DNA from: the human T2T-CHM13v2.0 reference genome, Homo sapiens
NCBI RefSeq assembly: GCF_009914755.1
Contig: NC_060936.1
Reading direction: 5' to 3' (one strand)
DNA: 64,000 nt
The position numbers were made by a program, and so were the translations under genes. The notes under the pieces are model-generated. The model worked only from the letters and a program-made list of their open reading frames with translations. It was not told the origin of the DNA and ran no database searches. This document shows positions 1-64,000 of the stretch, piece by piece (the stretch's first letter is position 1; every line of letters begins with the position of its first letter).

Positions 1-694
1 TTCCTTTGCTTATTGTCCATGACTGCTTTTGTGCCACAATGGCAGTCCTGAGTACACACAGCAGAGATTCTAAAGTCCACAGATTTAGACTTGAGTTCTC
101 AACACAGAAATCCTAAAGCTCACAGTAGAGACAGGGTTTCTACCTGACTCAGAGCCTGAGAAATTTACTATGACTTAGAGCCTGAGAAATTTACTATGTG
201 AACCTTTACATGCTGGGGAAAGCCTGAGGGTCATGACCAACTCAGCACTCCACTGGAGGCTATATGATAAAAGAGCAAACTGTTTATCACGAATGCAGGA
301 TGTGGGGAAACTCACATCTGCACCTGCCACCAGAAGGTATGCTGAGGGCAATCACTCCCTGGCGCCGTGCTCCTTGAGGTTATCTACTGGAACATCTGGA
401 GCCTACTGTTCAAAGAAAGCAGTTATGCAGGCCTGCACTAAGTGAAACAGCTGACTGACAACCACCCCCTCCTCATTATTTCCTTTACTCAATAAATACA
501 AAGGGCTATAGAAGCTCAGGGCCCTTGTTCACTAGAAGCAAGGAGACCCCTGACCCCTTCTTCCAAATATACTTGTTTGTCTTTGTCTTTATTCCCTCAT
601 TCGTCCTCCTTTGTTCAGTCCACCAGGGTCCGTGGCACAGTGGAGCCTGAGGGTTGTGACCAACTTTTACAAATAAAGTTCGTTGGCCCTCACT
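1..694 (+). mobile_element. MER58-like hAT-Charlie element remnant, split by the LTR at 211-665
   Basis: tattgtccatgactgcttttgtgccacaatggcag ... atttactat...cctttaca | tttacaaataaagtt...ggccct matches the MER58 3' half. Confidence 0.55.
211..637 (+). mobile_element. ERVK LTR, most likely LTR3 family (HML-6)
   Basis: TG...CA termini, ~430 bp, AATAAA ~491. Motif gaccaactcagcactccactggaggctatatgat resembles the LTR3 consensus as recalled. Inserted in a MER58-like DNA transposon. Confidence 0.7.
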
Positions 695-739
695 CTAGAC
701 AACCCTATGATGATCTTTGCCACTGCATGAAAGTGAAAT

Positions 740-1293
740 TGTCAGAAGCATGTGAACCAGAGCAACTCCATCTTGAATAGGGGCTGGGTAAAATGAGGCT
801 GAGACCTACTGAGCTGCATTCCCAGATGGTTAAGGCATTCTAAGTCACAGGATGAGGTAGGAGGTTGGCACAAAATACAGGTCTTAAAGACCTTGCTGAT
901 AAAACAGACTGCAGTAAAGATGCCAGCTAAAACCCAACAAAACCAAGATGGCAACAAGAGTGTCCTCTGATTGTCCTCTCTGCTACACTCCGTCCAGTGC
1001 CATGACAGTTTACAAATGCCATGGCAACGTCAGGAAGTTACCCTATGTGGTCTAAAAAGGGGAAACATGAATAATCCACCCCTTGTTTAGCATATCATCA
1101 ATAAATAACTATAAAAATGGGCAACCAGCAGCCCTCGGGGCTGCTCCGTTCATGAAGTAGCCATTCTTTTATTCCTTTACTTTCCTAATAAACTTGCTTT
1201 CACCGTACTCTACTGACTTGCCCTGAATTCTTTCTTATGCAAGATCCAAGAACCCTCTCTTGGGATCTGGATCAGGACTCCTTTCCTGTAACA
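740..1293 (+). mobile_element. MER41A solo LTR (ERV1)
   Basis: TGTCAGAAGCATGTGAACCAGAGCAACTCCATCTTGAATAGG ... CCTTTCCTGTAACA, 554 bp, AATAAA ~1187. Confidence 0.88.
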
Positions 1294-1564
1294 AAAGGAT
1301 GTGCTATTTAGCTTTTTGCCTTATTTCCAAGTTTTGCATACTTTTTCTGACCAACACTTGAGAACCTTTAATATATAGTTTTTCTGTTTCCATTGTCTTC
1401 AGTTCCAATTGTCTTTTGGTTCCAATTCTCTAAGTTTTAATTCAACCAGTGTTTACTGAACACATACTATGTACCAGAAGCTACTGCAATGAATGGAACC
1501 TAGCCCTCACCTTCACATTTTGTGAGGAAATCAAATGTGTGACTGTGAAGGGTTCTTCTTTTAG

Positions 1565-3535
<1,971 letters not shown>

Positions 3536-3575
3536 CAAGCAATAGGAAGGTAAACTGTTCTGCTCAGGATCATAA

Positions 3576-3707
<132 letters not shown>

Positions 3708-3710
3708 TGA

Positions 3711-4025
<315 letters not shown>

Positions 4026-4050
4026 TAATTTATATTAAAAATAATATATA

Positions 4051-4878
<828 letters not shown>

Positions 4879-4954
4879 TAGTTAACAGTCGCATTACTTG
4901 GATATGATAACATCAGAAGGCATAATGAATAGTGAGATGCTTGGGCCTCTATGT

Positions 4955-6049
<1,095 letters not shown>

Positions 6050-7102
6050 TTATGGTGTATCACTGACTAAAATACCAAAATTAGGCTTTCCTTCAGAGAC
6101 ATGATTTTCCAAAATGGTGAGTAAATAAAATCCTGAGCCAAGAAAAGTACAGTATTTCCTAGATTTGCAAATCTACAGTGATTGAATTCCTGGAAAATTC
6201 AGTGTCTAGTAAAACTATGCAAAAATATTTTGTTAACATGTAAAAGTTAGGCCGGGCGCGGTGGCTCATGCCTGTAATCCCAGCACTTTGGGAGGCCGAG
6301 GCGGGTGGATCATGAGGTCAGGAGTTCAAGACCAGCCTGGCCAAGATGGTGAAACCCCGTCTCTACTAAAAATATAAAAATTAGCCGGACATGGTGGCGG
6401 GTGCCTGTAGTCCCAGCTCCTCGGGAAGCTGAGGCAGAGAATTGCTTGAACCCGGGAGGTGGAGGTTGCAGTGAGCCGAGATCGCGCCATTACACTCCTG
6501 CCTGGGCAACAGAGCAAGACTCCGTCTCAAAAAAAAAAAAAAAAAAAAAAAAGAAGTAAAAGTTAGGTTTAAGCTCAGATAATTATAAACAGGTTTTTAA
6601 CCTTCATAAATGGGTGGAGGGACACTAAAAGTTTATCTGGGCTGGGGAACAATTTTGCTTTTGGAGGCTGTTCTACACATTGTTTACTGTCGCTGGCCTC
6701 AGCCGGGCCCATGCAAACATGCAAATCCCGCCAGCCCTCTAAATCGTTGGTACAGACTTCAAAAAATTTCCAAATTGCCCTCTAGAGGGCAGTACTAGCA
6801 CTGTAGAGAGTCACTGAACCAAAAAGCTCTGCTGTGGACTAAACCTGCCTTGCTTCTTGGGGCGGGGTAGGGCAGCATTATTCTGTGGTCTGGGCTGCCT
6901 GGGGTTGGGGATAAGTGGTAGGGGCAAAGACATTATTTTCCTCTCACCAGCCCCTTCGGGAAGGCTGGAATGCTGGAGATTTTACAAACACGAATCGCTA
7001 TGGTGACACCTGACACCTTTTTTGTGTATTTTAAATCTTCTAATCAATTTGGGATAGAAAACTGGAGTCAAAAACTCTTCCCTACAAAAATAATGCAATA
7101 TT

Positions 7103-7156
<54 letters not shown>

Positions 7157-7172
7157 ATCTATCATCTATCTA
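7103..7172. repeat. (TATC)n tetranucleotide STR
   Basis: About 13 perfect TCTA units followed by degenerate units. Confidence 0.95.
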
Positions 7173-7687
7173 TGTCTATATATATCAGTATGTGTGTATA
7201 TATATGTATATACATGGCTGTATATTTTATGTATTCCTACACAATTATGATGTCATGGTTTGTACTGTAGAAAAAGTGGGGGCAATCTAAATGTCCATGA
7301 ACAGGAGAGTAGATTTTTTATTTATTATTTATTATTATTTTTGAGACAGAAAAATATGTCACCTAGGCTGGAGTGCAGTTGCGTGATCTCGGCTCGCTGC
7401 AACCTCTGCCTCCCAAGTTCAAGCAATTCTCTTGCCTCAGCCTCCCAAGTAGCTGGGATTACACACTGGGCTAATTTTTGTATTTTTTGTAGAGACAAGG
7501 TTTCACCATGTTGCCCAGACTGGTCTCAAGCTCCTGGCCTCAAGTGATCTGCCTGCCTTGGCCTCCCAAAATACTGAGATTACAGGTGTGAGCCACTGCT
7601 TCCGGTTAATCTTCAACTATATATATATATATATATATATACACATACATATATATATATATACATATACATATATTTATTTATTGA

Positions 7688-8020
<333 letters not shown>

Positions 8021-8317
8021 TAGAATGCCCTTGTTTTACATTTTTGCAAATCTCGTTAATATCTGACCTACTAGAAGACAGATTATCTAATCAGTTCTGT
8101 ATTCAATATGTTGTGATATTATGTAGGTTCTAGAAAATTCCACTTTACACTCATGAGAGAATGGAAGTTAAAAAGCTAAATATAATAATTATTATAAAAC
8201 TAATTTGACCTTGGAGGCCTCTTGAAAGCATAGGGCCCTCCCCACCAAGGACCACGGGGCACCACTTTGAGAGTCTTTGCTCTCAAATCAATTAGGACCC
8301 AGACTCTATGAAGTTAA

Positions 8318-8656
<339 letters not shown>

Positions 8657-9743
8657 TAAAGATGTAAATGATTTCTGTCCAATTGGAACTCCAAAGGTAA
8701 CAGTTTTCTCCTTTCCTTTCCTTCCTTCTTCTTTTCTCTTTTTCTTTCTTTCTTTCTTCCTTTCTTTTTTTTTTTTTTTGGCAGGGTCTCACTCTGTCAA
8801 ACAGGCAGGAGTGTAGTGGTGAGATTTCTGGTCACTGCAACCTCCATCCACCTCCTGGGTTCAAGCAGTTCTCCCACCTCAGCCTCCTGAGTGAGTAGCT
8901 GGGACTACAGGCACTCACCACCATGCTTGGCTAATTTTTGTTATTTTTTGTAGAGATGTGGTTTTACCATGTTGCCAAGGCAGGTCTTGAACTCCTGGGC
9001 TGCAGCATCTGCCCTCCTTGGCCCCACAAAATGCTAGGATTACAGGCGTGAGCCACTGCACCCAGTTTTCATTTTCATTTTAAGCTAAATTTAACCAGTC
9101 TTATATCTGATTTAGCAAACATGCTGGTGTTCTGTTTTTCCCCCAGTGGTGATACATATGTGGTTCCTCAAATTCTCCTTAGAACCAATTTTTCCATCCA
9201 GCTGGTCCCCCTCATTGATGAGTTAAATAAACCTTTAAGCTACATTCACGTTTGACACTTTATCTGATATTTATGTAAGACTCATGTTTTGAAGTATTTG
9301 AATGCTGTATTTTGTTTCTCAATTTTTTATCTTGAAAAAAAATTCAAGCCTTTAGAAGAATTGAAAGAATACTGCAGTGAACACCTTTATGCCATTTTTC
9401 CTAGATTCAATCACTGAATTTTTGCCATGTTTACTTTAATTCCACGCCCCCACCTCCACCATCCGTTTATCTATTGTAAGGGTAGATTTCAAAAATGAGT
9501 TTCCCATTTGCCAAGAAGGAAGGAAATCTTTCCCTCCTCCCCTTCTTAGAGCATTTCTGTCAGAAAACCTTGTGGCTGTAAAGCCTTTTTCTAGCCTTTT
9601 AAAATAAAAATATTTCACTTTAGATGCTAAGTGCAAGGGCATTATCCTACATAGCCAAATAAACTGATCTCACACAGAGAATTTATAACTGTACAAGGTA
9701 TTCTATTTTCTAATACATTGTCTGCATTCTAATTTCCTCATTA

Positions 9744-9995
<252 letters not shown>

Positions 9996-11628
9996 TTATG
10001 GTCCCAGCTACACAGGAGGCTAAGGCAGGAGGATGTCTTGAGCCCCAGGGTTAGCTGCAGTGAACTATGATAACACTATTGCACTCCAGTCTGGGCAACA
10101 GAGTGAGACCCTGTCTTAATAGAGCGCATTCATTTCTTAGGAATTTGAACCTTCCACTGGCTAGGTAACAGCTTATATTTTTAACCATTCTTCACTAAGA
10201 GTTAATGCTTCTTTTCTGTATATAAGAAAGAAATGGTAGGTAGTGTGATGTACTAGATGCAAATCTTTGTACTTGCAAATTACTCAATTTTACTAAGCTT
10301 CAGTAAATTGATTAGGATGCTTCTGGTTGCCGGTAACAGAAAATCCAAATTAAAAATGACCAAAACAATTACATTTGATATCTCACATAAAAGGCTGGGC
10401 ACAGTGGCTCACACCTGTAATCCCAGCACTTGGGAGACCAAGGTGAGAGAATCACTTGAGCCCAGCAATTCAAGACTAGTCTGGGCAACATAGTGAAACC
10501 CTGTCTCTACAAACAAAAAAAGGAAGAAGACAAAGGAGAAAGAGTAGAAGGAGAAGGAGAAGAAGAAGGAGAAGGAAGAAGGAGGAAGAGAAGGAGGAGG
10601 AAGGAAGTGGCTCTTGCCTGTAATCCCAGAACTTTTGGGATGCTGAAGTGGGTGGATACCTTGAGCCCAGGAGTTTGAGACCAGCCTGGACAACATGGCA
10701 AAAAACCATTTCTACAAAAAATACAAAAATTAGCCAGGCATGGTGACATGTGCCTGTAGACCCAGCTACTTAGGAGGCTGAGGTGGGAGGATCACCTGAG
10801 CCTGGGTGGTGGAGGCTGCAATGAGTGAAGATTGTACCACTGCACTCTAGCCTGGGCCACAGAGCGAGACCCTGTCTGAGAAAAAAAAAAAAAAAAGTCT
10901 TAGTTGTAGGCAGAGATTGCCAGAAACTAGATTTTTCCAGCCTGTGTTGCCTCAGCCATGTGACCCAGGTCTGGCAACGTTCTTGTCTTTCTTTTGACTT
11001 TGGAGCCAGTGACAGAAGAAATAGGGATAATAAACTTCCTCTCTGGCACCTGCTGGCTAGAGAGCGTGGTTCTCTAGGCTTCCAAACAATTCTCTGAGAA
11101 ACCCAGTATCTGTTGAGTTAACTTTTTTTTTCATCTTAGATCAGCTGGAGTTGACTACTGTGGCTTGCACATGGAAGCTGGGAGAACAGAAACTCTCATG
11201 TGGAAGAGCCAAGATGTCCTCGGAGCCATTACCAGCCTCTTGCTGAGCATTCTTTCCTACTATATTCAGCCGGGAGTTTCTCCAATGGTCCTACCTCCTG
11301 TGTACTCTGTCCCTAGGCATCCCTCAAATGGAGATCATCCTGCCCCAGAAAAGTCTCTGAGAACGGAGTCAACGGTAGACAGCAGGAAAGAGTGAGTGGA
11401 GATGCCGGCTCCACTGTGCCAAGTGAAAATAACTTGGTGAGCACTGAGGGCACTCTAAGCACGGGCCAGTCAGTATCAAACACTGTTCTGATCCTAGCAA
11501 CAGTATGAGGCAGAAACCTAAGTTACAGAACTTGATTTACAGACCAGGAAATGAAGGTTTATAAAGTTTGAAGAAGTAAGACTGGGATTTCAATACAGAT
11601 TGTATGTTTCTGGAACCTATTGACTTTA

Positions 11629-11780
11629 TTTGTGAGTTTTTGTTTGTTTGTTTGTTTGTTTTGCCCTTCTTTCTTTATTTAATTAAAACATCTGCTGATG
11701 GCAAGAATGACCCATGTGCCTAACAAAAATGCAAATGGTTAACATGCAGAGTGGAAATTCTATCTTTGATAAATGTCTGT
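11629..11780 (-). pseudogene. Short retroposed 3' end of an unidentified polyadenylated RNA
   Basis: Perfect 18-bp direct repeat tggaacctattgacttta at 11611-11628 and 11781-11798. (TTTG)n degenerate tail 11629-11662. TTTATT at 11674-11679. Confidence 0.7.
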
Positions 11781-11894
11781 TGGAACCTATTGACTTTAAT
11801 TTCAAACTCTACAGTCTCCCGGAGGGGATGATAGAATACTCATAGAGTCTATGGGGATTTTTATCAGGCTGATGTGAAGGGAGAAATCATATGT

Positions 11895-14842
<2,948 letters not shown>

Positions 14843-15151
14843 CATCATGTTGGAGAAACAAGAAATTAAGACCCAAGGGAAAATGCCAATTCATAAGTAT
14901 AGAATTAGCTAATTTAATTGTTAAGCAAAAAAAAAAAAAAAGTATTTAAATTCATGTATTCAGATAGCTTATAAGTGATTACAAAGCTATGATGTATTTT
15001 CAGCTCTATTTAATCTGGAGTTAAAGCTCCAATTGTTATACATCATCCTACAGTGAACAGTCAGTATTGATTCAATAAAGTTTACTTTGATGTTCTGTTT
15101 TTATATTTCTTTCATCAGTACTCCCTACAGTTGTCTCTAACAGAACATCTG

Positions 15152-16235
15152 TGAAAAGAAAAGAAAATTTCAGATTTATTATGCCAAGGGGAAAAATTAA
15201 GTCCCGGAAACTGACTCACATAATATGGCTGTTTTTCTTGTCTGGTGCACAACCATTGCTTCCTGACCTTTGTGTTGAGATGTTATACATTAACCAGACT
15301 CCTATGCTTTATTCAAACCTAGATTAAATCTTGTTGGAGATAGAGACTCTTTATCTACCTCTTTATATGAAATGTTAAGCAACCACTTAGAGCGTAATCG
15401 ATCATAACCAATCAGATCTTGTAACTGTTTGTTAGTCTTGTGTGGAAAATGTAATTCTGTTCAGCATTCCTGTTTTTTCCTATATAAATGACCCCTACCT
15501 TTCTCTACACTGGGGAGCACTCATCGCCATTCTTTGGTATCCCTGTTTTCCCATACAGCCACCCTCACACTTTGCACTTGAATAAGCTATTTTTAAAATT
15601 ATTTTTATAGATTCAGGGAGTACAAGTGCAGTTTTGTTACATGGATATATTTTCACAGCAGCTTTTAGTGTAGCCATCACCCAAATACTACATTGTACCC
15701 ATTAAGTAATTTCTTATCCCTCTACATCCTCCCACCCTTCTTGTTTTTTTTGTTTGTTTGTTTGTTTTGCTTTGTTTTGTTTTGTTTTGCTTTGTTTTGT
15801 TTTGTTTTGAGACAGAGTCTTTCTCTGTCGCCCATCCTGGGTTCAAGCGATTCTCATGGCTCAGCCTCCTGGGGTTTTACCCTGATGGTCCAGCTGGTCT
15901 CAAACTCCTGACCTCAAGTGATCTGTCCGCCTTGGCCTCCCAGAGTGTTGGGATTACAGGCCTGAGCCACTGCACCCAGCCCCGCCACCCTTCTGAGTCC
16001 CCATTGTTTATCACTTCACTCTCTATGTCCATGTGGACACAGTATTTAGCTCCCACTTATAAGTGAGAATGTGCCGTATTTAGCTTTCTGTTTCTGAGTT
16101 ATTGCACTTAAATTAATGGTCTCCAGTTCTATCCATGTTGTTGCAAAAGACATGATTTTATTCTTTTTTATGGCTGAATAGTGTAATAAACTCTTTTAAC
16201 TGGATCCTGAGCCTTTTGGTTATTTTAGGTTGACA
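15152..16235 (+). mobile_element. MER4-group ERV1 LTR split by a minus-strand L1 3' fragment (~15590-16183) containing a deleted Alu
   Basis: TGAAAAGAAAA start, CCAAT and TATATAA motifs. LTR resumes with aataaactc...ttttaggttgaca. Flanks atctg/atcta. Subfamily not resolved. Confidence 0.6.
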
Positions 16236-18373
16236 ATCTATGTGACAGTAAATTTGGTCAGTCCCTTTATTCAACATCCTCAGTAAGGTTAGATTATGTT
16301 GAGTTTCTACAGATTCTATTAGAGCCCACACTTTTTTTTTTAATGCCATTGACTTGATTACAAAGACAGGTTAGTTGTCCTGCATGATGTCCTAAATTCT
16401 GACTTTGACTAAATATTTCCTCCTAGTGTTACCTAACTTTTTCCTCTATCTTCTATTTTTCTTGTAGACTACAGGCTTGAATAGATTCAGGTTTAAGGTT
16501 TTGCTTTGTATTGCTTAGTTTATGACTACTTCATAGGTGGTGCTGTATGCTTCCTATTGCCTCATATTCAAAAGCATGCAATAGCTGGTTGTTTCACTTA
16601 CAGTGGCTGCTAAGATGGATCAGTGAGTTCAAGTGGTGGCATCAACCTTTTTACCTAATGATTTTGTCATCTATTGATAACCAGTATTTAAGTCATTTTA
16701 TTAGGAGCTACAAAATGTTGACTTTCTAATACTACATTTATTATCTGTAATTATTCTATATAGAACTCTTATCTAGTAGGGTTATTTGATTTCCAGGAAA
16801 TACTGTTCATACTGGAAAGGTGATATAAAATCTCGGTTCTTTCCCCTTAATTATCAGTTTTTGGAGTAATGAGTTGGTGCACAGCAACCTTTGCTCGATT
16901 CATTCACTATGGCGTGTTTGTTCTTTCCTCTTTAAAAAAATTATGACTTTTTATTATTTATATATTTGTTTATCTACTTGAGACAGGGTCTCACTCTGTC
17001 ACCCAGGCTGGAGTGCAGTGGTGCGAACACAACTCACTGTAGCCTCAATCTCCTGGGCTTAAGCAATCTTCTCACCTCAGCCCCCAGAGTAATATTTTTA
17101 TTTATTTTAATCAATTGAAATAATAATTCTTCTTGATGTTCAAATCATCTTATCTTTGACCAAAAGGACCCTCTTCAAGCTGGCTTATGGAATTTTTTGT
17201 TATTTGATGTGTCCCATCATTAGCCTTTGATAATGTTTTTACTTTCTGGGGCAACAAGCTGTTCCAAGCTTATTTTTCTTCCTTTTCTTTTTTTTTTTCC
17301 AATTTTATTTTGTACTTTTTCCGCCCTGGACCTGGTTTAGGTGTGGTGCTTTTAATGAAAAATGGTATGAATTTCAGCTATTCTAATTGTGGATAGTGAT
17401 ATTTCATTGTGGTTTTAATTTGCGTTTCTCTGATGACTAATGATTTTGAGCATCTTTCCATGTGCTGATTGATCATTCATATATCTTCTTTGGTAAAAGC
17501 ATCTATTCACTGGGAGGCGGAGGTTGCCATGAGCCGAGATACACCACTGCACTCCAGCCTAGGGGACACAGCAAGACTCTGTCTCAAAAAAAAAATAAAA
17601 AGTGTCTGTTCAAATCTTTCACTCATTTTAAGAAAATGGGTTGTCATTTTTTTCCTATGGAACAGAATTTATTGGATAGTAGCATTTTAGGAAAAATATA
17701 AGCTCTACTATATATATATATAAATCTATATAGATAGATAGATAGATAGATACAATCAACTGTAAAGTCCATCTCAACTTCAGAAAATGTAAAGACATGT
17801 CCATCTTAGAAATGAAGAAATGGCTTCCTTGCAAGTTTGCAAGAACATTAGTGACATAATGTATAAAGTACTTAACATAAGTGTTCAAAGGGTAACTGTT
17901 GTTACTATTATCAACTGTATTAATTAAACTGTTTTGAGATTTAACACACATGTTACAGACTTTAAGAAAGCAGCTGAGTGCAGGTTTTTTGTTTTAGTTT
18001 TGCGTTTATGCCAATGTGAAAATATGAACAGCTCAGTTCTACATTCTGTTCCCTGAAAATACCACGAGAGCTATTAGACAGTCTTGAAAGGCAGTATCTA
18101 ACATAAGCTTTGTGTGTTCATGGATATTTGTTCAATAATAACATTTAAATAATGAGGGAGGCCACTTCTAAAGACTTATCATTTACCTGATCTACACAAT
18201 ATCTAGCATAGGACCAGTTCTCAATTGACGGCAAACAGTCCTAGCAGGTCACTTCATTTTGAACAGACATTGCAATTGCACTTGAGAAATCATGCCAAGT
18301 TTTGCAGGGATTGTCCTTGGACTTGTCACCACGAAGACATAACTCATGCTATTTACATATTATAGCATTTTCT

Positions 18374-18667
18374 TTCTTTTTTTTTTTGAGACGGAGTCTC
18401 ACTCTGTTGCCCAGGCTGGAGTGCAGTGGTGCGATCTCTGCTCACTGCATGTTCTGCCTCCCGGGTTCACGCCATTCTCCTGCCTCAGCCTCCTGAGTAG
18501 CTAGGACTACAGGCGCCCACCACCACACCCAGCTAATTTTTTGTATTTTTAGTAGAGACGGAGTTTCACCATGTTAGTCAGGATGGTCTCAATCTCCTGA
18601 CCTCGTGATCTACCCACCTCAGCCTCCCAAAGTGCTGGGATTACAGGCGTGAGCCACCGTGCCGGGC
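18374..18667 (-). repeat. AluY inside the transduced segment
   Basis: 16-bp TSD tattatagcattttct at 18358 and 18668. Confidence 0.9.
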
Positions 18668-18740
18668 TATTATAGCATTTTCTAGACTAGTTCAATCTGC
18701 AATGTCCTTGCACTGACCAGGGCTCCATTTCCTTTATCAG

Positions 18741-18878
18741 AGGGCTATGATGGAAATGATGTGGAGTTCACCTGGCTGAGACGGAATGACTCTGTGCATG
18801 GGCTGGAAACCCTGTGGCTTGCTTAGTACACCATACAATGGTATTTCACCTTGGACACCAGATTGCAGCAGGAGACAG
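18741..18878 (+). pseudogene. GABRP: Isolated, decayed copy of one GABRP (GABA-A receptor pi subunit) coding exon
   Basis: Acceptor tttcctttatcag|, 138 bp, donor AG|gtaact. From 18743 it reads [45 protein letters not shown], versus GABRP as recalled [46 protein letters not shown]. In-frame TAG at 18824-18826. No other receptor exon seen in the window. Confidence 0.9.
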
Positions 18879-18974
18879 GTAACTCATGTGACAATTTTTT
18901 TTTTTTTAATTTTTACCATTGTTTTCGTAGATATTCCTAGGCCAGTTCTAAGAGTTTGTTTCTTGGGAGATTAG

Positions 18975-19281
18975 TGCTGGAGGCCAGAAGTCTGAGATCA
19001 AGGTTGGTTTTTTCTGAGGCCTCTCTCCTTGGCTTGGAAACAGCCGTTTTCTCGGTGTCTTCACATGGTCTTTTGCTCTGTACCTGTCCAAATTTCCTTT
19101 TCTTATAAGGACATCACTTGTATAAGATAAGGGTTTTCCCCTCATTTTAACTTAATTACCTCTTTAAAGGCCCTATCTCCAAACACAGTTACATTCCGAG
19201 GTACTGCAGGTCAGGGCTTCAGCACATGAATTTTGGGCAAGGATGGAGAGGGTTGGAAACAATACAATTCACCCCGTAACA
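18975..19281 (-). mobile_element. MLT1A/B-type MaLR LTR fragment inside the transduced segment
   Basis: ggaggccagaagtctgagatcaaggt, cttataaggacatca, ggccctatctccaaa, acaattcaccccgtaaca. Confidence 0.75.
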
Positions 19282-19320
19282 CCATATCTGACTCCTCTCA
19301 CTAGCCTCCTCAAAGAGTGA

Positions 19321-19782
<462 letters not shown>

Positions 19783-20144
19783 TGACTACCAGTCCTCTGT
19801 CAGATATATGTATTATGATGATTTCTCCCAGCCTGTGGCTTGCCTTTTAATTTTCTTAATTTTGTCTTTCAAAGAGCAGAAGTTTTGCATTTTGATAAAA
19901 ATGCAACTTACCAATTATTTCTTTTATGGTTTCTGCTTTGGCAAGTTTGTAAATATTTTTTTCCCTGTGTTGCATGGTTTTAGCAATTATCTTTAGGTCT
20001 ATGATCCACATGGAGTTAATTTTTGTGTGTGGTGTGAGGTAGGGATTGAGGTTTTTTTTTTTCCCAATATAGATATTCAGAATTTAGGCTGGGTGTGGTA
20101 GATGACATCTGTAATCCCAGCACTTTGGGAGGCCAAGATGGTTA

Positions 20145-20462
<318 letters not shown>

Positions 20463-22564
20463 TTAATAATGCATGTAAATTCTCCACCACCTTGGGAAAT
20501 GGTGTTGGCTGAAAATTACATGTGCCCTGATAACATATGCTTTAACAGAGTACCTGGTGAGTGGAATGAGAATGTGGTGGTTTGCATGAGTAACTTTGCA
20601 TTTCTGAACTGTTTTTCAATGCCTCCATTCATATTGGTAATTGAGGTCATTGGGTTAGTAAGGCAAGCAATCAGTGGCAGGAAAGCATTTTCAGGCACAT
20701 AGTAGGTAACTCAAGTAAAGAGTGAAACCCTTCCAAATGATTAAAAGAATTAAAAAAAAAAAAAAAAAGAGTGAAGTCCTGGGCACAGCTGTTAGAAATC
20801 TAGACAGCTGGCCAGGCTTAGTGGCTCACACCTGTAATCCTAGCACTTGGGAGGCCGAGGCAGGTGGATCACTTGAGGTCAGGAGTTCGAGACCAGCCTG
20901 GCCAACATACTGAAATCCCTGTCTCTACTAAAAATAAAAAATTAGCTGGGCACAGTGGCGGGTGCCTGTAATCCCAGCTACTGGGGAGGCTGAGGCAGAA
21001 GAGTCAGTTGAACCCGAGAGGCGGAGGTTGCAGTGAGCTGAGATTGCGCCACTGCATGCGCCACTGCACTCCAGCCTGGGTGACAAGAGCAAGACTTTGT
21101 ATCAAAAAGAAAAAAAAGAAATGTAGACAGTTGCATGACAGTTCTAGTATTAATAACATTTATCATCAGTGCTCTTGTTCTTGATGTATACTGATCACCA
21201 GGTGATGTCCACTGTTTACCAGAGGAATATCAGACTCTGGAAACATAACGGTAAGAAGCAAAGGAGAGGGGGCAGGTGATTTGTGGAGGATGCTCCAGCT
21301 GCCTTTCCCTGTTCTAGAGGAAGGGCAGCTCTAGATGCAGCCCTTGCCCTACGTGAAAGTGCGGGAACACTCCCTGAGAGGCAGGAGTGCTGGTTTCTCG
21401 AAGCTGTCATGGTCTCTGTGTTGGTGGTTATGCCTCTTTAGAGGTCTCCTGGAGGAGTGTCCTCATTGAAACTTTCCCTTTAGGCCATCAGGCCTTGGAG
21501 ACAGGGTTGGCATTTTACACATCTTTAATCCCTGCATGAGATTCACATTTCTTCTTAGGTCAGGGGATGCTGAAGCCTTGGTAAGCTGCAGCCTTTGTCA
21601 GTAGTTTTTTTTTTCCCCCACAATTATTCAGGGGGAACCAATGAACTCCATGAGGGTGGGGATTACATCTGTCTACTGTTGTATCTCCAGCACTTAGAAT
21701 GGTGCTTGGCACCTAAAGGATGCTCAAGTTGTTGAAGGAATTAATATTCCCTCTTTCAACAGCTGAGTGTCATAGCTTGGGTCTAGCCCTGCACAGTCAA
21801 GGAAAAATAAATCTGACTGGATTAGGACCTCCAATATCTGGGAAGGATCTGGAGCTGGTCTGCTGAAATGAGCTTAGGGAAAAGTTCAGAGGTACTTTCC
21901 CTCTTCTCACTTCCTCACTCCGCAATTTATGTGTCCAGTTTGATTGAATGGGATTCTTCTTAGGTGCCTACTAGGATGTGAGTCTCACCATTAACCTAGC
22001 CCATTTGGTGATGAACCAGATTTTCTGCATAGCTCCTTTTAGCCTTCTCTTTTCTTCCCAGTGGAGTTGGCCTCAGTGCCCGGAAGCCACAGCTTTGTCC
22101 TGTGTCCTGGCTATCCCTGAATCCACAATGGTACCATAATTTTGACAGCAAGTTTCACCAGTACCCATAGACTCCTATGCTGAGGTTCCTGTCTATCAGA
22201 ATGGATTCCTTAGCTTTGGACTTTTAAATTTTAAGATAATCTCTTCACTTTGGGCATTGCGTCTATTACCAATATGTTTTCTTAGTCCCAGCTTGTCTGT
22301 TCTAGGCTTACTTCCGCCTCCCTGCTAGCTCACTGTTTAATTCCCAGCAGATCTGGAGGCTGGGGCTATGTATGGTTTTGAGAAAGGCTCCTCTGCTTGG
22401 CACTTCACAAGGACTTCCAGTAATGAGTGGCAAAAAGATAGCGTGACTCTGTTGCTTCAATTTACTCTTATCTGTCCACCTTTTTGGAGTGGGAGTCTGT
22501 CATGACTTTCCCTTTCTAAACCACAAAGCTAACATAATATTTCACTTTATTTATTTATTTTTAA

Positions 22565-22834
<270 letters not shown>

Positions 22835-23205
22835 TGAGATTACAGGCATGAGCCACTGTGCCTGGCCTAACATGGCATTTTAAAAAATCATAGTGTTCCT
22901 GTGATCTTATTCCCTTGACTAATAATTTATTTAGAGTGGATACATGATCCAGTCTGGCAAATGAGATGGAAGTGGAGCTGACTTGAGAGGGATTCCTTTC
23001 CCGAAAAACACACAAAAGCACCAGAGAAAAAAGCTTTCCCCCTCCCCTTTTTCACCAGCTTGAACGGGGGGCATTCCTGGAGCAGCAGGAGCGGCCCCTT
23101 CGAAATCTTGAGATGGCACACATGAGGACAAATGCCAATATGCCAAGCACAGCAGGGTGGGAAGAAATCTGAATCCCTGATGGCATCATTTTGCAGTTGA
23201 ACTGA

Positions 23206-23475
<270 letters not shown>

Positions 23476-24046
23476 TAATTTTCTTCTTTTAACACATCAG
23501 TCTGGTCTTATTTCTAGGCTTTATCTCATACGACACTTACTGTGTCCTCACATGCACATACTCCTGGCCCCAACCTCTCTCAGAATTTTATTTTTCCTAG
23601 TGTCCTAGCTTTGAGCTGTCTACTTGTTCTTGCCCACCACTGGATGTTCAGCTGCACTTTTCTCTAAAAGGTTTGGTACTCCACTCCAAAAAAAATTGTA
23701 TTTTTAAAATATAGGAAACGATGATATATGGAGGACCTACTATGTGCCAGGCACCACACCACATATGTTACAGACATTACCTCATTCGATCTTCACAATC
23801 AGCCCAATGTGGTAGGTATTAGCCTCCTCCTCCACCATCCTTTTATAGCAGAGGAAACATAAGCACAGTAATGTTAGAGAGCTTGCGTAAGGCCTCTCAG
23901 CCAGCAATTAGTAGAGCCAGTTTTCATATCCAGGTCTATTGAATTCCCCAAAATGCTCTTGCAATTCAGGGAGCAGGCTTGTATTTGTCAGGTTCTTAAT
24001 TCCAAGCAAAGTAATGCAATCTAGCCAATTTAAGCAGAAAGGGATT

Positions 24047-25045
24047 TGTCTTAGTCCATTCTGTGCTGCTATAACAGAATACCACAGACTGGGTAACTTA
24101 TGAGGAACAGAAATCTATTCTCTCACGGTTCTGGAGCCTAGGACATTCAAGATAAAGGCACCAATGGTTGAGTCTCTGGTTCCATGATGATGCCTTGTTG
24201 CTGCATCCTCCAGAGAAGAGGAACGCTGAGTCCTCATGTGGCAGAAGTGCAGGAGAGAGAGAACACACTCCTGCAAGCTTGTTTTATGGCAAAGTTAATC
24301 CATTCACCAGGGCAGAGCCCTCATGATTTAACCACCTCTCATTAGGCCCCGCCTCCCAACACTGTTGCATTGGGGATTAAGTTTCAACATGAATTTTGGA
24401 GGGGACACAAACATTCAAACCATAGCATTCCGCCCCCCATCCTCCCAAAATATCCTTCTCACATGCAAAATGCATTCATTCCATGCCAGTAGCCCCAAAT
24501 GTCCTAACTTGTTTCATCATCTACTCAAAAGTCCAGAGTCTCTTGTTACACGGATATGGTTGAGACTCAAGGCATGATTTAACCTGAGGCAAATTCCCCT
24601 CTAGCTCATACCTGTGAAATTAAACAAGTCACATGTTTCCAAAATACAATGGAGACAGGCATGGGATAGACACACTTCTTCCAAAAGTGAGAAATAGGAA
24701 AGAAGAAAGGGATAACAAGTCCCAAGTAAAAGCCCAAAACCCAACGGGACCAACAACATTAGATTTTAAGGCCTGAGAGCCATCTTCTTTGACTCCATGA
24801 CAGACCATCTGGACACAATGGGTGAGGGTTGGACTCTCAAAGCTCCTGGTGGCCCTACCCCCATGGCTTTGCTGGGTGCAGCTGTCATGGGTTGGAGTCT
24901 TGTGTCTGTGGCTCTCCCAGGCTAGTGTTGCATGCTAATGGCTCTACAGTTCTGATGTCTTAGGAGTGGCCCTGACCCACGACTTTACTAAGCAATGCCC
25001 TATTTGGGTATCTTTGCAGTGACCCCCAATCCCACAGTTCCACTG
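24047..25045 (-). mobile_element. MST-type MaLR LTR (24047-24427) with adjoining MST internal sequence
   Basis: tgtcttagtccattctgtgctgctataacagaatacc ... acattcaaaccatagca, followed by ttccgccccc..tccttctcacatgcaaaat MaLR-int sequence. Confidence 0.8.
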
Positions 25046-25456
25046 GGCAAGGGGATTTAGAAAACAGAGTTCCGAGTTTTCCGGTATCCAGAGTGCAGGA
25101 TGGAAAGGGAGATGGGGCCAATAGCGGGATCCGCCAAGGCCTCCTTGAGGAAGGCTCTTTCTTTACAGAAGAGCTGCGCATTCAGTTACTACTGTAAGGC
25201 AGAGAGTTTAGATTGCAATTCAGCAGCATCTCCAAAAAACTCGTAGTGCTAGAATGGCTTTGAGGTGGAATTTTGGAAATGAGGACCATGATGAATGAAT
25301 GATGGAAATGGTGACTCCTTGCCATAGTTAAGCTGTTGTCCTTAACATTTCTTTTAGGTAGCACAGTATATAAGCTTACATTAAAATATTCACGGCCAGG
25401 TGCGGTGGCTCACACCTGTAATCCCAGCACTTTGGGAGGCCGAGGCAGGCGGATCA

Positions 25457-25723
<267 letters not shown>

Positions 25724-27399
25724 TCAAGTACTTTGTTAATTTTTTTTTTTTTTTACCTATTCTAAGTTTCCTTCTGGAGGAATATGGCCAAATGAAACTT
25801 TCCTTGTCTTTTTTTTTTTTTTTTTTCCAGAGACAGGGTCTTGCTCTGCGGCCCAGGCTGGAGTGCAATGGCGTGATTACAGCTCTCTGCAGCCTGGACC
25901 TCCCAGGCTCAGGTGATCCTTTCATTTCAGCCTCCTGAGTAGCTGGGGCTATAGGCATACACCACCACGCTCGCTAATTTTTTATCTTCATTTTTTGCAG
26001 AGACAGAGTCTCCCTATGTTGCCCAGGCTTGTCGCAAACTCCTGGGCTCAAACGATCTTCTGGCCTCAGCCTCCCGGTGTCAGGATTACTGGCATAAGCC
26101 ATGGCACTTGGCCTCCTTCTCTTTCTACATGAGTGTATGAAAAACACTCAACCTGTGGGACATCTCTTCTATGTTGCTGTGATCTTATAAGAGATGTTAA
26201 ATAAAGGGACTTCTAACTAGTTATGAGAAGTCTTATTGAACTGAAAGGATGGGGAAATGCTTTCAAACAGTTACCAAATTCCTCACCTGAGTAATGGGCA
26301 TATTTTAACACCTTAAGAAAAACCCCGTAAGTTTCTTAGTTGATTATTCTGTGCTAAACTGTTAGATTTTTTTTTCTCTTAAGGTCAATGTTCATTATTT
26401 TAGTACCACCAGCTAAGATGACAGTTTGTCCCATAGGCTGTCAAGGACATTGACAAGTAACAAGGATATTGCTTTTCTTGAAAGATTCTGGAGAGCTTTT
26501 CACCCCCACTCACCTGACAGCACAGAATGTCAATCCACTGGCAGGGAGTCTCCGAGTGGCAGACGGAAGGTTTCCTGCTCCTGCCAGAAACCAAATACCA
26601 GAGTGAAGTCCTCTCTGAATTCCACACCCACCCTGTTCATTCATTTTCAGAGCCTGTTTTTCCTTTGACAACATTTCTCAGAGAGAACTGTGACAAGTGT
26701 ACAAATGAACTGTCTATCTCTATTTCGCAGTACAGCAATATGTCTACTCTCTGAAATCTTCAAACATAGCAGATTCTAGTCCATTTTCTTGATGTATTCA
26801 TTAGTAGCTACACTGGAGGTTACTGAATCCAATTTTCATTAGTGAATGTCCCCAAAGATGACATGTGCCTCTCTTTGCAAAATTGCCTGGTTTTCATAAA
26901 CTTGACTACGAAGTTACTTTAAACGGAATCATGCTTTTCTTATTAACATCATCTTATAGGGATTTCATGCTCATAAAAAAAAGGGTCTCAACAGGTAAGT
27001 TAAAACACTCAAGAGGATGTAGAAAATTAAGAAAAACTTTTAAAGGAAAAAGGGAACATCAGTAATAAAAATTTTAGCACATTTCAGCTAACACTGACAC
27101 CAAATTCAGCTTTTGCTTTGGACTAAAATAATGTTATTTGAATATCAGAGGCCTAGTTAGTAGGCAACCCTTTAAAAATCTCAGGTCTATTGCCTTTAGC
27201 TGTTTGCTGAAAAGGAGTTTTTGTTTGTTTGTTTGTTTTGTTTTGGCTGTTTGTTCATCAATTTGGTTTATTTTGTTAAAGATTTCTTTCCATACTATAC
27301 ACCCTGCAACTTTCAGATATTTCAGAATACCTGATAGATAAAATGTTCAACCGCTATCTTTTCTGAGTTTTATGCCATTGTTGGTGACTCTGGGACTGA

Positions 27400-27727
<328 letters not shown>

Positions 27728-28909
27728 TGAGAAGCCCCAGTCTGAGCTCAGAGATGACCTCTGGTTAAAATGAGGGACTTGGTTTATATCTTTTTTTTTT
27801 TTTTGAGATGGAGTCTTGCTCTGTCACCCAGGCTAGAGTACAGTGGCACAATCTCGGCTTATTGCAACCTCTGCTTCCTGGGTTTGAGAGATTCTTCTGC
27901 CTCAGCCTCCCCAAGTAGCTGGGATTACAGGTGCCCACCACCACACCCGGCTAATTTTTGTATTTTTAGTAGAGATAGGGTTTCACCATGTTGGCCAGGC
28001 TGGTCTCGAACTCCTGACCTCAAATGATCTGCCCACCTCAGCCTTCCAGTGCTGGGATTACAGGCGTGAGCCACTGCGCCTGGCCAGGGCTTGGTTTTTA
28101 TCTAACTCTGTAGAAGATGCCCCAGGAAGAGCAGAGAACTCTATAAAAGACAAACTTGGGTTTGGATTCTGGCTCTTCTGGTAATATATCTTAACTTTAT
28201 GGGCACCAATTTTGTCATCTCTAAAATAGGGATAATGCTTCAGAGTTGTGTAGTATGAAGTCGAAAAATATTGAGGCCGGGTGTGGTGGTGCACACTCCT
28301 CTAGTCCCAGTGACTCAGGAGGCTGAGGAAGGAGGATTGGTTGAGCCCAGGAGTTTGAGGCTGCAATGAGCTATGATTGCACCACTATGTTCTAACCTGG
28401 GTGACAGAGAGAGACCCTGTCTCTAAAAAAGCAAAACTGAAAAAACCTACAAAAATATTTAATATGTACAGTTTCTGATAGACACTAACTCTCTTTTCCA
28501 ATTTCCTAAGAAACAATGCTCAGTACTTGTGGTGGTTGCCTAAAGTTGTAGAGGTGAAAACTTTGTTTTCATTTCCATTTAGGTCTTTTTTTTTTTTCAA
28601 AAATTTTTTTAAATAGAGACAGTCTCACTATGTTGCCTAGGCTGGTCTCAAACTCCTGGGCTCAAGTGATCCTCCCACCCTGGTCTCTCAAAGTGTTGGG
28701 ATTACAGGCATGAACCACTGTGCCTGGCTGACTCTTGTTTTTATAAACATTATATGTCAAGATTTACACTTGCAATGAATCTCATTATCCCACTGTATTT
28801 CTTTTCTTGTGGTGATCCCCAAAACAACAACAAAATCCTGCCCAGTCTCTACATATTTTTGACCAAATATATATATATTTTTGAGACGGAGTCTCACTCT
28901 GTCGCCTAG

Positions 28910-29044
<135 letters not shown>

Positions 29045-29372
29045 TAGAAGAGACGGGGTTTCACCGTGTTAGCCAAGATGGTCTTGATCTCCTGACCTCA
29101 TGATCCTCCCGCCTCGGCCTCCCAAAGTGTTAGGATTACAGGCATGAGCCACCGCACCCGGCCATTTTTGACCAAATATTATAGGCGCTTTAAGATATAC
29201 TACAAACACTAAGCAATTTGCTGTGTTTTTTAAATGTTACTTTTTCCCTACATAAAATGTTGAAATTCATCAAAATTCGGCCAGATGTGGTGGCTCACGC
29301 CTGTAATCCCAGCACTTTGGGAGGGTGAGGTGGGCGGATCACGAGGTCAGGAGATGGAGACGATTCTGGCTA

Positions 29373-29579
<207 letters not shown>

Positions 29580-31115
29580 TCATCAAAATTCTAACACTTA
29601 AAATGCTTCCATGACTATCATTGTATCCCAACTTTGTTTTTGGTCTGGATAGAAGCCACAGTGATGACTCAGTTCATTCCATGCGCCTTGAATCTATTTT
29701 GCTAAAATAGACAACAGCTGAGCCATATTTATGTCCTAATCTAATGAACCAACAGTGCAAAAAATAACGCTTTAAATCTGCTTCCTTTTTTGAGAAAGAA
29801 ATTCACTTAAAATACAATTTCCTTTTATATTCCTCCAAAGCCTGAGCTGTATGATTTTTTGTGTGTGCTTCCTAAAAAACTTTATCTCTAGAGGTAAATG
29901 CTGAGTTTTGAAAAAGTTTAGAGCTTTTGCTAAATAGACTGAAGACTTGCTTTCAAATCTAGAGTTTGATGATTTAAACAAGGTTCACCAGGCGTGGTGG
30001 CTCACACCTGTAATCCTAGCACTTTGGGAGGCTGAGAAAAGAGAATCACTTGAGCCCAGGAATTCAAGACCAGCCTGGAGAACATAGTAACACCCTGTAT
30101 CTACAAAAAAATAAACAAAATTAGCCAGGTGTGATGGCACATGAGGTTGGAGGATCACTTGAGCCTAGGAGGTCAAGGCTGCAGTGAGCCATGATCATTC
30201 CACTGAACTCCAGCTTGGGTGATAGAGTGAGACCCTGTCTCAAAAACAAAACAAAAGACAAGGTTAACTTTTTCATCATCTGTAAAGTGGAGATGACTTC
30301 AATGTCACATTCCTGGGTTTATGTTTGCATAACTGAAGAGCTAAGAGCAGAAAGGAGCTCTTCAAGTTTGGAAGGAACGGAGGATGAGAATTCCTTCTTA
30401 AGCTGGTGCAGAATACTGATCTGCTCCCAGATAATACCCTGGAGGTGGCAGTGTTTCCAGTGGGGACGGTCGTGGTTAGCTGTACACTGTGCTCGGAGTG
30501 CTATGTTGTGGAACTGCAGGGAGGCCCCAGACTTACAGATCCTTTATCCTCTACCCGACAGGTGTAGCTGGTGGGGATGGACTGAGTCGGGGGAGGAGGC
30601 TCCTGAAGAGCAGCTAATTCTTGCCTTTTGCTTGATTGTGGTCTAAGGACATGGAAGGACAGTGATCTGATGATGGAACACCGCATAAGGTATTTGTTGG
30701 TGCATTTTTTTCTTAATACTAGGTGTTTTGAGATAATGCCACTTGCTCCGTCTCTTAATATTCTCCGTGTGGATTGGACATGTTGCCTGACTGTTAATGA
30801 CAGCCATTGGGCCTCATTTCTTGATTGGGTGAAGCTAAATTATCAAAGGTCCCAAGCATGAAGATTTTGGTCTGTTTCTACTTCTCTGTCTTCCCAGTCC
30901 AATGAAGGTGGCCACTAGGGTTATGTGTCGGCTCTGCAGTACCAAGCTTGCCCTCACGTGAGGTGTTCTGAGGATAGGAATAGTAAACTGGAGGATAGGG
31001 AGTTAGCACCATCATTGGGTCTTTCATACAGAGCTTCATCTTTCAAATTACCCTTTATTAGTAATAAAAGCAATATTTGAACCTCCATTTCCTTTATTCC
31101 TTTGGATTATTTTTC

Positions 31116-31291
31116 TTTTCTTTTTTTTCTTTTTTTCTTTGCAGTTGCAAAATTTAATAGAGTGAAAACAGAGCTCCCATAAAATGGGAGGGGACCCAAA
31201 GGAGGTTGCCGCTCCCTGCTTGAATGTCTGGGTTTATATCCCGATCATTGTCCCTCCCCCTGTGCTCTCAGGCGATATATGATTTGGCTAT
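31116..31291 (-). mobile_element. Polyadenylated, 5'-truncated ERV1 LTR RNA copy (LTR17/HERV-W or related LTR30, U3-R end)
   Basis: Minus strand reads ...gggacaatgatcgggatataaaccc...tttgggtcccctccc...ctctATTAAAttttgcaactgc followed by an A-rich tail, with no U5. 19-bp TSD ttcctttggatt(a/g)tttttc at 31097-31115 and 31292-31310. Confidence 0.8.
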
Positions 31292-31876
31292 TTCCTTTGG
31301 ATTGTTTTTCAATGGGCCCTGAACCCAGGTGGGAAGAGAGGCACTATTTTTTCTTTTTTTTTTTTTTCTGATACGGAGTCTCGCTCTGTCACCCAGGCTG
31401 GAGTGCAGTGGTGCTATTCTGGCTCACTGCAAGCTCCGCCTCCCGGGCTCATGTGAGAGGCACTACTTATAGGCCCCTCTCAAAGACTTGACTAAGAGCC
31501 ACCAGGTGGAAGAGTCAACACTACCAAAATACCACAACCTTTACACAAAGGAGGAAGAGTGAAATGAATATTGAACATAGTTGTTAACTGACATAACATC
31601 ATTTGAACTTACCTAAATGTTAGGTTTTTTTATTATTATTATTTTATTTTTTATTTTTATTTTTTTGAGATGGAGTCTCGCTGTGTCACCCAGGCTGGAG
31701 TGCAGTGGCGTCATCTCGGCTCACTGGAAGCTCGGCCTCCTGCGTTCACGCCATTCTGCCTCAGCCTCCCGAGTAGCTGGGACTACAGGCACCTGTCACC
31801 ATGTCCGGCTAATTTTTTGTATTTTTAGTAGAGACGGGGTTTCACCGTGTTAGCCAGGATGGTCTCGATCTCCTGA

Positions 31877-32263
<387 letters not shown>

Positions 32264-32673
32264 TAACGCATATTGCCTTTAGTTAGAAGTGGGTCACAGT
32301 TAGCTACTCCCCACCCCTGAGTACCCGGTTATAATGAAAGCAAGGTTTCGACAAAATTAGGCCACCCATATATATTTGTATAGAGCATGCGCTTATCAGC
32401 AAGCAAGCACACAACAGTTCGTACAACCTGCTCATTTTTTTTTTTTTTTTTGAGATGGAGTCTTTCTCTGTCACCCAAGCTGTAGTACAGTGGTGCGATC
32501 TCGGCTCACTGCAACCTCTGCCTCCTGGGTTCAGGTGATTCTCCTGCCTCAGCATCCTGTGTAGCTGGGATTAAAGGCGTCTGCCACCATGCCCAGCTAA
32601 TTTTTGTATTTTTAGTAGAGACGAGGTTTCACCACGTTGGTCAGGCTGATCTCGAACTCTCGACCTCAGGTGA

Positions 32674-32964
<291 letters not shown>

Positions 32965-33956
32965 TGATCTGCCTGACTTGGCCTCCCAAAGTGCTGTGAT
33001 TACAGGTGTGAGCCACCACGTCTGGCCTACCACTACCAATTTTAACACTGGAAACTCATTTCTAACATAATGATGCTAACTTTATTTTATTTTATTTTTT
33101 TGAGACAGGGCCTTTCTCTGTCGCCCCGGCTGGAGTGCAGTGGCATGATCACAGCTCATGCAGCCTCAACCCTCTAGGCTTAAGCAATCTTCCCATCTCA
33201 GCTTCCTGAGTAGCTGGGACTACAGGCATGCACCACCATTTCTGGCTAATTTTTTAATTTTTTGTAGAGACAGGGTCTCCCTGTGTTGCCCAGGCTAGTC
33301 ATGAACACCTGGGCTCAGTGATCCCTCTTCTCAGCCTCCAAAAGTGCTGGGATTACAGGTGTGAGCCACTGCTGCTGGCCCATGCTAACTTTAAAAGTCT
33401 CAGGTGCTCATTAAAGAGAAAGCACTTGTAGCAGCTGCCCCAAGACTGGGCTTTCTGATTAGCATGCTGGGTGGCTTCCTGACGGTAGAGGGGAATCCCT
33501 AAGAAGGACATTTGACCCACCCACACCCGCATATTGCAAAACACACAGCTTCTGAAATGGTAAATGGCTGGCTCAATATCTTTGCAGTCCCAGTTATAAA
33601 GGCTCATCACCTTTTCCATGCCAGTATATAGAGGAGAAACACAATAACAAGTTTCTTATTTCCATACGTATTTGAACTCCAATGTGAAGAAGGTGTAACA
33701 TTTATAAAACAACTACATATTTTCTATTCATGATTTGATCATCTATTTTGTTACTCTTTTTGCCTTCCCTTTCAATGTTTGAACATATTCCTTATTATAA
33801 GTTCAGTTGAATGATTCGGGATTGACCTATTTCCCCTCTCCTGCTCCCATCTTTTGTAATTTTTCCTAAGGCCAACTGGTGGCCATAGTTCAATTTCCCA
33901 CTGTAGGCTAGGTTGACTCTTATCATTACTATAAGATGATCCACCTTATTACTATA

Positions 33957-34084
33957 AGGTGATCTGCCTGCTTTGGCCTCCCAAAGTGTTGGGATTATAG
34001 GCGTGAGCCACTGAGCCCAGTCAGGTTATTTTTTTGATCGATAATGCATATTGCCTTTAGTTAGAAGTAGGTCACAGTTGGCTA
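33957..34084 (+). repeat. 128-bp local duplication of 32179-32306
   Basis: Alu end plus 64 bp of unique flank, with 3 mismatches in the unique part. Confidence 0.9.
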
Positions 34085-34257
34085 TAGTTAGTTACTATAA
34101 CTGTCATTCCACAGGATCCTCCTAACTCAACTTATTCTGTGTCCTGTTTTTTCAAAAAAATCACAGAATTTTGCACAGGCTTTGAACATGTTAACCCATG
34201 TCTTCAAAAATGAATGAATCTACAAGAACCCAAGCCATGCACTGGCGAGCTCAATGA

Positions 34258-34763
<506 letters not shown>

Positions 34764-36667
34764 CTAGGCTGTATATATATTTGGAAAGGTTGCTAAGAGA
34801 GCATTCTCTTTAGGGCAAAAGGTCAAAGTAAGTGTAGCTTGACACCGACACCTTCCTGGTGACCCGAGTTTCTTCTGCCCACCTCCCTTGTTTTCTGTGA
34901 GGAGTCCTTCTGAGCTCATACGCCTGGTCTTATGGAAGGAAGTGGCTTTGAGTGCACCTCTACCTGTCTATACTCAGCCAGAGCTGAAGGGTGGAACAGG
35001 TATATCACGGAGAATATTTTCCACGTAACAAGATGGGTAATAAATGCATCAGTCTTGCCTTAGCCACATGCGAGATGGAGCCAGCCTCACTCACTTATCT
35101 CATCAGAATTTGGCCCATCACATTCATGTAAACAATTAAGAGGGGCCAGGATTTCTTCAGTTTTGTCTTGGGGGTGAGTAATAGAATCTCTGGTCCTGAG
35201 GTGAAAAAGTGATTTTTAAAAATTAGTTGGTTATGTCGTGATATGAGTTATCCCCCAGCCCACCCTGTCCACATTGCTCAACCAGATTTCTTCCCTTGGG
35301 GCCCTGCACGTTCAGCTTCACGATATCCTCCCATAGTCTGGAAAGCCCGTCCCTCATGCCCTTGGTATTTCATGTTTTGTGTAGCAATTGCTTCAGTTGT
35401 CCATTCCAATTTTTCAGTTGTACTAAATGCTTCAGGAGTGATGTTTAGAAACATGAAAAAAAATCACCAACTCTGTTTTTTTTTTCACGTGGCTCATTTG
35501 CATCGCGTATGCCTTAAAATGCATTCATTAGCTTGTTGCTTTATAAGTTGGAGGTCCATTTTGGAGGCAATCCAGGGTTTCTAGTCTTTTTATGCTTTTG
35601 TGCTCTTGATGTGACTGAGGGCAGACAAGGCTTAAACCAGAATCATTGTCAAAACCAATTAAGAAAAGCCTCCAAAGTCTCCCAATGCAATGGAAAAAGC
35701 CAGATGGAACTGACATGCCAGTTATGCCCCAGGCTATACCCTCACAGGATGTGGCCACTGACCAAAGGGAATTGTTCCTGTTGTGTCTTAATTGAGCTCA
35801 CAGTGCATGGCTTGGCTCCTGCAGATCTGCTCATTCTGAGGACCTGGGCTGCCACCTTCAAAGTCTGCACAGTTTATTGTTCCAGCCACCAGCACTCTCT
35901 CTTTGGGCTGTGACTGGTCGACAGCGACGTGACCAAACCATTCTTGAATCATGCTAGCAGGCCTTTATGTGAGCAGTGTGAGCAGGGCCTACCTGAAAGA
36001 GCTGATAGAGCTGTTGATGGCACTAAATGAGACAATGTGTATATAGTTCTTAGCACAGAGCCTGGAACACCAGAGTTGTTCAGTAAGTGATCTGTGATTA
36101 TCTTAGAACACACATCCCCACTTCACAACTTGGTTCCAATATCACCTGTTCTGTGAAACCTCACTGACAACACTCACTAGCAGAGGTAATGAAAAATCAT
36201 AGGAGTTGCTTCAACTTTTCACCTTACAAAGATCTTTCACCTCCGTCATCTCACTTGATTTCTGTGACTGCCCTGTGAAGTTAGTATTATTATTATTCTC
36301 ATGTGACAGATGGTGAAACCGAAGCCCAGTGGGGTTAAGTGACTTTACCATGGCCACATGGGACATGAATCTAAGTCTTGTGACTACTAGTCCACTGTTT
36401 TATCCATTATAGCATTTTGGTAGAGAACGTGACTTATAATTCGTAGACACTCAGTGAGGATAGGAGGAAGTAGTAGAAAGTGGAGTGAGAGAGGAATACC
36501 TGGCCTAGGAAAGACAGTTCAGAGTTGACAAACATCGTTTATCAGCTGTAAGGCCTCACGTAAGGTGTATAACTTCTCTGTGCCTTCATTTCCTCACCAT
36601 AAAATGGGAATAATAATAATAATATTTTATTATTACCCTTAGTATCCTGGGGCCTGGGGTGTTGTAA

Positions 36668-37060
<393 letters not shown>

Positions 37061-37313
37061 TAAGTTAGAGAAAAGCACAATGGAATCAACCTTCAAGTTT
37101 GTTTACCAAATTAAAACCAAGAGTTTGTAACTGTGTTCTCCTCAGTCACCCAGAAACTCTAGTAGCACATTAAAGAAGTTGTATATAAGGCTTGTGTCGC
37201 TCTGTCCAGCATGTGATCATGGGCTGCCCACAGTATATTTTGGTACTCAGTATCCTCATGAAAATAGGCTGAGATACCCAGGGTCCTTATTAGGAGAAAT
37301 CAGAATACTATTA

Positions 37314-37790
<477 letters not shown>

Positions 37791-38460
37791 TTAAACTGAA
37801 ATGATTTAGTAGCTATACTGATTGGTTTGACTTGGTTTAATAAAAATGATCTGTGCAAGCTGGTTCCATGCCCATAGCATCAGCTGGGGTTCCATGGCAA
37901 CAAAAATAATTACTCATCTGCAAACAGTCTTTGTAACAGCTAAGGGTTTGATTAGCATCTTAAAATTACTTTGTGATTCAAGGAATTTTATTTCCCACTT
38001 AAAGAACAAAACAATGATGATTTTTTTCTGGAATTGGTCATGTTTTAAAAGAACAAGAGGAGACAGATTATGGGTATGTTCTTCTATAAACTGTGTTTAG
38101 ATTTTAGAACTGTGCATCCATTCTCAGCTAATCAGATGACAGCTCACTCTGCAGGACTCACATGCTGGTCTGATCGTTTACGTGTTCTTGGTCACCCTTT
38201 TTCTGTTTCTGCCTGTGAATCTTACCTCTTTCAAGCCCCTGTACTCCGACTCCCTCTCAGCAGATGACTGGAGACAGAAAATAAGAGTCCATCATCTTAT
38301 TTAAATAGATTAAAGGAAACACAAAGACCGCAATGGAAAAATTGCAAAAGATGGAAAGAAAGAGAAGAAATAGAAATAATAAATAAATAAATGTAGTGGT
38401 TTGAGTCAGAAGGTTCGATCTCATTAGTTACCAATAAAATGTACATTGGAAGGACAATAA

Positions 38461-38721
<261 letters not shown>

Positions 38722-39617
38722 TGATCTGCCCGCGTCGGCCTTCCAAAATGCTGTTACTACAGGCGTGAGCCACCGCACCCGGCCCAAATTGGCAAAGAGT
38801 TTTAAAAGTAATAGCATTCAGCATTGATAAAGGCATGGGAAAGCTGGAGCTCTTTTCCACTCCAACTGATACATAAACTAGTTCACAGCCTTCAAAACAT
38901 TCACACTCTTGGACCTAGTACTAACTCTACTTGGAGTGAGTTAGTTATACAAGGTTAAACTCCAATAATAGGAGAATGATTACAACGACTTCTTTGTAAT
39001 TATTTTAAAATTTCTTTTAAGCGCTTAACCACAAGCTAGCCACACATCTGAGGTCCTTACATGTATTTTGTCATTTAATCCTCATCAGAACTCTGTGAAG
39101 CAAATACTGTATTTCCTTTTTATGGAGGAGGAAACTGAGGTACAGAAAAAATGGAGGGACAGTGGCTCTAATGCCAGAGGCAGGCTCTGAACCAGTATGC
39201 TTAACTGCCTAGTTTCAGAAGAGGCTTAAGGCAGCAGGCGGAGCTGTATAAAATACAAGATAATCTCAAGTATTCTGTAGGAGAGAGAAAAACAATGGCA
39301 AAGACAGACATAAAACAGAGCCAGGAATGAGGCCAAAAATATATATCATTTGACCTATACACTTGCTAAGAGGACCACAAATTTGGCTAGAAGCTTTCTA
39401 GCAGCCTGTGGATAAAAGGAAATCTGATCAGTCATACAATTTACAGTATCCATAAGATAAAAGCAGGCCAATTACTCAGAAGAAGCCAACGATTCTAGGT
39501 AGTAAGACCAGACATAGATTTATTCTGCAGAACACAAAATGTTCTTGTAAAAAGAGACACCGTGTGAGCTAATGGATAATGAGCTCAACAGCATCCTTGT
39601 TTAGACAAGGTGACCAC

Positions 39618-39975
39618 TGATATGGTTTGGCTGTGTCCCCACCCAAATCTCATATTGAATTGTAGTTTCCATAATCCCCACGTGTCATGGGAGGGACCCG
39701 GTGGGAGGTAACTGAATCAAGGGGGCAGTTACCTCCATGCTGTTCTCGCGATAGTGAGTTCTCATGAGATTTGATAGTTTTATAAGAGGCTTTCGGCTTT
39801 CTCCCTTTTGCTCTGCACTTATCCTTGCTGCCACCATGTGAAGAAGGACATATATTGTAAGTTTCCTGAGGCCTCCCCAGCCATGCTGAACTGTGAGTCA
39901 GTTAAACCCCTTTCCTTGATAAATTACCCAATCTCAGGTATGTCTTTATTAGCAGTGTGAGCACAGACGAATACA
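39618..39975 (+). mobile_element. THE1 (B/C) MaLR solo LTR
   Basis: TGATATGGTTTGGCTGTGTCCCCACCCAAATCTC ... AATACA. 5-bp TSD accac/atcac. Confidence 0.9.
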
Positions 39976-42224
39976 ATCACTTCCACTGGGTTGAGTCTTC
40001 TAGCTTTTCTCTTAGGGCTTATGGCCCAACATCAAAACATGGTAACAAGCAACAAGGATGTGGCTCAGGCACCCAGGTCCCTACTGCTTGGGGGATCGTA
40101 GGGTACCTGAGAGTGAGTGGACTGATAGCCTTTGATAGATGCTGTGAGAAATGAGAGACTGAGATTGTGCTTTTCAACAAATATGTAGAATTCATCTTTT
40201 CTATTTTGTAAGCCCCCCCACCTTTTTTTTTTGAGACAGGATGTTGCTCTCAGGCTGGAGTGTGGTGATGTTATCTTGGCTCACTGTAGCCTCCATCTTG
40301 CCAGGCTTAGGTGGTCCTCCTACCTCAGCCTCCTGGATAGCTGAGACTACAGGCATGTTCCATCACACCTGGCTAATTTTGTATTTTTTGTGGAGATGGG
40401 GTTTTGCCATGTTGCCTCAGCTGGTCTCGAACTCCTGGGCTCAAGCCATCTGCCTGCCTTGGCCTCCCAAAGTACTGCGTGTGAGCCACTGTGCCCAGCC
40501 TATTTTGTCAGTCTTTTATGCATTAAAGACCATTATACTAGAGACAGGAAAGGTGAAAAATATTGTAATATGAAATGATCAATTATATAGGTGTTAAACA
40601 TGATGTTTAGGATGTCTTTTGGTAATATGAAAATGTTCTCAAACTATAGTATTAAATAAAGCAGGATACAAAACTGTATGTAATATGTAATCTCAACAAT
40701 GTTTAACATATATATGGAGCTGCAGTGAGCTGAGATCGTGCCACTGCACTCCAGCCTGGGCGACAGCAAGACTGTCTCAAAAAAAATTTATATATATGGA
40801 GCAAGGTCTGAATCTTTAGTTTTTCTTGCTATAGAAATTTTTTTTCTTTTATTTACTGAATAGAAAGATGAAAGACAATTTCTGGATGGGTTGGAATATC
40901 TTAGAAAGAGGCATCAGTTTTCAGGTACTAATTGCTTGGGTTCTAGGTATGACCGACCATCAAACCAAGGGGAAAGAAGAAGAAAACAGTTTTGATTTGA
41001 TTTGATTAGGAAGCAGGCATGTATATGATGAGGCATAAAGACCATGTGGGGGAAAAAACTGGGGAGAAACGTAGCAATGTGAAGGATTTCCAGAGGGGCC
41101 TTTAGAAACCTAAAAAGCTAATCTCTGAAGTTGTCCATGAGAGAGAGAGCCCAGAGCTAGGAGATTTCTGTCCCCAGGAGAGGTTTGGGAGCTGACTCCT
41201 CATTCCCTGTCAGACAGGCCTTCACCTGAATGGCAACCTGCCCATTACCACCACCCCAGGGTCTACCCCAATCTCTTCTCACAGAGATATGGAGAGGGCC
41301 TTGCTCCTTCCTGAACTTGCATTAAACTGACAATTGCCTCACCACAAGACTCTGTTGGGTTCATCATTCATTACCCTGTATGAGCATCCTCTGTAACCAT
41401 GCCCTAGGACATCAGTATGACAAAATAGGGCCGGTAAGGGGAAGCTCTTTATATTTAAGGGGAAGAGGCTAAACTAACAAGCTTGAGATTATTTTAATAG
41501 CATGCACACACACACACACACACATATACACAAAATACTGCAAGAACTACACCTTCTTCAAGAATCTCACCTTACCCTTTTCCCTACTGCTCCTTAAATA
41601 TGGGTATTGCCTCAAATTCCTTCTCAGTCCTTTCTTTTCATTCTAGATTCTCTCCTTGGGCTATTTCAACTTCCATACAAATTCCGATATGCATTAAATC
41701 TCAAATCTCCGTTATGAGTCTCCTTAAATTACAGTCTAAGGACATCCAGAACAGAGTTTCCACACCAAAGGCACATCTAGTTTCTCATCCACAAGCTTTT
41801 TATCTTTGTCTTTGTGTTTGTTTTTTATTCCGGAACTTCTTGACAAATATTATTCCATCATCAGAAGGAAGGTCCTGGGAAAAAGAAAGACATGAGCACT
41901 TGTGCTAGGTATTTTACAGGCATATCTTCATTTAATCCTTATAACCTCTCTATGAAGTAGGCATAATTGTTCCTTATTAGCAAATGAGGAAACCAAGACT
42001 TTGAGCAGATAATTTGTATAAGATCAAATAGCTTGGAAGAGTAGGATGACTAAGTTTTAAAGTCAGGTCTGTCTATTCTTCTAAGAAAAGAAGACTGATG
42101 CTTTCCTGTTAGGGAACCAACTTCTTATTCCCAGGCTGTGGAATACTGTGCTAACCAGGAAATAGCCAATTCTTCCTTCAGGGCATGTTATGAGATACAT
42201 GAATTGTTTTCTAAGTCACAATAG

Positions 42225-42663
<439 letters not shown>

Positions 42664-43019
42664 TGAGCTCAGCTCACTGCAACCTCCACCTCCTGGGTTC
42701 AAGCGATTCTCCTGCCTCAGCTCCCGAGTAGCTGGGATTACAGATGTGCACCAGCAGGCCCAGCTAATTTTTGTATTTTTAGTAGAGACGGGGTTTCACC
42801 ATGTTGGCCAGGCTAGTCTCAAACTGCTGACCTCAAGTGATCTGCCCATTTTGGCCTCCCAAAGTGCTGGGATTACAGGCGTGAGCCACTGTGCCCAGCC
42901 ACAATAGCCTTTTTACCTAAGTTTTACTTTAGAATCCTGAGTAAAAGCTGTGACCTTCTAGCTTCATCTACTCTCTGACATTCCCTGAAACCTCAGCCTG
43001 TGTGGCAAGTTCTATTACA

Positions 43020-45657
<2,638 letters not shown>

Positions 45658-46625
45658 TGTGGGGAAAAGCAAGAGAGATCAGATTGTTACTGTGTCTGTG
45701 TAGAAAGAAGTAGACATAGGAGACTCCATTTTGTTATGTACTAAGAAAAATTCTTCTGCCTTGAGATTCTGTTAATCTATGACCTTACCCCCAACCCCGT
45801 GCTCTCTGAAACATGTGCTGTGTCAACTCAGAGTTGAATGGATTAAGGGCGGTGCAAGATGTGCTTTGTTAAACAGATGCTTGAGGGCAGCATGCTCCTT
45901 AAGAGTCATCACCACTCCCTAATCTCAAGTACCCAGGGACACAAAAACTGCGGAAGGCCGCAGGGACCTCTGCCTAGGAAAGCCAGGTATTGTCCAAGGT
46001 TTCTCCCCATGTGACAGTCTGAAATATGGCCTCGTGGGAAGGGAAAGACCTGACCGTCCCCCAGCCCGACACCCGTAAAGGGTCTGTGCTGAGGAGGATT
46101 AGTAAAAGAGGAAGGAATGCCTCTTGCAGTTGAGACAAGAGGAAGGCATCTGTCTCCTGCCTGTCCCTGGGCAATGGAATGTCTCGGTATAAAACCCGAT
46201 TGTATGCTCCATCTACTGAGATAGGGAAAAACCGCCTTAGGGCTGGAGGTGGGACCTGCGGGCAGCAATACTGCTTTGTAAAGCATTGAGATGTTTATGT
46301 GTATGCATATCTAAAAGCAGAGCACTTAATCCTTTACATTGTCTATGATGCAAAGACCTTTGTTCACGTGTTTGTCTGCTGACCCTCTCCCCACAATTGT
46401 CTTGTGACCCTGACACATCCCCCTCTTTGAGAAACACCCACAGATGATCAATAAATACTAAGGGAACTCAGAGGCTGGCGGGATCCTCCATATGCTGAAC
46501 GCTGGTTCCCCGGGTCCCCTTATTTCTTTCTCTATACTTTGTCTCTGTGTCTTTTTCTTTTCCAAATCTCTCGTCCCACCTTACGAGAAACACCCACAGG
46601 TGTGTAGGGGCAACCCACCCCTACA
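45658..46625 (+). mobile_element. HERV-K(HML-2) LTR5_Hs solo LTR, full length (968 bp)
   Basis: Starts TGTGGGGAAAAGCAAGAGAGATCAGATTGTTAC, ends CAACCCACCCCTACA. Perfect 6-bp TSD GGGTAC (45652-45657 / 46626-46631). TATAAAA at 46188, ATGCAAAG at 46348, AATAAA at 46450. Confidence 0.97.
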
Positions 46626-46782
46626 GGGTACAGGTGATTAAAGTGGACAAGGGCAGCCACTGAGAGAGCTGGTATCCAAGCAGCTTGGAGATGAAGTCCT
46701 GGCCCCAGAAGGCACTGGTGTGGAAGCCACACATCTCCCTTGAAAGTGCATCTGGAGGTCTCAGTATGTGAAGTGCTCTTGA

Positions 46783-47212
<430 letters not shown>

Positions 47213-47229
47213 TAAATTTCTATTCATGC

Positions 47230-49200
<1,971 letters not shown>

Positions 49201-50126
49201 CTGATTATCTTTTTTTCTTCTTTCTACCTAAATTTTATCCTTGTTTTTCTTTTAAAACTTTTAAAAAGCACATATAAAATGCTTATGTGTGTGATACTAT
49301 TCTATTCACAACAATCTCATAATTAGATTATATTATTATCTCCTTTTTAGATATGACACAACTGAGAAACACACAGCTAGTAAGTGGCAAAGTTGGATAT
49401 GACCCAAGTAGACTAGCTTGTGCTTTTTTTTTTTGCTTTTTTTCTTTTCTTTTTTTTGAGACGGAGTCTCACTCTGTCACTTGGGCTAGAGTGCAGTGGC
49501 GGATCTCTGCTCACTCCAACCTCCAACTCCCGAATTCAAGTGATTCTCCTGCCTCAGCCTCCCGAGTAGCTGGGATTACAGGCGCCCACCACCACACCCA
49601 GCTAATTTTTGTATTTTTAGTAGAGATGGGGTTTCACCATGTTGGTTGGGCTGGTCTCGAACTCCTGACCTCAGATGATCCGCCCACCTCGGCCTCCCAA
49701 AGTACTGGGACTACAGGTGTAAGCCACCGAGCCTGGCCTTTTTTTCTTTTCTTTTGGTGAGTCTTGCTTTGTCACCAGGCTAGAGCACAGTGGCACAATC
49801 AGTACATTGCAGCCTTAATCTCTTGGGTTCAAGCCATCATACTGCCTCAGCCTCCTAAGTATTGGGGACCACAGGCATGTATTACCATGCCCAGCTAGTA
49901 TTTTTTAATTTTTTGTAGCCATGAGGTCTCGCTATGTTGCCCAGGCTGGTCTTGAACTGCTGGCCTCAAGTGACCCTTCTGCCTCAGCCTCCCAAAGTGC
50001 TAGGATTACCAGTATGAGCCACCACACCCAGCCTAGGAATGCTTTAAGAAATTATTTTCTATGTACCTGTCATTGATATATATGCAATACATATGGCATA
50101 TACGAAAAAAGAGGGAAATGTAACTA

Positions 50127-50291
<165 letters not shown>

Positions 50292-50322
50292 TTAAAAAAT
50301 TAGCTGAGTGTGGTGGTATTCA

Positions 50323-50421
<99 letters not shown>

Positions 50422-51545
50422 CTAAGTGATGGAGACCCTGTCTCAGAAAAAAAGAGAAAAAAAACAAGAAAATAAGTTTATCTTCTTTACGTTAAATACC
50501 AACATTTAAGGATCAAAGTTCAACTAAGCAACATCTTAAAGTGTCAGAGTGTGCAAGACATGCCTGAAATCAGACAAAAGTGACAAGTGACAAAAGTGTA
50601 TCAATCAGAAAAACGGGGCAGGATAGAGCATAGGGGCTGGACCACAATGGAAATTTAGCAAAAAGGAAAGTCACAGAGGCAAACTCTGTTCTTAGTTTGA
50701 TCCAAAGGAGAGGGAGGCACAGGCAATCTAGTGCGAGTCTTATGATCCCTTTGGAAGGCCTATGCTTACAGTTTGTAGAGTGAGGAACAGCCAGAGGCTT
50801 CCTGGGAAGGCAGGTTAGCTACCTGCAATTGCAGGTTCCATCTCTTTTCAGCAGTTCATCATCATTCATCAACGTGTCAGAGGTCAGATGCCACGGGAGC
50901 ACACAGGAGGGGCTTCCCACCTGGAGTGCGAGATAAGGAAAGATGGGTCGGATGTTGTAGTCATTATCATCCGCTTCTCTACAAGGCTGGAATTTATGGT
51001 GGCTGCACATTTGGAATGTTTTCTCCTTTTATTTATTTATTTTTAGATCAGACAATCACAAGAGAATATTCTTTTGTTTTATTTTTAGATCAGACAATCA
51101 CATGAGAATATTCTGTTGTGATCGCTGGCGTTTAGAAGGAAACTTGTCTGGTTTGTGAAGCAATGGAAAACACATCCAGACAGCCTGCTAGTGGAAACTT
51201 TGGAAGGGCACTGTCATATGCTTTTTCTCCCACGCCATCAACAAGTGTCCTTTTTTTTTTTTTTTTTTGAGATGGAGTCTCTGTTGCCTAGGCTGGAGTA
51301 TAGTGGTGCCATCTGTACCCTCCACCTCCTGGATTCAAGCAATTCTCCTGCCTCAGCCTCCCAAGTAGCTGGGATCACAGGCGTGCACCACCATACCTGG
51401 CTAATTTTTGTATTTTTAGTAGAGATGGGATTTCACCATGTGGGCCAGGCTAGTCTTGAACTCCGGACCTCAAATGATCCATCCACTTCTGCCTCCCAAA
51501 GTGCTGGGATTATAGGCGTGAGCCACTGTGCCCGGTCAACAATCA

Positions 51546-51581
<36 letters not shown>

Positions 51582-53124
51582 AGGTACACAATGATGGGAG
51601 AGTTGAGTCCTGCTTTCTAACTTAGAAAACGCATGTGTGTTCATCACCTGGTCACTGAGAAACAGCTCTGGAATAGGTGCCATGCAGAAGAAGAGAGGGA
51701 ACTGGAAAGACCCACTGATCTGTGGGTCTCACAGCCTCCCGTTACACAGAAATTGCTTCTTTTCTCTCATGTTGCGTTCTTCCTCTTGATTCTCGACCCT
51801 TCTCCACTCTTTCATTTACTCCACTCTTACTTTGCTTTCACCTCCTTTTGTAACCGTTCATCATCACTCTTCATATGGATTAATGTGATTATCTTAAAAG
51901 CATGTAATATGTAGTTGCTGGGTTTGTATGAGTAATGAGTGAACCTGAAGCCAACATAATGATCCCGTTTAGTGCTCCCGAGTTAAGATTCCAGAGTTGC
52001 CTGACTTTGGACAAATCACATCTCCCTTTGCCTTTCACCCCCTGTAAACTGAGGATAATGGCTCTTACCTCAAAGCATTGTTAGGATTGGAGAGAACGCA
52101 TGTTACATACTTAGAAGAATGCTTGGTATGGGTCTCAAGAACTCTTAGCTCTTATTGTTTAAAAAATGCTTATTACAGGGCATCGTTGGTATCTTATATA
52201 GGGAATTTCAAGCAGTTTTCCTTTATTGAAGACACAGAGTAAGGTGCTTTGATGGAAACTATTGGGGCAAGATATACAGTACCTAGCTAGAGGTTTCCTG
52301 GGTGCATGTATTGTGGAGATATTTTTTTTCTGAGTGGATAGCGCTCTTGTGATACGCTGGGTGAGGGCGAGCAATATTTAGCGGACTGTCCTGTGAGGAT
52401 AGTAAGGTTATCTGGTGAGAGTGTTAGGTGGCCCAGGCCAGACTTGGGAGAGGCAGGGAGAGAGGGGGACGACGGAGGAGGGCGCCTTGGGGTGCGTCTT
52501 GAAAGCTTTGGGAAACCCAGCGGTCTTTTGGGGGCAGGTGGCCCAAAAAGCCTTCTGCGCGCCCAGGGGACGAGGAGGATGCGCGGGCCGCGACCGCGAT
52601 AGTTTTGTTTGCTTTTCTCGGGAGAAAGCGTTCCAGGCAGTTTCCTGAGCTTCGGCCCTCGACGTAGCAAAAGAGCCCGGGCGCCCACGCCGCTCTCGGG
52701 GTCTTCTACTGCCACCGGGACAAAGCCCTGGGAGGAGCTCCCGCCCCCGCGAGCCGGACAGGGCGGAGGCTCCCCCGCCGCGCGCGCCCCACCGCTTCCC
52801 AGTCCCGGACCCGTCGCCTGCGCCTCCTCCTGGCGCGCCTCACGGTGCAGCGGGCGGCGGCCCCGCGCGCCCGGCGGGAGGCGCCTCGGGATGTTTCCGT
52901 CTGGTCCTTCCCTCCGCCCCCCGCGCTGACTCCATCCGCTCCCCGCCCCCTGCTCGGAGCCGCCGCCACGCGGGAAGGGAGGGAGCCGGCCCCGAGACTG
53001 CATCATTCCGCACCGGCTGCTGCAGGGCCAGAGGGAGCAGGTGGAGCGAGAGAGCGAGAGAGCGAGCCGCGAGCCGGAGCGCGCCAGACCCAGGGCGAGA
53101 CTGCAGTGACGCGGCCCGGGAGAC

Positions 53125-53327
53125 ATGGCGGACGGGCGTCTCTGAATAAGCAGAATCCGGAGCCCCTCGCTACCCGCGGCCGCCGCAGCCCGGGCCATGC
53201 CGCACGGCTGCTGACCGCACGCAGGGGCCGGCCCCGAGGACACATGCGGCGGCCTTTGCCGCCTCGCCCCTGACCCTCTGCCCTGTTCTCCATGTTGCAT
53301 TTCTCGTCAGTTTCTCGGGCGGTGTAG
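53125..53327 (+). promoter_or_regulatory. Four short upstream ORFs in the BICD1 leader
   Basis: ATG..stop at 53125-53145 (MADGRL*, gacATGG), 53197-53214 (MPHGC*, gccATGc), 53244-53273 (MRRPLPPRP*) and 53292-53327 ([11 protein letters not shown]). Relevance depends on the TSS lying upstream of them. Confidence 0.6.
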
Positions 53328-53494
53328 CTGCCGCTGCCACCAGAGCCGGCGGGGCATCGCGCTGCTCATTCATCCGGCCGCACTTTCTTTTCCGTTTCCA
53401 CCCATCCCTTCCCATTTCCTTCTCCCTTTCCCCGCCAGCTTCGCATCCATCTCCCCCACCCCGTAACCCCCTCCTGCCTCCATCCACCGGGGCT

Positions 53495-53707
53495 ATGGCC
53501 GCAGAAGAGGTATTGCAGACGGTGGACCATTATAAGACTGAGATAGAGAGGCTAACCAAGGAGCTCACGGAGACCACCCACGAGAAGATCCAGGCTGCCG
53601 AGTACGGGCTGGTGGTGCTGGAGGAGAAGCTGACCCTCAAACAGCAGTATGATGAACTGGAGGCTGAGTACGACAGCCTCAAACAGGAGCTGGAGCAGCT
53701 CAAAGAG
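53495..53707 (+). CDS. BICD1: BICD1 (bicaudal D homolog 1, dynein cargo adaptor) coding exon 1, 71 codons
   Basis: Translates [71 protein letters not shown], the BICD1 N-terminal coiled coil. Strong Kozak gctATGG. Canonical phase-0 donor GAG|GTGAGT at 53707/53708. Lies in a CpG island. Confidence 0.97.
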
Positions 53708-56700
53708 GTGAGTTGCCTGTCACCTCTCCCTTTCCTGGCCCTCACTCCCCCCACCCGCAAGGCCCACTCATCATGATCAAGAAGTCATAAAGGAGGTGAT
53801 TGAAAGGACTGTTTTTTCTTCTAGGGCCCTTTGTTGGTAAGAGAAGATTGAAAGAGTCCATTGTTTCCTCCCCCAAGAGAAAAATTGCCTAAGAAATGAA
53901 TATATAAGCTGGAATTTGGGAGGCAATGGCTGTTTGGCCTGCGGGGGAGGGAGATTAGTAAGAGTCATCAAGTCTCAGCACTCTAAGACGACATTCAAGT
54001 GGGTTGGAATGTATAAATCAAACTTCTCAAAACCGCTGTTATCTCAAACCCAGGTTTCAGCGACAATTTCGTAGTCCACAAAAGTGATGAGGTTTGTGCC
54101 TGAGGACCCACAATTTCAGGATTTAGACTGTGTGGCACCTCAGCTTTCCTCTGGATGTAACCACTCCTTGGTGAGAGAGGGAACTCCTCACCAATCCCAT
54201 TTGACAAAGGCTAGGCAATCTTCATTCTGCTTGGCTTTAGTCATTCTTGTCATTGGGCTGCAGAAGAAAAACAACTTTGCTGGGTGATCCCACTGCCTTG
54301 ATTTCACCTCGGAGCGAGGCTGGGCCATGTCCAAGTCTTATGAGGTCACCCTGACTAGAAAAAATTGAACTCACCTACAAATAGTCTGAAAGAGTGGTGT
54401 ATATCAAATACGTGGGTAGTGTTGCATTTCAAATGAGGCTCTTCTGGTTGAAATGATATATTTATAAGACCAGAATATCACAAATGGGTGATGTATAATG
54501 TCTCTTTAGTTTTTTGGTATTTGGCCTCTTTTAAAGCCTGTCGGATGTATGGGAGAAAACAATGAACGTGCTTTGATTTCCTATCAGTCACTCTTAAGAA
54601 CATACATATTGTTTAAGTAACTCGGTCTTTTTTATCTGATTCTTGAGACACTATGGGTAGCAAGTAACCACTTACAAATTTAAATGTAATATACACTCCT
54701 TTTCTGTGTGTCAAGTCCTTATTTTTAGGTGCATATTGACATTTAAATGTTAATTATTGTTTGGCATATAATATCAAAAATCTATTATTTATTTTATGCT
54801 GTTACAGTTAAAAGATGTGATTTATGACATACTGAATCAACTTGCCTTCCAATTTAGTGTGTAATATGGTAAGCATTTATACTTTTAGATATGTCTTATT
54901 TTTATTTGGATGCCTGTCTACCAAAAAATAAATGTACTACCTATGATTAAAAATCCCAACTAGGAATCTAATTTTTGTGTGTCAGGCTGTAAATTTCTGG
55001 TTCCTATTTTACTTACCATGTACCTGTCTGGTCTTAACAACAGCTGGACTTGTTTATATTTTCCAACTTAGATTAGGCTGACATGTTTAAATGCAGTGAT
55101 GCTAAACCTTGTGAAGTGAGGAAGCAGGATGATGACTGTCATTCTCAGAGATGTTTTGATATTGTCTATACCTATCAACACTGCTTTGCCAAGATAGGGA
55201 AGTGCAAACCAGAAAGTGGTAAGCCATCACCTTCTTGATAAAGGAGATGGACTTAATTTAATGAAATGTACCTCTTACTGACTTTGCTGCTTGATTTAAA
55301 CAATCCTTCTAGGGATATTTCTGTCATTGCACTTACCTTGCATAGCAAACCTTAATGCAATTGTGTTTTGCCTTTGCTACACCATGAGCTTTGCATCCCA
55401 AGTCTTTAACACAAAAGCTAGCACACAGTGGGCATGAAATATTTTATGAAAGAATCAGTTTGTACTAGAAGAAGGCACACTTTTATCAAGGGTTCACTAG
55501 TCAATATTGATTAGTGTTAGATAAATACTAAGAAAATTAGGATGTATAGGAAGTGACAGATGTTAATAAAACTACCTGTATTAGTTTCACCAGCAGTAAT
55601 GAGAAAAATGTGAAAAAAACGTTTTGTAGGAATAATGTAACTGTGGTTTCTTAATACAGAATAATGCAAATACCAACTAAAATTTTTTCTATAAATATTT
55701 TAATATATATTTTGTTCTATATAGCAGGAGGTTAATAAAAATTTACCAGCATTATTTTTACTAAACGATTCTTGTTCATATATTTATTTTCAGTTGCATT
55801 TAGCATAAGTGAAATTCGAGATTCCTAAAAAACTGGTTTATACAGTTATATAAAAATGTATTTTAGGTAATAAAATTATTATAGTTGATTATTTGATAGT
55901 GAGGCCTATTATTTTTATTCTTTAAACATAGAATATACTTTAGTTGGAAATATAACTTAAATGAGTTAAATTGATTTCAAGTAACATTTCTTGTATGAAA
56001 AGTAAATCCAAAATAATTGTGCAAACTGAGGTGTTCCAACACCTCAGTTTTGAAAAATATTTTGTGAGTGTTTTGATTTTTCAAAAGAAAGTTTTGCTCA
56101 TCAGGTATGTATAGTAAATGATGTTGCATTATATCTATAAAGCCAAGCATAAAATAAATCTTTGCTTATTTCTAGGATTTTTGAACAAATATGATTTATT
56201 TAAAAATAATTGAACCAGTTTATGGGAATGTCAACAGAAAACTACTGTATTAAGTCCAAATTGGACATTAGTAATTTGCAGTATAGCAACATGGCTCAGT
56301 CTTTGCAGATCATTTTGTTTTCCAGAGTCAGTACCCACCAATGTTGCTACCTTCCTTCCCAGGCTAGGTACTGCTGTGACAATAATGCAAGTCGGCAGTG
56401 TTGCCTAAAGATGTGCAAAATCAAGAAGATGAAATTCATTAAATTTTTTTCCTAGTTATTTCTTCCCTCAACTCAATTGTTTTTTGACCTGGCCTGATGT
56501 TGTTTAGTGCTCTGCATGGACTACTGTAATTCAGCTCACAGAAGAACACACTTGAAAGAATAGTACTAAGGATTTGAAAAAAGGATGACTTCTGACATCA
56601 TCAAAGTGTTCTCCTTTTCATGATTCTTTGGGCAGCTGGACAGAGCAGTATGTCCACTAGAATACTTGAGTCTGGTTTTGTGATTTCACAAGTAACACTT

Positions 56701-56911
56701 GCTCTTCAGTGACCTGAGTGAGGGTCACCCATGCCCAGTTATGTTCAGGGCCTGGCTGATTATATGTTTGGGATGTACGTAAATCAGCACTGTGCGCCTG
56801 TCACCCAGGCCAGAATAGTGTTTGAAGAAGAGTCATAGCTCCAAAATAACCTGAAAACTAAAAATATACATATATAAAAATACCTTGGATCTAAACTTAA
56901 GAGTTTTTTTT

Positions 56912-57160
56912 ACACCGCATGTTCTCACTCATAGATGGGAATTGAACAATGAGAACACATGGACACAGGAAGGGGAACATCACACTCTGGGGACTGTTGT
57001 GGGGTGGGGGGAGGGGGGATGGATAGCATTAGGAGATATACCTAATGCTAAATGACGAGTTAATGGGTGCAGCACACCAGCATGGCACATGTATACATAT
57101 GTAACTAATCTGCACATTGTGCACATGTACCCTAAAACTTAAAGTATAATAATAAAAAAA
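56912..57160 (+). mobile_element. 5'-truncated young L1 3' end (L1PA2/L1PA3-like) in BICD1 intron 1
   Basis: L1 3' UTR with G-rich tract and ctaatgctaaatgacgagttaatggg (GAG, non-Ta). AATAAA at 57151 plus A tail. TSD aagagtttttttt at 56899 and 57161. Confidence 0.92.
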
Positions 57161-57729
57161 AAGAGTTTTTTTTTAACTTAAAAATGGTTGAAATTTAAAA
57201 TGTTGTAAAGTTGAAAAAGAGCCCCTTAGAAAGGAATGATTCAGCATTACTGATGGCATTTTAAAAAGGAAATGTATCTGTGAGACAGCTTTAGAAAAGT
57301 TTTGCAGCTTGGATACCGTAAACTATGCACTAATGAGCTTCAACCCATTTTCTTGCTTATTTTGTCAACCCTGACACCAAGGATAGTTACCAGCTGCTGA
57401 AGAAGCACTTTCTGGACATTGGGCAGCTTTTTCTTTTGGAGCCAACTCTATTCTTTTTCAGGGTTATAGTTAAATCATTCAACACAAAAATATGTACTTA
57501 CACAGTTTTAGAGCTTGTCACATTGGTGACCTGATGAATGCCACTTAAATTACCTAGATTCATCTTTAAGCAGAATTGTTTTCCCTTCAGATGCTTAGAA
57601 AGATTGTTAGTTTCTTTTATATCTTTAAGTTCTAAATCACAAAATCATATGGCAAGAAAAACCCCAGATTTCTTTTCCAATCTATGAATAAACATAAAGA
57701 GACAGTTTATACTTAATTGATCTATCTGA

Positions 57730-57975
<246 letters not shown>

Positions 57976-58189
57976 TAGCCAGGATGGTCTCGATGTTTTT
58001 AAAGAAAAAATATTTACATTTATTATCAAATTGATCTTAAAATCTAAAATACATTAAGATATGCTTTTGGAAACTGTTTACAAACAACCTCAACAAATAA
58101 ACATCATCGCTTTCAATCACATTTCTTTTTTTCTGGACCCAGTTGCTCTAACTTGCACTATCCCTTTTTTTTTTTTTTTTTTTTTTTGA

Positions 58190-58348
<159 letters not shown>

Positions 58349-59654
58349 TAGTAGAGATAGCGTTTCTTCATGTTGGTGAGGTTGGTCTTGAACTCCCGAC
58401 CTCAGGTGATCCGCCTGCCTCAGCCTCCCAAAGTGCTGGGATTACAGGCGTGAGCCCCCACGCCCAGCCCCTTCTTTTTATTTGAAATCAAGATTTCGTC
58501 TCTGGCGAAGTTATTTCTCAGATATAACTTAGCAAGAATTTATCATCTTTTATCACATTCCCCATGTTTATGTGAACATGTATGACAGCGATGGTTTGAA
58601 GATTTCTTCAGAACTTTCTGCTTGCAAATATTTTGCCCTATCATCCCCTTAAATATAGTTGTACTCATGGATATTGCTTTCCAAATTTGAAAATACGGTA
58701 ATTAATTACTTGCATGTTGAAATATACATAAAGGACTTGCCCACACATAAGATTCCACCTGTAATTATGGCTTTGAGGAGAGGAGGGCATGAAGGGCTGC
58801 ATAGTCTTAGTATTAAATAATTCATTACGCTAAAGGAGAATGCACGTAAAGTCAAGTGGCAGGAGATGCAATTGTGAAAGGGCCATGGCCACATTTTGTC
58901 TTGGGGATGTGGAGCCATTGAAAATAAATGAAACAGTCACTGTGTTTAATCTCACCAGTCTTCAAAACAATTCAGAGGGCTTACTGCTCATTTTTACTGA
59001 TAAGAAGATAATAAAAATAATAAAGCATTGACTTAGGTACAAGGCTCCATTTAGAACTAGGTTCTTTACAAGCCTCGCCTCTAATTCATGCAGCAATCCT
59101 TACTCAAGGTAGGTGTTTCTTGCATTATACAGAAGAGGAAACTGGGTCTTAGAGAGGTTTAGGTCTCTTCCCAGGGCCACAAAACTAAACGATGAAACTT
59201 GGAAGAAGCCCACTTTTTTTTCACTGCATCATACTACCTTGAATATGAAATATCTCTGCCAAGTCTACAAGTGCAGTATAGAAGGTTATGGTGATGGTCA
59301 TAGTGGGTGGATTGAGGCTGTGTGGTGGGACAGACAGTGGCAGTAGGGATCGTGAGGAGGGGGCACGTCTAAGAGCTATTTGGGAGGTAGGGTGGAACAG
59401 GCATTGGATGTTACTATATGTGGAAAGTGAGGAAGACAGTGGAGCTAAGAATCTTCTCAGGCTGGATAGGAGGTGGTTCTATTTACAAAGGAAGGTATTA
59501 TGGGGCAGAGCAGTTTTAGAGGGTGAAATTGATGCTCAAGTTACATGAGTTTCTGTTGTTTTTGACACAGGGTTTCTCTCTGTCACCCAGGCTGGAGTGC
59601 AGTGGTGCTGTTACAGCTCACCGCAACCTTAACTAACCATCCTGGCTCAAGTGA

Positions 59655-60255
<601 letters not shown>

Positions 60256-62593
60256 TGATCTTCTGACCTCGTGATCCACCGACCTTGGCCTCCGAAAGTG
60301 CTGGGATTATAGGCATGAGCCACCGCGCCCAGCCTAATTTTTGTACTTTTAGTAGAGAGAAGATTTCAAACATGTTGCCCAGGCTGGTCTGAAATTCCTG
60401 AGCTCGAGCGATCTGCCTGCCTTGCCCTCGTAAAGTGTGGAGATTACAGGCATGAGCCATTGTGCCCAGCCACATAAGTCCTTTTAATTCATGTTTTCTT
60501 TGCTGGGGAAGCGTACATTGCATGATGGATTCAGATCCTCAACTTTCTTTTTTTTCTTTTTTTGAGATGGGGTCTCATTTTGTCACCTAGGCTGGAGTAC
60601 AGTGGTGTGATCGTGGCTTACTGCAGCCTTGACCTCCTGGGCTCAAGCAATCCTCATGCCTCAGCCCCCAAGTAGCTGGGACTACAGGTGCACACCGCCA
60701 TGCCTGACTAATTTTTGTATTTTTTTTGTAGACACAGGGTTTTGCCATGTAAGCCAGGTTGGTCTAGAACTCTTGAGCTAAGGACAGTCCGCCTGTTTTG
60801 GCCTCCCAAAGTGCTAGGATTACAGGCTAACTTTCAATTTAATAAAAAAAATTAATTTGTGCAATTGGTTGTTATTTTATAGAAGCCTAATTTCTAGAAT
60901 ATGGGATATAAACAATTTAATAATGTTTTCACCAGTTAGTTTGATTGCTTTCTAAATTAGGAAAAATGAAAACAAATAAACGATGGGCAAAAAAGCTGAC
61001 TGGGGACAGTAAGGTCTAAGAAGGCAGCCTAAGTGGAAAATTAGCCCTTACTCACCATTTAGGGTTATGGGGGCTGGGAGCAACAGTCCTCACTGCTCAC
61101 TGACTAATCTTTATCAATCTTATTTAATCTTTATTGAAGATGCATTAGCATTTTTAATTTAAGTGGGTTTTTTTCCTCTTTTCTTTTGGTGGGGGGTGTG
61201 GGCGGCGGGGGAGTTTCAATATGTTGACCAGGCTGGTCTTGAACTCCTGGCCTCAAGCGATTCTCCCTCCTCAGCCTCCCAAAGTGCTGGGATTACAGGC
61301 ATGAGCCATTGCACCCAGCCTTTTCTATTTTTCATTTCAAGAGTTTGCTTTTTAAGAATTAAAATTGTGTAATTATGACAGTTTTTATTGCAGTACTCCA
61401 AGCTAGAGAAAAGCATATATAAATTAATAGTTTTCCCTTCTTCTCCCACAGTTCTGTCTCTGTTGTTAACACTTTGCTGAGTATTCTTCTGTACTTGTTT
61501 TAAATGTCTTTAAACATATAGGCAGGGTTTTTGTGTGTGTGGTGTTTTTGGTTTTTTTTTTTTGCTGTTTTTCTTCCTTTGTTTTTATAAAAACAGGATC
61601 TTGCAGCCTGGTGTTTTAAATTTAGTAGTATGTCCTTTCAAAAGGCAGGTATTTACGAGACAAAGCTGCATTTTTAAAGCACTGGTGAAGTGTGAAGAAA
61701 ATGAGACCGATTAGGGAAGAAAACCCGAGAAGCTCAGAGTTTGGGTGACCCTGGGGATGTGGGAAGGTGGTGAAAATGGTACCCTGAGGGTAGCATGGAT
61801 GGTAAGTGAAAGAGGAAAAGGTGTAGGTTTGCATAAAAGAAACTGATGGAATTTGGATGCCCCATAGCAGACCCAGGGGAATGATACCAGGGGAAAAGAT
61901 GGACAGTTTTGTGGGTAAATTAGCAGTGATTTTGATTCCTTGTCTTGTTAGCTGCTGATGGAGATACGTGTATCAGCATAATACCTGGCTAGTTTCCATG
62001 GCCGGCAAGAGCCAGTCCTACAGTGTGACCACATCCTGTCCATTCTGGGTCTTGGTGGCAAGCCAGGATGATTCAGGCAGTTGGGCTTTATTACGTTATC
62101 CCTTCTTTGCCCTCTGAAAGCTGAGTTTTGAAATAGTTAGGATCTTATACAACATCTCAGATTCAGCATGCTGTGCAGGAGGTGGGGAGAAAAGGGTACA
62201 AAAGAGGAAAATGTTCAGTGAAGGTGTTATTACAATGGAGGGGAATATGAAAGTGGAAATTGATACCTTTTCCTCTTGGGATTTAATTAAGTCTATAAAA
62301 TTAAGGTGTTGCAATACATAATGTCTATGATTTTTTTTTTACCAGCTCTAAATCTCTGAGATGGCTGTGTTTTAGAGCTGCATGTTCTGCTTATTTACTG
62401 CCTGTCCTTTACATTTCAAATTCATTCAATATTTTTCCAAAGTACAGAATAGTTTTGCCTAGTTGCAGTAATTTTCACCTAGACTTCAGGGATCTTCCAT
62501 CAACTCTTTTATGTATTTTTTCTCCTTTGTTTTTCCACTCTGGTCACTCAGTTCTAGCCAAGATAGTCCACCTTATTTTAGCACTTGTACTAT

Positions 62594-62705
<112 letters not shown>

Positions 62706-62741
62706 GTAATTTTGAGATGGAGTCTCACTCTGTCGCTCTGA

Positions 62742-62876
<135 letters not shown>

Positions 62877-63850
62877 TGATTTTGTTTTTACTGGAGGCTC
62901 AGGTGGCCCAACTAATTTTTAGAAATTATTATTTGCAGAGATGAGGTTTTGTTATGTTGCTCAGGCTGGTCTTGAACTTCTGGGCTCAAGTGATTCTCCC
63001 ACCTCAGCCTCCCAAAGTGTTGGGATTGTAGGTGTGAACTACTGTGCCTGGCCTTCTACATTTTTTTTTTAACCATTTCATAGTTCCCTTTTTCTTTGAA
63101 CACTTGGTCCAAACTCACTTTTCTTCTGGATTCATATTTTCTGATCTCACCTATTATAGAACTGATATGTTACGTTTGTTTTCATTGATGCGTCTGTACT
63201 TGGCTTCAGAGAGCAGAACAAGGCCCTGTGAGTCACTGGGAGCCAGATTTTGGATCAAAATAAATCACTTTCTGACAAGTGTAGTTGTCTAGTAATGGAA
63301 TGAGGCAGTCTTCTTAGGAAGTAATGAATTCCCTGTCACCAAAAGGGAGAAGCTAGTGAGCCACTTGCTGAGAATACTCTATGGGGAGTTGTCCTTAGGA
63401 AGGGGTATATCTAGAATGATCTCTAAGGTTCATTCTTATTCGGATTTCTTTGATTTTTATCATTCCAGGTGTTCCAAATAATTTGATAAGTTTATGTTTT
63501 TTATACTTTTCCCACCACCAGAGCAGTGTTTCCAACATGGTTAAATTGTTCTGCTTTAATGTTTGGCATTTCACACTATTTGATGACTGTAAACATTTGG
63601 AATGTTTTCACAGTGTCTCAAAACTTTATTTTGATTTATGTTTTGCTTTATTTTCAGAAGAAAACTAATGGGTAATATAAAGCTTTAAGATGAGTGTATC
63701 TCTAAATTTGGAGAGCTTTCAGTGAAACTGTACATTTTGAAGCTACGTGGTTGCATTGAGGGAGGTCTACAGCCTCCAGAATCTTCTTTTTCACACACAC
63801 GGGCACATGTGCATGTGCATGACTTTATATTTTGTCATTTACGCTTAGTC

Positions 63851-63870
63851 ATATATATATATATACACAA

Positions 63871-63946
<76 letters not shown>
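63851..63946. repeat. Compound (AT)n(AC)~29(AT)n microsatellite
   Basis: Direct reading. Confidence 0.95.
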
Positions 63947-64000
63947 TTTTTTTAAGACCATATTTCGCTCTCGTTGTCCAGGCTGGAGTGCAATGGCATG

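What the first reader, a model, noticed from the sequence alone, without database searches (positions are those of the whole stretch)
18741..18878. Orphan GABA-A receptor pi (GABRP) exon with intact splice sites ~34 kb upstream of BICD1
Seen: a 138-bp segment bounded by tttcctttatcag| and |gtaact encodes [45 protein letters not shown]. The ORF track misses it because of an internal TAG. Knowledge: it matches the GABRP extracellular domain at 36 of 45 residues against the sequence as I recall it, and GABRP is on chr5, not chr12. Several differences (R>H CAT, R>W TGG twice, S>L TTG) are what CpG decay would give. Inference: this is neither a processed pseudogene (intron flanks are kept) nor a whole-gene duplicate (single exon). 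It is a shuffled exon, frame-preserving in length and in the same orientation as BICD1, so any upstream sense transcript could splice it in, though with a stop codon.
Basis: partly seen in the sequence, partly recalled or inferred. Interest (0 to 1): 0.85.

Follow-up and report, generated by a model that had tools for sequence, protein, structure and literature searches.

The report
Retrocopy of a GABRP antisense RNA
The stray GABRP exon on chromosome 12 is real, but it arrived as a passenger inside a reverse-transcribed copy of a spliced antisense non-coding RNA from the GABRP locus, so it is an ordinary dead retrocopy and not a shuffled exon.

Summary
Window 18741-18878 (+) is a 138-bp copy of one GABRP coding exon: 37 of 46 residues identical, E=6e-18, one TAG, with AG and GT still at its edges.

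The exon sits in a 1.76-kb block (17654-19411). That block matches four colinear pieces of the chr5 GABRP locus spread over 22 kb.

- The three chr5 stretches missing from chr12 are canonical GT-AG introns on the minus strand, antisense to GABRP.
- The block ends 13-15 nt after a minus-strand AATAAA, followed by an A7 run.
- A 12-13-nt target-site duplication with one indel flanks it, at a TTTTT/A site inside an old L1 that the insert splits.

So this is an L1-mediated processed retrocopy, on the minus strand, of a four-exon antisense lncRNA. That RNA's 985-nt last exon covers the GABRP exon plus about 830 nt of the upstream intron and 17 nt of the downstream intron, which explains the "kept intron flanks".

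Divergence is K2P 0.16, roughly 33-80 My. An Alu inserted later. No other copy was found in the genome.

It is a new member of a known kind, with no evidence of function.

The parts
17654..19411 (-). Whole retrocopy of the GABRP-locus antisense lncRNA. It is 1758 bp, or about 1464 bp without the later Alu.
   Evidence: Four colinear matches to G000:C5:171344557-171366992 at 81-92% identity, and the only such place in the genome besides the source. Overall 1426 aligned sites at 85.8% identity.
17654..18895 (-). Copy of the lncRNA's terminal exon E4 (chr5 171345541 down to about 171344557, 985 nt). It holds the antisense GABRP exon, about 830 nt of the upstream GABRP intron and 17 nt of the downstream intron.
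   Evidence: In chr5 the boundary with E3 lies at minus-strand ...TTTCATACAG|TTTGTCAC.
17668..17673 (-). Poly(A) signal AATAAA (TTTATT on the + strand), 13-15 nt before the end of homology. The same hexamer is at chr5 171344572-171344577.
17647..17653 (-). A7 run on the minus strand (T7 on +) directly after the retrocopy's 3' end. It is the poly(A) remnant, merged with the A-rich start of the target-site duplication.
17639..17651 (.). Left target-site duplication, GGTTGTCATTTTT.
   Evidence: The same L1 positions occur again at 19416-19427. Alignment with 5 other L1 copies; coordinates.
19416..19427 (.). Right target-site duplication, GGTTGTCTTTTT, followed by ATTAC. This implies first-strand nicking at TTTTT/A on the + strand.
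18741..18878 (+). The GABRP exon copy (residues 182-227) with a TAG stop. It is a passenger, antisense within the retrocopy.
18374..18667 (-). Alu that inserted after the retrocopy formed, with 16-bp duplications at 18358-18373 and 18668-18683. It is absent at the matching chr5 site.
18896..18972 (-). Copy of lncRNA exon E3 (chr5 171348476-171348546, 71 nt, 53 bp into the intron after the next GABRP exon). A T-run here has expanded to 13.
18973..19348 (-). Copy of lncRNA exon E2 (chr5 171364730-171365119, 390 nt), 12.8 kb beyond the last GABRP codon. About 265 nt of it is an old high-copy interspersed repeat that was already in the source.
19349..19411 (-). Copy of lncRNA exon E1 (chr5 171366930-171366992, 63 nt). 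This is the 5' end of the retrocopy and may be truncated. Four unmatched bases (GTCA, 19412-19415) follow.
17397..17653 (+). Left half of the host L1 fragment. It carries a truncated Alu at 17510-17601 with its own duplication.
19416..20080 (+). Right half of the host L1 fragment, interrupted by an Alu at about 19445-19759.

Best explanation
Window 17654-19411 is a processed pseudogene (L1-mediated retrocopy) lying on the minus strand. Its parent is not GABRP mRNA. The parent is a spliced, polyadenylated RNA transcribed antisense to GABRP on chr5.

That RNA started at least 15 kb downstream of the last GABRP codon and ran back through the 3' half of the gene. It had at least four exons. Its last exon, 985 nt, covers GABRP's 138-bp exon (residues 182-227) together with neighbouring intron sequence.

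The mature RNA was reverse-transcribed at a TTTTT/A nick inside an old L1 on chr12, which produced a 12-13-nt target-site duplication. The GABRP exon, its AG/GT edges and its 'intron flanks' came along as antisense passengers.

The copy has since decayed neutrally: a TAG stop, loss of all five CpGs in the exon, an Alu insertion and microsatellite growth.

Shown here: the homology, the intron-exact junctions, the poly(A) signal, the A-run, the duplication and the split L1. Inferred: that the parent RNA was expressed in the germ line tens of millions of years ago, and that the copy has no function today.
For: 1. **Colinear pieces.** The block matches chr5 in four colinear, same-strand pieces:
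   - 17655-18372 and 18668-18894 match 171344559-171345540.
   - 18902-18972 matches 171348476-171348546.
   - 18973-19343 matches 171364730-171365114.
   - 19348-19411 matches 171366929-171366992.

   No other GABRP exon has a match in the 64-kb window.
2. **Intron-exact junctions.** Each of the three chr5 segments absent from chr12 reads as an intron on the minus strand. The 5' sites are AATTT|GTGAGT, GAACT|GTAAGA and AAAAA|GTAAGT. The 3' sites are pyrimidine-rich tracts ending AATGCAG|, GTAAAAG| and CATACAG|. The chr12 junctions fall at those boundaries. On the + strand the same segments start CT and end AC, so they are not sense introns.
3. **3' end.** Minus-strand AATAAA is present in both chr5 and chr12. 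Homology ends 13-15 nt later, and in chr12 an A7 run follows.
4. **Target site.** The flanks are two halves of one L1 fragment. Of 19 other L1 copies fetched, 16 also carry a match to the right flank just downstream, on the same strand. In the alignment with 5 of them, 12-13 L1 bases (GGTTGTC[A]TTTTT) are present on both sides of the insert.
5. **Copy number.** The unique parts of the block hit only chr12 itself and chr5.
6. **Parent locus.** The chr5 locus is the intact GABRP gene. Its exons are found in order, and the exon and the C-terminal exon are 100% identical to PDB 8vsz_A.
7. **Age order.** K2P is 0.159 over 1426 sites. The Alu at 18374-18667 is absent from chr5, so it came later.
Against: - The poly(A) remnant is short. 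It is 7 A's, of which up to 5 may belong to the target-site duplication.
- The two duplication copies differ by one inserted base.
- Four bases (GTCA) at the 5' junction are unexplained.
- No transcript evidence for the antisense RNA could be consulted. No chr5 annotation, EST or RNA-seq data were available, so its existence is inferred from the retrocopy alone.
- A literature search for 'GABRP-AS1', 'GABRP antisense', 'GABRP pseudogene' and 'GABRPP1' found 0 papers.
- An unrelated L1 fragment sits 233 bp upstream of the chr5 homology in the same orientation. This briefly suggested a longer DNA-level duplication, but the 233 bp of unique chr5 sequence between them has no chr12 counterpart.
Confidence: 0.9

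Rival explanations
1. DNA-level exon shuffling or a small segmental duplication. A genomic piece of GABRP was copied to chr12 as DNA, and later deletions removed the rest.
For: Intron sequence flanks the exon on both sides. The pieces are colinear and in the same orientation as on chr5.
Against: Three independent deletions would each have to start and end exactly at minus-strand GT...AG with good extended splice consensus. My rough estimate of that by chance is about 3e-6, allowing about 3 positions of slack per junction and either strand. This is a calculation, not a tool result. It also leaves unexplained the AATAAA placed 13-15 nt from the end, the A-run and the duplication within a split L1.
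Confidence: 0.04
2. A patchwork insertion made by template switching. Either L1 reverse transcriptase jumped between RNAs, or replication-based or double-strand-break repair copied several nearby chr5 fragments.
For: The structure is multi-piece with a 4-nt filler at one end. Junction 3 has an expanded T-run.
Against: All pieces come from one locus, in order and in one orientation. All three joins coincide with canonical splice donor-acceptor pairs. Template switching predicts microhomology at arbitrary positions instead.
Confidence: 0.04
3. A retrocopy of a partly processed sense GABRP pre-mRNA.
For: It contains a GABRP exon with intron flanks.
Against: No poly(A) lies at the sense 3' end (19411). 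Two of the pieces lie 12.8-15 kb beyond the last GABRP codon. The removed segments are CT...AC on the sense strand. GABRP exons that a sense splice would keep are missing: the next coding exon ending at chr5 171348423, the TM2-3 exon and the last exon.
Confidence: 0.01

Closest known systems
L1-mediated processed pseudogenes (retrocopies) of mRNAs
   Same: Introns are removed exactly, a poly(A) signal and A-run mark the 3' end, a target-site duplication flanks the insert at a TTTT/A-type site, and the copy sits on a different chromosome from its parent and decays neutrally. These hallmarks are as summarised in the abstract of PMC4151081, which I saw only in the search listing.
   Different: The parent is a non-coding antisense transcript, not the protein-coding mRNA. 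The copy therefore carries one coding exon in reverse orientation, with parental intron sequence around it, and none of the other coding exons.
lncRNA-derived pseudogenes
   Same: It is a dead copy of a long non-coding RNA. The class is named as little studied in the review PMC12747553, of which I read one passage.
   Different: Here the parent lncRNA is inferred only from the copy. Whether it is annotated or still expressed was not checked.
Unprocessed (duplicated) pseudogene fragments and exon shuffling
   Same: On the + strand it looks like intron-exon-intron, with AG and GT intact.
   Different: The homology is not contiguous genomic DNA. It jumps 2.9, 16.2 and 1.8 kb at antisense splice sites, and the block has retroposition end marks.
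GABRP, the GABA-A receptor pi subunit (PDB 8vsz, 8vv0)
   Same: 37 of 46 residues are identical to residues 182-227.
   Different: It is a single exon with a stop codon and no neighbouring receptor exons. It is not a gene or part of one.

Membership tests
L1-mediated processed retrocopy | Parental introns are absent, with junctions exactly at the parental splice sites. | tested here: met
   3 of 3 junctions fall at minus-strand GT...AG boundaries of the chr5 source.
L1-mediated processed retrocopy | The 3' end follows a polyadenylation signal and carries a poly(A) tract. | tested here: met
   AATAAA sits 13-15 nt before the end of homology in both loci, followed by A7 in chr12 only. The tract is short and partly shared with the target-site duplication.
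L1-mediated processed retrocopy | Flanking target-site duplication at an L1 endonuclease-type site (TTTT/A). | tested here: met
   GGTTGTC[A]TTTTT at 17639-17651 and 19416-19427, with the next base A. The host L1 is continuous across the empty site in other L1 copies.
L1-mediated processed retrocopy | The parent locus lies elsewhere and still holds the introns. | tested here: met
   The parent is on C5 and the copy on C12. The intervening 2.9, 16.2 and 1.8 kb are present on C5.
Natural antisense lncRNA of GABRP (the inferred parent) | A transcript exists on the strand opposite to GABRP and overlaps its exons. | not testable with these tools
   No expression data or chr5 annotation were available. 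It is inferred from the retrocopy only. In present-day chr5 all six splice dinucleotides and the AATAAA are intact. By my estimate about 22% of neutral sequences would keep all 18 bases at this divergence, so this is not evidence of constraint.
Functional or duplicated Cys-loop receptor gene | Several receptor exons in order, forming an open frame. | tested here: not met
   Only one exon is present, and it has a TAG. BLAST of the whole window against 80 kb of the GABRP locus finds no other exon. Pfam LBD and TM searches of the genome list no hit in C12:31.93-31.99 Mb. Those Pfam searches also missed this exon type on chr5, so they are weak evidence.
DNA-mediated exon shuffling or segmental duplication | Contiguous genomic colinearity with the source, with no retroposition marks. 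| tested here: not met
   Colinearity is broken at three splice-site pairs, and a poly(A) signal, A-run and target-site duplication are present.

The most novel reading that the evidence does not exclude
The retrocopy is a molecular fossil. It records that a multi-exon natural antisense transcript ran through the 3' half of GABRP and was expressed in the germ line some 33-80 My ago. All its splice sites and its poly(A) signal are still intact in human chr5, so the RNA may still be made. It could be an undescribed cis-regulator of GABRP. Separately, the chr12 passenger exon keeps a usable acceptor and donor in the BICD1 orientation and could act as a cryptic, stop-containing exon.
Probability: 0.2. 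Interest if true: 0.45.

Novelty: new member of a known kind. Interest (0 to 1): 0.3.

Why it matters
It resolves an apparent paradox. A lone coding exon with intact splice sites and intron flanks, on the wrong chromosome, looks like exon shuffling. It turns out to be routine retroposition of an antisense RNA.

Two things are of practical use:
- It is a caution for pseudogene calling. Fragments of the form 'exon plus intron flanks' are usually scored as unprocessed or duplicated, but they can be processed copies of antisense transcripts.
- It gives dated, sequence-level evidence for the exon structure of an antisense lncRNA at the GABRP locus, which can be checked directly against transcript data.

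Nothing suggests a function for the chr12 copy or an effect on BICD1.

Tried and rejected
- **Pfam on the 46-aa fragment.** 0 families at E<=10; the fragment is too short.
- **The search for homologous proteins with the fragment, 'longer' lengths.** No candidate. That database did not yield vertebrate GABRP, so I could not place the exon among orthologues.
- **First L1-continuity test.** Against the loci already held it found too few L1 copies and printed nothing useful; one search was a script error. I repeated it after fetching 19 other L1 copies.
- **The chr5 L1 fragment at 171343930-171344325.** I considered whether it meant the duplication extended further upstream as DNA. I rejected this. 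The chr5 L1 stops at a different L1 position, 233 bp of unique chr5 sequence has no chr12 match, and the chr12 L1 resumes on the other side of the insert.
- **Rfam scan of 17300-19800.** 0 families at gathering score.
- **Literature.** Searches for a named GABRP antisense RNA or pseudogene returned 0 papers. GABRP + antisense + lncRNA returned 39 papers; judged by title and abstract start only, none of the 15 listed concerned such a transcript. GABRP/RANBP17/lncRNA/5q35.1 returned 1 irrelevant paper. In PMC2584115 'antisense retrocopy' means retrocopies lying antisense in host genes, which is not this case. PMC7290577 contained none of my five phrases for lncRNA parents.
- **Not attempted.** Alu subfamily dating of the inserted Alu, and naming of the interspersed repeat in E2. 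No repeat library was available, and names recalled from memory would be unreliable.

Full report
**Observation.** Window 18741-18878 (+) is bounded by ...tttcctttatcag and gtaact.
- Against all PDB chain sequences the best hits are the two GABRP entries 8vv0_A and 8vsz_A (E=6e-18 and 7.6e-18, residues 182-227 of the 440-aa chain). Identity is 37 of 46.
- The next family member, GABRD, scores only E about 1e-3.
- Pfam alone did not recognise the short fragment.
- The match is real and specific to the pi subunit.

**Source locus.** The window's own genome (24 contigs, 3.1 Gb) could be searched.
- The sequence right of the Alu (18670-19415) and left of it (17600-18377) each hit, apart from themselves, one unique place on contig C5 near 171.345 Mb.
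- Pfam searches of the genome place Cys-loop ligand-binding and transmembrane exons in order at C5:171334875, 171337134, 171348336 and 171349238.
- The exon at C5:171345387-171345524 translates to exactly the PDB GABRP residues.
- C5:171351627-171351926 encodes residues 341-440, the C terminus, at 100% identity.
- C5 therefore holds the intact parent gene on its + strand.

**Extent of the homology.** I fetched 80 kb of C5 and compared it with the whole window by BLASTN. After setting aside Alu and other multi-copy hits, one block of the window (17655-19411) matches C5 in four colinear, same-strand pieces:

| Window | C5 | Identity |
|---|---|---|
| 17655-18372 and 18668-18894 | 171344559-171345540 | 81-87% |
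| 18902-18972 | 171348476-171348546 | 84.5% |
| 18973-19343 | 171364730-171365114 | 83% |
| 19348-19411 | 171366929-171366992 | 92% |

- The two halves of the first piece are separated by an Alu present only in chr12.
- The block samples 22 kb of chr5.
- It skips GABRP's next coding exon (ending at 171348423), the TM2-3 exon and the last exon.
- Its last two pieces lie 12.8 and 15 kb beyond the last GABRP codon.
- No other GABRP exon is present anywhere in the 64-kb window.

**The joins are splice junctions on the opposite strand.** Viewed on the minus strand, each chr5 segment missing from chr12 is a canonical intron:

| Intron | 5' site | 3' site |
|---|---|---|
| 1 | ...GTTTAATTT\|GTGAGTACTGG | TTTTGTTTTGTAATGCAG\|GAAATTG |
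| 2 | ...CCAGAACT\|GTAAGAAAC | CTTTCTTTCTCTGTAAAAG\|AATCTCCC |
| 3 | ...GGAAAAAAA\|GTAAGTAACC | TTATTTTTATTTCATACAG\|TTTGTCAC |

- The chr12 sequence joins the flanking exons at these points, apart from point substitutions and growth of one homopolymer run.
- On the + strand the same segments begin CT and end AC, so they cannot be sense introns.
- Exact coordinates give four source exons on the minus strand:
  - E1: 171366992-171366930, 63 nt shared.
  - E2: 171365119-171364730, 390 nt.
  - E3: 171348546-171348476, 71 nt.
  - E4: 171345541 to about 171344557, 985 nt.
- E4 contains the GABRP exon in antisense, plus 17 nt of the downstream intron and about 830 nt of the upstream intron. This is why the chr12 copy appears to keep intron flanks.

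**The ends are retroposition ends.**
- On the minus strand both loci carry AATAAA (chr5 171344572-577, window 17668-17673).
- Homology stops 13-15 nt later. In chr12 only, seven A's follow (window 17647-17653).
- The flanks of the block are the two halves of one old L1 fragment.
- I fetched 19 other L1 copies using the left flank. In 16 of them a match to the right flank also lies just downstream on the same strand.
- An alignment with five of them shows that 12-13 L1 bases, GGTTGTC[A]TTTTT, occur on both sides of the insert, at 17639-17651 and 19416-19427.
- The base after the right copy is A, so the first-strand nick was at TTTTT/A on the + strand. This is the usual L1 endonuclease site for an insert whose poly(A) faces left.
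- Four bases (GTCA, 19412-19415) at the 5' junction are unassigned.

**Mechanism.** Together these features identify an L1-mediated processed retrocopy of a spliced, polyadenylated transcript antisense to GABRP.
- Shown: intron-exact junctions, the signal, the tail remnant, the duplication, the split host element, and a single copy on another chromosome.
- Inferred: that this RNA was present in germ-line or early embryonic cells at the time.
- Open: whether 19411 marks its true 5' end or a truncation.

**Age and decay.**
- Over 1426 aligned sites, identity is 85.8%. K2P is 0.159, or 0.145 without CpG sites.
- Splitting this between two neutral lineages gives about 33-80 My, for rates of 2.2e-9 down to 1e-9 per site per year. 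The rates are my assumption.
- The Alu at 18374-18667, with 16-bp duplications, is absent from chr5 and so is younger.
- Within the exon, 15 of 138 bases differ. Five are CpG-to-TpG/CpA changes on the chr12 side, removing all five parental CpGs.
- The TAG arose from CAG.

**Rivals.**
- A DNA-level duplication trimmed by deletions would need three deletions to land on antisense GT-AG pairs with good consensus. I estimate that at about 3e-6 by chance. It would also leave the signal, tail and duplication as coincidences.
- Template-switch patchworks do not predict splice-site joins.
- A sense pre-mRNA retrocopy is contradicted by the strand of the splice sites and of the A-run, and by pieces lying far beyond the last GABRP codon.
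- An unrelated L1 fragment 233 bp upstream of the chr5 homology was examined and does not extend the duplicated segment.

**What is known.**
- The hub's RefSeq table lists no gene or pseudogene over 17.6-19.4 kb.
- In the paper library no paper contains 'GABRP-AS1', 'GABRP antisense', 'GABRP pseudogene' or 'GABRPP1'.
- Broader searches gave nothing relevant (for judged only from the titles and abstract starts of the 15 papers listed).
- Retrocopies are textbook; I saw the abstracts in the listings.
- Pseudogenes derived from lncRNAs are acknowledged but little catalogued (one passage of PMC12747553).
- Rfam has no family here.
- I could not see chr5 annotation or any expression data, so I cannot say whether the parent antisense RNA is already annotated.

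**Verdict.** The exon-shuffling mechanism is replaced by retroposition of an antisense lncRNA, with confidence about 0.9.
- This is a new member of a known kind, with no sign of function.
- Its value is as a clean worked example, and as indirect evidence for an old antisense transcript at GABRP.
- Interest is about 0.3.

Noticed in passing
L018:7216-7640 (G000:C5:171367216-171367640): A sharply bounded, roughly 425-bp high-copy repeat (3088 first-look candidates, 80-84% identity) lies 224 bp upstream, in the minus sense, of the point where the retrocopy's 5' end maps. It looks like a solo LTR. Related copies sit in the window at 2591-2767 and 5114-5274. It could be the antisense RNA's promoter, but its family and orientation were not determined.
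   Followed up: partly
window 18973-19237 and C5:171364660-171365000: Most of source exon E2 is an old interspersed repeat, with at least 38 other genomic copies at 72-78% identity. The chr5 and chr12 copies are 83% alike, and their match runs about 106 bp past the repeat, so the repeat was already exonised in the lncRNA. On chr5 the element starts about 70 bp before the E2 splice donor. The repeat family was not named.
   Followed up: partly
window 17510-17601: A 5'-truncated Alu with an A-run and an approximately 15-bp imperfect duplication (aaaagcatctattca / aaaagtgtctgttca) interrupts the host L1 just left of the retrocopy.
   Followed up: no
window 17706-17752 versus C5:171344620-171344720: The same spot of the E4 sequence carries different microsatellites in the two loci: (TA)n followed by (GATA)n on chr12, and a long (TATAT)-type run on chr5. 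Many unrelated genomic hits come from this AT-rich stretch.
   Followed up: no
C5:171343930-171344325: An L1 fragment covering the same ORF2-3' region and orientation as the chr12 host L1 lies 233 bp upstream of the source exon E4's poly(A) site. I judged it coincidental.
   Followed up: yes
window 56912-57155: This stretch matches C5:171338478-171338704 on the minus strand at 87% identity (E=6e-81), as a low-copy hit within the 80 kb compared. It lies inside a GABRP intron and in BICD1 intron 1. It is probably a shared interspersed repeat, but that was not checked.
   Followed up: no
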